This document shows, one piece after another, positions 1 through 64,000 of a DNA stretch of 64,000 nt. The stretch comes from Thiothrix sp. (lineage in GTDB: Bacteria > Pseudomonadota > Gammaproteobacteria > Thiotrichales > Thiotrichaceae), in assembly GCA_008015155.1 (NCBI GenBank), contig SSFA01000010.1:9191-73190 (forward strand), read 5' to 3'. Within the stretch, counting starts at the first letter, position 1, and each line of letters begins with the position of its first letter. The notes beneath the pieces are model-generated. The model made no database searches. It worked only from the letters and a program-made list of their open reading frames with translations, and had not been told where the DNA came from. The translations under genes and the position numbers were made by a program.

Positions 1-363
1 GCGAGTAGGGGCTGTCTCTGTTGTATAAGCCTTGCCGTATTTATTGCGTGCTAGGCTCGTTAAGCCATTAAAAACTGCTTGATTACAGTTAAGTTCCACA
101 TTCGGACGATCAATGATCAGAGTCACTCGTTGGAATGAACAGTTGGCAGGTAAGGTGAGGGATTGACGCAAAGTAATAGTGCTATTAGCCTGCCACTGAG
201 GACAAGCTGTATTAGGTGTCGAAGGAAAGCTAATAACACTAGAGAAGTCTTTATCAGGATAAAGATTATTATCAATATCCGCTTGCAGATCGTCCTTACA
301 CGCCGATAAGCTCAAGGCCAATAAGCTAAACGTGGCAGCTAGGTGTATATTTTTCATCGTCAT
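1..363 (-). CDS. Putative lipoprotein; 5' end present, 3' end truncated by the window edge
   Basis: I translated the minus strand by hand from ATG 363 (alternative ATG 357). The frame stays open to position 1. It reads MTMKNIHLAATFSLLALSLSAC..., a signal peptide with a lipobox (LSLSAC). AGGGG lies about 8 nt upstream of ATG 363. The ORF is missing from the ORF track because no stop falls inside the window. Confidence 0.55.
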   Translation of the reverse strand, partial: MTMKNIHLAATFSLLALSLSACKDDLQADIDNNLYPDKDFSSVISFPSTPNTACPQWQANSTITLRQSLTLPANCSFQRVTLIIDRPNVELNCNQAVFNGLTSLARNKYGKAYTTETAPTR

Positions 364-429
364 TATCAAGCCCCTACATCGCTTTCATTCAAATTATTTT
401 AAGTCTAGTTGGTTTAGCTTGCGCTTGCA

Positions 430-1200
430 CTAATCCTTATAATTCAAACTCTCTAATAGCTGTTGGTGTAATTCTTGGCTGGCGGCTGCTAAGACGGTTG
501 TACTATTTAAGTTCAAAGGTTTACCTGTCAGATCAGTAAAGACTCCACCTGCTTCGGTCACAATGACTGATAAAGCAGCAATATCAAGAATGTTAACATC
601 CGATTCGATCACCGCATCTAGTTTGCCGCTGGCTAGGAGATGATAGTGCAGAAAATCACCGTAGCCACGAATGCGTTGTACTTGTGGAATAATTTTGCCC
701 AGATTCTGCCACTGTGGACTGGCGGCTAGGGTTGCAATATTGCCAAGCGATAAGGCAGCTTGAGCTATGGTTGTGCACTGGCTGACCTTTAAGGGCTGAT
801 CCTGAATAAAAGCACCACACCCTTGTTCAGCATAAGTCATTTCTTTAAAGGCAGGGGCATTGGAGACGCCTAAAATTAGCTCAGAGCCTTTCATTAGCGC
901 AATTTGTGTAGAAAACATCCCATACCTGCGCACAAAACTTTTGGTTCCATCAATCGGGTCGATGAGCCAAGTATATTCAGCGTCAGGATTAGTTTTGCCA
1001 GTTTCCTCACCGAAAAAACCATGCTCAGGGAAGCGCGCTAAAATGATAGCCTTAATGGCTTTTTCTGCTTCTACGTCCGCTATAGTGACGGGCGATTGAT
1101 CAGCTTTTAGCTCAACCGCAAAACTCCCTTGATAGTAATGCAGAATAATTTCTTGGGCAGCTCGTGCAGCTTCCAAGGCAGTTTGAAGGAAAGGACTCAT
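430..1200 (-). CDS. Inositol monophosphatase family protein (SuhB/HisN-like phosphatase)
   Basis: The ORF 430-1230 carries IMPase-family motifs: GEETG, WLIDPIDGTKSF, and GYGDF near the C-terminus. The start is ambiguous between TTG 1230 and ATG 1200 (MSPFLQTALEAARAA...). ATG 1200 is chosen. Confidence 0.8.
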   Translation of the reverse strand: MSPFLQTALEAARAAQEIILHYYQGSFAVELKADQSPVTIADVEAEKAIKAIILARFPEHGFFGEETGKTNPDAEYTWLIDPIDGTKSFVRRYGMFSTQIALMKGSELILGVSNAPAFKEMTYAEQGCGAFIQDQPLKVSQCTTIAQAALSLGNIATLAASPQWQNLGKIIPQVQRIRGYGDFLHYHLLASGKLDAVIESDVNILDIAALSVIVTEAGGVFTDLTGKPLNLNSTTVLAAASQELHQQLLESLNYKD

Positions 1201-1273
1201 AGTTAGTTTATTGCTTGGTGATTTAGTCAAAAGAGGGCGCCATTCAGCAGGATTAACAGGCGCGAGTCAAGCC

Positions 1274-2062
1274 TCAATTTGAGAGCTTTTGAATATGTTC
1301 ATGCATGCATTGTGCCGACTCTGCCCAATTCTGTTCTAACATGATCGCATGACCTGCATTGACCCAGCTTAAGGGGCAGCAATAAGTGCCTGCTGTCCAA
1401 TGCACTACACTTGCTGGGACTAAGCGGTCATGGCGTGAGCCAAGCACAGCTACAGGTGTTTGCTTGATCCGGGAAACAAAAGGTAAGTTGACATTCATAT
1501 CCCAAAGCAAGCGCATGGATTCGGGCGTCGTCTGTTTGAACCAGTTTTGTAAATTTTCATCACTAACAGGATGATAGAACAAGACATCGCGGATAAATTG
1601 CAAATCGGTTTGTTCAGGTTGGCTGTAAACCCTAGCCATTTTCATAGCCAGTAATGGATTGGTCCAAGTGCTAATCATTGAAACCGGCATCATGCCTTGT
1701 GGCGGTACACTACAGGCTAGGATCGCCGCAGGGGCACGATATTCAGATAAGTAACGCTGCACCACCATCCCGCCCATGGAATGCCCTACCAGCACAGGTT
1801 CTCTGCCAGTTTGGTCTTGAATATGTACCACGGTTTGACGCAAATCCTCGACAAAATCACTCAGCCCAATCCGATTAATCGGCTTATCGCTTGGTGAATT
1901 GCCATGACCACGTAAACTTAAAGCATAAGCTGAATAGCCTTGCTCAGCGAACCAGTTTAGAAAATACGTATCCCAAATCCAAGCAGCACTTAAAATACCG
2001 TGTACAAATAAAATCGGCTGACCTTGAGCTTGAGTCGAGCGCTGAATAATTTCTAAGTCCAT
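1274..2062 (-). CDS. Alpha/beta-fold hydrolase
   Basis: It has the nucleophile elbow GHSMGG and the oxyanion-type LFVHG motif near the N-terminus. The likely start is ATG 2062 (MDLEIIQRS...) within ORF 1274-2101. Confidence 0.75.
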   Translation of the reverse strand: MDLEIIQRSTQAQGQPILFVHGILSAAWIWDTYFLNWFAEQGYSAYALSLRGHGNSPSDKPINRIGLSDFVEDLRQTVVHIQDQTGREPVLVGHSMGGMVVQRYLSEYRAPAAILACSVPPQGMMPVSMISTWTNPLLAMKMARVYSQPEQTDLQFIRDVLFYHPVSDENLQNWFKQTTPESMRLLWDMNVNLPFVSRIKQTPVAVLGSRHDRLVPASVVHWTAGTYCCPLSWVNAGHAIMLEQNWAESAQCMHEHIQKLSN

Positions 2063-2194
2063 CTTAATTCGTCCGCTAGCTAGGGGTAGGCAGCAATTCA
2101 ACAGGAATACCTGTGAGTGTCAAGGGTTTGAAAGCGAATTGACTGAATTGAGTTATACTAGCGGGCTAAAATAACCACCACTTAGGAGCCATTA

Positions 2195-3241
2195 ATGGAG
2201 TATCGAGCCTTAGGAAAGACTGATATTAAAGTCAGCAAAATTTGCTTAGGTACCATGACTTTCGGTGAGCAAAACACCGAAGCTGAAGCCCATGAACAGC
2301 TTGATTATGCCTTAGCGCAAGGGATTAACTTTATCGATGCTGCAGAAATGTACCCGGTACCGATTAATGCCGCTACGCAAGGACGTACTGAGCAGTATAT
2401 TGGGACTTGGTTAAAAAAACGCTCCGATCGCGAGCAAATCATTCTAGCAAGTAAAGTTGCAGGCCCTGGGCGTAAAGAAGCGCTTGGACATTTGCGGGAT
2501 GGTCCTCGTTTAAGCCGAGATCATATCTTACAAGCGTGTGAAGATAGTCTGAAACGCTTGCAGACCGATTATATTGACCTTTACCAAATTCATTGGCCAA
2601 GCCGCAGTACCAATTATTTTGGCCAACTCGGCTATCGCTATGGCAAAGATCATCATCCAGAAACGATTGCAGAAACTTTGAGTGCTTTAGGCGAATTAGT
2701 GACAGCTGGTAAAGTGCGGCAAATTGGCTTATCTAATGAAACCCCTTGGGGTGTCGCTGAATATCTAAGCTTATCCAAAGAAATGCATTTGCCCAGAATC
2801 GTGACGGTGCAGAACCCGTATAGCCTATTGAATCGCAGTTATGAAGTGGGCTTAGCTGAGTTTGCGCATCGTAGTTCAGTCGGTTTATTGGCTTATTCAC
2901 CGCTCGCCTTCGGGGTCTTGAGTGGTAAATATGTGAATGGTCAGCGGCCTGAGGGTACGCGCCTAACACGCTGGGGTCAGTATTTCACCCGCTACACGCA
3001 TGAACATGCGCAGAAAGTCACACAAAACTACGTAGAGCTAGCGCAAAACTACGGCCTTGATCCTGCCCAAATGGCTTTAGCTTATGTTAATTCTCGTCCA
3101 TTCTTGACGGCGAATATTATTGGTGCGACCAGCATGGAGCAGTTACGCAGTAATATCGCGAGCGCCGATTTAGTGCTATCTGATGAGGTGTTGAAGGGCA
3201 TTGAAGCCATTCACGATGCACATCCCAACCCTTGCCCTTAA
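2195..3241 (+). CDS. tas: NADP(H)-dependent aldo/keto reductase, Tas-like
   Basis: This 348-aa ORF begins LGTMTFGEQNTEAEAHEQLDYALAQGINFIDAAEMYPVP, which closely parallels E. coli Tas as I remember it. Its length matches Tas. Confidence 0.85.
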   Translation: MEYRALGKTDIKVSKICLGTMTFGEQNTEAEAHEQLDYALAQGINFIDAAEMYPVPINAATQGRTEQYIGTWLKKRSDREQIILASKVAGPGRKEALGHLRDGPRLSRDHILQACEDSLKRLQTDYIDLYQIHWPSRSTNYFGQLGYRYGKDHHPETIAETLSALGELVTAGKVRQIGLSNETPWGVAEYLSLSKEMHLPRIVTVQNPYSLLNRSYEVGLAEFAHRSSVGLLAYSPLAFGVLSGKYVNGQRPEGTRLTRWGQYFTRYTHEHAQKVTQNYVELAQNYGLDPAQMALAYVNSRPFLTANIIGATSMEQLRSNIASADLVLSDEVLKGIEAIHDAHPNPCP

Positions 3242-3253
3242 ACGGAGTCAGGC

Positions 3254-3820
3254 GTGATTTTATACATTCATGGCTTTCGTTCTTCCTCCCAGTCTGGGAA
3301 GGCACAGGAAACTAAGCGCTGGTTGGAATCTCAGGGGCGTGGTCAGGAGTGGATCTGTCCTGACCTGCCGCCTTATCCACAAGAGGCTATGCGCATACTG
3401 GAATCGATTATCAAGAATGCGCCAAAGCCGCCGCAGTTGATTGGTAGTTCCCTAGGTGGTTTCTACGCAACCGTGTTGGTCGCCCAGTATGCTTTAAAAG
3501 CAGTCGTAGTTAATCCTGCGGTACATCCGGGCTTGGTTTTGCGCCCAGCTGTGGGCTTAATCACTAGCTTTTATGGGAATGAGCAATATCAGTTTACTGA
3601 GCAACATCTACAAGAACTACATGCGCTAGATTTGCCAGCGCCGCTTTATCCAGAAAATATTCTGTTCATGCAAGAGCGTGGCGATGAGGTGTTAGATTGG
3701 CAAGAAGGCTCAGCTTATTATCGCGACTGCCATCAACTTATCTTTGCAGGGGGTGATCATGGCTTTACCCGCTATCGCGCGGTATTGAATTTAATTGACC
3801 ATTTTTTAAATGATAAATAA
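3254..3820 (+). CDS. yqiA: YqiA-family esterase (UPF0227 alpha/beta hydrolase)
   Basis: The 188-aa ORF has the N-terminal ILYIHGFRSS motif, a GSSLGG nucleophile elbow and a C-terminal GGDHGF. It uses a GTG start. Confidence 0.7.
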   Translation: MILYIHGFRSSSQSGKAQETKRWLESQGRGQEWICPDLPPYPQEAMRILESIIKNAPKPPQLIGSSLGGFYATVLVAQYALKAVVVNPAVHPGLVLRPAVGLITSFYGNEQYQFTEQHLQELHALDLPAPLYPENILFMQERGDEVLDWQEGSAYYRDCHQLIFAGGDHGFTRYRAVLNLIDHFLNDK

Positions 3821-4188
3821 TGACCTTAGAACAACTGTTAACTAAGCTGCAAACACAGCAAGAGCTTAATTTCGCTGAAGTAATGGCCACTATTGAGGCG
3901 AATTACCATTACACTCCGCAAAGTTTTACCAACGGTAGGGGTGAAAATTGTGTAAACAATCCCGCAGGTACTAATGAGGGTTCCTGCAAAATCTTTGCGT
4001 TTGGCCAACTCCAGCAACTGTCGCCTGAGCAAACCTTAGCTTGCTTTGGCGAGCATTATCGAAAAGTATTGGCAACACCTGAGGGTAGCGATCACAGGAA
4101 TATCCGCAGTTTCATGCACCACGGTTGGGCGGGCATTGAGTTTTTGGGGAATGAGCCAGTATTGAGACTTAAAAGCTTAAGTAGCTGA
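3820..4188 (+). CDS. HopJ-type III effector family protein homologue
   Basis: The 122-aa ORF has the size and the motifs (NAGTNEGSCKIFAFG, FGEHYR, HRNIRSF) that I recognise from the HopJ family. Its start overlaps the yqiA-like stop (TAATG). Confidence 0.6.
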   Translation: MTLEQLLTKLQTQQELNFAEVMATIEANYHYTPQSFTNGRGENCVNNPAGTNEGSCKIFAFGQLQQLSPEQTLACFGEHYRKVLATPEGSDHRNIRSFMHHGWAGIEFLGNEPVLRLKSLSS

Positions 4189-4215
4189 AGGCCATGTTTC
4201 ATGGCCTTCCTTAAA

Positions 4216-5049
4216 CTAACTCGTTGTAATCGCCAAGCTCTCACTGGGTGATTCTTGCGGAGTGAGATTAGTCGCTTCAACTTGCATACGAGTCATAGTC
4301 GCTTTGCCCACAATGGTAGCGAAGGAGGCGTCTGCTGCATCACGGGCAGTTGAAATACGCACGAAGCTACTCGTGGGGGCCATACGGGTGGCATCAAAGA
4401 AATACCATTTGCCCCCCAGATACGCTTCAAAAACACCATGAAAATCAGCGGGAAGTTCTAAGCCAGGTGCATAAGCGGAGATATAGCGTGCGGGAATTCC
4501 CAAAGCACGGCATAGAGTAACGCTGAGATGTGCGAAATCGCGGCAGACACCCGCGCGCTGCAATAAGACATCGCTTGCACTGCTCGAAGCATTAGTCGTG
4601 CCGGGTATATATTCAATATTTTTGTACACCCAATCAACAACTGCCATTACACGCGTATAGCCGGTAGGAAGCCCTTCAAAAGTTTTATAAGCAAAGCGCC
4701 CAATAAGATCAGCTTCACAATAACGGCTTGGATTGAGATAGGCTAATACTTCAGGCGGTAACTGTGCATAAGGGGTCTCTGGTACTTGACTCGGCTCAGC
4801 GGTATTTACTTGTAAAGCCACGGTGGCGGCATAATCCAGTGTAAAGAAACCAGCTTGGGCAGTCACCCGAATCATGCGGCCACCTTCAGGGCCATAGTTA
4901 AAAGCCTCATAGGGCACATAAGGATTTAGGATCAAATTCTCTTGTTGGATCATTTGATGCTCATTGAGAGCAGGCATTACACTAAAAATAAAAGTCGCGG
5001 CTGATTCCAGTTTGTAATCTAACTTGGTAGCGACTTGGATCAGGCTCAT
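4216..5049 (-). CDS. Transglutaminase-like cysteine peptidase family protein (Bact_transglu_N plus transglutaminase core)
   Basis: A candidate catalytic triad is present: GVCRDFAH (Cys), FHGVFEAY (His) and FFDAT (Asp). GAGGA lies 6 nt upstream of ATG 5049, and there is an alternative ATG at 5055. Confidence 0.75.
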   Translation of the reverse strand: MSLIQVATKLDYKLESAATFIFSVMPALNEHQMIQQENLILNPYVPYEAFNYGPEGGRMIRVTAQAGFFTLDYAATVALQVNTAEPSQVPETPYAQLPPEVLAYLNPSRYCEADLIGRFAYKTFEGLPTGYTRVMAVVDWVYKNIEYIPGTTNASSSASDVLLQRAGVCRDFAHLSVTLCRALGIPARYISAYAPGLELPADFHGVFEAYLGGKWYFFDATRMAPTSSFVRISTARDAADASFATIVGKATMTRMQVEATNLTPQESPSESLAITTS

Positions 5050-5253
5050 ACACATTCCTCAAGGTAAATTAGCTATGACTTAATAAAATAAAGAAGCAAT
5101 TCATGCGCCAACTAATTGCTGCATAACCTCATAGGCTAGTCTATTTCCCCAAAAAATGTGAATGCCGTTATATAAATTACGTGATCTAGGCTTGCGCTGG
5201 CTGGGTGAGTGCTTATCATAAGCAGTTCTATTTATTTAATAAGAAAAATCATT

Positions 5254-5691
5254 ATGAAATTACAAATCATGCTGTTCGGGGCTATTAGCTTATTATCCGG
5301 CTGTGCTGCAGTACCTAATGTGGTCGCGCCACCGAGTATTTCAGTGCAAGATGTCAGTTTACAAAGCTTGTCTCTCACTCAAGGCACTGCGTTAGTTGCC
5401 TTACAAGTGACTAACCCGAATGCGTTCCCGCTTCCCCTTGAAGGCATTCAATACAATTTGCGCTTAAATGGTACACAGGTCGCAAGCGGGGATCAGCGCC
5501 AATCGATGTATTTGCAACCCAATCAACCGACTGCTGTGCAAATCCCAGTGCAATTGGAGCTTGCGACTATCATGCGGCTAGCGCCTGTGCTTTGGCAGAG
5601 TCGCTCAGCTCAATACCAACTCGATGGCGCAGTACGCCTGCCATTTATTAGTATCCCGTTTCAACGCCAAGGTGGGGTGGGGGTGAATTAA
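5254..5691 (+). CDS. LEA type-2 (NDR1/HIN1-like, water-stress domain) lipoprotein
   Basis: It begins MKLQIMLFGAISLLSGC, a signal peptide with a lipobox. The beta-rich body (SVQDVSLQSLSLTQGTALVALQVTNPNAFPLPLEGIQYNLRLNG) is typical of LEA_2 domains. Confidence 0.65.
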   Translation: MKLQIMLFGAISLLSGCAAVPNVVAPPSISVQDVSLQSLSLTQGTALVALQVTNPNAFPLPLEGIQYNLRLNGTQVASGDQRQSMYLQPNQPTAVQIPVQLELATIMRLAPVLWQSRSAQYQLDGAVRLPFISIPFQRQGGVGVN

Positions 5692-5728
5692 GCCATGTTT
5701 TATTTAGATAGCAGCTCACTACTGCTAT

Positions 5729-8700
5729 CTATTCACTCCCCGCCAATGCACCAAAAATCTCCGCCGGATGCAAAATCCGCTCACCATTCTCTAATTCCTC
5801 CACATAGCGCAAATAGCGCCATGCGTCGGGTGAGGCGTGGGTAATGCGGTCTTGTTTGATCATGGAATATTGTTGATTCCGATGCTGCGCTAGTGTGGCT
5901 AGGCATTCACCTGTTTTTAGATCCCAATATTGTGTGATGTTACCTGATGCGGTCACAAGTATTCGTCCATCGGGACTGAAGGCGACGGCACGGACTATGC
6001 TGTCATGTTTAAGCGTGAGTCGCCGCTCGCTGGAGCGGTTATCCCAGAGCGTGACAGTATTATCCTTAGAAGCAGTGGCGAGGTTGCTGCCATCGGGACT
6101 AAAGGCGACGGCACGAACTATGCTGTCATGTTTAAGCGTGAGTCGCCGCTCGCCGGAACGGGCATCCCAAAGTGTGACGATTTTATCCTTGGAAGCGGTG
6201 GCGAGGGTGCTGCCATCGGGACTAAAGGTGACGGCACGAACTATTCTTTCATGTTTCAGGATGAGTCGCCGCTCGCCGGAACAGGCATCCCAAAGTATGA
6301 CGGTTTTATCCTTGGAAGCGGTGGCGAGGGTGCTGCTGTTGGGACTAAAGGCGAGGGCGCTAACCTCTTTGTCATGTTTAAGGGTGAGTTGTCGCTCGCC
6401 GGAGCGGGCATCCCAGAGCGCGGCAGTATTATCCTTGGAAGCGGTAGCGAGGGTGGTGCCATTGGGACTGAAGGCGACGACGTTAATCCCTAGATTATGT
6501 TTAAAAGTGAGTTGCAGCTCGCCGGAGCGGGCATCCCAAAGTGAAGCGGTATCGTCCCATGATGTGGTGGCGAGGTTGCTGCCGTCGGGACTGAAGACGA
6601 CTGATAGAAATATTTTGTTATGTTTAAAAATGAGTTGTCGCTCGCCGGAGCGGACATCCCAGAGCGCGGCAGTGTGATTGTCAGATGCGATGGCAAGAGT
6701 GCTGCCGTCGGGACTGAAGGCGACGGCGCGAACCAAATTCTCATGCAAGAGGACGAGTCGTCGCTCGCCGGAGCGGGCATCCCAGAGCGCGGCGGTGTGA
6801 TCATAAGACGCGGTGGCGAGGGAGCTACCGTCGGGACTGAGGGCGACGGCGGTAACTTTTTGGTCATGTTGAAAAGTTAGTCGTCGCTCGCCGGAGCGGG
6901 CATCCCAGAGCGCGGCGGTGTGATCCCATGACGCGGTGGCGATCGTGCTGCCGTCGGGACTGAAGGCAATAGCATTAATAGCATTTGTATGCCCCGCCTG
7001 AATCTGTGCCCAAACTTTTGCAGGAAGCTTATCAGTTGTGCGCTGATTGGGTGCTAGCGGAAAGTCCGCTCCCCATGCAGCGCCGCTATTCCGAATCCAT
7101 TGCGAATGGCTCAACTCACAACTACTTACATCCAAATCGTTTAAGTCATTCAAACGCCATATACTAGCCATGAGATTAGTTTTCTGAAAAACACAAGCCT
7201 GAAACCGACAATGCTGAAATTCGGCGAGCCACCCTTGGGCTTCAGTGAAATCACAGCGCTGAAATTCAATATACTTAAACTGCACTTGATCAAGGCGTGC
7301 GCTGCGCCAATTAATATCGTGTAGTTTTAAGGATTGCGCAGCAGTACCTTGAATTTTCCACTGGAATAAATCTATACCCGCTAAGTCCATACGTTGATAC
7401 TGAAAAACCAAACCGCGCTCAGCAAGTTTCAACCAGATTTGCAAGACTAAGCGACTGCTAGTTGGCTCATAATCCGCCAGCCACGCAGCCAAGCTTTTTT
7501 CATAGCTAGCATGTTTGCTACGTTCTATTAAAATAAGCTGGGTTAGAAATTCCAAGGTTTCGGGTGAGGGTGTGGTTTCAAATTGCCAATAGCTACGCTC
7601 TTGAGTCAAGAGGCCACGCTGCATATAAGCCGCTAAGAAAAATTCCTGCAAAGAACTGTGCGCAAAACGGAAGCTATTCTCATCAGGGCGCACAATAAAG
7701 GTCGCGGTGCGTAAATCCTCTTTCAGCACATTGCGGTCTAAATTTTGATAAGCGCTAGCGAGCTTGATATTTTTAAACAGAAACTCATCCAACCAAGTAT
7801 CTAATTCATCCACATTCCATTGACGTTGCCCACTTTTCCACAAAGCAGCCGCGAGGTATTCCATGAGCTGTTTTTTGTGCTGCGGCGAGAATTGGTGTTT
7901 GCCATCATCGCGGCGCAACCAATGTTCCACCATACTTTGATAGAGCATCACGCCTTGAATCGGTTCGCCACGCATCGCCAGTTGCTCGATATCTGGAATA
8001 TGCTGTGCGATTAAAGACAAGGTATAGGGGCGTTCCGCCATTTCTGGCAAATTGTGTACCGAACGAATTAAGTCGAGCACTTCATTCAGTGCAGCATCGT
8101 CGAGTTTTAGACTTTTTTGTAAATAGGTTTCGATTTGCGCTTCCGTGAACGGCAACAGCACTAAGGCTTGATAATCCTCGCCTTTAATCCCATCCCGATG
8201 TTCACTAGTGAGCATGGCATTCTGCTCTTGAATACTACGGAAATAATGTGAGCGGCAAGAAATTAGCATTTTCCCCGCATTTGGATGTTGGGTTTTGTCT
8301 TGTTTCAAGGGTGGCAAAATGCGCCATAATTGCCGAATAAAATCACTTGCTTGCTTGGGCGGCATGTGCACAATCACTTCATCCAAGCCATCCCAAATAA
8401 TCAATGCTTTGTGGTTTTGCATTTGTTGAATCATATCAGCGGGCTTGATGCCAACATCCTCGTGTCCGCCTTTCCAGCTTTTTTTCAGAATATGCTCAAG
8501 AATCTCGCTTAAGGTAAAATCAACGCGCTTATCCCAAGTGTATTCGCGCAGATCAATATAAATCGGCAAAGGCAAGGCTTTGTTAGTCGCCCGCTCTGCC
8601 AATAATTCACGGGTTAAAGCCTTGCAGGTCGTGGTTTTACCCATGCCATATTCACCCAACAAAGCGCAAAACGGCGGCGAATGTTCTTGCTTGAGCCAGT

Positions 8701-9763
8701 CCATCAAGTAATCAGTAGCAATAACCCCTTCTTCTGTTTTCTGCTCCCGCTCCAAGAGATTTTGTACGTCGCGAATTTGTGTGACATGGCCTTTGGTGGC
8801 GGTGTAATTTGGGTCGAAGTCTTTGTCAGCGGCCCATTGGGTGAAGGTTTCTAAGCCGCTTAAACAACTGTCTGGCGCTAGTGGTTTAGCGTTTTTTTTT
8901 AAGGTTTTATCCAAACTTGCTTCAATTGCCTTGAATAAAGCTGCAATAAAAGCCTCATTTTTAGGCTTTCTGTAGTCGCTATAAAACTTGTCGTCGAGGC
9001 GAAAAATTTGAATGTCTTGCAGACCTTTTAAGTCATGGTTTTGGAAATCGATGGGGCTTAAGCCAACAGGGATAGCTTTACCGCTGGCTAAAAACTGGGG
9101 AAGTTCAAACTTGCTAATATATTGGCTGTTCAGGAAGGAGAGGCTGACTAACAGTAAACCAAAATCATGGGTGTTTAGTGCCTCTTTAATCGTGGCATCC
9201 CAATCTTCGCCCAGCACAATCTCCCAATCGCCCCAAAGCTCATACCGATATTTTTTAGATACATTGAAGTGAAGCTTTAACTGATCCAGAAACTTTTTAA
9301 CCTGAACGTCATCACGATGTGCATAGCTAATAAACAGTTTGATCAGGCGTTTGCTTTCGGTCGGAATCGCCCGTGATGCTAGCAGCGGTTCTTCAGGCTT
9401 TAGATGAGTTTCTTCTGCGGAATAACGCTCAATATCCTCAACTGTACTATCTTCGCCACTAAACCAGCAAACTCGTTCGCTAGCGTCACTGCGTTTTTGA
9501 TTATCCACCTCTAATTGAAAAACTACCTTGGCTTCGTCGGCTGCACTATTCACTCGATTACGAAACGAGCGAAAACTTTCTTGCGCTTTAGGGGTATCTT
9601 GATCAGGAAAAAGCGTGTTGAGTGCATCGGCATAGTTTAAGGATGCGCCATTGATGAGCGGCAAAAGCTGCTGGTGGCGTTTGAAATCCGCTTTGCCTAA
9701 TTCGTCTTGCAGCTTGCTCAAGGATTTTTCGACTTGAGAGCGAGTGAGCTTAAGTTCTGACAT
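5729..9763 (-). CDS. STAND NTPase with an N-terminal TIR domain, a central NACHT module, pentapeptide repeats and nine C-terminal WD40 repeats (NLR-like candidate defence protein)
   Basis: This is a single 1344-aa ORF with GGAG 8 nt upstream of the ATG. The TIR-like segment covers roughly residues 140-285 (LFISYAHRDD ... SQYISKFELPQF). The P-loop GEYGMGKTT is at nt 8630-8656. The NACHT-type Walker B LIIWDGLDEV is at nt 8378-8404. Pentapeptide-like repeats cover roughly residues 790-900. Nine WD40 units (xFSPDGSxLATAS.D.TA.LWDARSGER) cover residues 924-1293. Confidence 0.9.
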   Translation of the reverse strand: MSELKLTRSQVEKSLSKLQDELGKADFKRHQQLLPLINGASLNYADALNTLFPDQDTPKAQESFRSFRNRVNSAADEAKVVFQLEVDNQKRSDASERVCWFSGEDSTVEDIERYSAEETHLKPEEPLLASRAIPTESKRLIKLFISYAHRDDVQVKKFLDQLKLHFNVSKKYRYELWGDWEIVLGEDWDATIKEALNTHDFGLLLVSLSFLNSQYISKFELPQFLASGKAIPVGLSPIDFQNHDLKGLQDIQIFRLDDKFYSDYRKPKNEAFIAALFKAIEASLDKTLKKNAKPLAPDSCLSGLETFTQWAADKDFDPNYTATKGHVTQIRDVQNLLEREQKTEEGVIATDYLMDWLKQEHSPPFCALLGEYGMGKTTTCKALTRELLAERATNKALPLPIYIDLREYTWDKRVDFTLSEILEHILKKSWKGGHEDVGIKPADMIQQMQNHKALIIWDGLDEVIVHMPPKQASDFIRQLWRILPPLKQDKTQHPNAGKMLISCRSHYFRSIQEQNAMLTSEHRDGIKGEDYQALVLLPFTEAQIETYLQKSLKLDDAALNEVLDLIRSVHNLPEMAERPYTLSLIAQHIPDIEQLAMRGEPIQGVMLYQSMVEHWLRRDDGKHQFSPQHKKQLMEYLAAALWKSGQRQWNVDELDTWLDEFLFKNIKLASAYQNLDRNVLKEDLRTATFIVRPDENSFRFAHSSLQEFFLAAYMQRGLLTQERSYWQFETTPSPETLEFLTQLILIERSKHASYEKSLAAWLADYEPTSSRLVLQIWLKLAERGLVFQYQRMDLAGIDLFQWKIQGTAAQSLKLHDINWRSARLDQVQFKYIEFQRCDFTEAQGWLAEFQHCRFQACVFQKTNLMASIWRLNDLNDLDVSSCELSHSQWIRNSGAAWGADFPLAPNQRTTDKLPAKVWAQIQAGHTNAINAIAFSPDGSTIATASWDHTAALWDARSGERRLTFQHDQKVTAVALSPDGSSLATASYDHTAALWDARSGERRLVLLHENLVRAVAFSPDGSTLAIASDNHTAALWDVRSGERQLIFKHNKIFLSVVFSPDGSNLATTSWDDTASLWDARSGELQLTFKHNLGINVVAFSPNGTTLATASKDNTAALWDARSGERQLTLKHDKEVSALAFSPNSSTLATASKDKTVILWDACSGERRLILKHERIVRAVTFSPDGSTLATASKDKIVTLWDARSGERRLTLKHDSIVRAVAFSPDGSNLATASKDNTVTLWDNRSSERRLTLKHDSIVRAVAFSPDGRILVTASGNITQYWDLKTGECLATLAQHRNQQYSMIKQDRITHASPDAWRYLRYVEELENGERILHPAEIFGALAGSE
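5885..6994 (-). repeat. Nine tandem 123-bp coding repeats (WD40 blades) with high nucleotide identity
   Basis: The string catcggg recurs at 5968, 6091 and 6214, exactly 123 nt apart. Long stretches match between adjacent units, for example gggactaaaggcgacggcacgaactatgctgtcatgtttaagcgtgagtcgccgctcgc. Confidence 0.9.
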
Positions 9764-9956
9764 ATTCTAGCTCCAGCGGATTTGATTATTTTTTAGCATA
9801 AGCTGCATATATGAAATATTCAATAACGAATTTAACGATTATTTAACGATCAAATCGAGGTGCTTTACCAAGAGTCTCACCTAATTGAGTGATAGCCTAA
9901 TCAACTCAAAATCTAGAAAATAAGCTGCTTACGACAAAGACAAAGCGAGGTTGTTT

Positions 9957-10619
9957 ATGCGTTTCTTAAAATCAGCCAACTTAGCTTGGCTGCAAAGCTC
10001 ATTGCTAGTGTTAGTACTCTTTCTAAGTCTACCGATTCAAGCTGCTACGCTACTCAAGCCAGTGGATACAGCGGCCAAAGACCCTAGTTTTCTAGCCTTC
10101 CGTACTCAGCTTCTCAAAACGATTGAACGTAAGGATGCTAAAGCTTTGTTAGCTGTGGTGCATAAGGATATTAAAGCCTCATTCGGGATGGAGAATGGCA
10201 TTGAGGACTTTAAAGAAATGTGGGGGCTGAATAAGCCAGCGACCAGCCAACTTTGGTCTGAATTGAGTAAAGTACTGAAAATGGGTGGTTCTTTTAGCAA
10301 TAAAACTACCTTTATTGCTCCCTATGTATTTAGTGAGTGGCCAGATGACAAGGACGCGTTTGAAAATTGGGCAGTGATCGCTAAGGATGTCAATATTCGC
10401 GCTAAGCCCAGTACCAGTGCAGCTGTATTAAAAAAAGTCAGCTACGAAATTCTGCCGATTGAGTTTAGTGAGAATGAGAAATGGGTCACTGTGAAATTAG
10501 GCAATGGCAAAAAAGGCTATATCGCGAGCCAATATATTCGAAGCTCAGTGGATTACCGCGCTTTTTTTGAAAAAATAAAGGGTCGCTGGCAAATGACGGT
10601 TTTTATTGCAGGTGACTAG
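9957..10619 (+). CDS. Secreted protein with a C-terminal bacterial SH3 (SH3b) domain
   Basis: It has a signal peptide (MRFLKSANLAWLQSSLLVLVLFLSLPIQA). The C-terminus VNIRAKPSTSAAVLKKVSYEILPIE...WVTVKLGNGKKGYIASQYI fits the SH3b pattern. Confidence 0.7.
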   Translation: MRFLKSANLAWLQSSLLVLVLFLSLPIQAATLLKPVDTAAKDPSFLAFRTQLLKTIERKDAKALLAVVHKDIKASFGMENGIEDFKEMWGLNKPATSQLWSELSKVLKMGGSFSNKTTFIAPYVFSEWPDDKDAFENWAVIAKDVNIRAKPSTSAAVLKKVSYEILPIEFSENEKWVTVKLGNGKKGYIASQYIRSSVDYRAFFEKIKGRWQMTVFIAGD

Positions 10620-11542
10620 AGCATCAAGCTGACCCAAAAACTCACACTCAGGATCGAAATCAAAGTTGAAAAGACGACGATTTGTGAGCTGGCTTGTTCA
10701 AATAGTTGATAACGCATGGCGACTACATGCACTAATGCTCCGGTCGGTAAAGCGGTCAGGAGCACAGTAACAATTAACCAAGCAGGGTCAGTCACGCCCA
10801 AGAGATAAAAGGCTAAACAAGTTAGTGCAGGGTGCACTATAAGCTTCATGGCAATCAACCAGCTTAGTTCAGCGCGGCTGGTTTGAATCTGCCGAAACTG
10901 GAGACTTGCGCCTAAACAAAACAGTGCGACAGGAATAGCAGCGGGTGCCAGCATATCTAAGCTGGTGTTCAGCACTTTCGGCAAGTCTAAGTTAAACCCA
11001 GAAGCCAGCAAGCCTAATACGGTGGATAAGAAAATGGGGCTGCGTAAAAGGGAGCGATCTAAAGTCGTCCAAATTTGCCGCAAACTCATACTATGTTGGC
11101 GCAAGGCTTCAATACTGAGTTGCGCACCGCCAATTACTAATAAATTCCCTGCCAGAATAATACTAATCGTTGCCGCCGACTCGCCCAGTAAGCTAAAGGT
11201 AAGCGGAATACCCATGTAGGCGTAATTGGCAAACACGCTATTCAGACCGCGCATGACTAGCTCTGGCGCTGACTGGCATTTGAAAAAATAGCGGCTTCCA
11301 ACTACTGCCACCAAGGCCGTTACGAGGCTCCCTAGCACAAAAGCTGTGAGTGCAGGCCAATTAAATAAATTATCTAAAGTTTGGCGGCGTGCTGCATTAA
11401 ATAATAGTGCGGGTACTGCGAAGTAATACACAAATAGATTCAAGGCGGGCAGCATAGTGACATCCAGAATCGTTCTGCGGGCGAGGTAGCCTAAGCCAAT
11501 TAAGCTAAATAAAGGAATAATCGCAAGCAGGCTTTCAGTCAT
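10616..11542 (-). CDS. AEC (auxin efflux carrier) family membrane transporter
   Basis: This 308-aa polytopic membrane protein has two hydrophobic halves and the N-terminal pattern typical of AEC/membrane transport family proteins. Confidence 0.7.
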   Translation of the reverse strand: MTESLLAIIPLFSLIGLGYLARRTILDVTMLPALNLFVYYFAVPALLFNAARRQTLDNLFNWPALTAFVLGSLVTALVAVVGSRYFFKCQSAPELVMRGLNSVFANYAYMGIPLTFSLLGESAATISIILAGNLLVIGGAQLSIEALRQHSMSLRQIWTTLDRSLLRSPIFLSTVLGLLASGFNLDLPKVLNTSLDMLAPAAIPVALFCLGASLQFRQIQTSRAELSWLIAMKLIVHPALTCLAFYLLGVTDPAWLIVTVLLTALPTGALVHVVAMRYQLFEQASSQIVVFSTLISILSVSFWVSLML

Positions 11543-11613
11543 TACAGAGTCCGAGGCAATAATAAAACTCGGCCATTATAGTGAAAGCTCGTAAAAATGC
11601 AGTCAGTGAAACG

Positions 11614-12255
11614 CTAAAACCACAAACTCGCTTGCCAAGCTAGATTAGGCTGACTGGCATCCGTGGCTACTTGAGTCGCATTAGAGGGAGGCGGGTTTTC
11701 AAGCCGATAGAGTGGCGGCTCTTGTTGGGTGTTTTTTAGGAGCGCTTGTAAAATCTTCAGGAATTGCTCTTGAGGGTCGATTAACAGAGCTGTGCTGTTC
11801 TCGGTTAATAACTGAATATCTAAACTACTCGACTTTTCATTTAAAGCCAACGGTTTGTAAGGGTGCAGCTCGCTCCTTGCATTCCCCGTCTGTTGGCCTA
11901 GAGCTAAAGGCTTAGTTTGATGCAAATTAGTTTCGCCAAGGCTTTCTAGATCAATCAGCTCAATGAGTGAGTCAGTCTCAGTCTCAGCCTTAGGCGTGTT
12001 AATAGCTAAAGGTTTGTAGAGATGGATTTCACTTGGATTATCAGTGACTTGGTTGATGTGCTGCTCAATGACCTGAGCTAGGTGCTCATGCAGTATTTGC
12101 TGCTCAGCTGAGTTATCAGTGTGCGAATGCGGTAGAGACTGCTGCTGTTTAGTAGCTTGACCGAATTCTAGATTCGGGACTTTACTATTTTGCAAGCTGC
12201 GCGTGCTTTTGAGATCAAGCGCTTGACTAGGGGCTAAACTGCTGGAAGAAATCAT
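11614..12255 (-). CDS. Hypothetical Gln/Ser/Pro-rich protein with a repeated YKPLA(I/L)N motif
   Basis: This 213-aa ORF is low in complexity. The motif recurs three times (LYKPLAINT, TKPLALGQ, PYKPLALNE). I recognise no family. Confidence 0.45.
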   Translation of the reverse strand: MISSSSLAPSQALDLKSTRSLQNSKVPNLEFGQATKQQQSLPHSHTDNSAEQQILHEHLAQVIEQHINQVTDNPSEIHLYKPLAINTPKAETETDSLIELIDLESLGETNLHQTKPLALGQQTGNARSELHPYKPLALNEKSSSLDIQLLTENSTALLIDPQEQFLKILQALLKNTQQEPPLYRLENPPPSNATQVATDASQPNLAWQASLWF

Positions 12256-12418
12256 TCAAGGCTATCCTAGTTTTTATAATTTGAGTTATTTATTAACTAA
12301 ATTAATGCTGAATGAAAGCTTGCTGAGGATAATTGGATAAATTGTGGAAATAAACGGCGATTTGGTTAGATTTTTAGCCAATGCCCAGCGAGTTGCTGAG
12401 CATTGCTATAAGTTTTAT

Positions 12419-15418
12419 TTAAGCTAAGCGTTTGACTTGAGCTTCAATAATATCGCCATACACGCTGTTATCGTCACCGAAGTAGACCATCGCAGAGGCT
12501 AATTTACTCGCCAGAATCGCATATTTGACTTTTTCGGGTAAACGATCAATCCGTTCTTTGAAAGCTTCAGTTTGAATCAAAGCTGGCATATGTGCCAGAA
12601 TCGCTTGTTTATAAGCCGCCTCATGCACTAAATGCGGGTTGGCTTGGAAGTAAGCAAACATACGTGCGTAGTGTGCATTAATTTCTTGGCTAACCTGGGT
12701 AGAAATATCGGTATAAGTGATTTTTCCGCCCGCTTCACGATGACGTTTAATGACGACGCGCGCTTCTTGCTCTGCCATACGATTCAGAATCGCGATGACA
12801 TCACGTACATATTCATCCTTATGCGTTAGGAATTCTTCTTCGCTTAAGGTCAGATTGGCAATAATTTCATAGGAAGAAGAAATAACCCCACATTTATTCG
12901 CCGAAGCATCGCGCATAATTACCACACCACGCTGTTGCAGGACTCGACGTGCATCAGGAGTGATGAAGGAATTCGCCCCTTCTACAATGACTCGAGCGCT
13001 TGGCTCACCATCTGCCTTGAAGAATTGATCGACATTATGCATGGCGATGGTTTCAGGGCGACCACCAGCAGGAATGAACAGGTCAGTTTCTACTGTAAAG
13101 GTCAATTGATTGAAAATCTTGTTGAATTCATCGGTAGAAATCCAATCTTCCTCTAAACCTAAGGCAGTTTTCTTTAACTGTTTATACAGATCGCGCATTC
13201 CATCATGCTTTTTCTGGCTGCGATAGATGATGAAGGCATCTTCATGCAGAGCATTGGCATCGAAAGCATCCAAATCAGATTTGAGAATGACTTTCTGTAA
13301 AGCATCATGATCTAAGCCTTCAGGGTCAAAAGCTGCTGCTGTACCATCTACAATCATCCGGATTTGCACTCGTTCGCAGCGTTCTAGTAAAAGTCGCATG
13401 CTATTACCAGCCACATCACCGTTTGGCCCCCCCGTAATTTTGATACTGAAGGGGTCTTTGTGCATATCAATGCCAAGCGTTTCTTGCATGGTGACTTCAG
13501 CGAAGCGAATCACGCCAATGGAGGTCACGCCATATTCTTTATGATTAATCCCCACTTTCTTACTAGACATAATGCCTGCACCGAGTAAATAGCCCCGTTG
13601 CACCGCTAATTGAGCAATTAACTCAATCATCACATCATGCATATTTTCATCAGGGCCGAGTTCGATCGGTTCATCTTCACCGTAATAATCGACCACCCGC
13701 GGATCTTTCGCTTTGCCATTTTCAGTAACATATAAGTCGAGGAAGGCATTAGCAAAACCGTATTGCAATTTGTACAGATATTGCAAGACCGTGGCTTGTG
13801 GCGTACCGGGGCGAGTGTTGAGGATGGAAACCATCTTCGAGCCGCCTTCGTAAATATCCTTATTCTTTAAATGTTGGGTATGAGCTAAGACATAGTTTTC
13901 ACGGAAGAGGGTATTAGCACTATTGGTATAATCATCATGGCCTTGAGTCATCAGTGTACGCCAGCCACCCCGCGCAATATCTGAGAAGCCAATGTGGTAA
14001 CCGGAACCACTGCGCCCTGAAAAGAAGGTAATACGGAACGGACGCTCTTTTGGTAAATCAGCAGTAAAGTCGTCACCTAATTCTTCTAAATAAGCAGGAT
14101 CAAGACGGAAAGCCAAGGCATGCTTTTCATCCACGAAGAAATTAGTTTTTAAGCAGTGTGTAATAAAGCTCATCGCACAACGGAAAATGACACGGCGCGT
14201 TTCATCTAGGAAGCGGCGACCGGTATTGAAGTTATCAATCTTATTCTTAGTTTCTTGCAAGAGTTCCGCATAGAGCTGCTCACGATTGGCTAAATTTGGT
14301 TTGAAGCGAGCATGGAATAACTTTACCAACTGTTGACTGAGATCGGGCTGCACAATGAACGCGCGTTGTACTACTTCAGGGTCAAATTGATCGGGTTTAT
14401 TGTGTGCGAGATTAGTATGGCAGAAGGTAATTAAGGCTTTAATGAGCGTTGCGTCCGTACCGCTCATAAGGCCGGTCGCTACTAATTCATTAAAACTGGT
14501 GGAATCTGAAGAGATGATTTGCGTGTTGTATAGCTCATCTTGCAAGGCTTGGAAGAGTTCATTGCCATTTTCCAAGACGGCACCATTGCGGGGCTGTACA
14601 TAAAAAGTCGCTAAGAAGGTCGGGAAAATGCCATTGCTCAAGGTGATGGTGTATGTGCGTTTGACACCAATCTTTAAGCGCTTGAAGACTTCAAAAACTT
14701 GCAGCAAGAAATCGCGTTGCGGCGGATTACTGACCCCAAATAAAACACGATTGGTTTCGCCATTCACTGCATTATCAATCGGGTCAATATCTAAATGAAT
14801 ACCCCCATGAGCTTGGGTTTTTTGGTACAAATCCAGCACCCGAGCAATGCGCTCAGGGTGAGAAACATTCATATAATCTGGGTTATTAATCCACAACAGC
14901 TTAATCAAATGATCAGTTTGGCGGGTATCAAAATTGGGCGCGTGAATCCGCAGATTGTCTTCGATATTTTCCTTGATTCCAGCCGGTGGCTCTTGGTCAT
15001 CGGCAGCTAAAGCAGTAGCCACTTCAGCATCAGATACCGCATTGTAGTCAAAACGTAGGACTTCTAAAAAATAATCACTACCGGGTAGGCGCAAGAGTGA
15101 GGTGTTGATTTCCGAATAAGATAAATTATCGCGTTTCGGTAGTGAGCTGAGGGTATTATAAATAGAGTTAGGTACGCCATTTTGGGCAATGAGTGTCCGC
15201 TCAGGCCGGTCAGCTAAGCGAATATAAGGTAACCGGTGAATGCGATACAGGGATTCAACTAAGACGGATAAGGCCTCGGGTTCGGTACGGTTAAAACTAA
15301 AAAAGAATGGGTGCATCGCTTGTTGTAACCAACCCAAGCTGCTATCCATGCGCTGGCAACTGGCTTGCACGTTGGTTTGAATTTGCTCAATAACTTGTTG
15401 TCCTGGATCTTTGTCCAT
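12419..15418 (-). CDS. Large NAD-specific glutamate dehydrogenase-like protein (about 1000 aa class)
   Basis: The 999-aa ORF contains SDIARGGWR (compare the GG(L/I)R substrate motif of the ELFV dehydrogenases). It also has a dinucleotide-fold segment ITGGPNGDVAGN like the GGPDGDLGSN of fungal GDH2-type enzymes. Confidence 0.6.
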   Translation of the reverse strand: MDKDPGQQVIEQIQTNVQASCQRMDSSLGWLQQAMHPFFFSFNRTEPEALSVLVESLYRIHRLPYIRLADRPERTLIAQNGVPNSIYNTLSSLPKRDNLSYSEINTSLLRLPGSDYFLEVLRFDYNAVSDAEVATALAADDQEPPAGIKENIEDNLRIHAPNFDTRQTDHLIKLLWINNPDYMNVSHPERIARVLDLYQKTQAHGGIHLDIDPIDNAVNGETNRVLFGVSNPPQRDFLLQVFEVFKRLKIGVKRTYTITLSNGIFPTFLATFYVQPRNGAVLENGNELFQALQDELYNTQIISSDSTSFNELVATGLMSGTDATLIKALITFCHTNLAHNKPDQFDPEVVQRAFIVQPDLSQQLVKLFHARFKPNLANREQLYAELLQETKNKIDNFNTGRRFLDETRRVIFRCAMSFITHCLKTNFFVDEKHALAFRLDPAYLEELGDDFTADLPKERPFRITFFSGRSGSGYHIGFSDIARGGWRTLMTQGHDDYTNSANTLFRENYVLAHTQHLKNKDIYEGGSKMVSILNTRPGTPQATVLQYLYKLQYGFANAFLDLYVTENGKAKDPRVVDYYGEDEPIELGPDENMHDVMIELIAQLAVQRGYLLGAGIMSSKKVGINHKEYGVTSIGVIRFAEVTMQETLGIDMHKDPFSIKITGGPNGDVAGNSMRLLLERCERVQIRMIVDGTAAAFDPEGLDHDALQKVILKSDLDAFDANALHEDAFIIYRSQKKHDGMRDLYKQLKKTALGLEEDWISTDEFNKIFNQLTFTVETDLFIPAGGRPETIAMHNVDQFFKADGEPSARVIVEGANSFITPDARRVLQQRGVVIMRDASANKCGVISSSYEIIANLTLSEEEFLTHKDEYVRDVIAILNRMAEQEARVVIKRHREAGGKITYTDISTQVSQEINAHYARMFAYFQANPHLVHEAAYKQAILAHMPALIQTEAFKERIDRLPEKVKYAILASKLASAMVYFGDDNSVYGDIIEAQVKRLA

Positions 15419-15555
15419 GGTAACGCCTCCTGTGTGTTGTGATGCTTTGTTTTTTTCTAAACATACGCCTATTTACTAGCTAATGGCAGGCTTATACTTA
15501 TTAAATTCTAGCGAAAGCTAATTCTTTATTGTCTGCTTACTCTGCGAGGGTTGCC

Positions 15556-16887
15556 ATGCAAGCACCGATCTATCGAGCTTTTCGCGCTGCACTGCTGCAT
15601 TTTTTAGATGATCCAGCCCATGAACTTGAACCCCTACATACTGAGTATTTTCCTGACGGAATTTTATTAATCAAGAATGGTTATATAGAAAAAATTGGCT
15701 CGGCGACTGAGTTATTGCCTAGCTTACCGGCAGATTGTGAATTAATTCATTATCCTGAGCAGTTAATTATTCCCGGTTTAATCGATACGCATATTCACTA
15801 TCCACAAACCGATATGATTGCTGCTTATGGCGAGCAGCTATTGCAATGGTTAGAAACCTATACCTTTCCTACCGAGCGCCAATTTGCAGATCAGCAACAT
15901 GCGCGTGAAGTGGCAGAATTCTTCTTAGATGAACTATTGCGCAATGGCACAACTACCGCTTTAGTGTTCGGCACGGTGCACCCCGCATCAGTAGAGGCCT
16001 TCTTTGCAGCGGCGGAAGCGCGCAATTTACGGATGATTGCGGGCAAGGTGCTAATGGATCGCAATTGCCCCGAGTATCTACAAGACACAGCAGAGACCGC
16101 TTATACCGAAAGCAAAGCACTCATCGAAAAATGGCATGGACGCGGGCGTTTATCTTATGCAGTAACCCCACGGTTTGCACCCACATCAACACCCGAGCAA
16201 TTAGCCAAAGCAGGCGAGTTATTAGCGGAATATCCAGATGTGTATATGCATACGCATGTGGCGGAGAATCGTGATGAGGTTGCTTGGGTTGCGGATTTAT
16301 TTCCAGCAAGCCGCAGTTATTTAGATGTTTACCAGCAGCATGGTTTACTTCGCCCGCGTTCAGTCTTAGCCCATTGTATTCATTTAGATTCTGATGATCG
16401 AGCCTGTATGGCTAGCACAGGTTCAGCTGCTGCTTTTTGTCCATCCTCTAATTTATTTATTGGTAGCGGTTTATTCGATTTACATGCCACTAAAGCAAGC
16501 GGTGTACGCGTAGGCTTAGGGAGCGATGTAGGCGGCGGGAATTATTTCAGTTTGTTGCGTGGAATCAATGATGCCTACAAAGTGACTCAGTTATTAGGGA
16601 AAAAACTCTCAGCTTTTCAGGCTTTGTATTTAGCGACCTTAGGTGGAGCCAAAGCACTTTATCTAGATGATAAAATCGGTAATTTTGCAGTGGGAAAAGA
16701 AGCCGATTTTGTGGTCTTAAATTTTAATGCAACCCCTTTAATCGAGCGGCGTTTAAAGCAGTGCAGCAGCTTGCATGATCGGCTCTTTGCAGTCTTAATG
16801 CTCGGTGATGACCGTTCAGTGACTGCAAGCTATATCATGGGGCGGGCTGCTTTATACTCACAGTCTGCCTACCTTGAAAGGAACTAA
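15556..16887 (+). CDS. guaD: Guanine deaminase
   Basis: PGLIDTHIHYPQTDMIAAYGEQLLQWLETYTFPTE closely parallels E. coli GuaD as I remember it. Amidohydrolase metal ligands (HxH, later H and D) are present. ATG 15556 lies inside the ORF that opens at TTG 15529. Confidence 0.9.
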   Translation: MQAPIYRAFRAALLHFLDDPAHELEPLHTEYFPDGILLIKNGYIEKIGSATELLPSLPADCELIHYPEQLIIPGLIDTHIHYPQTDMIAAYGEQLLQWLETYTFPTERQFADQQHAREVAEFFLDELLRNGTTTALVFGTVHPASVEAFFAAAEARNLRMIAGKVLMDRNCPEYLQDTAETAYTESKALIEKWHGRGRLSYAVTPRFAPTSTPEQLAKAGELLAEYPDVYMHTHVAENRDEVAWVADLFPASRSYLDVYQQHGLLRPRSVLAHCIHLDSDDRACMASTGSAAAFCPSSNLFIGSGLFDLHATKASGVRVGLGSDVGGGNYFSLLRGINDAYKVTQLLGKKLSAFQALYLATLGGAKALYLDDKIGNFAVGKEADFVVLNFNATPLIERRLKQCSSLHDRLFAVLMLGDDRSVTASYIMGRAALYSQSAYLERN

Positions 16888-16891
16888 GCTC

Positions 16892-17932
16892 ATGCGCGTT
16901 TTAGCTATTTGTCTGCTGAGTTTGTGGTTAAGCAGCACTTACAGTTTTGCTGCTAACCCTAAATCTACTGCCGTACCTTGGGAACAGGTCAGTGATGCTA
17001 TGCCCGAACAGTTGTCAACGCGTTTTGGTCAGCTCAGTTTAAGCAGCACCGGTGACAGTATTGGCAAGAATGAGCTGCTGTTAGCTGGTAAAACTCTGTA
17101 CAGGGGGGATGAGTCTACCTATACGCATCTGTACCAAGTCTTCCAACGCAGCGACTCGGATGTGGTGCTGATTGGGAATAACTGCGGTGGCAGTGCTTGT
17201 AGTTCGGATGTATTAATCTTGGCTATTTTAAAAAAGAACGCAGCTCCAAAGCTGATCGAAGATCCATTTTTGGATGCCTATCCGCATGAAATTAAATTTC
17301 ACCAAGCGGGTGACACACTGAGTTTTAACCTCGGTTACGCTGAAGGGAAACTAAAAATCGCTGTATTAACTCCTGATAATAGTTTAAGCACTCGCTTAGA
17401 GCTTTTGCCCGCACAGGCTTTGAGTGAGGAGCATTGTAAGTGGTTATATGAAGATGCCCTAGAAGCCTGTGTGAGTGCTCGCGGGGAGGATACTGAGTGT
17501 ACTGAACCGGAAACGACCTTTACCGGTGTGTATATGCGTGGACTGGCTGCGATGAGTGACTATCCGGGCTATAAGCACGATGGATTCAAAGCTCAATGCC
17601 GCCAAGCTTGCTTAACTGGGAAAGCGCCCGACTATAGTAGTTTTGGAGTGGCTGTTTGTGCTAAATCCAAAACGGTTAATCCGCTAACAGTACGTTCTAA
17701 AGCTGATCAGGCGCTTTGGTATGAATCTATTGCTAAACCCTTTCTGATTGTCCGTGATCAACCTTCGGTAACTGCGAATAAACTAGGCGCTGTGCCTGAG
17801 GGTGGCAAAGTCAAAGTACTAGAGGCTAAGGTGAAAGCAGATTTTATTAGTGGGCGAAAGGGTGCTTGGGTAAAGATTGAATGGCTAGATAAGACAGGCT
17901 ATGTGTTTGATGGGTTTTTGCAGAAGCTGTAA
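16892..17932 (+). CDS. Secreted Cys-rich protein with a C-terminal SH3b domain
   Basis: It has a signal peptide (MRVLAICLLSLWLSSTYSFA). The C-terminus is SH3b-like (LIVRDQPSVTANKLGAVPEGGKVKVLE...GAWVKIEWLDKTGYVFDGFL). Confidence 0.65.
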   Translation: MRVLAICLLSLWLSSTYSFAANPKSTAVPWEQVSDAMPEQLSTRFGQLSLSSTGDSIGKNELLLAGKTLYRGDESTYTHLYQVFQRSDSDVVLIGNNCGGSACSSDVLILAILKKNAAPKLIEDPFLDAYPHEIKFHQAGDTLSFNLGYAEGKLKIAVLTPDNSLSTRLELLPAQALSEEHCKWLYEDALEACVSARGEDTECTEPETTFTGVYMRGLAAMSDYPGYKHDGFKAQCRQACLTGKAPDYSSFGVAVCAKSKTVNPLTVRSKADQALWYESIAKPFLIVRDQPSVTANKLGAVPEGGKVKVLEAKVKADFISGRKGAWVKIEWLDKTGYVFDGFLQKL

Positions 17933-18049
17933 CCCATAAAGCAATACTGTAAATAATAACGACCGATAGCTATTTTAAGACTCTTGCTAAATGGTTAAAA
18001 TTTGTATAGAAAGTTAAATCGCTTTGTTGAGTGATTTAGGAGTTTAAAT

Positions 18050-18877
18050 ATGCTGTTGTTCAATTCCTATCAGAAAAATCTAACTACATTGTCTTTAGGT
18101 TTAGCTGTTTATTTAGTTTCTTACAGTGCTGCTTATGCTGATTGGCACCTCGTAGGAAACTCTGAAAATGTAGACGTTTATATAGATAGGGTAGAAAAAA
18201 TAGACGATACCAGCATTAAATTCTGGTCTCTCTATACATATAAAGAAAAAGACTCTAAAGGTGCTGCTAGTTCAAAAGAGAAGACTTTAGGCAACTGTAA
18301 AGATCTCAGCTCTTCCGTTACTTATCTAGTGACTTATAGTCAGCGTATGGGCCTAGGGGATGTCGTTGATAGTAAAGAAGTAACACTACCAAGCTTTACG
18401 CCTGTAGTGCCCGACAGTATAGGCGAAACAAGTCTAGTAACGGCTTGTTTGAAAGCTCAAATTCTTAGCCCCGCCATAGAAGTAGCACTCAAGAGTTTTA
18501 CCGAGAAGATAGCTAAAAAGAGTCTCTCAGAGACAGCGGATAAACCAACAGAGAGTACTTTGAAAGCAAGTGATCTACCAACGGCTGCTCCTAAGATAGA
18601 TCAAATAACTGTACCAACTATATCAGCAGCTGATAGCTCAGAAGGTAAGTTCAAAGTAAGTGTTAAATCAATTCAAGCTAATGTGCGTGAGCTGCCAGAT
18701 ATAGCGAGTAAAGTTTTGGGCACTGTCAACAGTGGCACAATTCTGATAGCACTCAACTTTTCTGGAAATTACTACCAAGTTGTAACTTCGGTAGGTAAAG
18801 GTTTTATTCATAAATCGACAGTGGAATTAGTTCCTTTGGATAAACAAGAAACCACTAAAGAAGGTACTGCAATCTAA
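18050..18877 (+). CDS. Secreted protein with a C-terminal SH3b domain
   Basis: The N-terminus is hydrophobic and signal-like (LSLGLAVYLVSYSAAYA). The C-terminus is SH3b-like (IQANVRELPDIASKVLGTVNSGTILIAL...YYQVVTSVGKGFIHKSTV). Confidence 0.6.
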   Translation: MLLFNSYQKNLTTLSLGLAVYLVSYSAAYADWHLVGNSENVDVYIDRVEKIDDTSIKFWSLYTYKEKDSKGAASSKEKTLGNCKDLSSSVTYLVTYSQRMGLGDVVDSKEVTLPSFTPVVPDSIGETSLVTACLKAQILSPAIEVALKSFTEKIAKKSLSETADKPTESTLKASDLPTAAPKIDQITVPTISAADSSEGKFKVSVKSIQANVRELPDIASKVLGTVNSGTILIALNFSGNYYQVVTSVGKGFIHKSTVELVPLDKQETTKEGTAI

Positions 18878-18887
18878 GTATTTGAAT

Positions 18888-20079
18888 TAGTCTCGACTTA
18901 ATCTGACACATCGCCTTGAAAAGGTGAGAGTTACCCGTTTTGATTGTGGGTGTCGAATCCTTAATCAAAACCTAAGAGGTAACTCTCATGCTTCATAGTC
19001 ACTATCCAATCATCAAACACAAGACCGGTTTACTCAATCTGGCAGAGGAACTGAGTAATGTTTCCAGAGCCTGCAAAGTGATGGGTGTGTCTCGTGATAC
19101 GTTTTATCGTTATCGCGAATTAGTGAACCATGGCGGTGTGGAGGCGCTGATCGAAAAGAGTCGCAGACGTCCCAATCTCAAGAACCGTGTCGAAGAAACG
19201 GTTGAGCAGGCCGTGAGGGATTACGCGATTGCCTTTCCGGCTCATGGTCAGCACAGAACCAGCAATGAACTGCGTAAAAAAGGCGTGTTTGTGTCTGGCA
19301 GTGGCGTCCGCTCAATTTGGTTGCGACATGATCTAGAGAACTTTAAAAAGCGCCTGAAAGCCTTAGAAGCCAAAGTGGCCCGCGATGGTATTCAGCTTAC
19401 TGATGAACAGATTGCGGCACTTGAGCGCAAAAAACACGACGATGAAGCCTGTGGTGAGATTGAAACCGCGCATCCTGGTTATCTTGGATCGCAAGACACG
19501 TTTTATGTCGGAAACCTCAAGGGCGTGGGTCGTCTCTATCAGCAAACATATGTCGATACGTACAGCAAAGTCGCGCACTGCAAGCTCTATACGACGAAAA
19601 CACCGATCACCGCAGCAGACTTACTGAACGACAAAGTATTGCCGTTTTATGAGTCACAGCAGTTGCCAGTGCTGCGTATTTTAACGGACCGGGGCACCGA
19701 GTATTGCGGCAAGGTCGAGCACCATGATTACCAGCTTTATCTGGCGATTAATGATATCGACCACACGAAAACCAAAGCAATGTCGCCGCAAACCAATGGC
19801 ATCTGTGAGCGGTTCCATAAAACCATCCTGAGCGAATTTTATCAGGTGACTTTCCGCAAAAAGTTGTATCAAACGCTGGAGGAGCTACAAAAAGATCTGG
19901 ACGAATGGCTGTCTTACTACAACAATGAACGAACTCATCAGGGCAAAATGTGTAACGGTAGAACGCCTGTTGAAACCTTGCTTGATGGGAAGCGGATTTG
20001 GGCGGAAAAAAATCTGACTCAAATCTAATCGGACAGACACCCGCACAAAACGGGGAGCTGTCAGATAAAGTCTGAGCTA
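18888..20079 (+). mobile_element. IS481-family insertion sequence
   Basis: It holds a single DDE transposase ORF. The terminal inverted repeats are imperfect: tagtctcgacttaatctgaca (18888-18908) against the reverse complement of 20059-20079 (tagctcagactttatctgaca), 16 of 21 matches. An inner cccgttttg...gggtgtc match is found on both sides. The exact ends are uncertain by a few nt. Confidence 0.7.
18988..20028 (+). CDS. IS481-family transposase (rve/DDE integrase core)
   Basis: This 346-aa ORF has an N-terminal HTH (VSRACKVMGVSRDTFYRYRE). The DDE context is LGSQDTFYVG, ILTDRGTEYCG and SPQTNGICERFHKT. Confidence 0.9.
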   Translation: MLHSHYPIIKHKTGLLNLAEELSNVSRACKVMGVSRDTFYRYRELVNHGGVEALIEKSRRRPNLKNRVEETVEQAVRDYAIAFPAHGQHRTSNELRKKGVFVSGSGVRSIWLRHDLENFKKRLKALEAKVARDGIQLTDEQIAALERKKHDDEACGEIETAHPGYLGSQDTFYVGNLKGVGRLYQQTYVDTYSKVAHCKLYTTKTPITAADLLNDKVLPFYESQQLPVLRILTDRGTEYCGKVEHHDYQLYLAINDIDHTKTKAMSPQTNGICERFHKTILSEFYQVTFRKKLYQTLEELQKDLDEWLSYYNNERTHQGKMCNGRTPVETLLDGKRIWAEKNLTQI

Positions 20080-20107
20080 GTACAAAGTATTTAATTGGGG
20101 GAGATAT

Positions 20108-23100
20108 TTATAATCTGATCTCTCCCATCAACTTCACTACCCATTCTTCGCGCTTTTCCACAGTATCTAACTCCATCTCAAAGCGTAATTTATCCTGCCC
20201 ATCTAATTTAAACATCCACGGGCGTTTTTGAATGAGTTGAATCACTTTCATTGGATCAATATTGGGTTTACTATCGAAAATAATCCGTCCACCTTTCGCG
20301 GTCATATCGAGTTTACGCACGCCTAAATCTTGGGCGATTAATTTAACACGGGTCACGCTAAAGAGTGTTTTAACCTGCTCAGGTAATAAACCGAAGCGGT
20401 CGATCATTTCAACTCTTAATTCGTCTAAAGCTTCCTGATTCGCAGCACTCGCAATGCGTTTATACAGAATCAAGCGGCTATGCACATCCGGTAAATAATC
20501 ATCAGGAATAAGTGCTGGCGCACCCAATTCAACGGTGGTACGGCTTTGAGTGCGTGGGTCAAGGTCTGGTGTTTTCCCAGATTTTAAAGCTTTAACTGCC
20601 CGCTCTAATAAATCGTTATACAGATTAAAGCCGATTTCTTGAATTTGCCCGCTTTGATCTTCGCCAAGTAATTCACCAGCACCGCGAATTTCTAAATCGT
20701 GAGTGGCTAGAGTAAAACCGACGCCTAATTCTTCTAAAGATTCAATGGCTTCTAAGCGCTTGACAGCATCTTGGGTGAGGAGCTTTTTCGGTGGCGTAAT
20801 CAAATAGGCATAAGCGCGGTGATGTGAGCGTCCGACCCGTCCCCGTAGCTGATGTAGCTGGGCTAAGCCGAGTTTATCAGCCCGATTGATAATGATGGTG
20901 TTGGCGGTGGGAACGTCGATCCCACTTTCAATAATGGTAGTCGCGACTAGAATCTGAAAGCGTTGATGGTAAAAGTCACTCATAATGCTTTCGAGTTCAC
21001 GCTCGCGCATTTGCCCGTGAGCAAAGCGTACTTCTACATTGGGCAGCAGCTCGCTTAATTCTTCAGTGATGCGCCCAATGGTTTTGACTTCATTATGTAA
21101 AACATAAGCCTGGCCACCACGAGCTAGTTCACGCGCACAGGCTTCTTGAATGGTGGTTTTGTTCCATTCGGTCACGAAGGTTTTAATCGCATGCCGCTGG
21201 GTTGGTGGGGTCGCAATAATCGATAAGTCGCGTAAACCCGATAGGGACATATTCAAAGTACGTGGAATCGGGGTTGCGGTCATGGTGAGCATATCGACAT
21301 TAGCCCGCAGCTTTTTCATCTGCTCTTTATCGCGTACCCCGAAGCGGTGTTCCTCATCAATGATCACTAAGCCGAGGTTTTTGAAAACCACATCGTCCTG
21401 TAAGAGTTTATGCGTGCCGATCACTATATCAATGGTGCCAGCGGCTAATGCATCTAAGGCTTTGGAGCTTTCTTTGCCAGTTTTAAACCGAGATAAAGAT
21501 TCAATGCGGAACGGCCAATCAGCAAAACGGTCACGGAAGTTATTTAAATGTTGTTCAACCAATAAGGTAGTCGGTGCAATCATAGCCACCTGTTTACCGG
21601 CATTGGCTGCCACAAAAGCCGCCCGCATCGCGACTTCAGTTTTACCAAAGCCAACATCCCCGCATACCACCCGATCCATTGGTTGAGCAGAACGCATATC
21701 CTTGATGACGTTTTCAATCGCCAAGGCTTGGTCTGGCGTTTCCTCAAACGGGAAAGCGCCCGCAAACAAGCGATAATCATTTTCATCAAAGGGGAAACTA
21801 TGACCTTTTTGCGCTGCCCGCCGTGCATGAATATCTAAAAGTTCAGCGGCAACATCGCGCGCTTTTTCGGCTGCTTTACTCCTGGCCTTTTCCCATTGAT
21901 CAGTACCGAGTCGATGTAAGGGGGCATGATCAGGATCAGCGCCCGTGTAGCGACTGACTAAATGTAAAGAGGCGACTGGAACATAGAGTCGATCATTATT
22001 TGCATATTCAATCAGCAAGTATTCGGCTTCAACCCCACCGGTGGTAACCATCTGTAAGCCAAGATAACGTCCAACCCCATGCTCCTCATGAACAACGGGT
22101 GCACCTTCGGTTAAATCAGTTAGATTGCGAATAATCGCATCCGCATCACGGGTCGCTTTTTTGCGGCGGCGTTGTTGTTGAATTTGTACGCCATGCAGAA
22201 GATTCTCGGGAATAACGGCAATTCGCGCATCCGGTAACCAAAAACCTTGTTCAAGCGGTGCCACCGTGACTGCCATTTCCGCTTTGCCTTGGACAAAGGC
22301 TTGCCAGCTTTCTACCGTTTGTAACGAAAGCGACTGGTCGCGTAGCAGCTCAATGAAAGCTTCACGTCTTCCGGCTGATTCTGCAGTAAAGAGGACTCGA
22401 CCTTTTAAATCTTTAAGGAATTGCAGTAGCAAAAATAGGGGCTGTTCATGGCGTGGATGAATCAGCAGAGAGGGTAGGGCAGCAGTCGCATAGTTCTGAC
22501 CTTCACCCTCTAATTTAAAGCTTTGTACTTCAATGCTGCGATATTCACGAATAAAGCTTTGCAGTAAATCAGCTGTTAGAAAGATTTTTTCAGGTGGTAA
22601 TAATGGCCGCTCGATGTCGTGGCGGCGTTGTTCATAGCGATTCTGTAAAGATTGCCAAAATTGCTCCACGGCAGTGGGCAAGCCATCTTCAAGAATAACT
22701 AAGGTTTTCGCGGGTAAATAATCAAATAAAGTAGCGGTGGTTTCAAAGAAGAGGGGTAAATAATATTCAATACCAGCAGGTGGCTTGCCGTGACTAACCG
22801 CTTCATAAATTCGACTGCGATGGAGATCGCCTTCTACCTGCTGACGATAATTCGAGCGAAATAATTTGATCCCAGCTTCATCCAAGGGAAATTCACGCGC
22901 AGGCAGGAGTTCTACTTGCTTAAAAGTATCTTCTGTACGTTGGGTTTCAGTCGAAAAACTCCGAATCGAATCGATTTCATCATCAAATAAATCAATCCGA
23001 TAAGGCAGGCTACTGCCCATTGGAAATAAATCCACTAAAGCGCCACGAGTTGCATATTCGCCATGTTGCATGACTTGGCTGACATGTTGATAGCCGGCTT

Positions 23101-23566
23101 TATCCAAATGTTTACGGAAGCTATCAATGTCTAATTTCATACCTGCTTTCAGGAGCAGACTATGGCCTTGCACATAATGAGTAGGTGCTAAGCGCTGCAA
23201 TAAAGTAGCTACCGGCACAATTAAAATCCCCTGCTGAAGCGTGGGCAGGCGTGCGAGGATTTTTAAGCGCTCAGAAATAATATCTTCATGTGGGGAGAAA
23301 ATATCGTAAGGCAGAGTTTCCCAATCAGGAAAAATGTGCACCGATAATTCGGGCGCAAAAAAGCGTAAGGCTTCCTCCATTTGATAAGCTTGATGGGTGT
23401 CACTCGTCACTAGCAGCACAAAGCCTTTATATTCGCTAGCTGTTTGCGCGATTAACGCTTCCGATGCATTACCATAAAGCTGCCCCCAACGAATACTACC
23501 TTGTTTGGGAGGTGGATAAGCAGGTTGTAAAGTTTGTAGAGACGAGGCAGTGCTTGCTACGGCCAT
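20108..23566 (-). CDS. mfd: Transcription-repair coupling factor
   Basis: This 1152-aa ORF has helicase motif I (CGDVGFGKTEVAMRAA), DEEHRFGV, the superfamily-2 motifs and the C-terminal TRG/D7 region typical of Mfd. Confidence 0.97.
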   Translation of the reverse strand: MAVASTASSLQTLQPAYPPPKQGSIRWGQLYGNASEALIAQTASEYKGFVLLVTSDTHQAYQMEEALRFFAPELSVHIFPDWETLPYDIFSPHEDIISERLKILARLPTLQQGILIVPVATLLQRLAPTHYVQGHSLLLKAGMKLDIDSFRKHLDKAGYQHVSQVMQHGEYATRGALVDLFPMGSSLPYRIDLFDDEIDSIRSFSTETQRTEDTFKQVELLPAREFPLDEAGIKLFRSNYRQQVEGDLHRSRIYEAVSHGKPPAGIEYYLPLFFETTATLFDYLPAKTLVILEDGLPTAVEQFWQSLQNRYEQRRHDIERPLLPPEKIFLTADLLQSFIREYRSIEVQSFKLEGEGQNYATAALPSLLIHPRHEQPLFLLLQFLKDLKGRVLFTAESAGRREAFIELLRDQSLSLQTVESWQAFVQGKAEMAVTVAPLEQGFWLPDARIAVIPENLLHGVQIQQQRRRKKATRDADAIIRNLTDLTEGAPVVHEEHGVGRYLGLQMVTTGGVEAEYLLIEYANNDRLYVPVASLHLVSRYTGADPDHAPLHRLGTDQWEKARSKAAEKARDVAAELLDIHARRAAQKGHSFPFDENDYRLFAGAFPFEETPDQALAIENVIKDMRSAQPMDRVVCGDVGFGKTEVAMRAAFVAANAGKQVAMIAPTTLLVEQHLNNFRDRFADWPFRIESLSRFKTGKESSKALDALAAGTIDIVIGTHKLLQDDVVFKNLGLVIIDEEHRFGVRDKEQMKKLRANVDMLTMTATPIPRTLNMSLSGLRDLSIIATPPTQRHAIKTFVTEWNKTTIQEACARELARGGQAYVLHNEVKTIGRITEELSELLPNVEVRFAHGQMRERELESIMSDFYHQRFQILVATTIIESGIDVPTANTIIINRADKLGLAQLHQLRGRVGRSHHRAYAYLITPPKKLLTQDAVKRLEAIESLEELGVGFTLATHDLEIRGAGELLGEDQSGQIQEIGFNLYNDLLERAVKALKSGKTPDLDPRTQSRTTVELGAPALIPDDYLPDVHSRLILYKRIASAANQEALDELRVEMIDRFGLLPEQVKTLFSVTRVKLIAQDLGVRKLDMTAKGGRIIFDSKPNIDPMKVIQLIQKRPWMFKLDGQDKLRFEMELDTVEKREEWVVKLMGEIRL

Positions 23567-23665
23567 AATATGCTTGTGGGGTAATCGAAAACGCCGGCAT
23601 TGTACCTGAAACTGGCAATAGCTTGCATATAGCTGTATTGCCAGTTGGTTTTTAAGCGGTTTTAC

Positions 23666-24988
23666 TTAGCGCGTGAACAATTTCTGAGGGACGCTGCTAA
23701 AGGTATTGATACGTTGTTTGAGCGTGTCGAGTTGCTCATTAGTGAGCAGCTCCATCACGGAATCGCGCGATTCAATCGCATGACGTTGGCCTTGGGCAGC
23801 CGCTAGCGATAACCAATACGCCGCTTCCATTAGGTTTTTCTCAATGCCAACACCATTCGCTAAATAAGCACCTAAGCCATATTGTGCTAGTGCATGATTG
23901 GATTGTGCCGCTTTCTTAATCCAATGGACGGATTGTTCATGGCTCATTTCCACGCCTTGGCCTTTAGCAAACATCAGAGATAGTTGATATTGTGCTTCTG
24001 GATAGCCATTTTCAGCAGCTTCTAAGTACAACTGATAGGCTTTAGCGTAATCAATCCCTAAAAACTTACCGGTAGTTAGCATATTCCCTAATAAGGTTTG
24101 GGCAGCGGGATTGCCTTGCTTGGCTGACGCCTGAATGAGCTTAAGCGCTTTATCTGTGTCTTGTTTAACGCCAGAGCCGAATAAATATTTATTACCTAAA
24201 TTGAATTGCGCACCCGCTTCACCTTGTTTGGCTGCTTTTTCATACCATTCAATAGCTAATGCCAGATTTTGTTTAACGCCGCTCCCTTGTTCATACATAA
24301 GACCGGTATTGAACTGTGCTGCCGCATCCCCCTGATCAGCTGCTTTTTGAAACCATTCAAAGGCTTGCTGGTAATCCGCTTTGACACCTTCACCCTGTAG
24401 GTATTTCACACCTAAAATGTATTCAGAGCCACGATGTCCATTACGAGCTGCCTTGGTTAACCACTTGAAACTTTGATCTGCTAACTTAGGATCAGTTTTA
24501 GCTTCTTTAGCTAAAAGCATAGCAAAACTATATTGAGCTTCGCCGTCATCCTGTTGGGCGGCTTGTTCTAACCAATACAAGCCCTTTTGGGGATCGTAGG
24601 CTGGCGTATTATCTCGCAAAAGCAAGGCACTGAGATTAAATTGAGATTCTAGATGACCTTGCTTGGCTGCTTTTTCATAAAAATCGACTGCTTTGAAGTA
24701 ATCGCGCTCTACTTCATCAACACCATATTCATAATAAAAACCAAGCTGGTAGAGAGCCTGTGGATATTGTTGTGCCGCTGCCAGTTTCAACCATTTTAGC
24801 CCAGTGGAGAAATCAGCTTGGGTATTTTGCCCTTCAATAAGATTAATCGCAGTTTTAAATTGCTCAGCTGGGTTGTATAGTGACCCTAGTTCCGGTGTGT
24901 TACTAGCCTTAACAGAGTGCATAGCCAAAGCACTCAGGCAAGCAAAGCCTATAGTTATTAAGAATTGTTGAGGTTTTTTATTGTACAT
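23666..24988 (-). CDS. Secreted Sel1-like repeat (SLR) protein
   Basis: About ten repeats follow the pattern A..W..KAA.QG...AQ..LG..Y..G.GV..D. The probable start is ATG 24988 (MYNKKPQQFLITIGFACLSALAMHSVKA, a signal peptide). Confidence 0.8.
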   Translation of the reverse strand: MYNKKPQQFLITIGFACLSALAMHSVKASNTPELGSLYNPAEQFKTAINLIEGQNTQADFSTGLKWLKLAAAQQYPQALYQLGFYYEYGVDEVERDYFKAVDFYEKAAKQGHLESQFNLSALLLRDNTPAYDPQKGLYWLEQAAQQDDGEAQYSFAMLLAKEAKTDPKLADQSFKWLTKAARNGHRGSEYILGVKYLQGEGVKADYQQAFEWFQKAADQGDAAAQFNTGLMYEQGSGVKQNLALAIEWYEKAAKQGEAGAQFNLGNKYLFGSGVKQDTDKALKLIQASAKQGNPAAQTLLGNMLTTGKFLGIDYAKAYQLYLEAAENGYPEAQYQLSLMFAKGQGVEMSHEQSVHWIKKAAQSNHALAQYGLGAYLANGVGIEKNLMEAAYWLSLAAAQGQRHAIESRDSVMELLTNEQLDTLKQRINTFSSVPQKLFTR

Positions 24989-25174
24989 GTTTAAGCCCTG
25001 AGTTGAGGATCCAAGTGGCAGTGCACTGGGCATAGAGGTGTCTAGAAAATAAAGCAAATACCCTGTCAAACGAACCTATAAACAGCATATCATAAGTCTA
25101 TTCAATAAATGTACAAAATAAGGCGATTAATTAGTAAGTTACCGTTAAGTTTTGCATCAAGGAGATAGAGCTGC

Positions 25175-25882
25175 GTGAAGGATCAAATAATTGATTTAAA
25201 AGGGGAAATGTCTCTACTGACAGTGCTTGTTCTTTATTCAACGGATATGCACGCAATTGGTGCAGCACTAGAGGCCAAGGGGCAACAGGCAAGTCATTTT
25301 TTAGAACGTAGTCCGATTATCCTTGATTGTCAGCTTTTAGGTGAGGCTGGGCTTGCACTCGACTTTGTAGAGCTTAAACTTCAAGTTAGCAAGCTTGGGT
25401 TTGTGCCGGTTGGTTTACGGAATTTATGGGTAGATGCTGAAGCTAAAGCGCTAGAGGCAGGGTGGGCATTATTGCGTCCTAGCAAACAGCAGCCAGTGGC
25501 TAATACCCCCGCTGTCACTGAAGTTAACTTAACCCCAGTAAGCCCTGAGGCTGTACAGCGTCTTTTAGTTTTAGATCGGCCAGTACGTTCAGGACAACAA
25601 GTCTATTGTCCACAAGGTGATATTGTCGTTCTCCAACATACCAGTGCCGGCTCAGAGCTACTCGCGGGTGGCTCAGTGCATGTCTATGGTGCTTTACGTG
25701 GTCGGGTATTAGCGGGTGTTCAAGGCGATACTCAAGCACGGATTTTTTGCGAACGCCTAGAGGCAGAATTAATAGCAATTGCAGGACGTTATCGTCTATT
25801 AGATGAGATTGAATCTAATCTGAAGGGGCAGTCAGTCATGATTTATTTGGATCAAGAGAAACTGAAAATCGTGCCGATTTGA
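25175..25882 (+). CDS. minC: Septum site-determining protein MinC
   Basis: The C-terminal beta-helix motif is present (RSGQQVY..GDIVVL..TSAGSELLAGGSVHVYGALRGRVLAG). It lies upstream of minD-minE. It uses a GTG start with AAGGAG upstream. Confidence 0.9.
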   Translation: MKDQIIDLKGEMSLLTVLVLYSTDMHAIGAALEAKGQQASHFLERSPIILDCQLLGEAGLALDFVELKLQVSKLGFVPVGLRNLWVDAEAKALEAGWALLRPSKQQPVANTPAVTEVNLTPVSPEAVQRLLVLDRPVRSGQQVYCPQGDIVVLQHTSAGSELLAGGSVHVYGALRGRVLAGVQGDTQARIFCERLEAELIAIAGRYRLLDEIESNLKGQSVMIYLDQEKLKIVPI

Positions 25883-25952
25883 TTGGCATGGCTTAGGTTT
25901 AGCTTTATAGTCCGACTGTGCCGCACGGCTTGTTGAATCAAGGAGTAAGAAA

Positions 25953-26762
25953 TTGAGCAGGATTGTTGTTGTAACTTCTGGCAAAGGTGGAGTCGGCAAG
26001 ACGACTACCAGCGCTGCCTTCGCAACTGGACTTGCATTGAAGGGTTACAAGACAGCGGTCATTGATTTCGACGTTGGTTTGCGTAATCTTGATTTGATTA
26101 TGGGCTGTGAACGGCGGGTGGTTTATGATTTTATCAATGTCATTAGTGGTGAAGCTAATATTAAGCAAGCCCTGATTAAAGATAAGCGGAGTGATAATTT
26201 ATTCATTCTTCCCGCCTCCCAAACTCGTGATAAAGACTCTCTCACTCAAGAAGGAGTAGAGCAGGTTCTAAAAGACTTAAGCGAGGATGGCTTTGATTTT
26301 ATTATTTGTGATTCGCCAGCGGGTATTGAGCGTGGTGCTGCTTTAGCCATGCACTTTGCAGATGATGCCATCATCGTGACGAATCCTGAAGTTTCTTCAG
26401 TGCGCGACTCAGATCGGATTTTAGGTTTATTGCAAAGCCGTACTTTAAAAGCTGAGCGTGGTGAAAGCATTCGTGAGCATTTGCTAATTACCCGTTATTC
26501 ACCTACGCGCGTTGCGAGTGGCGATATGCTGGCGATGGAGGATATTTTAGAGATATTAGCGGTTCCTCTAATTGGTGTTATTCCGGAGTCAGGCTCGGTA
26601 TTGCAAGCTTCCAATAGTGGTGTGCCAGTCATTTTGGATAAGGAAAGCACGGCTGGCCAAGCTTATGATGATTTTGTTAGACGCTTCTTAGGCGAAACTG
26701 TGCCGCATCGTTTCCTCGAAGTTGAGAAAAAAGGACTTTTCAAACGACTGTTCGGAGGATAA
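25953..26762 (+). CDS. minD: Septum site-determining ATPase MinD
   Basis: It has the deviant Walker A RIVVVTSGKGGVGKTT and a C-terminal amphipathic helix (KKGLFKRLFGG). It uses a TTG start 7 nt after AAGGAG. Confidence 0.96.
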   Translation: MSRIVVVTSGKGGVGKTTTSAAFATGLALKGYKTAVIDFDVGLRNLDLIMGCERRVVYDFINVISGEANIKQALIKDKRSDNLFILPASQTRDKDSLTQEGVEQVLKDLSEDGFDFIICDSPAGIERGAALAMHFADDAIIVTNPEVSSVRDSDRILGLLQSRTLKAERGESIREHLLITRYSPTRVASGDMLAMEDILEILAVPLIGVIPESGSVLQASNSGVPVILDKESTAGQAYDDFVRRFLGETVPHRFLEVEKKGLFKRLFGG

Positions 26763-26768
26763 AAACTC

Positions 26769-27029
26769 ATGGGTATTTTAGACTATTTTCGTACCCCGAA
26801 GCCTAAAACCGCTCAAGTGGCTAAAGAGCGCTTACAAATCTTGATCGCCCATGAGCGTATTGATCGCAATGGCCCAGATTTCCTGCCTCAGTTGCGGAAT
26901 GACATTATGAATGTCATTCGTAAGTATGTGCCTATTGACGACAAAGATGTGAATGTTCATCTTGAGCGCGTCAATGATTGTGAGGTTTTAGAGTTAAATA
27001 TTGCTTTACCTGATCGCACCACTCAATAG
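26769..27029 (+). CDS. minE: Cell division topological specificity factor MinE
   Basis: This 86-aa ORF sits directly after minD. It has the conserved N-terminus (F....K.TA..AKERLQI). Confidence 0.93.
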   Translation: MGILDYFRTPKPKTAQVAKERLQILIAHERIDRNGPDFLPQLRNDIMNVIRKYVPIDDKDVNVHLERVNDCEVLELNIALPDRTTQ

Positions 27030-27065
27030 GTGCGATTTACTGCTTCTAAGCTAAGCTAAGCTATG

Positions 27066-27569
27066 CTATTTAGCTTGTTCACTTTGAATAAAATCAATCA
27101 CATCTTGTGCAATAATCGCTCCGGATTCAACGCCTTTTAATTCGCCCTGCGGGTTATAGATCATTAGCGCAGGCGTACCAATCAATGCTTGTTCCCCCTG
27201 TTTTGTTAAAAAGTGATCTAATTCAAGAGTGCTGGTTAACAGAGTAGGAAAGTTAATTTGATGTTTTTTAATAAAACCTTGAGCTAGCTGCCGCCCTGCA
27301 ATTTGGCCTGCATCGCCATCCAGAGAAATCCCAATTAAATTAGCTTGGGGGTAACGTGCTTTAAAGTCCTTCATATAAAACACGCCATCAGGACAATAGG
27401 GACAGTCGGATGACCAAACTTCGAACACAGTCCACTTACCTTGACCCACATAATCCTTAAGCTCTACCGTTTTACCTTGTAAATCAGTAAAGGCTTGTAG
27501 GTTGGCACTTAGGCTAAGTAAGCCCATGAAACTGAGAATTTTAAGCTGTTTAGCTAAAGCCTTAAGCAT
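27066..27569 (-). CDS. Thioredoxin-fold thiol:disulfide oxidoreductase (TlpA/ResA-like), periplasmic
   Basis: It has a signal peptide and a WSSDCPYCP (CxxC) motif. GAGGA lies 5 nt upstream of ATG 27569. Confidence 0.7.
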   Translation of the reverse strand: MLKALAKQLKILSFMGLLSLSANLQAFTDLQGKTVELKDYVGQGKWTVFEVWSSDCPYCPDGVFYMKDFKARYPQANLIGISLDGDAGQIAGRQLAQGFIKKHQINFPTLLTSTLELDHFLTKQGEQALIGTPALMIYNPQGELKGVESGAIIAQDVIDFIQSEQAK

Positions 27570-27577
27570 ATCTGTCC

Positions 27578-28075
27578 TCAAGATTTTTGCTCTTTCTTAA
27601 TAAAAGCGACTAACTCGTCAGCAGTCACGGGGCCCGGCTGCACAGCGATTAACTTCCCTTGGGGGTTAAACACTAACATGGTCGGTGTACCATAGAGATC
27701 TTCTCCAGCGGCTTTATTTAAATAAGCGTTCATTTCGCCTAAATCACTGAGTAGATTAGGAAAGTCTAACTGGTACTGTTGTACAAAAGCTTGGGCTGCC
27801 GCTTTGCCTGCTTGGCCATCAATAGAAATTCCATAGACTGCAGCATCAGGAAAGCTAACTTCAAAATCGCTCAAATAATGAATCGTTTGGCGGCAGACAT
27901 GGCAATCGGAGGCCCAGATTTTCATCACAGTCCATTTGCCTTTGCCGACGATATTTTCTAACTTAACGGGTTGACCCTGCAGATCAGTCATGGCAGCAGC
28001 AGGCGTGGTGATTAGCAGCCAAGTACACAGAAGTGTGATAATACTTAGCATTTGAGTGGCGAGCCGTTTATTCAT
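27578..28075 (-). CDS. Thioredoxin-fold thiol:disulfide oxidoreductase paralogue, periplasmic
   Basis: It is a paralogue of the downstream gene, sharing GKGKWTV, FPNLL/FPTLL and GTPT/GTPA. Its active site is WASDCHVCR. ATG 28075 lies inside the ORF that opens at TTG 28081. Confidence 0.7.
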   Translation of the reverse strand: MNKRLATQMLSIITLLCTWLLITTPAAAMTDLQGQPVKLENIVGKGKWTVMKIWASDCHVCRQTIHYLSDFEVSFPDAAVYGISIDGQAGKAAAQAFVQQYQLDFPNLLSDLGEMNAYLNKAAGEDLYGTPTMLVFNPQGKLIAVQPGPVTADELVAFIKKEQKS

Positions 28076-28156
28076 GCACAATACCTATCTTAAATTTCAC
28101 AAAGCACTATTACGTAAGTCGCATCGCACTAGATGCATGGGTTGTAGGGTAAATCT

Positions 28157-29476
28157 ATGACCAGTACTGCTTCTAGCCTTGGTCAGTTAGTGGATGCCAA
28201 TATACTCTTGATTGTGGCACTGTGCATGTTTCTGCTGGGCATAGGGGTAGCCTTTCTCATCTATAACCGGCCACTTCAACAAGCTCGTCAAGAAGTTGAG
28301 CGCTTAAAGCTACAATTGCAATCAGAAGAGCAATTACACGAAGAGCGCTTACGTATGCTTGAAGATGCGCAAGACAAACTACATAACACGTTTGCAGCAG
28401 CCTCTCAGCGGGCTTTGCGGGAAAATAATCAGCAGTTCTTGCAACTGGCTCAGGAAAGCATGCGGCGCTTTCAATCAGAGTCGCAGGCGGATTTAGACCA
28501 GCGCAAGCAGTCAATTCAATACCTACTCGAACCGATTCGTTCAGCTTTAGAAAAAACTGAGCAGCAAATTCAAACCATTGAAAAAGACCGACATGCCTCC
28601 TTTGGCGCCTTGGGCGAACAACTAAGACATTTAAGTTTAGACCAATTGGCTTTACGGCAGGAGGCTAATAAATTATCCGCTGCTTTGCGCAATCCGGGCA
28701 TGCGTGGCGAATGGGGTGAATTGACGCTAAAGCGTATCGTTGAAATGGCAGGGATGGTCGAGTATTGCGATTTTATGGAGCAAGTGCAACGCAGTAATGA
28801 AGAGCGCACCATTCGTCCTGATATGGTGATTCGCATGCCAGATAAGCGTGAGTTAGTGATTGATGCGAAAACCCCCATGGATGCTTATATGGATGCAGCG
28901 CAAACGGCGAGTGATCAGGAGCGTGCTCAGCATTTGCAGCGCTATGCACGGCATGTACGTGAGCATGTAAAGCTCTTATCAGCCAAACGCTATTGGGAGC
29001 AATTTGAGGGTGCTCCCGATTTTGTAGTGCTGTTTATGCCGGGTGAACAATTCTTAGGCGCTGCGCTAGAACATGACAAAAGCTTAATGAACGATGCATT
29101 GGAAGCTAAAGTTATACTCTCCACACCTGCTACACTCATGGCTTTGCTAAGAGCGGTCGCGTTTGGTTGGCAGCAAGCGATCTTAACCGAGAATGCGACA
29201 CGAATTCGTGATGTGGGAACGGAACTCCATAAGCGCTTATCGATTCTAAGCAGCCATGCTGAACGTTTAGGCAAGCATTTAGAGGCTAGCGTTGATAGTT
29301 ACAATCGCTTTTTAGGGTCGATGGAGCGTAGTGTGTTGCCCAGTGCCAAACGCTTAGCTGAACTAGGTATTGAGTCAGGGCGAGCCTTGCCGGAGATGAC
29401 TCCATTAGAAACTAGCCCAAGAACCCCAATGCAAACAGCCCTGGATTTAACTGAAGACTTGCTAGACCAGCATTGA
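28157..29476 (+). CDS. rmuC: DNA recombination protein RmuC (membrane-anchored, coiled coil plus PD-(D/E)xK-like nuclease domain)
   Basis: This 439-aa ORF has an N-terminal TM helix, a coiled coil and RmuC core motifs (RGEWGELTLKRIVE, PDMVIRMPDKRELVIDAKTP). Confidence 0.9.
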   Translation: MTSTASSLGQLVDANILLIVALCMFLLGIGVAFLIYNRPLQQARQEVERLKLQLQSEEQLHEERLRMLEDAQDKLHNTFAAASQRALRENNQQFLQLAQESMRRFQSESQADLDQRKQSIQYLLEPIRSALEKTEQQIQTIEKDRHASFGALGEQLRHLSLDQLALRQEANKLSAALRNPGMRGEWGELTLKRIVEMAGMVEYCDFMEQVQRSNEERTIRPDMVIRMPDKRELVIDAKTPMDAYMDAAQTASDQERAQHLQRYARHVREHVKLLSAKRYWEQFEGAPDFVVLFMPGEQFLGAALEHDKSLMNDALEAKVILSTPATLMALLRAVAFGWQQAILTENATRIRDVGTELHKRLSILSSHAERLGKHLEASVDSYNRFLGSMERSVLPSAKRLAELGIESGRALPEMTPLETSPRTPMQTALDLTEDLLDQH

Positions 29477-29561
29477 CAATGAGGCAACTCAGAGCAGCAA
29501 CGGCGTTTAGTACGATGAACTGGAAGCGTCGATTATCTTTTAACCTCAGTAGGAAGCTATC

Positions 29562-30554
29562 TTGAAACCCGTAAAAGCACGAGCTTACAACTCCTTATTC
29601 TTGATGGTTGGCCTGTTATTGCTAACCAGCATCCTGATTTTCCTTTTTAAAGATGTCCTAACGCCCTTTTTCTATTCTAAGCAACTAGGCGTTTTAGGCA
29701 TCATTTTGAATTTGGGGATTGTAGCCTTATTCCTGATGGGCTTAGTTCGGATGATGGCCTTATTTATTAGCTATGCACATGAAGAAGAAGAATTAGAGCG
29801 TTTTGTGGAAAGGGTAAAAGATAACGCCGCTAATCCCCTTCATAAATTAGATAGTAAGACGCTGATTGTACAACGAGTGAATGCATTACAAGTTCTTTAT
29901 GATCAAAATGCAGAAATCAACCAAGGTTCTTTAGGTGCGATTGTAGCAGCCGGTGAATCGGCGCGTTTTACGCTAGTGCGTTTTGTGCACAATATTTTGA
30001 TTATTTCGGGTGTCTTTGGGACTGTAGTTTCATTGTCAGTAGCGCTTTTTAATGCAGAAGGTTTACTCAATACACCGGATGATTTACAGAAAATGGGCGC
30101 TATCTTAGGTGGAATGTCGACTGCTTTAAAAACCACTATTACCGCGATTTTATGCTATGCCGCTTTCTCTTATTTTCATTTACGCTTGCAGGATATTCGT
30201 ACACAGCTTCTAGCTAATTTGGAGCAAGTCACGACTTTGTATATCATGCCGCATTTCCGCACGACTGAAGTGAGTATTCTGAACGATGTTTCTATACTCA
30301 CTACTGAGCTGCGCCAAGCTGCTGAAGCAGTGACTAAGATTCAGGAGCGCTTCTTACAGGCTGGTGATCGCCTGCAATTAGCTGTGGACGATTTGCAAGG
30401 CCAGATTAGTACGATTGGCCATGCGCTTGCACGGACAGTCGAAACTAATAGTGAAGATTTAAGGGTGATTCGCGAATCGATTCGGGAGGGCTTCCGTCTA
30501 GATGAGAGACCCCATACGCCTAGCTTACCCAAAACTTCTTTGCTTGGTCGGTAG
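29562..30554 (+). CDS. MotA/TolQ/ExbB-family proton-channel protein (4 TM, helical C-terminal tail)
   Basis: It has two N-terminal TM helices and then a TM pair, ILIISGVFGTVVSLSVALF and GGMSTALKTTITAILCYAAFSYFH. These resemble the GLFGTV.G and EAL.TT..GL...IP....YN motifs of ExbB/MotA. The TTG start is preceded by AGGAAG at a spacing of 5 nt. Confidence 0.65.
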   Translation: MKPVKARAYNSLFLMVGLLLLTSILIFLFKDVLTPFFYSKQLGVLGIILNLGIVALFLMGLVRMMALFISYAHEEEELERFVERVKDNAANPLHKLDSKTLIVQRVNALQVLYDQNAEINQGSLGAIVAAGESARFTLVRFVHNILIISGVFGTVVSLSVALFNAEGLLNTPDDLQKMGAILGGMSTALKTTITAILCYAAFSYFHLRLQDIRTQLLANLEQVTTLYIMPHFRTTEVSILNDVSILTTELRQAAEAVTKIQERFLQAGDRLQLAVDDLQGQISTIGHALARTVETNSEDLRVIRESIREGFRLDERPHTPSLPKTSLLGR

Positions 30555-30561
30555 GTGAGTG

Positions 30562-31527
30562 ATGCATCAGCAAAATAATACGCTCCTGCAAATTCAGGAT
30601 ACTCATGAAGAGAATTTCTGGCCCTCATTCAGTGATGTCATGATGGTCATTCTCATGACATTTTTGCTGGTGACGGTTGCGGTCTTGCTGTCGAACACGC
30701 GCTTATTACAGGATTTGCGCTCAAATATTGCCGCTAAAGACCAAGCGCGCCTAATGGCAGCGAGCACGCTTAAAGAGAATGCGACTTTGGAAGAGCAGCT
30801 GGATTACTATCGTCGTCAACTCAGCTCAACTGAAACTGAATTAATGCGTAGTGAGGCCCTAGTAGAGAAAACGCAGACGCAACTCAAAGAAGCGAAAACC
30901 TTGGCGGCTACTCAGGCAAGCAATTTAGCAGCGCGTACTACTGAGCTACAAGCAGTACAAGCTAACCTCAACACTGTCTCAGCGACTAGTGAACGTTTAC
31001 AGACAGAGTTGACCCAAACCAAACAAGCTCAAGAGGCTGAAGCGACCCAATTACGTACTGAGCTCAAACAAGTTCAAGAGACTCTTTCTAAGTCACAAGC
31101 AGAAAATCTCGAGAAAGAGACCACTTTAACCAGTTTACGCACGCAGATTGAAGAAAACCGCAAAGAACTAGAAAGCCTAGAGGGCGATTATTCGCAGTTG
31201 GATCAAAAATACCAAAAGCTACTTAAACCCTCGCGCTCGAGTAAAGGTAAAAAAGTCGTAGAGGTCATGTATACCAGTGCAGGCTATAGTATTCGCAAGC
31301 CCGGTGATGCTAGTTATCAAAGTGTAGGCCTAAGCCAGTTAAACAGTGCTTTAAGTGATTTAAAGCTTAATCATGGCAATGAGTTATATGTAAAGATCGT
31401 GATTCCATCTAATAGTGGTTTATCTTATAACCAGGCCTGGGCCTTCACTCGGGATACCTTGGCTAAATATGATTATTACTATCAAGAAGATAACAGTGTG
31501 CCAGCAGCTACTGCTGAAGAGGAATAG
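30562..31527 (+). CDS. MotB/ExbD/TolR-like single-pass membrane protein with a long coiled coil and a small C-terminal domain
   Basis: The N-terminus FWPSFSDVMMVILMTFLLV parallels ExbD (TPFIDVMLVLLIIFMV) and MotB (IAYADFMTAMMAFFLV), including the conserved channel Asp. Roughly residues 50-215 are heptad-rich (Q/E/L/T). The last ~90 aa form a compact domain. A GTG at 30559 is an alternative start. Confidence 0.6.
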   Translation: MHQQNNTLLQIQDTHEENFWPSFSDVMMVILMTFLLVTVAVLLSNTRLLQDLRSNIAAKDQARLMAASTLKENATLEEQLDYYRRQLSSTETELMRSEALVEKTQTQLKEAKTLAATQASNLAARTTELQAVQANLNTVSATSERLQTELTQTKQAQEAEATQLRTELKQVQETLSKSQAENLEKETTLTSLRTQIEENRKELESLEGDYSQLDQKYQKLLKPSRSSKGKKVVEVMYTSAGYSIRKPGDASYQSVGLSQLNSALSDLKLNHGNELYVKIVIPSNSGLSYNQAWAFTRDTLAKYDYYYQEDNSVPAATAEEE

Positions 31528-31546
31528 AGGAAGAACTCAAGTTAGT

Positions 31547-31577
31547 CTAGGCAGGCTCGACGTTTGAGCCTGCCTAG
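31547..31577. terminator. Perfect 12-bp hairpin between convergent genes (stator B gene and amtB)
   Basis: The arm ctaggcaggctc (31547-31558) pairs with gagcctgcctag (31566-31577) around a 7-nt loop. No strong U-run follows on either strand. Confidence 0.45.
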
Positions 31578-31589
31578 CAGTTGAGAAGT

Positions 31590-32783
31590 TTAAAGATCAG
31601 GATTCGCTTTAATCTTATGAATCGACAAGTCAGCACCGTTGTACTCTTCTTCTTGAGTCAAACGTAAGCCTACGGTTTTTTTCAAAAGGCCATAAACTAT
31701 AAAGCCTGCCACAACAGCAATAACAATACCCAGCAAGGTTCCAGCAACTTGACTCATAAAGCTCACACCACCCATGCCGCCAAAGGCTTCTAAACCGAAG
31801 ATACCAGCAGCTATGCCGCCCCAAGCACCACATAAACCGTGCAATGGCCATACCCCTAACACATCATCAATCCGCCATTTATTTTGTGCAGCGGTGAAGG
31901 CCCAGACAAAGATCGCAGCAGCGACAACACCAACCACTAAAGCGCCCAAGGGATGCATAATATCGGAGCCTGCACAGACGGCGACCAAACCTGCTAATGG
32001 GCCATTATGTACGAAGCCGGGATCGTTTTTACCAAGGACAATGGCGGCTAAAATCCCACCTACCATCGCCATTAAGGAATTGATGGCCACTAAGCCGCTA
32101 ATGCCTTGCACGGCTTGCGCAGACATGACATTGAAGCCAAACCAGCCGACGGTGAGTGTCCAAGCGCCTAGAGCTAGGAAAGGAATATTGGAAGGTGGAT
32201 GGGCAGACATAGGCTTGCCTTGCTTATTGTAGCGTCCATAACGTGCACCCAATAAAACTACAGCGCCTAAAGCAATCCAGCCGCCCATCGCATGGACGAC
32301 GACTGAGCCAGCAAAGTCATGAAATTTTGCACCAAACAGCGATTCAAACGCAGCTTGAATGCCAAAGTTACCATTCCAAGCAATACCCTCGAAAAAGGGA
32401 TAAACCAAAGCTACTAAAATAAAAGTGGCTGCTAGTTGGGGATGGAATTTAGCCCGCTCTGCAATCCCACCAGAAATAATAGCGGGAATCGCTGCTGCAA
32501 AGGTTAGGAGGAAAAAGAATTTAACTAAGCCGAAGCCATTATTCGCAGCTAGTTCATGCGCACTATGAAAAAAGCCAGTTTGGTAAGCAACATAATAGCC
32601 GATGAAAAAGTAAGCAATCGTGGACATTGCAAAGTCAGCAATAATCTTCACTAAAGCATTCACTTGGTTTTTATGCCGGACTGTCCCGACCTCCAAAAAT
32701 GCGAAGCCTGCATGCATGGCTAATACCATGACAGCACCGATTAATACAAAGAGCGTATCTAGAGCGGGAACTAACTGCTCCAT
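31590..32783 (-). CDS. amtB: Ammonium transporter (Amt family)
   Basis: This 397-aa polytopic protein has Amt signatures (DFAGS.VVH..GG and the twin-His context). Confidence 0.92.
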   Translation of the reverse strand: MEQLVPALDTLFVLIGAVMVLAMHAGFAFLEVGTVRHKNQVNALVKIIADFAMSTIAYFFIGYYVAYQTGFFHSAHELAANNGFGLVKFFFLLTFAAAIPAIISGGIAERAKFHPQLAATFILVALVYPFFEGIAWNGNFGIQAAFESLFGAKFHDFAGSVVVHAMGGWIALGAVVLLGARYGRYNKQGKPMSAHPPSNIPFLALGAWTLTVGWFGFNVMSAQAVQGISGLVAINSLMAMVGGILAAIVLGKNDPGFVHNGPLAGLVAVCAGSDIMHPLGALVVGVVAAAIFVWAFTAAQNKWRIDDVLGVWPLHGLCGAWGGIAAGIFGLEAFGGMGGVSFMSQVAGTLLGIVIAVVAGFIVYGLLKKTVGLRLTQEEEYNGADLSIHKIKANPDL

Positions 32784-33087
32784 GTGAAAAGACCTCTTAA
32801 GCTAGATGCGGAAAGTGTCCTCATCTTATGCAGCTCAAGAGTCTTGACTAGTAGCCTAGCGCACAAAGATAGTGATTTTTCGAAAAAAACTAAATTTTTT
32901 GGTAAAACTAGGCAAATATCGGTTTGTTTTGGTGCTTAAATGACTAAATGCACTTTTTTGGAATTTTTAATGCATTATTTAAGTGCATCGTTAAAAGGTG
33001 GGATTTATCTGAGCAAAGGGGGCTATTTTTAGGTGTAAAGCGCCTATAATGTACAAGTTGAGTGTCACCTCCGCATAGGTATGAAAT

Positions 33088-34155
33088 ATGGATATCGCTA
33101 CTCCCACTGCGCGTCGCTCGCTACGTGAACCCATTGCTGCGTTAGCGCTATTTATCGGCGGTCTAGCGTGGATTGCTGCTTTTTGGTTTCCGAGCTTCTA
33201 TACCAGTCAAGGATCGGTTGAAGGTTATTGGGTGTTTGCTACCGGTTGGATGGGCTTCGCGATTTTCCAATTTGCTTGGTATGCAAATTTATTGATGCTG
33301 CTTGGCATCGTTCTAATGTATAGCTCTCCGCTTTGGGGATCGACCTTAGCTGGTTTTGCGATGTTAGTCGCAACCCAAGCTTTCTGGTTTAACTCTATTC
33401 CTACTGGCGAAGTCGATCTACCCATTTTACAGCTGGGTCAGGGTTTCTGGTGCTGGTACGGTAGTATTATTATGCTTGGGATAGGCGTGTTTTTAGGTTC
33501 TGAGCATACTGAAGCAGAAAAAAATCAAACCACTAAACATAAATCCCAGTCTGAGAGTAAACCACAGCTTAAAAGGCTTCACCAAAGCTCTGAGCCAACA
33601 CTTATTCTAAATAAAAATGCTTTAAGCCCAATCATCTTAAGCGATCAGCCTAAAGTCTCTGGCACTACTGAACCAGTCTACGACGCGGTTATTAGCCAGA
33701 CTGCCCCAGCCATGGTGGCTAATACATCAGTTGCTAGTGTGCTAGAACAAGAGCTAAATCCGGATAGTGTAGTTGTAACTAAGGTTGTAGATCCCACTGA
33801 ATCACAGCCCATTAATGCCCCGACGTTTGCAGTAGTGCCTGAGCCGGAATTACCTGATTTTCCTGAGCTTACTGCTGCAAATGAGCAAGAGTATTTTCAA
33901 TTACCACATGAAGTAGCACTCAAACCGGTTTACACCGAGCACTTAGCTGAAGATTGGCCACCTAAAATGAGCTTAGTGGTCAATCCTGATCCGTTTACTA
34001 CAGATCGCCATTTAGACCCTTTAGATACTGAATTGTTAGCGGCAGTGGAGCAAGCGAATGCCACCGTTGCACCTAAAGTGGAGCCAACACCGCCTCAAGA
34101 TCCAAGAGGACATCAATATACAGTGACAGGTTTTTTTGATCCTTGGCGTACTTAA
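33088..34155 (+). CDS. Hypothetical membrane protein with an acidic/Pro-rich C-terminal half
   Basis: About four to five N-terminal TM helices are rich in W and F. A low-complexity tail follows. I recognise no family. Confidence 0.5.
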   Translation: MDIATPTARRSLREPIAALALFIGGLAWIAAFWFPSFYTSQGSVEGYWVFATGWMGFAIFQFAWYANLLMLLGIVLMYSSPLWGSTLAGFAMLVATQAFWFNSIPTGEVDLPILQLGQGFWCWYGSIIMLGIGVFLGSEHTEAEKNQTTKHKSQSESKPQLKRLHQSSEPTLILNKNALSPIILSDQPKVSGTTEPVYDAVISQTAPAMVANTSVASVLEQELNPDSVVVTKVVDPTESQPINAPTFAVVPEPELPDFPELTAANEQEYFQLPHEVALKPVYTEHLAEDWPPKMSLVVNPDPFTTDRHLDPLDTELLAAVEQANATVAPKVEPTPPQDPRGHQYTVTGFFDPWRT

Positions 34156-34205
34156 CTACTTGCTGATCCTGTCTATAAGGCAGGATCACGCTATTTAAAC
34201 TGAGC

Positions 34206-34826
34206 TTAAATCGTGCAAGCCTTAAGTTTCGCTTCTTTGCGTAAATCAGCAGCGACTTTGAATAATTCTTGAGCCTTGACTGGCTGTTGATTGCGTGCAT
34301 GGCTAGTTGCTTGACTTTCTAAGACTTTAATTTTCAAAGCCAACGTGTTGCAAGATTGATTGCTTAGTACAGGGCGGCTGCTCGTAGTAGTAGTTGAGGG
34401 AGGGCTAACACGAACGGGCGTTTGGGGTGTTGGCGTACTGGGGCGATTGTTAGACGTGGTCGTGTTACGCCGTAATTCAGCAAGGCGTTGTTGATCTGCT
34501 AAAGTTTGGGCACGTTGCTGTTCAATCAAGCGCTGATTAATCCTTGGCTGGCTCGGTGCAGGTATTGCTGGTCTGGCAACCGTAGTGCTAGGTGGCTGAG
34601 TCCGATTAGTTGCAGGAGGAGTAACTGGACGTGGCTGTTGCAGATTAGTTGGGCGTGTGCTCCCAGCTGGAGCAGGCCGAGTCGTGGCCACTGGCGCTAC
34701 TGGAGCGGGGCCTGGCATCATACTTCGATAGCAATAATAAGAGATGCTACAGTTTTCTGCGTAAACGGGGCTGGCTATCAAAGCACTGACTAAAGCAGTC
34801 AGGCCAAGCGAAGTTTGGAAACGCAT
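34206..34826 (-). CDS. Hypothetical secreted Pro/Thr-rich protein
   Basis: It has a signal peptide (MRFQTSLGLTALVSALIASPVYA), a P/T/R-rich core and a C-terminal helical segment bracketed by Cys residues. Confidence 0.5.
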   Translation of the reverse strand: MRFQTSLGLTALVSALIASPVYAENCSISYYCYRSMMPGPAPVAPVATTRPAPAGSTRPTNLQQPRPVTPPATNRTQPPSTTVARPAIPAPSQPRINQRLIEQQRAQTLADQQRLAELRRNTTTSNNRPSTPTPQTPVRVSPPSTTTTSSRPVLSNQSCNTLALKIKVLESQATSHARNQQPVKAQELFKVAADLRKEAKLKACTI

Positions 34827-34991
34827 GTCAGATTCCTTTCGGTTGGGGTTCGTAGGGTTTTTGACGCTATCAATTGGCAGAAGTTTACCAGATAGAACAG
34901 CTTTCTGCCTGCTTGAACAAGTGACTAGCTAGATTTTGTACGGGTTAAAGGCTGCTACTGTTTAGCCTAAGCTAAGGAGCAGCCTCGTTTA

Positions 34992-35483
34992 TTAGTGGTG
35001 ATGGTGGCCGCCCGGACCATGTGCATGACCGTGACTGAGTTCATCTTGAGTGGCTGCACGTACGTCCAACACCGTGACTTTAAAATTCAAAGTCTCACCC
35101 GCTAAAGGATGATTGCCATCAATCGTAATGACATCACCATCCACTGCAGTGATTACAATGGTTTGCATACCGGCATTCGTTTGAGCGTGGAATTGTGCGC
35201 CTGGTACTATATGTTCTGCATCAGCACCTGCAAACATAGAGCGCGGTACTTGTTGTTGGAGAGCGTCATCTTTAGGGCCATAAGCTTGTTCAGGCGGAAT
35301 GGTAACATCCAATTGGTCACCTTTTTGTTTGCCAGTTAAAGCATCTTCCAAGCCCGGAATAATATTATGAGCGCCATGTAAATAGACAAACGGTTGTTGA
35401 GCATCCGCTTGGTCGAGGGTTTCGCCCTGAGTATTGGTTAACACATAAGCCAAGGTGGCTACTGTATTGGGAGCAATTTGCAT
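34992..35483 (-). CDS. slyD: FKBP-type peptidyl-prolyl cis-trans isomerase SlyD
   Basis: DGNHPLAGETLNFKVTVLDVRAATQDELSHGHAHG and the His-rich tail GGHHHH parallel E. coli SlyD as I remember it. Confidence 0.9.
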   Translation of the reverse strand: MQIAPNTVATLAYVLTNTQGETLDQADAQQPFVYLHGAHNIIPGLEDALTGKQKGDQLDVTIPPEQAYGPKDDALQQQVPRSMFAGADAEHIVPGAQFHAQTNAGMQTIVITAVDGDVITIDGNHPLAGETLNFKVTVLDVRAATQDELSHGHAHGPGGHHHH

Positions 35484-35501
35484 GCAAAGTTTCCTTTAGA
35501 G

Positions 35502-36431
35502 TTAGCAGCGACTTTCAGGGTGGTCGCGGCGATGATTCTGGTAGCGATCACTACCATCCGGACTAGTTTTAAAGCGCCGGTGTGTCCACAGATACTGTTC
35601 GGGGAACTCGCGTACCTGCTGCTCGATAATCTGATTGATTCGGGCAGTGTCAGTATGAACGGATTCACTCGGAAAGTCTTCTAAAGCGGGTAAAAAACGC
35701 AGTAGATAGCCGTTTTCTTTGCGTACTGTGAAGAACGGCACGACTTTAGCCCGCCCTAAAGAAGCCAAACGGCTGGTAGCCGTATTCGTGGCCGCTTCTA
35801 CCCCAAAAAAGGGAATAAATAAGCTGCTTTTCTGGTCAAAATGTTGGTCTTGGGCGTACCAAACTGCAAAACCTTGCTTGAGGCTTTGAATCATGCTGCG
35901 AATATTCGCTCGTGAAATCGTTTGTCCATAACGCATAGCCCGTAAATGAGCCACCTGTTGTTCAATCACTGCATTTTGATGAGGGCGATAAACGACATGT
36001 AAGGGTAGATAGGGAGCTAATAAACGCCCACCTAGCTCAAGACTCGTGAAATGGGCACTGACCAAAATCACACCACCTTGCTGATGAGCATTGCGCAAAT
36101 ATTCTAAGCCTTCGATGAAAGCTAATTGGGTCAAACGTTTTTCGCTCCCCCACCAACTCAAAGCAGTTTCTAATAAACCTTTGCCCATTGAAATGAAATG
36201 CTGGCGATTTAATTCAGTTCGTTCTGCAGCGCTTAGTTCAGGGAACGCGAGTTCCAAATTGACACAAGCAATATAGCGTCGCCGTTTAAGAGTTTTAAAC
36301 ATGAGCCAGCCAAGCTTTTCGCCCAAGCACATCTGAACTCGCCACGGCAACTGTACAAGTAGCCATAAACAGCCTAAACCTAGCCAAGTTAGCCAGTAAC
36401 GGGGGTGGTAAGTTAATAGGTTGTAAGTCAT
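35502..36431 (-). CDS. lpxL: Kdo2-lipid IVA lauroyl/acyl-ACP acyltransferase (LpxL/HtrB family)
   Basis: The N-terminus HPRYWLTWLGLGCLWLLVQLP and the C-terminal EQYLWTHRRFKT match the LpxL pattern. The HFTSLE (Hx4E-like) motif is present. Confidence 0.88.
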   Translation of the reverse strand: MTYNLLTYHPRYWLTWLGLGCLWLLVQLPWRVQMCLGEKLGWLMFKTLKRRRYIACVNLELAFPELSAAERTELNRQHFISMGKGLLETALSWWGSEKRLTQLAFIEGLEYLRNAHQQGGVILVSAHFTSLELGGRLLAPYLPLHVVYRPHQNAVIEQQVAHLRAMRYGQTISRANIRSMIQSLKQGFAVWYAQDQHFDQKSSLFIPFFGVEAATNTATSRLASLGRAKVVPFFTVRKENGYLLRFLPALEDFPSESVHTDTARINQIIEQQVREFPEQYLWTHRRFKTSPDGSDRYQNHRRDHPESRC

Positions 36432-36482
36432 GCCATCAGTTTTATTGCAAAAGGATGGCTATGTTAAACAGTTTAGATGGAT

Positions 36483-36740
36483 TTACCAGTGCCCTTGATC
36501 AGTCAAGCGAAATGGGAGTAAGCCCATGGCTTGGCGGATTGTATTGATTTCGGTGAATGCTTCTAAGTGTTCTGTAGCAAGCTGGAATCGATACCCTTTA
36601 TCGCCAGCTAGTGCTTCAGTATGATCTTGCTTACCCGTCATAATAGCATCTGGGATTTCATGAAAAGCAAGGCAGTCTTGTTCTGGAGAGTTGAGCAAGT
36701 GTTCGCAAAAGGCGCAAACGGGTGGTAATAAGCAACTCAT
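36483..36740 (-). CDS. Hypothetical small Cys-containing protein
   Basis: This 85-aa ORF begins MSCLLPPVCAFCEH. AAGGA lies 9 nt upstream and overlaps the stop codon of the preceding DsrE-like gene. Confidence 0.45.
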   Translation of the reverse strand: MSCLLPPVCAFCEHLLNSPEQDCLAFHEIPDAIMTGKQDHTEALAGDKGYRFQLATEHLEAFTEINTIRQAMGLLPFRLTDQGHW

Positions 36741-36752
36741 TAAATTTTTTCC

Positions 36753-37226
36753 TTAAAAAGTAATGGTACTGCTGTGAGCAGCGTAGTCGAGAATACTGAC
36801 TAGACCGCGTACTTCAATTCCTTGGCGCCGTACTAATACAGCACCATCGGTGAGTGGCAAGCTACACACTTGATCACAGGCTGAGCAAATATAAAGTTTT
36901 CCATCCAATTCTAAGTAAGTATCTATCAATTCATTTAAAGCTGGAAAACCAGCTTGATGAATAGCATCAGCATGTCCCTCATAAGCCCAATGGCTGCCAT
37001 CGCCCACTAAAAATACATAGGTGGGCCTATCAATTGCTAAAGCTGAGCAAGCCGCTGAAAAGGCTAAAGTGGCACGCTTACCGTGGTCTTCTAAACCAGT
37101 TGCCAATACGATCACATAGCTGCGATTGGCTGGTATTGCAGTGGATGGTGATAGCTGAGTGCTGAAAGCAGGGGTGCGCAAGGGTAAGTTTTCAGTATTT
37201 AACAATGATGAATGGGTCATCAACAT
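36753..37226 (-). CDS. DsrE/DsrF/TusD-like sulfur-relay family protein
   Basis: The segment YVIVLATGLEDHGKRATLAFSAACSALAIDRPTYVFLVGDG and the later LYICSAC are characteristic of the DsrE-like fold. Confidence 0.55.
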   Translation of the reverse strand: MLMTHSSLLNTENLPLRTPAFSTQLSPSTAIPANRSYVIVLATGLEDHGKRATLAFSAACSALAIDRPTYVFLVGDGSHWAYEGHADAIHQAGFPALNELIDTYLELDGKLYICSACDQVCSLPLTDGAVLVRRQGIEVRGLVSILDYAAHSSTITF

Positions 37227-37585
37227 GACTAGGTAGCCTTTTAAAATTGATAGCTATTGTGGGTTTGCTTTGGTGTTTTAATGATTTAAAAGTATAGCTT
37301 AGTAGCTAAACCACTTAGTTATCGTTAAGTATGAGAATTCAACCACTGGTCGGATTATTGGCTAATAAGTGGCTCATTAGCTTCTTCAACGGTCATGATG
37401 ATATGAATAATGCCAGTGCGAGTGCCTTGGTATGATGCAAGGATAATCGAGCTACTCACACAGGGCTGGCCCGATGTAAAAATACCGATCCTTTCTTCAG
37501 ATGCTCAAGTCAGGCTTTAGAGTGCTGTCAGTTTTTTAAGCGTTTTAGTCGCAAATAAAGCAAAAAACCTAAGCAGTTTGCTTAA

Positions 37586-37606
37586 GCTATTATTAAGAAT
37601 AATAGC
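37586..37606. promoter_or_regulatory. Perfect 9-3-9 inverted repeat upstream of the 37626 membrane-protein gene
   Basis: The sequence is GCTATTATT-AAG-AATAATAGC. It ends 20 nt before the ATG at 37626. Confidence 0.3.
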
Positions 37607-37625
37607 CAATTAAAAAGGATAAATA

Positions 37626-38405
37626 ATGCGTGTAATATTATTTTTAGTCGGGTTGGTATTGCTAACCCTAGGTATTGGCTTTGCTTTCCGCTTGCCTTGG
37701 GCACTCATGTGTTGGCCTTGGGAGGATGGCAAGCTGTCTTATCTATTTCTAGCCTCTATCTGTGCAAGTACAGCTATACCAGTAATTTGGATTGCTTGGA
37801 CAAAAGAGTATGCAGGTATTAAGGCGGGTGCTTTAGATTTTGCCGTGACCTATGCGGGTTTATTACTGACACTAGTTATCACTTACCCGTTAATCCAAGA
37901 GTGGTTGCCCCCTGTACTAGCCTTTACCTTGTGTACGGCCTCTTTGTTACTAAATCTTTGGCTGTATTGGTGGTCAAAAGAATTGCCTTTTAAATATCAT
38001 GAACCGGTACCTTTACTCATACGCTTTTCATTTATACTTTTTTTAATCGCCTTAGTGATTGTTGGAACCAGTTTAGTTCTGCGTCTGCCTCATATTTTTC
38101 CTTGGCCCTTAAAGCCACAAACTTCAATAGTCTTTGGATGGATTTATCTAGGGGCTGCGATGTATTTCTTATATGGCCTGCTCTACCCAGTATGGGGGAA
38201 TGTAAAGGGACAGTTAGCAGGCTTCTTAGCCTATGATTTGGTTCTAATTTGGCCTTTTATCCAGCACTTGAGCACGGTTAAGTCTGAACATCAGTGGAGT
38301 TTATATATTTATTTATTAGTACTAATTTATAGTGTTTTACTTTCTATTTACTATTTGTTTATTTATCCACCGTCACGCTTATTCTTTAATAGAAAGATTA
38401 CCTAG
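37626..38405 (+). CDS. Hypothetical polytopic membrane protein
   Basis: This 259-aa ORF has about eight hydrophobic helices rich in W, Y and L. I recognise no family. Confidence 0.55.
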   Translation: MRVILFLVGLVLLTLGIGFAFRLPWALMCWPWEDGKLSYLFLASICASTAIPVIWIAWTKEYAGIKAGALDFAVTYAGLLLTLVITYPLIQEWLPPVLAFTLCTASLLLNLWLYWWSKELPFKYHEPVPLLIRFSFILFLIALVIVGTSLVLRLPHIFPWPLKPQTSIVFGWIYLGAAMYFLYGLLYPVWGNVKGQLAGFLAYDLVLIWPFIQHLSTVKSEHQWSLYIYLLVLIYSVLLSIYYLFIYPPSRLFFNRKIT

Positions 38406-41240
38406 ATTTTCTAAGCTTTTTTGAACAAGCGCCAGTGGTGCCTGAGTTAAGGCATGTCTAATTGGATTTAGTGCTAATTGGGCTTCTCCTAGTTTGCCTT
38501 GAGCTTGCAGACTTCGAGCTTTTAAGAGTTGAGCAAGTTGAGTGTAGGTTCGCTCTGCAGATTGTTGCGCTAATTGTTCTAAGGTTTGTGCAGCTCGATA
38601 AGCTTGTTCTGGCTGATATATTTTTAGATAAAATTCAGCCATTCCTTGATACAAAGGTAATTTTAATACCCAATCAATGGCAGTCGTGTTAGTACGTAGA
38701 TACTGTTGAATTTCAATAAGATAGGCTTGAACCGCTGTCAGGTCGCGTTGCTTGGTTTTGAGATGAATGTAAATAATTAAACTAAAAAAGTAAGCACTAG
38801 TTTTGTAGGGTGCTAATTTGGTTTGTTGATAAACAGGTTCTAATAAAGTCGCTGCCTCTAGATACTCACCTTGATGAGTTAAGAGCCACGATTTTTGTAA
38901 GCTCAAATGGACGATCCAATGTGCTTGTGCATTTTTTTCAGCTAAAGCTAAGGCTGAGTTGATCAGTTCTAGCATTTCTAGCCATTGACCTTGATAAAAA
39001 TAAGCCCAAGCTTGAAAGAAAATACTCCCTAAATAGCTATTAGCATCTCCAGCCGTTTTAGCAAAATCTTGGGTCTCTAATGCTATATCTAATGCTTCTG
39101 AGTAGTTAGAGCTAATAATTAAATAATAGATATAGAGTAAAGAGTGTGTGCATTTTAAAAGTGGATCATTAGTTTGGCGTGCTAACTGCATGGCTTGCTG
39201 GTAATCCTGCCCATATTCCACTTGATAGCCTTGAATAATGCTACACCAATGAGCCATTTTGCCACGTACATGAATGTTTAACTCAATATCATTAAACTGT
39301 TGACTGAGTTCCAATGCCTGTTGCCCAGCAACAAGACATTGCTGGCGGTCAATCCAAAACAGTGCACCTGCTAAACCCAAGAGACCCCGTATAGTATGTT
39401 TAGGTGAGAGTTTTTCACTATTGGTAATAAGCTGCTGATAAGCAGGAATCGCTTGAGCCAAATTACCACTAGCTAACAATAGATTACAGCGTTGTTCTAA
39501 GGTTGCAAGCTGACTTAATCGGTCTAATTGTTGAGCTTCTTGGAGTGCTAAAATACGGTCAAGTGACTGGATTGCTTCGACATAGGCAAAGCGTTGACTA
39601 GCGATCTGACTGGCTTGGTGAAGAAAGTGAATGGCTTGGATAAGATCGCCACCTTGCTCAAAATGATAAGCCAACTTAGCCGCAATTTCGGGGCTACGTG
39701 TTTGATAGGCTAGCTGCAAGCGTTTGGCTAGACGTAAATGATAGTGGCGTCGGCGAGCAGCGGATAGAGTTGAATAAATGAAGTCTTGATAGAGCTTGTG
39801 CCGAAAGCGATAGCACTCACCCATCGAACCATCCGGCCAAGTGTACTCACCCGCAGTAATTAACCAAAGTTCTTTGTCTAGCAGTTGTTGGTATTGATCT
39901 TCTAGCGTGAGTATATCCTGCTCTAAAATAGCTGCACAACCTTCTGAGGTACTACGACTAATGGTTATGCTGGCTGCTTGTAATAAATTAATTTCATGAA
40001 GGGTCAAGCTAGCGAATTTAGCTTCTAATAAAGTCTTTAAACCACCTGAAATACATTGTTCTAGCCAATGTATGGAGCTATCTTGGCTGGTCGTATTTTC
40101 CCAGCGCTTTTTAATATGTTCTAGAACAGTAAACACAAATAAGGGTTGACCCTCGGTGTAATGTTGAAATAGCTCTAACGTGGCAGTGTTGAGGAGGGAT
40201 GCTGGTAAATTATGCTGTAGATAAAGCGCTAGATCAGAGGCTGATAGGGCGTTTAGAAGGATAGTGTGTGCACGCTGCCCGACAACTAAATCACCAAGTA
40301 AGGCTTTTAAACGCAGCTGGCTGGCTAAATGCGAGGGTCTTAAACTGCTTAGCAAACTAAAACGCGCTGAATGTTGACGATAAGCCAAGGTAGCTACTAG
40401 CTCTATCGATGCGGCATCACTCCAATGTAAGTCTTCAATCACCCACAGCAGTGGTAAATGCTTGCTAAGCTGTTCAATAAACTCCGCAAACTCACGTAAT
40501 AGGCGTCCGGCAGTAGCACCGAAAGGCTCTTGCTGATTGGCTACCTCTGATCGATATCTGCTAGGTAATTGTAATAACCAAACAGGTGCATGTTGTTTTA
40601 ATAGACTCAATACGAGTTCTTGCTGTGGGCTATTTAATAGTTCTAATAAGCCATCAAGAAAGGGCTGGTAAGCTTCACTTTGACCATATTGATCTAAACA
40701 TTGAGTTTTAATGATGAGCTGCGGTGCAGAGGGCAGAGTCGTAAGCCAATAATTGATGAGGGTCGTTTTTCCAAAACCAGCTTCGGCTTGCACGAAAATA
40801 ATTTGCTTTTGACCCACTAAGCTATTTTGCCAAGCACTTGTTAGTTGTTCCAATGCAAAAGCTCGGCCAGCTAACAAGGTAAACAGAGGAGCTCGTATAG
40901 GCTGCTCCACCAAAGTACTAGCTTTAGTTTGGCTCTCTTCAATAGCGGGTAATAAGCCAATAAACCGATAACCGCGTCGATGTACTGTTTCGATATAACG
41001 TGGCGCTTTCGCATCATCGTCTAAAGCTTTACGCAGTTCGCCAATCGTGACCTTCAAGACCGCATCTGTGACGTAAAGCCCCGGCCAGATGGCTTTTAAT
41101 AGTTCTTCTTTAGTAACAAGTTGCTGAGGACGCTCACGTAAATACACCAAAATCCCAAACGCTTTCGGTGGCAACTGAATCGTGCCCTGACTAGTGTGAA
41201 GCGATTGGTTGGCTGCATCGAAGCGTACGAGATCAGACAT
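38379..41240 (-). CDS. Transcriptional regulator: OmpR/PhoB-type winged-helix DNA-binding domain plus AAA/STAND ATPase plus TPR-like repeats
   Basis: The N-terminal trans_reg_C-like segment reads LPPKAFGILVYLRERPQQLVTKEELLKAIWPG...ETVHRRGYRFIG. The P-loop is AEAGFGKTT and the Walker B is LLWVIEDLHWSD. About 500 aa of helical repeats follow. Confidence 0.8.
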   Translation of the reverse strand: MSDLVRFDAANQSLHTSQGTIQLPPKAFGILVYLRERPQQLVTKEELLKAIWPGLYVTDAVLKVTIGELRKALDDDAKAPRYIETVHRRGYRFIGLLPAIEESQTKASTLVEQPIRAPLFTLLAGRAFALEQLTSAWQNSLVGQKQIIFVQAEAGFGKTTLINYWLTTLPSAPQLIIKTQCLDQYGQSEAYQPFLDGLLELLNSPQQELVLSLLKQHAPVWLLQLPSRYRSEVANQQEPFGATAGRLLREFAEFIEQLSKHLPLLWVIEDLHWSDAASIELVATLAYRQHSARFSLLSSLRPSHLASQLRLKALLGDLVVGQRAHTILLNALSASDLALYLQHNLPASLLNTATLELFQHYTEGQPLFVFTVLEHIKKRWENTTSQDSSIHWLEQCISGGLKTLLEAKFASLTLHEINLLQAASITISRSTSEGCAAILEQDILTLEDQYQQLLDKELWLITAGEYTWPDGSMGECYRFRHKLYQDFIYSTLSAARRRHYHLRLAKRLQLAYQTRSPEIAAKLAYHFEQGGDLIQAIHFLHQASQIASQRFAYVEAIQSLDRILALQEAQQLDRLSQLATLEQRCNLLLASGNLAQAIPAYQQLITNSEKLSPKHTIRGLLGLAGALFWIDRQQCLVAGQQALELSQQFNDIELNIHVRGKMAHWCSIIQGYQVEYGQDYQQAMQLARQTNDPLLKCTHSLLYIYYLIISSNYSEALDIALETQDFAKTAGDANSYLGSIFFQAWAYFYQGQWLEMLELINSALALAEKNAQAHWIVHLSLQKSWLLTHQGEYLEAATLLEPVYQQTKLAPYKTSAYFFSLIIYIHLKTKQRDLTAVQAYLIEIQQYLRTNTTAIDWVLKLPLYQGMAEFYLKIYQPEQAYRAAQTLEQLAQQSAERTYTQLAQLLKARSLQAQGKLGEAQLALNPIRHALTQAPLALVQKSLENLGNLSIKE

Positions 41241-41283
41241 AAACACTCGCGTTTTGGTCAGATTGTTATTGCTTTATAGCAAG

Positions 41284-41300
41284 TTTACCAAAACTTTACC
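41284..41300. promoter_or_regulatory. Direct repeat TTTACC-N5-TTTACC (11-bp period) in the divergent intergenic region
   Basis: TTTACC occurs at 41284-41289 and at 41295-41300. The site lies between the winged-helix regulator start (41240) and the small secreted-protein gene (41446). Confidence 0.3.
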
Positions 41301-41445
41301 GCTTCTTTATGACTGCAAAGGGGTGTTTTCATACACTGATCCCAACAAGACAAGGTTAGCAGTGAATTACTCAAGCCAAGTTAAGTTAAGCCCCAAAGGG
41401 CAATGAACTATCATCAGTTTCAATGAATTGTGAGGGAGTAAGATC

Positions 41446-41718
41446 ATGAAAGCGAAATTAGTAATGGCAGCTTTATTAGGTTCTTTAGTGTTAGGGGCAG
41501 CAGGTAGTGCAGTCGCGTGGAATCCTTGGAGCGCTTGGTATCCTACCAAGTGGGAAGCTGAGCAAGCAGCTGTCTCTAGTTGCAAAGACCATTATGGTTA
41601 TAGTTGTGCAGTCTATGAGTGTCAGAAGCGTTATTATAACTATGCTTATGAATGGCGTTGTGCTGCTAAGCAGGCTTATCAAGCGCCTAACTATAATAGA
41701 CCTCACTCCACTTATTAG
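41446..41718 (+). CDS. Small secreted Cys- and aromatic-rich protein
   Basis: This 90-aa ORF has GGGAG upstream and a signal peptide (MKAKLVMAALLGSLVLGAAGSAVA). The mature part has 4 Cys and many W and Y residues. Confidence 0.6.
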   Translation: MKAKLVMAALLGSLVLGAAGSAVAWNPWSAWYPTKWEAEQAAVSSCKDHYGYSCAVYECQKRYYNYAYEWRCAAKQAYQAPNYNRPHSTY

Positions 41719-41856
41719 GTATTAAAGGCTGAGTAGGTGGTAATTTAGCTACTTACTCGCCTATAAGTTTTGAAAGTATGACTATTCCTCCTTTGCTCTA
41801 GCTCTGCTATAATAGCCGCCTTTTTACTAACCTTAACTACTCTGGAGCTTTGGACG

Positions 41857-42126
41857 ATGTCTCTGAATGCAGAACAGAAAGCGGCAATCGTAGCTGATTA
41901 TCGCCAGTCAGATACTGACACCGGGTCGCCGGAAGTGCAAGTTGCGCTATTAACAGCCAACATTAAGCATTTAACCGAGCACTTTGCGACCCACAAGAAA
42001 GACCACCACTCACGTCGTGGTATGTTGAAAATGGTTAATCAACGTCGCAAATTGCTGGATTACCTCAAAGGTAAAGACCTAGCGCGCTATCAGACGCTGA
42101 TTGAACGCTTAGGTTTGCGTCGCTAA
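41857..42126 (+). CDS. rpsO: 30S ribosomal protein S15
   Basis: This 89-aa ORF shows the canonical S15 sequence ([27 protein letters not shown]). Confidence 0.97.
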
Positions 42127-42137
42127 GCAGATGCATC

Positions 42138-42170
42138 AAAAACACCGCAATCCTGCGGTGTTTTTGTTTG
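42138..42170 (+). terminator. Rho-independent terminator of rpsO
   Basis: The stem pairs caccgca (42143-42149) with tgcggtg (42154-42160). An A-run and a T-run flank it (aaaaacaccgca atcc tgcggtgttttt). Confidence 0.85.
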
Positions 42171-42210
42171 CGCTACTGAGAATATTTAATCTTGTTGTCG
42201 TCATGCAGGA

Positions 42211-42253
42211 AGGTTGTTTAAAGCTGTTTTGCTGTAAAATATCTTTAAACAGC
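42211..42253 (+). promoter_or_regulatory. Hairpin in the pnp 5' leader (candidate RNase III/PNPase autoregulatory stem)
   Basis: The arm GGUUGUUUAAAG (42211-42222) pairs with CUUUAAACAGCC (42242-42253), giving 12 bp with one G-U pair. It ends 58 nt upstream of the pnp ATG. Confidence 0.4.
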
Positions 42254-42311
42254 CTGCCCGTGACAGTTCGTAATACCCTTACATTTAAAAAAGATAGGCT
42301 GAATAACAGTT

Positions 42312-44399
42312 ATGGCAAAAGTGACTAAAACTTTCCAATATGGTCAACACACCGTTCGTATCGAAACTGGCGAAGTAGCACGCCAAGCTAGCACTGCAGT
42401 GATCATCAGCATGGATGAAACTGTCTTGTTGGTCACCGCAGTCGCGGAAAAACAAGCACGTGAAGGTCGTGATTTCTTCCCACTCACTGTGAATTATCAA
42501 GAAAAATTCTACGCGGCCGGGCGTATTCCGGGTGGTTTCTTCAAGCGTGAAGCGCGTCCAACGGAAGAAGAAACTTTAATTGCACGTTTAATCGACCGCC
42601 CGATTCGCCCTCTATTCCCCGAAGGCTTCACCAATGAAGTGCAAGTCGTTGCTACCGTTATTTCCTTAAATCCAAACGTAGCACCCGATATTCCTGCCAT
42701 GTTAGGCGCCTCTGCTGCCTTAAAAATCTGCGGCATTCCCTTCCAAGGCCCGATTGGTGCAGCGCGCGTTGGCTATGTGAATAACCAATATGTATTAAAT
42801 CCATCGCCAGCTGAATTAGAGAATTCTGCTTTAGACTTAGTCGTAGCGGGTACAAATGATGCTGTCCTAATGGTGGAATCTGAAGCCAAATTACTCAGCG
42901 AAGAAGTTATGTTGGGCGCAGTAGTTTATGGCCATGAGCAAATGCAAGTTGCGATCAATGCCATCAATGAAATGGCGGCTGAGGTAGGTAATCCTGCTTG
43001 GGTATGGTCAGCGCCAGAAGCAAATCAGGCATTAGTGCAAGGTTTGGCCGAAGCAGCAGAGGCGGCTTTAGTGGATGCCTTCCAAATCGCAGACAAGCAA
43101 GAGCGTTATGGACGGGTTGATGAGATTCTAACCGCAGCCAAAGAAAAGTTATTGCCGAAAGAAGAGGGTGCAACGGGCCCAAGCGAAGAAGAACTGCGCG
43201 TTGAATTCAAAAATTTAGAAAAGAAAGTGGTGCGTGGCCGTATTTTAGAAGGTAAACCACGGATTGATGGTCGCGATCTGCAAACTGTGCGTCCAATCAC
43301 TGTGCGTGTCGGTGTCTTGCCACGTACGCATGGTTCGGCTTTATTCACACGTGGCGAAACGCAGGCTTTGGTAGTTGCTACCTTGGGTACTGAGCGTGAT
43401 GCGCAAGTGATTGACGCGATTGCGGGTGAATACAAAGACTCCTTCATGTTCCACTACAATTTCCCTCCGTATAGCGTGGGTGAAGTAGGCATGATTGGTT
43501 CACCCAAGCGTCGTGAAATTGGTCACGGTCGTTTAGCGAAGCGTGGTGTAAAAGCGACTATTCCAGCGATGGAAGATTTTCCATACGTGATTCGTTGTGT
43601 CTCTGAAATTACCGAATCCAATGGTTCCAGCTCAATGGCTAGCGTTTGCGGTAGCTCCTTAGCACTGATGGATGCAGGCGTACCCGTCTCTGAGCCAGTA
43701 GCCGGCATTGCGATGGGCTTGATTAAAGAAGGCGACCGCTTTGCAGTACTGACTGATATCCTCGGTGATGAAGATCATTTAGGCGATATGGATTTCAAGG
43801 TAGCCGGTTCACGTAATGGTATTACAGCGCTCCAAATGGATATCAAAATTAATGGTATCACCCGCGAAATTATGGAACGTGCCTTAGAGCAAGCGAAAGC
43901 GGGGCGTTTATTTATTCTGGGCGAAATGGAAAAAGTGATTGCTGCACCACGTGATCAGTTATCTGATTATGCACCACGCTATGTGACTTTAAAAATTAAC
44001 CCAGAAAAGATTCGTGAAGTGATCGGTAAAGGCGGTGAAACCATTCGCGGTATTACTGAAGCGTCCGGCGCGACGATTGATATCAGTGATGATGGCTTTA
44101 TTAAAATTGCTGCTGTTGATGCAGCCGCTGCGCATAAAGCCAAAGGCATGATCGAAGCGATTACGGCTGAAGTTGAATTAAATAAGGTCTATGAAGGTAA
44201 AGTCGCACGTATTATGGACTTTGGTGCTTTCGTAACCATTCTTCCAGGCAAAGATGGCTTATTGCATATTTCGCAAATTAGCCAAGAGCGTGTAGAAAAA
44301 GTCACTGATTTCGTTAATGTCGGCGATACCGTAAAAGTCAAAGTGATTGAAATTGACCGTCAAGGCCGTATGCGTTTAAGTATGAAAGATGCAGTTTAA
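42312..44399 (+). CDS. pnp: Polyribonucleotide nucleotidyltransferase (PNPase)
   Basis: This 695-aa ORF has two RNase PH domains, a KH domain and an S1 domain. Canonical motifs are present throughout. Confidence 0.98.
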
Positions 44400-44418
44400 G
44401 TCTTTCATCAACGTATAA

Positions 44419-44450
44419 AAATAAAAGCCCCGATTTGGGGCTTTTATCAT
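44419..44450. terminator. Bidirectional rho-independent terminator (pnp and the convergent 44466-44942 gene)
   Basis: The arm aaaagcccc (44423-44431) pairs with ggggctttt (44437-44445) around a 5-nt loop. T-runs follow the hairpin on both strands. Confidence 0.85.
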
Positions 44451-44465
44451 TGGGGAATGTGCGAA

Positions 44466-44942
44466 TTAAGTATTTCTATGCACTTTATCAGCTGCATGTT
44501 CAGCAGCTTGCGCTAAGTCTTCTGCTTTATGTCTAGCAGTTTGTGCGGCATCTTCTGCTAAATGTTTGGCATCTAAAGCAACATCTTCGGTCTTATGAGC
44601 TAAATCACTAGCAGCCTCTTTAGTCGCATCCACTGCATTAGCCGCCATGTCTTTAGCCGCTTCAGTCGCATCGGCAGCTTTGTCTGCTACATAGTGAGCC
44701 GCGTCCTTCGTGGCATCTACTGCATCAGCAGCCATCGCCTTAGCACTATCGACAACATTCTCTGTTTTATCCTGTGCTGTGTCGCTCAGATCAGCAGCGT
44801 GATGGCGTGCTTCATCTGTCTTGTCACTTAAACTATCCACCAAATCCGAGGCTTTGTCTGCGACAGTATCATACAAGTTTTCAGCGCCTTCTTTAGCATC
44901 TTGTAGTAACTCAGCTGCTTTATCTTTCAATTTCTCTAGCAT
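44466..44942 (-). CDS. Hypothetical Ala/Asp/Lys-rich helical repeat protein (LEA/apolipoprotein-like composition)
   Basis: This 158-aa ORF has no TM helix or signal peptide. It carries an internal duplication (AMAADAVDATKDAA and DMAANAVDATKEAA). The composition suggests amphipathic helices. Confidence 0.55.
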   Translation of the reverse strand: MLEKLKDKAAELLQDAKEGAENLYDTVADKASDLVDSLSDKTDEARHHAADLSDTAQDKTENVVDSAKAMAADAVDATKDAAHYVADKAADATEAAKDMAANAVDATKEAASDLAHKTEDVALDAKHLAEDAAQTARHKAEDLAQAAEHAADKVHRNT

Positions 44943-45054
44943 GGGACTCTCCTGCGGGGTTTATAGGTAAGAACAAGCATTCAATCGAATACTCGTTACT
45001 GTATATAGGCTAGCTAGGAGTGATCTGCAAATCAGGTTACAGCGAGTAAGCTAA

Positions 45055-47706
45055 TTAAATTCTCAATGCCGCCATGAGTGAGTTACTAATATTTGTTTGC
45101 ACGACAGGATCCGTAATCATCATTTCATCGTCACGCGTGGTGATATAAAAAATATCTTCAGCCTGCTCGCCTAGGGTGGTAATTCGTGCATTGTGCACGC
45201 GCACACCCGCCTGATCGAGAGCTTCCCCGACTCGGGACAGTAAGCCTGGCATATCACCAGTACTCACCTCCATAATGGTAAGTTTTTTCTCAGGTTGCTG
45301 ACGGAATTGAATTCGAGTAGGCACATCGAAATTCCGTAAAATTCTTGGTGTACGATGTTGCCGTACTTGGAACTGGTCGCGTCGCAAATTCCGCCGTATA
45401 ACGTCCACGATATGTTGTTGATCAGCAGGATCATCCACTAGTTTATTGTCAGGGCCAAGGATATGCAGGGTATAAAGGTCGAAGCCATTAACTTCCATCG
45501 ATACAATTCGTGCTTGCACGATGTTTAAGTTGAGTTGCTCTAAAGTGGATACAACCCGCGTGAATAAGTCAGGGGAGTCATTACTGTAAATAAAAATAAT
45601 ATTACTACTGCCGGAGATCGTGGAGCGCATTTTGACGACAGGAAAGTCCTCAGGTTTGGAAGTCAAAATGTGCTGTGCATGCCAGCAAATCGACTCTACC
45701 GAATGCTGGAGCAAATAATCCTCACCTAAGTTTTTCCATAGATTAATACAGGCTTCCTCAGTAAATCCTGCTTGAACTAAATGTTCTAAAGCAGAGTTTC
45801 GCTTCTGTGCAATGATCGAGGCTGATTTTTCTGAAGCTGGTAAACGTTGGTTGAGAAGGTTGCGAGTATTTAAATACAGCTCGGTTAAGAGCGAGCGCTT
45901 CCAACTATTCCAAAGTTTAGGATTGGTGCCTTTGATATCCGCGATCGTGAGGAGGAATAAATAGTCTAAGCGATTCTGCGCAATGATTTGTTCTGCAAAT
46001 TCTTGAACAACCGTTGGGTCACTGATGTCTTTACGCTGGGCGGTGACACTCATCAATAAATGTTTTTGCACTAACCAACTCACGAGTGAAGCATCGTGCA
46101 CATTTAAACCATGCTCACGGCAAAACTCATAAGCATCGACTGAGCCTAATTCAGAGTGATCGCCCCCCCTACCTTTAGCAATATCATGAAATAGGGCCGC
46201 TAAATAAAGAATCTCTGGCTTTTGCAGACGCTTGAAAATCTCACTGCACATGGGGAAATCTGCAGCACCTTTTTCAGTGCTATAGCGGCGCACATTGCTA
46301 ATAACAAACAGGGTATGTTCATCCACTGTGTAAGCATGAAACAGGTCGTACTGCATGCGCCCGACAATATTCGCAAAGGCGGGCAAATAGGCCGCTAAAA
46401 TCCCATAACGATTCATCAAACGCAGCACAAACGTAATACCGCTAGGCTGACGTAGAATCTGCATAAAGATTTGCCTGTGCCAGATTTGCTGGCGGAAGCC
46501 GCTATCAATGCGATGCAAATTGCTGCGCATCAAACGAATCGTTTCAGGTGCTAAGCCAATAACTCCCGGCGTATTTTGCAAAAATAAAAAGATTTCTAAT
46601 AAAGCAGTTGGATAGAGCGTAAAGGTGTCAGGAGAGTTGACCGCTAATAGATTGCCCCGCTTTTCATACCATTCGCCCACCATAATGGGCTGTGGTTGTT
46701 CATCAATCGCTAATTTAACCCGCAACACGCCCATCAATACGTCGGTGAGACGTTCGAGTTCGGTAATAGTTTTGTAGTAGCGCTGCATAAAAGCTTCAAC
46801 CGCTTCATTACGTTGCTCTGCATCGTAACCAAAGGTTTTAGCAAGCGTGTGTTGGTAGTCGAAGAGTAAGCGATCTTCTTTGCGCCCGGTAATCGTATGC
46901 AGCACAAAGCGGATACTCCAGAGGAAAGCACGACCTTGACGTAAGCATTCATATTCGCTTTGATCTAATAAACGATGTTCGTGCAGCTCAGATAGAGAGA
47001 GTTGCCCGTATTCACGCTCAATGATCCAGCCGATCATATGAATATCGCGTAAGCCACCAGGGCCTTCTTTTAAGTTGGGCTCTACTCGATACGCAGTATC
47101 GCCAAAGCGCAGATAGCGTGCTTTTTGTTCTTCTACTTTAGCTAAGAAAAAATTGCGGCTGTCCCACATATTCTCAGGGCTAATGCCCGCTCGCATCTGA
47201 TGGTACAAATCGCGACTACCAGCCAATAAGCGGGCTTCAATTAAATTGGTGATAACTGTTAGGTCAGTACGCGCAGTCTGCAAGCATTCATCCAAGGTGC
47301 GCACACTATGCCCCACCTCAATCCCCATATCCCACAGAAAAGTCAGAAAGCCAGAGATACGCTCTTGCGCACTAAAGTCTGGTGCTTGATGGAGCAAGAT
47401 CAACAAATCGACATCTGAAGCAGGGTGAAGCTCTTTGCGACCATAGCCACCTACCGCAATCAATGCTCCTTCAGAAACGCTAAAGCCTGTTTGTTGCCAA
47501 ATTTCTTGTAGGATCACATCCAATAAGCCAGCATGGTAATAAAGCAGTGAGCGTATCGGATATTTTTCTAAGAAATAGCCTGCCAAACGTTTACGGGCTT
47601 CCTTAAGAAAAAGCGCGTAATCACTGGGCTTTAAAGGCTCAGGTTTACCATTTTTAAATTCTTGATAATGGTCGAGTAAGGGATTCAGGCGCTTATCCGT
47701 ATTCAT
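45055..47706 (-). CDS. glnD: Bifunctional [protein-PII] uridylyltransferase/uridylyl-removing enzyme
   Basis: This 883-aa ORF has a nucleotidyltransferase motif (GGYGRKELHPASDVDLLIL), an HD domain (LFHDIAKG) and two C-terminal ACT domains. It overlaps map as in enterobacteria. Confidence 0.95.
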   Translation of the reverse strand: MNTDKRLNPLLDHYQEFKNGKPEPLKPSDYALFLKEARKRLAGYFLEKYPIRSLLYYHAGLLDVILQEIWQQTGFSVSEGALIAVGGYGRKELHPASDVDLLILLHQAPDFSAQERISGFLTFLWDMGIEVGHSVRTLDECLQTARTDLTVITNLIEARLLAGSRDLYHQMRAGISPENMWDSRNFFLAKVEEQKARYLRFGDTAYRVEPNLKEGPGGLRDIHMIGWIIEREYGQLSLSELHEHRLLDQSEYECLRQGRAFLWSIRFVLHTITGRKEDRLLFDYQHTLAKTFGYDAEQRNEAVEAFMQRYYKTITELERLTDVLMGVLRVKLAIDEQPQPIMVGEWYEKRGNLLAVNSPDTFTLYPTALLEIFLFLQNTPGVIGLAPETIRLMRSNLHRIDSGFRQQIWHRQIFMQILRQPSGITFVLRLMNRYGILAAYLPAFANIVGRMQYDLFHAYTVDEHTLFVISNVRRYSTEKGAADFPMCSEIFKRLQKPEILYLAALFHDIAKGRGGDHSELGSVDAYEFCREHGLNVHDASLVSWLVQKHLLMSVTAQRKDISDPTVVQEFAEQIIAQNRLDYLFLLTIADIKGTNPKLWNSWKRSLLTELYLNTRNLLNQRLPASEKSASIIAQKRNSALEHLVQAGFTEEACINLWKNLGEDYLLQHSVESICWHAQHILTSKPEDFPVVKMRSTISGSSNIIFIYSNDSPDLFTRVVSTLEQLNLNIVQARIVSMEVNGFDLYTLHILGPDNKLVDDPADQQHIVDVIRRNLRRDQFQVRQHRTPRILRNFDVPTRIQFRQQPEKKLTIMEVSTGDMPGLLSRVGEALDQAGVRVHNARITTLGEQAEDIFYITTRDDEMMITDPVVQTNISNSLMAALRI

Positions 47707-48512
47707 TTTAATTTGAGTTTTGCCTGCAAACGTTCATGCCAACCCTGTTCTTCGGGACGAAGTGTCAGAATTTCAAAGCCTGTATCAGTAACGAGTACGG
47801 TATGTTCCCACTGTGCGGACAATTTGTGATCTTTAGTCACAGCCGTCCATTGATCAGGCAGGATTTTTAGATCCGCTTTACCTTGATTAATCATCGGCTC
47901 GATCGTGAAAATCATACCAGCTTGGATGACATCCCCTTTGCCTGCTTTGCCATAATGTAGAATTTGTGGTTCTTCATGAAATTTCGCACCAATGCCATGT
48001 CCACAAAATTCCCGCACTACCGAATAATAGTTTTTTTCCGCGTGCTGCTGAATGGCTGCACCAATATCGCCCAAAGTCGTACCCGGTTTAACAGTCAAAA
48101 TACCGAGATACATACATTCTTGTGTGACTTCAGCTAAACGTGCTCCGGGAATAGTGGGCGCTCCGACGTGGAACATTTTGCTAGTATCACCGTGATAGCC
48201 ATCTTTAATCACCGTAATATCGATATTGAGGCAATCGCCTTTTTTTAATACTTTATCGCTCGGGATGCCATGACAAATCTGATGATTGACTGAGGTACAG
48301 ATCGACTTAGGGAAGGGCGGCGTACCATAGCCTAACGGCGCAGGTATGGCCCCTTGAACGTTTATAATATAATCGTGGCAAATATCATTAAGCTCATTAG
48401 TCGTCACGCCAGGCTTAACATGTGGTTCAATCATGCCTAGCACTTCAGCAGCTAGACGGCCTGCGACGCGCATTTTTTCAATTTCTTCTGGTGTTTTTAT
48501 CGAGATTGCCAT
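47703..48512 (-). CDS. map: Type I methionine aminopeptidase
   Basis: MAISIKTPEEIEKMRVAGRLAAEVL is almost identical to the E. coli Map N-terminus as I remember it. I therefore prefer ATG 48512 to the upstream GTG 48536. Confidence 0.95.
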   Translation of the reverse strand: MAISIKTPEEIEKMRVAGRLAAEVLGMIEPHVKPGVTTNELNDICHDYIINVQGAIPAPLGYGTPPFPKSICTSVNHQICHGIPSDKVLKKGDCLNIDITVIKDGYHGDTSKMFHVGAPTIPGARLAEVTQECMYLGILTVKPGTTLGDIGAAIQQHAEKNYYSVVREFCGHGIGAKFHEEPQILHYGKAGKGDVIQAGMIFTIEPMINQGKADLKILPDQWTAVTKDHKLSAQWEHTVLVTDTGFEILTLRPEEQGWHERLQAKLKLK

Positions 48513-48722
48513 CTGTTCTGAATTCCAAAGTAGCACTTAAAAGCGAATCATGGTATAAAGCGCACGCCTTTTTGGCAAACAAGATTATTTTTTACTTGTA
48601 ATTATTTAATCCACACACGTATCGGCACAAGCTGCAAGGGTGCTTCAGTTTAGCGTAAAGCAGAAAACTTAAGTAAGCAGTTTGGGATCCGTGGAGGCGT
48701 AACCCAAATCAGGAGATTTACA

Positions 48723-49502
48723 ATGCCTAAAGTTACCATGCGTCAAATGCTGGAAGCCGGTGTCCATTTTGGTCACCAAACTCGTTACTGGAACCCAAAA
48801 ATGGGTCAGTACATTTTCGGCGAACGCAACAAAATCCATATCGTCAACCTCGAGCAAACTTTACCGATGTTCAATGATGCCATGAATTTCATTGGCAAAT
48901 TGGCCTCTCGTGGTGGTCGTATTATGTTCGTAGGGACTAAGCGTTCTGCGCGTGATGCAGTTCGTGAAGCCGCCCAGTCTTGCAAAATGCCTTATGTGAA
49001 CTATCGCTGGTTAGGCGGTATGTTGACTAACTTCAAAACGGTTAAGCAATCTATTCGTCGTCTGAAAGAATTAGAAAAAATGTCTGAAGATGGCAGCATC
49101 GAGCGCTTAAATAAGAAAGAAGTGTTAATGCTGAAACGTGAGCAAGAGAAATTAGAGCGTAGTCTCGGCGGCATTAAAGAAATGAAGGGCTTACCTGATG
49201 CGATTTTCGTCATCGATGTAGGCTATGAAAAAATTGCTATTCAAGAAGCTAAAAAGTTAGGTATTCCTGTCATTGGTGTAGTAGACACTAATAACTCTCT
49301 GAAAGATGTGGATTATGTGATCCCTGGAAATGATGACGCGATTCGTGCCATTCAATTATATGTATCAGCAGCGGCTGATGCAGTAAAAGAAGGCCATGCG
49401 TCTGCAGCGGTATCAGGGGTGGATTTATCAGAGCCAGCTGAAGAAGAAGCGGAAGAAGCTCCAGCAGTAGCAACAGCTGATGATAACTCGGACGAAGAAT
49501 AA
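48723..49502 (+). CDS. rpsB: 30S ribosomal protein S2
   Basis: It shows canonical S2 sequence ([19 protein letters not shown]) and has an acidic tail. Confidence 0.97.
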
Positions 49503-49548
49503 TCCAGTTTAGCGATTGAATTGAATTCTCGAATTTAGGAGTCTAGTA

Positions 49549-50436
49549 ATGTCAATTACTGCGGCAATGGTAAAAGACCTGCGTGAGCGTACGGGTGCAG
49601 GCATGATGGAGTGCAAAAAAGCACTGACTGAAACCAATGGTGACATGGAAGCAGCCATCGATTTAATGCGTAAATCAGGTGCTTTAAAAGCTGAAAAGAA
49701 ATCAGGCCGGATCGCTGCTGAAGGTCGTGTGGTTATTAAGTTAAGCGCTGATCAAAAGCAAGCATCTTTAGTTGAAGTGAATAGTGAAACTGACTTCGTC
49801 GCTAAGGACTCTAATTTCATTCAGTTTGCAGAAGCAGTTGCTGATGCAGTTTTGGCAAGCGGTGTTACTGACGCAGCTGCCTTAGCGAATGTGCAGTTAG
49901 CTAGCGGTCAAACAGTTGAAGAGGCACGTGCTGCCTTAGTTGCTAAGATTGGTGAAAACATTCAAGTTCGCCGTGCGCAAATCGTTGCAGCAGGTGACGG
50001 CATCATTTCAACTTATTTGCACAGCAACAACAAGATCGGTGTTGCGATCGTTACTACTGGCTCAGAAGCTGAATTAGGCAAAGATTTAGCCATGCATGTG
50101 GCGGCGAATAATCCAGCAGGCTTAGATGAGTCTAGTATTCCAGCTGAGCGCGTGGCGCGTGAGCGTGATGTTCAATTGGATATCGTCATGCAAACAGGCA
50201 AGCCACGCGAAATCGCTGAGAAAATGCTAGAAGGCAAAATGCGTAAGTTCCTAGCAGAGCTGACTCTATTAGGCCAAGCTTTTGTTAAGGATCCGTCAGT
50301 CACCGTTGCACAATTGTTGAAAAACAAAGGTGCTGCAGTGACTAGCTTTGTCCGTTTTGAAGCGGGTGAAGGCATCGAGAAGAAGCAAGAAAACTTCGCG
50401 GAAGAAGTAGCTGCTCAAGCTCGTCAAGCAGGCTAA
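49549..50436 (+). CDS. tsf: Elongation factor Ts
   Basis: The N-terminus is canonical (ITAAMVKDLRERTGAGMMECKKAL). It follows rpsB. Confidence 0.97.
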   Translation: MSITAAMVKDLRERTGAGMMECKKALTETNGDMEAAIDLMRKSGALKAEKKSGRIAAEGRVVIKLSADQKQASLVEVNSETDFVAKDSNFIQFAEAVADAVLASGVTDAAALANVQLASGQTVEEARAALVAKIGENIQVRRAQIVAAGDGIISTYLHSNNKIGVAIVTTGSEAELGKDLAMHVAANNPAGLDESSIPAERVARERDVQLDIVMQTGKPREIAEKMLEGKMRKFLAELTLLGQAFVKDPSVTVAQLLKNKGAAVTSFVRFEAGEGIEKKQENFAEEVAAQARQAG

Positions 50437-50460
50437 AACACGCTTTAAGTGTGCAAGATA

Positions 50461-50490
50461 AGGGGCAACATGGTTGCCCCTTTTTCTTTT
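50461..50490 (+). terminator. Rho-independent terminator of rpsB-tsf
   Basis: The arm aggggcaac (50461-50469) pairs with gttgcccct (50473-50481). The run tttttctttt follows. Confidence 0.88.
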
Positions 50491-50534
50491 CATCTGTATA
50501 AAGTACGCCATCTTGGGTTCTGGACAGTTTCAGC

Positions 50535-51248
50535 ATGAACACAACACCACGCCGTATCCTCCTCAAGCTTAGCGGCGAAGCTTTAATGGGTGATCTTGAT
50601 TCAGGGATCGATCCTGCTATTTTAAAACGAGTTGCCACGGAAGTTTTAGAAGTGCGGGCACTCGGTGTACAAGTCGCTTTAGTAATTGGCGGTGGTAATC
50701 TATTTCGCGGTGCTACCTTAGCAGCAGCAGGTATGGATCGGGTGCGGGGCGACCAAATGGGCATGCTCGCCACGGTGATGAATGCCTTAGCGATGCAAGA
50801 CCAAATCGAACAGCTTGGTGGCGCTTGTCGAGTGCTGCCAGCCTTAGCCATTGCTCAAGTGGGCGAGGCTTATTCAGCGCATCAAGCCCGTCGTTACTTA
50901 GAGCAAGGTGAGGTAGTGATCTGTGCTGCTGGCACGGGTAATCCTTTTTTCACTACAGATACTGCTGCGAGTTTGCGCGCCGTGGAATTAGAAGCTGATT
51001 TATTACTGAAAGCCACTAAAGTGGATGGTATTTATACGGCTGACCCGAAAAAGAATCCGAGTGCGACTCGTTATGAGCGTTTAAGCTTTGATGAGGCGAT
51101 TGCACAACAACTCGGTGTAATGGATCTAACAGCAATGGTAATGTGTCGAGACAATCATTTGCCGTTGCGAGTCTTTGATATGTTTGCTGCAGGTGCTTTA
51201 CATGCGATTGTGCGTGGTGAGCCTGTGGGTACGTTAGTAGAGGTTTAA
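50535..51248 (+). CDS. pyrH: UMP kinase
   Basis: It has [11 protein letters not shown] and the amino-acid kinase fold motifs. Its position is syntenic. Confidence 0.96.
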
Positions 51249-51251
51249 ACA

Positions 51252-51809
51252 ATGATTAGCGATATTATGAAAAGTGCGGAAGCCCGCATGCAAAAAAGTA
51301 TTGAGGCTCTGAAAAACGAATTAACAAAAATCCGTACTGGCCGCGCCCATCCGAGCTTATTAGATCATGTTTCGGTCGATTATTACGGCACACCTACTGC
51401 CTTAAGCCAAGTCGCCAATATTGCTATTGAAGATGCACGCACCCTCAGCATCACGCCTTGGGAAAAGCCGATGGTCGCAGTGATTGAAAAAGCTATTCTT
51501 AAGTCGGATCTAGGCTTGAATCCAGCAGTTGCAGGTACCGTCATTCGCGTTCCAGTGCCCGCTTTAACGGAAGAGCGGCGGCGTGATTTAGTCAAAATTG
51601 TTAAAAACGAAGCTGAAGGCGCTCGGGTTGCTATTCGTAATATCCGCCGTGATGCGAATGGCGAATTAAAAGCTTTAGAAAAAGATAAATCGATTTCTGA
51701 GGATGAAGAACGCCGTGCTGAAGACAGTGTGCAAAAGCTCACTGACAAATATATTAAAGAAGTAGAAGCAGTTTTTGAGAAAAAAGAAAAAGATCTAATG
51801 GCTATCTAA
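51252..51809 (+). CDS. frr: Ribosome recycling factor
   Basis: This 185-aa ORF shows canonical RRF sequence ([13 protein letters not shown]). Confidence 0.97.
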
Positions 51810-51827
51810 TGGCCTTGGAGCGGGCAC

Positions 51828-52580
51828 ATGCAAGCTGAGAAAAAAGCCGTTCCGCGGCATGTTGCCATCGTGATGGACGGCAATGGGCGTTGGGCAAAAG
51901 CACGTTTAATGCCCCGCCTCATTGGGCATCAACGGGGTGTAGAGGCAGTCCGTAAAGTAATTCGTGCCTGCAATCAAGCAGGTGTTGAATGTCTGACTTT
52001 ATTCGCATTTAGCAGTGAAAACTGGAAGCGTCCTGTCGAAGAAGTCAGCGGCTTAATGTCGCTCTTCATGTTGGTGTTAGAGCGCGAAACAGCGGGTTTA
52101 ATGCGACATAATGTACGCATGCGTTTTATCGGTGATCGTTCGGCTTTCTCTACGAGCTTACAAGAAAAAATCGCGGCAGTTGAACAACAAACCAGTCATT
52201 GCACAGGGATGGTTTTACTGATTGCCGCTAATTATGGTGGACGCTGGGATTTACTACAGGCTGTACAGAAACTGACGGCTAAAATAGTGAGTGGTGAGTT
52301 AAGTCCGCAGCAGTTAACTGAGCAAGCTTTGAATCAAGAAATGTCTACCTATGGTTTGCCTGAGCCGGATCTATTTATTCGCACGGGTGGTGAGCAGCGC
52401 ATTAGCAATTTTCTTCTTTGGCAATTGGCCTACACGGAATTGTATTTCACTGAAAAGCTCTGGCCAGAATTTGATGAGCAGGCCTTAGCTGAAGCCTTTA
52501 AGGCTTATGCAAGTCGGCAGCGGCGCTTTGGTATGACGAGTGAGCAAATCCAACATCTGCAAGGAGACGTGCATGCTTAG
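51828..52580 (+). CDS. uppS: Ditrans,polycis-undecaprenyl-diphosphate synthase
   Basis: It has HVAIVMDGNGRWA, FAFSSENWKRP and RTGGEQRISNFLLWQ. Confidence 0.96.
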   Translation: MQAEKKAVPRHVAIVMDGNGRWAKARLMPRLIGHQRGVEAVRKVIRACNQAGVECLTLFAFSSENWKRPVEEVSGLMSLFMLVLERETAGLMRHNVRMRFIGDRSAFSTSLQEKIAAVEQQTSHCTGMVLLIAANYGGRWDLLQAVQKLTAKIVSGELSPQQLTEQALNQEMSTYGLPEPDLFIRTGGEQRISNFLLWQLAYTELYFTEKLWPEFDEQALAEAFKAYASRQRRFGMTSEQIQHLQGDVHA

Positions 52581-53382
52581 ACAGCGAATTATTACCGGTT
52601 TGATTCTTGCTGTTTTTGTGTCTCTTGCGATTTTCTTGCTGCCCAACCCTTTATTTGACCAGTTAGCTCTATTGCTGATGGTAGGGATTGGAACTTGGGA
52701 GTGGGCAAATCTAATGGGCTTTACAGATCAACAGCGAAAAATAATAGCGGTGCTGGGCAGTCTAGTGCTAGCTGAGTTTATTTACTGGCTGACACCGCCT
52801 TTGTTGCCGATCTTATTGCTGAGTTTAGGCACTTGGGGATTAATCTTATACCTCCTACGCAGTTATCAACCTCAGACCACTTACTATAAGACCAGACCTT
52901 GGCTCTTACGTGTGCTCTGTTTACTCGTTTTAATCCCTGCTTGGTATACCTTAGTTTATTTACATGATCTGCATTATGGCTATGTATTTTATGTTATTAG
53001 CTTAGTGGCCTTTGCAGATATCGCTGCTTATTTTTCTGGGAAACGTTTCGGTAAGACTAAGTTGGCACCGAGTTTAAGTCCGGGAAAAACGCGCGAAGGG
53101 GCTGCAGGCGCTTTAGTAGTTACTTTGGTTTGGGCTTGTATTTGCGCGCTCTATACGGATTTGCGCTTGGGCGCTGGGCTAGTCTTTGTATTTTTCTCGA
53201 TGCTAGCCGTGGTGATGTCGATTGCGGGTGATTTGTTTGAGAGTTTAATCAAGCGTCAAGCGGGTGCTAAAGATAGTGGTACGCTATTACCAGGGCATGG
53301 TGGTATTTTAGATCGTATTGATAGCCTAGTAGCTGCCATTCCTATCTTGGCGCTCGGGTTATTTGTCATAGGTAAGCTATAA
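52573..53382 (+). CDS. cdsA: Phosphatidate cytidylyltransferase
   Basis: It carries the CDS signature SLIKRQAGAKDSGTLLPGHGGILDRIDS. ATG 52573 overlaps the uppS stop codon. Confidence 0.93.
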   Translation: MLRQRIITGLILAVFVSLAIFLLPNPLFDQLALLLMVGIGTWEWANLMGFTDQQRKIIAVLGSLVLAEFIYWLTPPLLPILLLSLGTWGLILYLLRSYQPQTTYYKTRPWLLRVLCLLVLIPAWYTLVYLHDLHYGYVFYVISLVAFADIAAYFSGKRFGKTKLAPSLSPGKTREGAAGALVVTLVWACICALYTDLRLGAGLVFVFFSMLAVVMSIAGDLFESLIKRQAGAKDSGTLLPGHGGILDRIDSLVAAIPILALGLFVIGKL

Positions 53383-53385
53383 AGC

Positions 53386-54561
53386 ATGAGTTTAAAAGCA
53401 CTAACGATTTTAGGTTCTACTGGCAGCATTGGGGTGAGTACCTTAGATGTAGTGCAACGTCATCCTGAGCGTTTTAAAGTTTTTGCTTTGACTGCCAACC
53501 ACAATAGTCAGCTCATGCTAGAGCAGTGTTTAGTATCTCAGCCGCGTTATGCAGTCATGCTCAATGAGCAAGCGGCAGAAGGTTTAGCTAAAGGCTTAAA
53601 AGCCGCTGGTTCTACTACTGAAGTTTTAGTAGGTAAATCTGCTTTAGAGCAAGTCGCTGCTGCACCTGAAACCGATTATGTCATGGCTGCCATTGTGGGC
53701 GCTGCAGGCTTATTACCTGCTTTAGCGGCTGCCCGTGCAGGTAAACGAGTTCTACTTGCGAATAAAGAGGCCTTGGTGATGTCAGGGCAGCTCTTTATGG
53801 ATGCAGTGCGCGAACACAAAGCTGAATTGTTGCCGATTGATAGCGAGCATAATGCGATTTTTCAATGCTTACCCGTACAAGGTCAGCAGGGTGTTGAGCG
53901 GATTTGGCTAACAGCTTCCGGTGGCCCGTTTCGGCAGCGTGCTTTAGCAGATCTATATACCGTCACCCCTGAACAAGCTGTAGCACATCCCAATTGGTCG
54001 ATGGGGCAGAAAATATCTGTCGACTCAGCCACTTTGATGAATAAAGGTTTAGAGGTGATTGAGGCGAGCTGGTTATTCGCTACGCCTTTAGAACGGATTG
54101 AGGTCGTCGTTCATCCACAAAGTACGATTCATTCTATGGTAGCCTATAATGATGGCTCAGTACTGGCACAATTGGGTAATCCTGATATGCGTACACCTAT
54201 TGCCTATGCTTTGGGCTGGCCGGAGCGTTTAGCTTCAGGCGTTGCTGCTTTAGATCTTTTTAAAGTCGCGCATTTAGATTTTGAAAAACCGGATTTGCAA
54301 CGCTTTCCTTGTTTAGAGTTAGCCTATGAAGCGCATGCTCGTGGAGGTTTGGCGACGATTGCTTTGAATGCCGCTAATGAAGTCGCGGTGCAGGCTTTCT
54401 TGGAACGGCGCATAGGTTTCATGGATATTCCACGTTTGATTAGCGATGTGATGAAATTGGCCGATACAGGAACCCCTGTGCACTTAGAGGATATCATTAT
54501 TCAGGATGAAGTAAGCCGCAGCGCTTCATCATCATGGATAAAAAATAATAGAAAGCTATGA
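53386..54561 (+). CDS. dxr: 1-deoxy-D-xylulose-5-phosphate reductoisomerase
   Basis: It has [23 protein letters not shown] and HPNW.MG.KI.VDSAT.MNKGLE. Confidence 0.97.
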
Positions 54562-55934
54562 ACCTACAAAATTTGCTGATTATTCTTCCCGCTTTTTTGC
54601 TGACCATCGGTATTCTAGTGACTGTGCATGAGTTCGGTCATTTCTGGGTGGCGCGGCGCTTAGGCGTTAAAGTCTTACGTTTCTCGGTCGGCTTTGGGAA
54701 ACCCTTATGGACTTATGTATCACCTAAAGATAATACAGAATATGTGCTGTCTGCTTTACCGCTCGGTGGCTATGTAAAAATGCTTGATGAGCGTGAAGGC
54801 AACGTACCTGCTGAGGAGTTACATCGCGCCTTTAATCGCCAAAGCGTTTGGGTGCGTATGGCCGTTGTGGTTGCAGGGCCACTAGCGAATTTTATTTTAG
54901 CTGTATTGATCTATTTCTTTGTGTTTGGTGTCACAGGGAATCCGGCAATGCATCCGCTGGTTAAACCAGTTAAAGATACACCAGCCGCCTTAGCGGGTTT
55001 TCAGCCAGGCGATAAAATTCTGCAAATCAATGATCAGCCCGTGGCGACATTTGAAGAAACCGCGATGACCATTGTTGAAGAATTTCTGGTCACTCAAGCT
55101 TTAAAGATCGAAGTAGAAACTAAAGAAGGGAATCTAGCGGAACGCAGCTTAGATTTAACTAATACACCACTCTTTAAAGAAGAAACGGATGTACTCTCCA
55201 AAATTGGCTTAGAACCTTGGGCACCTAAACTCGATTTAATGCTGGGGCAAATTGTGCCTGATTCTGCTGCAGAGCGAGCGGGCTTACAAACTAAAGATAA
55301 AATTCTCTTAGTAGATGGTAGTAAGCCGGAAAATGCTGAAAGCTTTGTGAAGTATATTCAGCAGCATCCTAATCAGCCGATTATACTGCAAGTCGAACGT
55401 GCTACTGGGGTGAGTGATATTACCGTCACGCCTGCTTTAAAAGAGAAAGAAGGCAAGCAAATCGGTCAAATCGGTGCAGGTATTGGCGAAGTTGTCCCGA
55501 CTGAACTCTTGTCGACTTTACAGTTCAAACAACGCTTAGGCCTAGTCGATTCAGTCACGAAGAGTTTCGAGAAAACTTGGCAGATGTCGATTGTGACGCT
55601 CAAACTCATGGGGCGGATGTTGACAGGTGAGGTTTCTCTAAAAAATATCAGTGGCCCAGTAACGATTGCTAAATATTCAGGTGAAACTGCATCCGCTGGT
55701 TTGCCCTATTATTTAGGCTTTCTAGCAGTGGTAAGTATTAGCTTAGGTGTATTGAATTTATTGCCTATCCCGATGTTGGATGGTGGGCATCTGCTGTATT
55801 ATGTGATCGAAATTGTTAAGGGCAGCCCGGTGTCCCCTCGTGTTGAGGAATACGGACTTCGGTTTGGCATGGCTGTGGTGGGATGCATCATGGTACTTGC
55901 GGTGTATAACGACATTATGCGGTTAATCAACTAA
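54558..55934 (+). CDS. rseP: Sigma-E protease regulator RIP zinc metalloprotease RseP
   Basis: It has HEFGHF, two PDZ-like segments and the C-terminal [12 protein letters not shown] motif. Confidence 0.95.
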
Positions 55935-58225
55935 TGAAAAAACAGACACTTTCTTGGGCCATCGTAAGCGGCTTGTTAGCAGCATCACAGGTAGTTTGGG
56001 CTGCCAGTTTTGTGGTGCAAGATATTCAAGTGAGTGGCCTAGATCGTGTGGCTCAGGCAACCGTCCTCAACTATTTGCCCGCCCGCGTTGGGCAAGCCTT
56101 TGATGATAATCGCTCCGCTGAAGCTATTCGTGCTTTATACGAGACAGGCTTATTTGATGATGTGCAACTCGCTCGCCAAGGTGATGTACTGGTGGTAAAA
56201 GTCGTCGAGCGACCCGCTATTGGTGAAATCACTGTTACTGGGAATTCTAAAGTTTCTACTGAGCAGTTATTGCAAGGCCTAAAAGCTGCGAATGTGGGCA
56301 AAGGCGATATGCTGGATAAAGCAGCCTTGCTGAGAATGCAGCGCGAATTAGAAGCTCAATATCTAAATATGGGGCATTACGGTGTCAAAATTGATACTAG
56401 TATTGAGCCACTGGCGAATAATCGCGTTAAAGTAAATATCGCTGTCAAAGAAGGTGGAATTGCCCGGATTAAGCAAGTAAAAATTGTCGGCAATAAAGCC
56501 TTTACTGAGCAAGAGTTACTTTCACAGTTAGAGTCTGGTACACCACGTACCTTGTCTATTCCAGCCTTTAGTAGCCGTGATAAATTTGCCAAAGAAAAGC
56601 TGGTAGGTGATTTAGAAGCACTCAATTCTTTTTATCGCGATCGTGGCTATCTGAATTTTGAGATTGTATCGACCCAAGTTTCCCTAACACCCGATAAGCA
56701 AGGCGTATTCATCACCATCAGTGTGAATGAAGGTGATCAGTACAAAATTGGTACGGTTGATGTGTATGGAGTGGAGCGCTTAACGAAACAACAAGTGCAA
56801 GATTCCATGAAGTTGCGTCAAGGCGATATTTTTTCACAAAAAGCTTTAGAAGAAAGCCGTAAAAACTTATCAACCTATCTCGGTGAGCAAGGTTACGCTT
56901 TCTCTAAAATTGGGGCTAAGCCTGATATTGATGAAGCACGTAAGATTGTCAATATTACTCTGAACGTCGATAGCGGTAAGCGTACTTATGTGCGCCGAAT
57001 TAATATTCGTGGCAATAATCGTACTAAAGACGAAGTCTATCGCCGTGAGCTACGTCAATTGGAAAGTTCTTGGTTTGCGGCTGAACAGGTGGAGCGTTCA
57101 AAGGTTCGTCTACAGCGCTTACCTTATGTCGAAGATGTGCGTATTACCACTGAGCCTGTGGCAGGAACACCGGATCAAGTAGATTTGAATGTGATCGTCA
57201 GTGAGCGTTCTTCCAACCAATTCCGCATTGGTGCTGGTTATTCACAATCTCAAGGCTTATTAGTGAATCTAGCCGTGACTCAAGATAATTTCATGGGTAC
57301 CGGTAAACAACTAGAAGTGAATATCGATAACAGTGAATCGAATCGTAACTTCTTGATTTCCTATGATAATCCTTATTATACGCCAGAAGGTTTAAGTCGT
57401 GGTTTTAGTATTTACTACAATGAATATGACGCAGCGGCTGAAGATATTTCTGCGTATGCCTCGGATAAGTTCGGGGCGAATGTGAAATTTGCTTTCCCAA
57501 TTAGTGAAAATGATTCAGTTAGTTTTACGGCAGGGGCTGAGCAGCGCAAAATCATCTTAGGGACTGATCCTGCTGATCATATTAAAGAATTCACTGATAA
57601 GCACGGCTTGGAATATAAACAGTTACCGCTGACTTTAAGCTATGTGCATGACACGCGTAACCGTAGCGTGTTCCCAAACGCTGGTCAGCGTCATCGCCTA
57701 TCCGTGCAGGGTGCATTGCCAGGTAGTGACTTGCAATATACTAAATTTGCTTATGATGGTGCTATCTATAAAGCGATTAATGATGATTTCACTTTCTCCT
57801 TAAAAGCTAAAGTTGCTGTTGGTCAAGGGCAGGGCGACTTAGATGGTTTGCCGTTCTTTGAGAAATACACAGCTGGCGGGATTCGTTCCGTACGTGGCTA
57901 TGAGCAAAATAGTTTAGGGCCGCTTGATTCTAAGGGAGACGCAAAGGGTGGTGATGCTTTATTAACGACCACTGCAGAAGTCCTGTTCCCGATGCCCTTT
58001 GCGGCTGATGTGAAAACAGTGAAGATGAGTGCTTTTGTGGACGGTGGGAATGTATTTGATACCACCGATAGTTTTAAGTCTTCAGAGCTACGCTATTCTG
58101 CGGGTCTAGGCGTGGTTTGGTTATCCCCTATTGGCCCCTTCGAAGTGAGCTATGCTAAGCCATTAAATGCAAAAGATGGCGATAAAGAGCAAAGCCTACA
58201 ATTTAGTATCGGAGCCTCCTTCTAA
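55934..58225 (+). CDS. bamA: Outer membrane protein assembly factor BamA
   Basis: This 763-aa ORF has a signal peptide, five POTRA-like units and an Omp85 barrel that ends in ...FSIGASF. Confidence 0.96.
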   Translation: MKKQTLSWAIVSGLLAASQVVWAASFVVQDIQVSGLDRVAQATVLNYLPARVGQAFDDNRSAEAIRALYETGLFDDVQLARQGDVLVVKVVERPAIGEITVTGNSKVSTEQLLQGLKAANVGKGDMLDKAALLRMQRELEAQYLNMGHYGVKIDTSIEPLANNRVKVNIAVKEGGIARIKQVKIVGNKAFTEQELLSQLESGTPRTLSIPAFSSRDKFAKEKLVGDLEALNSFYRDRGYLNFEIVSTQVSLTPDKQGVFITISVNEGDQYKIGTVDVYGVERLTKQQVQDSMKLRQGDIFSQKALEESRKNLSTYLGEQGYAFSKIGAKPDIDEARKIVNITLNVDSGKRTYVRRINIRGNNRTKDEVYRRELRQLESSWFAAEQVERSKVRLQRLPYVEDVRITTEPVAGTPDQVDLNVIVSERSSNQFRIGAGYSQSQGLLVNLAVTQDNFMGTGKQLEVNIDNSESNRNFLISYDNPYYTPEGLSRGFSIYYNEYDAAAEDISAYASDKFGANVKFAFPISENDSVSFTAGAEQRKIILGTDPADHIKEFTDKHGLEYKQLPLTLSYVHDTRNRSVFPNAGQRHRLSVQGALPGSDLQYTKFAYDGAIYKAINDDFTFSLKAKVAVGQGQGDLDGLPFFEKYTAGGIRSVRGYEQNSLGPLDSKGDAKGGDALLTTTAEVLFPMPFAADVKTVKMSAFVDGGNVFDTTDSFKSSELRYSAGLGVVWLSPIGPFEVSYAKPLNAKDGDKEQSLQFSIGASF

Positions 58226-58258
58226 GGAGGTTCTGCTTCAAGAGTTAGGACATTTAGT

Positions 58259-58837
58259 GTGCTGCGTTTAACGCTTATTGGCTTGCTATTTACGCTATCC
58301 CTACAATTTGTACAGGCAGAAGAGCCCACTCCGCCTTATCGGCTTGCAGTCGTCAATGTGGTAAAGGTATTAGAACAAGCACCACAAGCTGCAGCCGAAG
58401 GTAAGCGTTTAGAATCCTTATTTGCTGCACGTGAAGCTGCTTTAGCCCAAGAGCAATTAGAGTTACAGCGAGCACGTGAAGCGCTCCAAGCAACCGGTGA
58501 GACTTTGCCAGAAGCGGAACGCATCCAGCGTGAACGGGAATTACGCACTCTAGAACGAGATTACAGCCGTAAACAAGAAGATTTACGTGAAGAAATTCGT
58601 TTCGCTAAAGATGCTGCTTTAGAGAAGGTACAAGAGCAGGTCGAACAAGCGGTTGAAGCGGTGCGTTCTGAAGGACAGATTGATATTGTCTTCCGCGAAA
58701 GTAATTATATTGTTGCTAGTGCGCGTGTGAATCTGACTGATAAAGTTTTAGCTTATTTGCAGCAGCAATTTGATAGTCAGCAACCAACGGTTGCTCCCAA
58801 TAGTTCTAAAGCTCCCGAGCCTGCCAGCGGAGACTAA
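58259..58837 (+). CDS. skp: Periplasmic chaperone Skp (OmpH family)
   Basis: It has a signal peptide and a coiled-coil E/R/Q-rich body. It sits between bamA and lpxD. It uses a GTG start. Confidence 0.85.
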   Translation: MLRLTLIGLLFTLSLQFVQAEEPTPPYRLAVVNVVKVLEQAPQAAAEGKRLESLFAAREAALAQEQLELQRAREALQATGETLPEAERIQRERELRTLERDYSRKQEDLREEIRFAKDAALEKVQEQVEQAVEAVRSEGQIDIVFRESNYIVASARVNLTDKVLAYLQQQFDSQQPTVAPNSSKAPEPASGD

Positions 58838-58839
58838 TA

Positions 58840-59880
58840 ATGTCTAAAATTTGGACGCTTGCCGCACTTGCCGAGGCTACGCAAACCACAGTACAAGGTA
58901 ACCCCGATAAATCCGTTCAAGCGGTTGCTTCGATTGAGCAGGCTCAAGCTCATGAACTTAGTTATATTCGTGATCGTAAGTATTTTAATCTACTTAATAC
59001 TTCTAAAGCAGGTGCGCTAATTCTCACTGCCGATTTAGCAACTCACTATCAAGGTGATGCGCTTATTAGCAAAAATCCTTATCTGACTTATGCGCGAATC
59101 GTTAGCTTATTTAATCCCATGCATCGGCCTGACGCGGGTATTCACCCTAGTGCAGTGATTGCCGCTGATGTGATTCTAGGAGCCGATGTCCATATTGGAG
59201 CTAATGTTGTCTTAGAGTCAGGCGTCAATATTGGAGCAGGTACGGTCATTAGTGCAGGTTGTTATCTAGGGCGCAATGTACTCTTAGGTGCTGATTCGTT
59301 TCTCTATCCGCAAGTGACTTTGTATAGTGAAACTGAAATTGGTGAGCGCGCGATTATTCATTCGGGTGCAGTAATCGGGGCAGATGGCTTTGGTTTTGTC
59401 CCTGAATCGACCGGATGGTATAAAATACCACAGGTTGGCAAGGTAATTTTAGGCGATGATGTGGAAATTGGGGCCAATACCTGTATTGACCGGGCAGCGA
59501 TGGGCAGTACACGCCTAGGCCATGGCGTGAAGTTAGATAACCTCATTCATATTGCTCACAATGTACAAATCGGTGACCATACGGTGATTGCTGCCTGCAC
59601 CGGTATTGCAGGTAGCGCCAAAATTGGTAGTCATTGCCAAATTTCTGGAATGTGTTCGATTGCAGGGCATCTGGTGATCGCTGATCGTGTCACTATCACC
59701 GGTACTAGCTTTGTTATTAATTCGATCAATGAACCGGGTGTATATTCTTCAGGCGTTACGGTTGAAGAGCACGGATTATGGCGTAAAAATGCGGTACGTT
59801 TCCGGCAGTTAGATCAAATGGCGAGGCGTTTAGCGAGTCTGGAAAAGCAATTGGCTGAGTTACAAAACAATAAGGATTAA
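58840..59880 (+). CDS. lpxD: UDP-3-O-acylglucosamine N-acyltransferase
   Basis: It has left-handed beta-helix hexapeptide repeats and an LpxD-type N-terminal domain. Its position is syntenic. Confidence 0.95.
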   Translation: MSKIWTLAALAEATQTTVQGNPDKSVQAVASIEQAQAHELSYIRDRKYFNLLNTSKAGALILTADLATHYQGDALISKNPYLTYARIVSLFNPMHRPDAGIHPSAVIAADVILGADVHIGANVVLESGVNIGAGTVISAGCYLGRNVLLGADSFLYPQVTLYSETEIGERAIIHSGAVIGADGFGFVPESTGWYKIPQVGKVILGDDVEIGANTCIDRAAMGSTRLGHGVKLDNLIHIAHNVQIGDHTVIAACTGIAGSAKIGSHCQISGMCSIAGHLVIADRVTITGTSFVINSINEPGVYSSGVTVEEHGLWRKNAVRFRQLDQMARRLASLEKQLAELQNNKD

Positions 59881-59886
59881 GGCTTT

Positions 59887-60336
59887 ATGTCTGGCATGAA
59901 TGTCAACGAGATTAAAAATTTCCTTCCGCACCGCTATCCCTTTTTGTTGGTAGATCGGGTTCTTGAGTTGGAAGAAGGGCGTTATATTAAAGCCATTAAA
60001 AATGTGACAGTGAATGAGCCATTTTTTAATGGGCATTTTCCTGATAAGCCGATTATGCCTGGCGTACTTATTATTGAAGCGATGGCGCAATCCACGGGCT
60101 TACTGGGATTTCGTACTATGAGTGCTGAGCCGCAGCCAAATACGCTTTATATGTTAGTAGCGGTGGATAAAGCACGCTTCAAACGCCAAGTCGAACCGGG
60201 CGATCAGCTAGTTTTAGAAGCGGAAATCCTTAAGAAAAAAGGCATCATGTGGGTCTTCAATACCAAAGCAACGGTAGATGGGGAGTTAGTGGCTTCGGCT
60301 GAATTAATGTGTGCTGCTAAAGAAGGTGCAATTTGA
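59887..60336 (+). CDS. fabZ: 3-hydroxyacyl-ACP dehydratase FabZ
   Basis: It has [13 protein letters not shown] and [21 protein letters not shown]. Confidence 0.97.
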
Positions 60337-61103
60337 TTCACCCAACGGCGATTATTCATCCCAGTGCTCAGCTAGCAGCGGATGTTGAAGTCGGCGCCTA
60401 TAGCATCATTGGTGAACAAGTCAGTATTGGGCGCGGTTCACGCATTGCTTCCCATGTTGTGATTGAGGGGCCAACCCGGATTGGTGAAGATAATCATATT
60501 TTCCAGTTCGCCTCAGTGGGTGCAATTCCGCAGGACAAAAAATATAAAGATGAACCAACGGAGTTGATTATTGGGGATCGCAATGTGATCCGAGAAAGTT
60601 GCACCTTAAATCGTGGTACGGCTCAAGATAAAGGCAAAACCATTATTGGTAGCGACAACTGGATCATGGCTTACGTACATATCGCGCATGACTGTATCGT
60701 TGGCAATCATACGGTTTTTGCGAATAGTGCGACTTTAGCGGGACATGTGGAGATTCGTGATTATGCGATTTTGGGCGGCTTCACTTTAGTTCACCAGTTT
60801 TGTACTGTAGGTGAATACGCGTTCACAGGCATGGGCAGTGCTATTGGTAAAGATGTCCCACCCTATGTCATGGCGAACGGTGCCCCTGCGATTCCGCGAG
60901 GTATCAATACTGAAGGTTTAAAACGGAATGGCTTTTCGAGCGAGGCGATTCAGCGGATTAAGGAAAGCTACCGCTTATTATATCGCCAACAGATTACCCT
61001 TAAAGAGGCAGTAGCACAGCTAGAAGCTGACTATGGAGAGTTTGCGGATATTCAGCGCTTGATCCAGTTCGTGCAAGTCAGTCAACGGGGTTTAATTCGC
61101 TAA
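60333..61103 (+). CDS. lpxA: Acyl-ACP--UDP-N-acetylglucosamine O-acyltransferase
   Basis: It begins [11 protein letters not shown], followed by hexapeptide repeats. The TTG start overlaps the fabZ stop codon. Confidence 0.95.
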
Positions 61104-61104
61104 G

Positions 61105-62247
61105 ATGCAGCGCATTGCGATTATTGCTGGGGAAGCCTCAGGTGATTTGCTGGCAGCACGCTTGATTCTGGCGCTCAAAGCCTTAAAGCCTGATTTAATG
61201 TTTGAAGGGATTGCTGGCCCAGAAATGCAAGCAGCCGGTTGCATGAGTTTGTTTCCGATGGAAAAACTATCGGTGATGGGCTTGGTGGAGGTTTTAAAGG
61301 ATTTGCCAGCCTTACTATCAATTCGTAAGCAGCTCAAAGAGCGCTGGCTAGCAACCCCGCCTGATTTATTTATTGGTGTCGATGCACCCGATTTCAATTT
61401 ACCCTTAGCAGCTAAACTGCATGCTGAAGGAATTCCAACGGTGCATTATGTCAGTCCCTCCATTTGGGCTTGGCGAGAAAAGCGGGTAAAAAAGATTCAA
61501 GGCAAGATTGATTTAATGTTGACCTTGTTTCCCTTCGAAGTCGATTTTTATAAAAAGCATCAAGTTGCTGCGCAATTTGTTGGGCATCCACTAGCTGATG
61601 AGCTGCAATTTAATGCCAGTGCTCAAGAAGCACGCCAGCAACTCGGGTTGGATCTGGCTAAACCGGTTCTTGGTGTGCTACCCGGTAGTCGTACTAAAGA
61701 AGTGCAAGCTTTAGGTGCTGTTTTCTTACAAACGGCACAGGTTCTAAAAGCTAAGTATCCTGACTTGCAGCTAGTGATCCCCACCGTACGCGCTGATCTA
61801 AAAGCACAATTGCAAACGATTCAGCAAACGGTTGCACCTGATTTAGCGATTACTTATTTAGATGGACAGTCGCGCTTATTGATGCAAGCGTCTGATTATC
61901 TGTTAATGGCTTCAGGTACTGCAGTGTTAGAAGGCATGTTAGCTGGGCGGTTAATGGTCGCAGCTTATAAAGTGTCTCCATTGACTTGGTGGCTGGTACA
62001 AACCTTTAAGCTTGCCAAAGTCAAACATGTGACTTTGCCAAATAATTTAGCGGGTGAAGAGTTAGTTCCTGAACTCCTTCAAGATCGCGCAACTTGCACT
62101 GAGTTAGTCTCTGCGCTTGAAGGTCTGATGCAACTGCCAGTGGAACGCCGACAGTATATCTTCCAACGTTTTCAAGCCTTACATAAGCAACTTCACTGTG
62201 ATGCGAGTGCCAATGCTGCCCAAGCAATTATAGAGCGCTTCACATGA
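61105..62247 (+). CDS. lpxB: Lipid-A-disaccharide synthase
   Basis: It has [11 protein letters not shown] and YVSPS.WAWR. Its position is syntenic. Confidence 0.95.
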
Positions 62248-62819
62248 AGACCTTTCAGTTAGTTGCTGGCGTGGATGAGGTTGGGCGTGGGCCGCTCGCG
62301 GGTGCGGTGGTAGCCGCCGCGGTTATCTTAGATCCAGCTCAACCGATTAGCGGTTTAGCGGATTCTAAAAAGCTATCTGCTCAAAAGCGTGAGGCTTTAG
62401 ATTTTGAAATTCGCAGTAAAGCTTTAGCTTGGAGCCTTGGCCGCGCTGAAGTCGAAGAAATTGATCAATTAAATATTTTGCAAGCCAGCTTTTTAGCCAT
62501 GCAACGTGCGCTAGAAGGCTTAGCTCTGCAACCCGACCATGTTTTAATTGATGGTAATCGTTGCCCCAAACTTGCTTACTCCATGGAAGCTATTATTGGT
62601 GGTGATGCACTCGTGCCGGCGATTAGTGCAGCCTCAATTATAGCCAAGGTCAGCCGCGATGCTGAACTAGTCCTATTAGATCAATTATATCCTCATTACG
62701 GTTTTGCCCAACACAAGGGTTATCCCACTCCTTCTCATTTAAATGCCATTCGTCAGTATGGGGTTTTACCTATTCACCGACGCTCGTTCAAGCCCATTAA
62801 ATCACTCTTTCCTCACTGA
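62244..62819 (+). CDS. rnhB: Ribonuclease HII
   Basis: It has [22 protein letters not shown] and DSKKLS. Its position is syntenic. Confidence 0.96.
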
Positions 62820-63061
62820 TTCTTGTTGTCAACCACTCGTTTTTGATTCTTCCCCGCTTGTCTTTTTAGCTTTGAATGTTTGTGCCTGCGTCCGTTACAA
62901 ATGCTTCTGACAGCGATCAACAAGATTAAACAAGGAAGACGTGATCGGTTAAATGCTTCAAATGGATTGCTGCATGCGTGAATAGATCAAAAACGCAAAG
63001 CTAACTAGATAGTCTAAAAAAGCTTTGCCAATGTTAAATGAGTGTTTAGGAGAATCTAATA

Positions 63062-64000
63062 ATGACACTTTCTGTGAATAATAATACAAGTAGCACTGGT
63101 AATATTCAGGGTTCGACCAGTACTACCGCAACTACCAATTATGGTGGTTCTTCAAGTATTGATTTTGCTTCTTTATTGTGTGGCGGTGGTTCTTCTCAGT
63201 TCCAAATGCTTTCTTTAATGATCTCCTTGATTATGCAATTACTGCAAGGTATTCAAGGTGGTGGTTCAAATAACGGCTGCAATACTGGCTGTAATAATCA
63301 TGGATCTCAAGGTGCTCAGGGCGCTCAAGGTTCACAAGGTTCTACCGGCCAAACTGGTGCTCAAGGCTCTGCTGGTGCTCAAGGCTCTGCTGGTGCTCAA
63401 GGCTCTGCTGGTGCTCAAGGCGCGAAAGGTGACAAGGGCGATACTGGTGCAACTGGTGCTCAAGGTTCTAAGGGTGATACCGGTGCAACTGGAGCGCAAG
63501 GCGCGAAAGGTGACAAGGGCGACGCTGGCGTGAAAGGCGACAAGGGCGATACTGGTTCAACTGGAGCTCAAGGTGCGAAAGGTGACAAGGGCGATACTGG
63601 TGCAACTGGTGCTCAAGGTTCTAAGGGTGATACCGGTGCAACTGGAGCGCAAGGCGCGAAAGGTGACAAGGGCGACGCTGGCGTGAAAGGCGATAAGGGC
63701 GATACCGGTGCAACTGGAGCTCAAGGCGCGAAAGGCGACAAGGGCGACGCTGGCATGAAGGGCGACAAGGGTGATACCGGTGCAACTGGAGCTCAAGGCG
63801 CGAAAGGCGACAAGGGTGACGCTGGCGTGAAAGGCGACAAGGGTGATACCGGTGCAACTGGAGCTCAAGGCGCGAAAGGCGACAAGGGCGACGCTGGCAT
63901 GAAGGGCGACAAAGGTGATACCGGTGCAACTGGAGCTCAAGGCGCGAAAGGCGACAAGGGTGACGCTGGCGTGAAAGGCGACAAGGGCGATACTGGTGCA
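63062..64000 (+). CDS. Collagen-like triple-helix repeat protein (3' end beyond the window)
   Basis: I translated by hand from ATG 63062, which has TAGGAG about 8 nt upstream. The frame gives an 80-aa S/T/N/G-rich N-terminal region (MTLSVNNNTSSTGN...SQFQMLSLMISLIMQLLQG...). From nt 63302 to the window edge it gives about 77 uninterrupted Gly-X-Y triplets (GSQGAQGAQ...GAKGDKGDTGATGAQ...). It is absent from the ORF track because no stop falls in the window. Confidence 0.85.
   Translation, partial: MTLSVNNNTSSTGNIQGSTSTTATTNYGGSSSIDFASLLCGGGSSQFQMLSLMISLIMQLLQGIQGGGSNNGCNTGCNNHGSQGAQGAQGSQGSTGQTGAQGSAGAQGSAGAQGSAGAQGAKGDKGDTGATGAQGSKGDTGATGAQGAKGDKGDAGVKGDKGDTGSTGAQGAKGDKGDTGATGAQGSKGDTGATGAQGAKGDKGDAGVKGDKGDTGATGAQGAKGDKGDAGMKGDKGDTGATGAQGAKGDKGDAGVKGDKGDTGATGAQGAKGDKGDAGMKGDKGDTGATGAQGAKGDKGDAGVKGDKGDTGA
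63356..64000 (+). repeat. Nested tandem DNA repeats inside the collagen-like gene (18-bp, 72-bp and 153-bp periods)
   Basis: The unit ggtgctcaaggctctgct repeats three times perfectly (63356-63409). A block starting at 63419 recurs at 63572 (153 bp apart). From about 63725, 72-bp units (GAKGDKGDAG[V/M]KGDKGDTGATGAQ) alternate. Confidence 0.9.

Follow-up and report, generated by a model that had tools for sequence, protein, structure and literature searches.

A solitary TIR–NACHT–WD40 gene of Thiothrix sp. as a candidate NLR-like immune sensor of bNACHT clade 11

Introduction

In NACHT clade 11, an N-terminal effector is followed by a NACHT module, a pentapeptide segment and a β-propeller, and the interchangeable effectors, TIR included, are of the conflict type, as set out in the accessible portion of Kibby et al. 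(bioRxiv 10.1101/2022.07.19.500537). The architectures given there include TIR+NACHT+Pentapeptide_4+BetaPropeller (Actinomyces), NNH6+PNPase+NACHT+WD40 (Cellvibrio) and NNH6+NACHT+Pentapeptide+BetaPropeller (Frankia sp. R43, residues 115–355 unannotated). The same portion treats the pentapeptide segment as a hallmark of NACHT clades 10 and 11. Neither a label for a tested bNACHT nor a protein annotated with both NNH6 and TIR was found among the clade-11 rows in the accessible portion of Table S1. The 27 bNACHT genes tested against phage in that work include bNACHT09 (E. coli WP_032248782.1, TIR_2+NACHT, clade 15), and bNACHT proteins other than bNACHT09 protected against phage (bioRxiv 10.1101/2022.07.19.500537, accessible portion).

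Beyond this group, plant TIR-NLRs (RPP1, ROQ1) and SARM1 share with the protein described here the logic of a repeat sensor, a STAND or scaffold oligomeriser and clustered TIR domains with an αC glutamate. RPP1, ROQ1 and SARM1 are TIR NADases switched on by oligomerisation. The plant receptors use NB-ARC and LRRs where the present protein has NACHT and WD40, SARM1 lacks an NTPase, and there is no orthology at the sequence level. Fungal HET-E/HET-D/NWD proteins and Apaf-1 resemble it in placing a STAND NTPase before many WD40 blades; however, their effector is HET or CARD instead of TIR, Apaf-1 uses NB-ARC, and they have neither a pentapeptide segment nor NNH6. The WD repeats of HET-E are unusually alike, with variation confined to few positions and a varying copy number, and the two propellers of Apaf-1 parallel the 14-blade norm of the family treated below.

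Here we describe a gene of Thiothrix sp. that probably encodes a self-contained immune sensor-effector of bNACHT clade 11, in which a ligand-triggered TIR NADase would bring about abortive infection.

Results

The gene lies in a window of 64,000 nucleotides, the whole stretch of DNA analysed, where positions 5729..9763 hold a complete coding sequence of 1344 aa plus stop with an ATG start; all features given below are on the minus strand. The protein is identical to GenBank TXH70622.1 ('MAG: TIR domain-containing protein [Thiothrix sp.]'). A GGAG Shine-Dalgarno-like motif, read from the sequence itself, is located 7 nt 5′ of the ATG (9771..9774). The initial annotation had described a single uninterrupted ORF with five modules. 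The intact frame with its ribosome-binding site bears this out, and all five modules are present, but there is also a sixth element, a conserved C-terminal tail of ~50 aa. The suggested check with Pfam HMMs placed TIR_2, NACHT and nine WD40 repeats above their thresholds.

The N-terminal ~140 aa had been regarded as unassignable. Instead, ~120 aa of this region are Pfam NNH6 (PF22737; residues 8–118, 9410..9742; 98 bits, cut-off 27), the NACHT N-terminal helical domain 6 that caps the N-terminus in NACHT clade 11. NNH6 was found in 580 representative clusters and was always N-terminal among the matches listed. Residues R29, R65, R68, D87, W100 and F101 are invariant among homologues. The AF2 model of the domain has a pLDDT of 80.6, and its predicted topology is H-S-H-H-S-S. 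Searches of the PDB by sequence and by fold gave no significant match for NNH6, winged-helix matches being sub-significant only.

The NACHT core (residues 366–551, 8111..8668) matched Pfam PF05729 with 34.9 bits (cut-off 26.7), in agreement with the P-loop GEYGMGKTT and the NACHT-diagnostic DGLDE on which its assignment had first been based. Walker A GEYGMGKTT spans residues 370–378 (8630-8656) and Walker B DGLDE residues 458–462 (8378-8392). The latter fits the signature D[GAS]hDE of NACHT proteins (Kibby et al., bioRxiv 10.1101/2022.07.19.500537, accessible portion). In an alignment of 87 homologues, K376, D458 and E462 occur in every sequence (87/87) and D461 in 86/87; the C503–R504 pair and the FAH702 motif are ~100% conserved. 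Residues 552–745 (7529..8110), strongly conserved and carrying the invariant FAHSSLQEF with His702, match no named domain model; by analogy with the STAND architecture they may extend NACHT with helices and a winged helix. Collectively, the motifs and profile matches support a protein of the STAND/NLR type whose NACHT ATPase is intact.

Between NACHT and propeller lies a pentapeptide segment of about 20 pentads (residues ~789–889, 7097..7399). Its match to Pentapeptide_4 (residues 848–888) reached 33.8 bits where 38 is required, so that the segment noted in the initial annotation is sub-threshold when this protein is taken alone. Its reality is indicated by the visible pentads, weak NCBIfam HetL/Qnr/HalA matches, the pentapeptide models PF00805/PF13599 on homologues and the clade-11 table of Kibby et al.

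The proposal that the five-module architecture may lie outside described families was not supported, as NACHT clade 11 has the NACHT-pentapeptide-β-propeller chassis with swappable N-terminal effectors. Membership was judged by identity to a listed member, OQX01407.1 (Thiothrix lacustris, P0016), which is 68% identical over query residues ~310–924, the NACHT-pentapeptide part, and is placed in NACHT clade 11 in the accessible portion of Table S1 (Kibby et al., bioRxiv 10.1101/2022.07.19.500537). The order of NACHT, pentapeptide and nine WD40 repeats is likewise that of the clade-11 rows. By these comparisons, the gene is a further member of an already catalogued clade, sharing with it the NACHT-pentapeptide-β-propeller chassis, the NNH6 cap and a TIR effector, and differing in its nine blades versus ~14. 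bNACHT09 resembles it as a single-gene system with a TIR_2 effector N-terminal of NACHT, but is much shorter, belongs to clade 15, not 11, and has no annotated NNH6 or pentapeptide/WD40 sensor.

In a search with PADLOC, another proposed check, the TIR domain matched a generic ThsB-type TIR model weakly (38 bits, 1.9e-10), and this was the only defence match of the 1344-aa protein; PADLOC contains no model for the family, and none of its bNACHT-type models matched. Avs/AVAST systems, in which the STAND NTPase is not of the NACHT kind and the sensor is TPR-like, were rejected, since the NTPase here is NACHT and the sensor WD40; no Avs model was among the PADLOC matches.

The immediate neighbours code for LEA_2 and SH3_3 proteins, in accord with the initial annotation, and the neighbouring genes confirm that the gene lies outside an obvious defence island. 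In four syntenic Thiothrix/Thiolinea genomes the LEA_2–SH3 gap lacks the TIR-NACHT gene, and the segment inserted in this gap is that gene alone. It is thus a solitary accessory gene. More than 100 homologues with the same architecture occur in several phyla, with hosts among Gammaproteobacteria, Betaproteobacteria, Acidobacteriota and Gemmatimonadota. The neighbourhoods of homologues in four genomes inspected were unrelated, and no conserved partner gene was found beside them; in three of the four there were genes of toxin-antitoxin systems or others of the conflict type (ParE/RHH; Fic, HEPN and PIN; PDDEXK and CHAT). Thoeris was also rejected as a classification: the ThsB-model match is weak (38 bits), no ThsA lies beside the gene, which is flanked by LEA_2 and SH3_3, and no gene recurs next to the homologues in the four genomes inspected.

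The TIR domain (residues 144–256, 8996..9334) scored 39.2 bits with Pfam TIR_2 (cut-off 28) and contains the motifs ISYAHRDD (residues 145–152) and FELPQF (residues 219–224). Consistently, AF2 modelled it with a pLDDT >90 throughout, and Foldseek matched the model at probability 1.0 to TLR1/2, MyD88, SPARTA TIR-APAZ, AbTir and SpbK, with RPP1 and SARM1 also among the matches. The TIR-like domain of the initial annotation is thereby substantiated. The best Foldseek matches are the non-enzymatic TLR TIR domains, and a modelled TIR fold is by itself no proof of catalysis. By sequence profile, the best matches are the bacterial TIR NADases AbTir, BtTir and PdTIR (PDB 7uwg/7uxu/8g83, 7uxr and 3h16; E 3.8e-7 to 2.5e-4), which are, however, stand-alone or coiled-coil proteins without a STAND module. 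The glutamate of FELPQF, originally proposed as catalytic, indeed aligns with the catalytic site: in the profile-to-PDB alignment Glu220 (codon 9104..9106) pairs with AbTir E208, whose E208A mutant is inactive, and it falls in a model helix of residues 214–227, the predicted αC. It is kept in 83/87 homologues. The segment S-x-x-F..S..[YF]I...EL aligns with the WxxxE catalytic helix of bacterial TIR NADases, the Trp being replaced by Tyr/Phe-Ile in the Thiothrix sp. protein. The domain is predicted to be an NAD+-cleaving effector.

An aromatic residue, usually Trp, at position E-4 relative to the TIR glutamate has been linked to cyclic ADPR products. The counterpart of AbTir W204 is ambiguous here, with Ile216 at E-4 (83/87), Tyr/Phe at E-5 (81/87) and a one-residue gap in HMMER at this place, so the NADase product is not predictable. 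These residues bear on a reading that we consider unlikely, in which the same sensor would use TIR to generate a signal, a cADPR isomer or related nucleotide that activates an effector elsewhere in the genome, by the logic of Thoeris or type II CBASS-like systems instead of killing by NAD+ depletion. The PADLOC ThsB-type match fits this reading, as would an aromatic at the W204 position, which correlates with cyclic products. In helical register, however, the Ile at E-4 in 83/87 argues for plain hydrolysis; moreover, the LEA_2–SH3 gap holds no co-inserted partner and no gene is conserved beside homologues in the four different genomes.

The nine WD40 blades counted initially were recovered as nine Pfam WD40 stretches (residues 923–1306) and by TRF, which gave a period of 41 aa (123 bp); the 41-aa repeats (residues 925–1293, 5885..6991) are the predicted ligand sensor. 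Units 1–8 are 56–80% identical in protein, and the repeats 70–88% in DNA. Repeat 9 is divergent, at 29–46% to the other units in an ungapped 41-aa comparison that may understate its identity. Variability among units is concentrated at positions 2–6, 22, 24, 26 and 27. At these variable positions, which were picked after the fact, dN/dS is 1.07 versus 0.29 elsewhere; positive selection, a mark of HET-E-type repeats, is not demonstrated by a value of about 1 at positions so chosen. The highly similar repeats, their variation at few positions and a copy number varying within the family are as in HET-E, and on this pattern the repeats are predicted to be sensor-like.

Repeat number sets this copy apart. 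Complete homologues mostly have 13–14 repeats and ~1550–1615 aa versus 1344 aa here, and with nine repeats where the mode of the family is 14 the sensor of the Thiothrix sp. copy may be altered or impaired. Together with the divergence of repeat 9, this could indicate a decaying or altered copy that has lost ~5 WD repeats, its two-propeller sensor crippled and the gene either a pseudogene in the making or changed in specificity. We find this very unlikely. The 4-kb frame is uninterrupted, has its ribosome-binding site and retains every catalytic motif as well as the conserved tail at the C-terminus. Homologue P0005, which comprises eight member sequences and shows 60% identity in the N-terminal 924 aa, also has nine repeats. 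As variants with 5, 7, 8, 10 and 12 repeats exist as well, repeat-number polymorphism looks like a family trait.

Discussion

The initial reading of the gene as an NLR-like immune sensor keeps its STAND/NLR type, its repeat sensor, its TIR with a conserved glutamate and its status as a solitary accessory gene, and loses its undescribed architecture. Most likely, the WD40 repeats of the protein sense infection, whereupon its TIR domain destroys the NAD+ of the cell. At rest, the NACHT module would bind ADP, and the C-terminal pentapeptide helix and WD40 propeller would hold the protein closed and monomeric. The variable loops on the top face of the WD40 blades would bind a trigger, most likely a protein of the phage or one of the host that infection has perturbed; nucleotide exchange and oligomerisation through NACHT would follow. 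We infer that this ligand-triggered oligomerisation activates the TIR NADase, clustering the N-terminal TIR domains into composite active sites, built around Glu220, that hydrolyse NAD+. Loss of NAD+ would then stop the growth of the infected cell, or kill it, before phage release, giving an abortive-infection phenotype. The NADase product and the roles that NNH6, the pentapeptide segment and the C-terminal tail may have in this cycle are likewise conjectural.

A protein of this build might also serve no immune purpose, acting on an endogenous signal as a STAND-type regulator or as a switch for programmed cell death or kin control in a filamentous bacterium, comparable to fungal HET-E allorecognition or AfsR/MalT-type regulators. 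We regard this as very improbable. The internally conserved, HET-E-like WD repeats are compatible with it, as is the filamentous habit of Thiothrix; yet many homologue hosts, such as Nitrosomonas and Plasticicumulans, are not filamentous. Multi-copy NACHT proteins are enriched in multicellular bacteria (Kibby et al., bioRxiv 10.1101/2022.07.19.500537, accessible portion). Bacterial NLR-like regulators with no immune role also exist. The effector here is, however, a TIR domain with a conserved catalytic glutamate and not a DNA-binding output, and the gene is missing from the closest syntenic relatives.

It is also highly doubtful that the family goes beyond a plain sensor-effector to act as a multi-input receptor, with the invariant-Arg NNH6 as a winged-helix-like module that may gate TIR or read a second signal (which may be, e.g., a nucleic acid or nucleotide) and the short pentapeptide β-helix between NACHT and propellers as a possible DNA-mimic bait for phage DNA-binding proteins; the literature yielded no description of either role for any bacterial NLR.

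The C-terminal tail (residues 1294–1344, 5732..5884; ..AWRYLRY..ILHPAEIFGALAGSE) is the element added to those first recognised. It gave no Pfam match, and its conservation is seen by BLAST against homologues, where it lies at the C-terminus or at most ~20 residues from it in the 40 rows inspected of 86 HSPs.

Domain architecture and clade assignment

The NLR gene occupies 5729–9763 on the minus strand as a single unbroken open reading frame (ORF) of 1344 residues, with an ATG start and a GGAG motif 7 nt upstream of it. The encoded protein (hereafter the window protein) is identical to GenBank TXH70622.1, named 'MAG: TIR domain-containing protein [Thiothrix sp.]'. Pfam searches identified NNH6 (PF22737, residues 8–118, 98 bits against a cut-off of 27), TIR_2 (residues 144–256, 39.2 bits, cut-off 28), NACHT (residues 366–551, 34.9 bits, cut-off 26.7) and nine WD40 stretches within residues 923–1306. 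The TIR, NACHT and WD40 modules proposed in the initial annotation thus pass the Pfam thresholds, and all of the motifs it quoted were located where it had placed them. Its pentapeptide segment scored below the Pfam cut-off (Pentapeptide_4, residues 848–888, 33.8 bits against 38), with weak NCBIfam matches to HetL, Qnr and HalA across residues 789–889. The N-terminus had been considered unassignable; instead, its ~120 residues correspond to the Pfam 'NACHT N-terminal helical domain 6' (NNH6). The gene is therefore real, intact and correctly dissected. Scans for promoters and terminators returned none beyond shuffle expectation.

Within the pentapeptide segment, residues 810–864 (7172–7336) weakly matched the NCBIfam model 'anti-phage Hailong effector HalA' (E = 2.2e-5, far below the cut-off), which probably reflects common pentapeptide-like repeats rather than homology. 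Three ORFs, at 5895–6677 (+), 6005–6493 (+) and 6490–6867 (−), overlap the WD40 repeats in other frames and are themselves repetitive; they look like shadow ORFs of the tandem repeat, not genes.

The suggestion that this five-module architecture was uncatalogued is not borne out. NNH domains were first introduced by Kibby et al. in 'Bacterial NLR-related proteins protect against phage' (bioRxiv 10.1101/2022.07.19.500537), and in the accessible portion of their Table S1 nearly all rows of NACHT clade 11 read [cap] + [effector] + NACHT + Pentapeptide + BetaPropeller/WD40. The same portion lists caps including NNH5, NNH6, EAD4 and HTH, effectors including NA-iREase1, TIR, PNPase, caspase, SIR2, calcineurin-like and trypsin, and TIR+NACHT+Pentapeptide+BetaPropeller as a clade 11 architecture. 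One listed protein, OQX01407.1 of Thiothrix lacustris, is our homologue cluster P0016, which from the NACHT module on shares 68% identity with the window protein. Because of these rows and this identity, the pentapeptide spacer and the NNH6 N-terminus are recognized as hallmarks of a described clade, and sequence comparison assigns the window protein to clade 11. We found no experimentally tested clade 11 member in the literature: the tested bNACHT genes that we located in the accessible part of Kibby et al. belong to clades 6, 14, 15 and 20, and the clade 11 rows in that part of Table S1 carry no bNACHT label. PADLOC holds no model for the family, and literature searches for the architecture turned up only Aravind-group surveys. 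The gain for annotation is modest, from 'TIR domain-containing protein' to NNH6–TIR–NACHT(clade 11)–pentapeptide–WD40, a candidate abortive-infection gene.

Clade 11 keeps one chassis, a pentapeptide segment and two WD40 propellers, and swaps TIR, PNPase, nuclease, caspase and SIR2 effectors; owing to this constant chassis, it offers a natural system for studying sensor/effector recombination, and it is also suited to asking what WD40-type bacterial NLRs recognize. Homologue clusters P0015–P0019, which apparently lack NNH6–TIR, were considered as an effector-less subtype and were not counted as such because P0015, the one case checked, looks like a split gene. This Thiothrix lacustris homologue (P0015/P0256/P0257) is present as two proteins, OQW98015.1 (320 aa) and OQW98016.1 (711 aa), whose locus tags are adjacent, and the cluster also holds an intact 1367-aa member, which points to a frameshift, a pseudogene or an assembly error.

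Predicted mechanism and the TIR, NACHT and NNH6 modules

Standard NLR logic ending in abortive infection is a reasonable and the best-supported reading of the window protein. The data establish which domains are present, that their motifs are intact, that the protein belongs to clade 11 and that the gene is an accessory one with no partner; the dynamic part, from what triggers the protein to how it assembles, what it catalyses and produces and which phenotype results, is inferred. A trigger would bind the WD40/pentapeptide sensor, after which the NACHT module would exchange nucleotide and oligomerize, thereby bringing the TIR domains together; the clustered TIR domains would then cleave NAD+, leading to abortive infection. 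If right, this mechanism would make the protein a small bacterial equivalent of the TIR-NLRs of plants, with sensor repeats, an NLR-type switch and a TIR NADase united in a single polypeptide.

The TIR assignment made in the initial annotation, including the predicted catalytic Glu, was borne out at the levels of Pfam match, fold and residue pairing. A profile built from residues 131–345 and 27 diverse homologue fragments matched solved bacterial TIR NADases, namely 7uxr (E = 3.8e-7), PdTIR 3h16 (E = 5.6e-5) and the proven NADase AbTir (7uwg/8g83, E = 1.3e-4 and 2.5e-4). In the profile alignment, ..SQYISKFELP.. of the window protein aligns with ..KKDW-TNYELD.. of AbTir, so that Glu220 pairs with AbTir Glu208, the catalytic residue in the WxxxE helix, whose E208A mutant is inactive. 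An AlphaFold2 model of residues 131–345 reached pLDDT >90 across the TIR part and placed Glu220 in the helix after strand βC. Foldseek returned TIR matches at probability 1.0, including TLR1/2, MyD88, SPARTA TIR-APAZ, AbTir, SpbK, SARM1 and RPP1. Glu220 is retained in 83 of 87 homologues aligned over residues 1–800.

In most cyclase-type TIRs, a Trp occupies the position four residues before the catalytic Glu (E-4), a position that has a bearing on cyclic ADPR production; in the window protein it is Ile216, with Ile in 83/87 homologues. The preceding residue is Tyr or Phe in 81/87, and HMMER aligns this Tyr/Phe, via a gap, to the Trp. The sequence does not single out a reaction product. We regard as unlikely a rival reading in which the TIR domain, rather than depleting NAD+ itself, makes a signal for an unlinked effector.

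The NACHT ATPase looks functional, judging from its conserved motifs. Among the 87 homologues, Walker A Lys376 is invariant and Walker B D458-G-L-D-E462 essentially so (D461 in 86/87), conforming to the D[GAS]hDE signature that sets NACHT apart from other STAND NTPases (Kibby et al.). The C503-R504 pair and, downstream, the FAH702SxxQEF motif are also invariant.

The NNH6 domain contains the invariant residues R29, R65, R68, D87, W100 and F101 and was modelled at pLDDT 80.6 with the order H-H-S-H-H-S-S-H. No solved relative was found by sequence profile below E = 0.2, and the best Foldseek match had E = 0.1; winged-helix domains are enriched among the weak Foldseek matches, which we treat as a lead only. 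A word-indexed protein search with the NNH6 profile returned a single, uninformative 82-aa fragment, and an exhaustive search over 1.84 billion representatives returned 580 clusters. Among the 150 matches listed out of these 580, NNH6 was always N-terminal. Of 167 matches with enough downstream sequence, 151 continue into the TIR of the window protein's family. NNH6 also precedes PNPase effectors in the accessible part of Table S1 of Kibby et al.; these placements together identify it as a cap specific to the NACHT clade of the window protein. In the remaining 16 of 167, the TIR-like segment is divergent or missing: by eye, some appear to carry a divergent one, and two run from NNH6 directly into NACHT. 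NNH6 proteins without a TIR-profile match include clusters P0156, P0159, P0186, P0191, P0211, P0214, P0216, P0225, P0232, P0241, P0244, P0253, P0082 and P0237, and may represent inactivated or replaced effectors.

Genomic distribution of the NLR gene

As initially annotated, the gene lies between a LEA_2 protein (5209–5691) and an SH3_3 protein (9951–10619) and outside any defence island, its wider surroundings consisting of ordinary metabolic genes. A search seeded with the adjacent transglutaminase-like gene yielded four syntenic loci in GTDB representative genomes, from two MAGs each of Thiothrix and Thiolinea (81–87% identical). All four share the order HopJ – transglutaminase-like – LEA_2 – SH3 – AEC transporter – hypothetical – NAD-GDH, and in none of them is the LEA_2–SH3 gap occupied by the NLR gene. 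The gap is only ~70–270 bp in three of them (L007–L009) and holds an unrelated 382-aa lipoprotein-like gene in the fourth, a Thiothrix MAG (L006:8223–9371). The LEA_2–SH3 gap (5692–9950) is thus a variable spot, with the NLR gene in the window and other content in relatives.

Homologues were found in Gammaproteobacteria (Thiothrix, Contendobacter, Plasticicumulans and Endothiovibrio), Betaproteobacteria (Accumulibacter and Nitrosomonas), Acidobacteriota and Gemmatimonadota. They lie between dnaE and a ParE/RHH pair, next to Fic, HEPN/Polβ and PIN genes, next to PDDEXK and CHAT genes, or amid plain housekeeping genes, and no neighbour is common to the inspected loci. A vertically inherited housekeeping gene, which the initial annotation had named as grounds for refutation, is ruled out by the syntenic absence, the unrelated neighbourhoods and the spread over several phyla. 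The same findings support a single-gene system, accessory in its distribution and with no partner gene. A non-immune or kin-control role in this filamentous bacterium appears quite improbable to us.

Searching with residues 1–800 (tblastn), we found no family member on plasmids, where the only matches were NACHT modules of 22–25% identity on cyanobacterial and actinobacterial plasmids, and no match in phages. No direct or inverted repeats of at least 9 nt flank the gene, and the two intergenic stretches beside it are unmatched in relatives. A 346-aa transposase/integrase ORF (HTH_29 + rve; 18988–20028, +) lies ~9 kb away, with no link found; it and a second 346-aa ORF (58840–59880) were rejected as copies of one IS, as their 26% nucleotide identity is random.

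WD40 repeats and C-terminal tail

Nine 41-aa WD40 units span residues 925–1293 (5885–6991), of which units 1–8 are 56–80% identical in protein and 70–88% in DNA. Variability clusters at unit positions 2–6, 22, 24, 26 and 27, which we take to be top-face loops of the propeller. In comparisons among the repeats, dN/dS was 1.07 at these positions, which were picked after seeing the data, versus 0.29 elsewhere. We do not claim positive selection, as a value of ~1.07 is not above 1 and positions chosen for their variability make the comparison circular; the pattern shows relaxed or diversifying constraint.

Complete homologues mostly have 13–14 units, and 5–12 are also found (5, 7, 8, 9, 10, 12, 13 and 14 among clusters P0001–P0120, mode 14). 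There is little probability that the window gene is a decaying nine-blade copy: its ~240-aa shortfall is a repeat-number variant rather than a truncation, because counts vary and nine units likewise occur in P0005, a homologue that shares 60% identity across the N-terminal 924 aa. The varying repeat number suggests expansion and contraction via unequal recombination. After the last blade, a C-terminal tail of ~50 aa (residues 1294–1344, 5732–5884; ..AWRYLRY..ILHPAEIFGALAGSE), which has no Pfam match, is conserved in the 40 inspected rows of 86 HSPs in total, where it sits at the C-terminus or at most ~20 residues from it.

The WD40 region (5885–6991) has a GC content of 0.56 and a GC3 of 0.58; the corresponding values for the gene's N-terminal 2.7 kb are 0.45 and 0.455, and the remaining window has a GC content of 0.45. 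The offset recurs in the homologous locus L004, from another low-GC host, and not in L001; biased gene conversion among the repeat units, or an independent origin of the repeat region, is a possible explanation.
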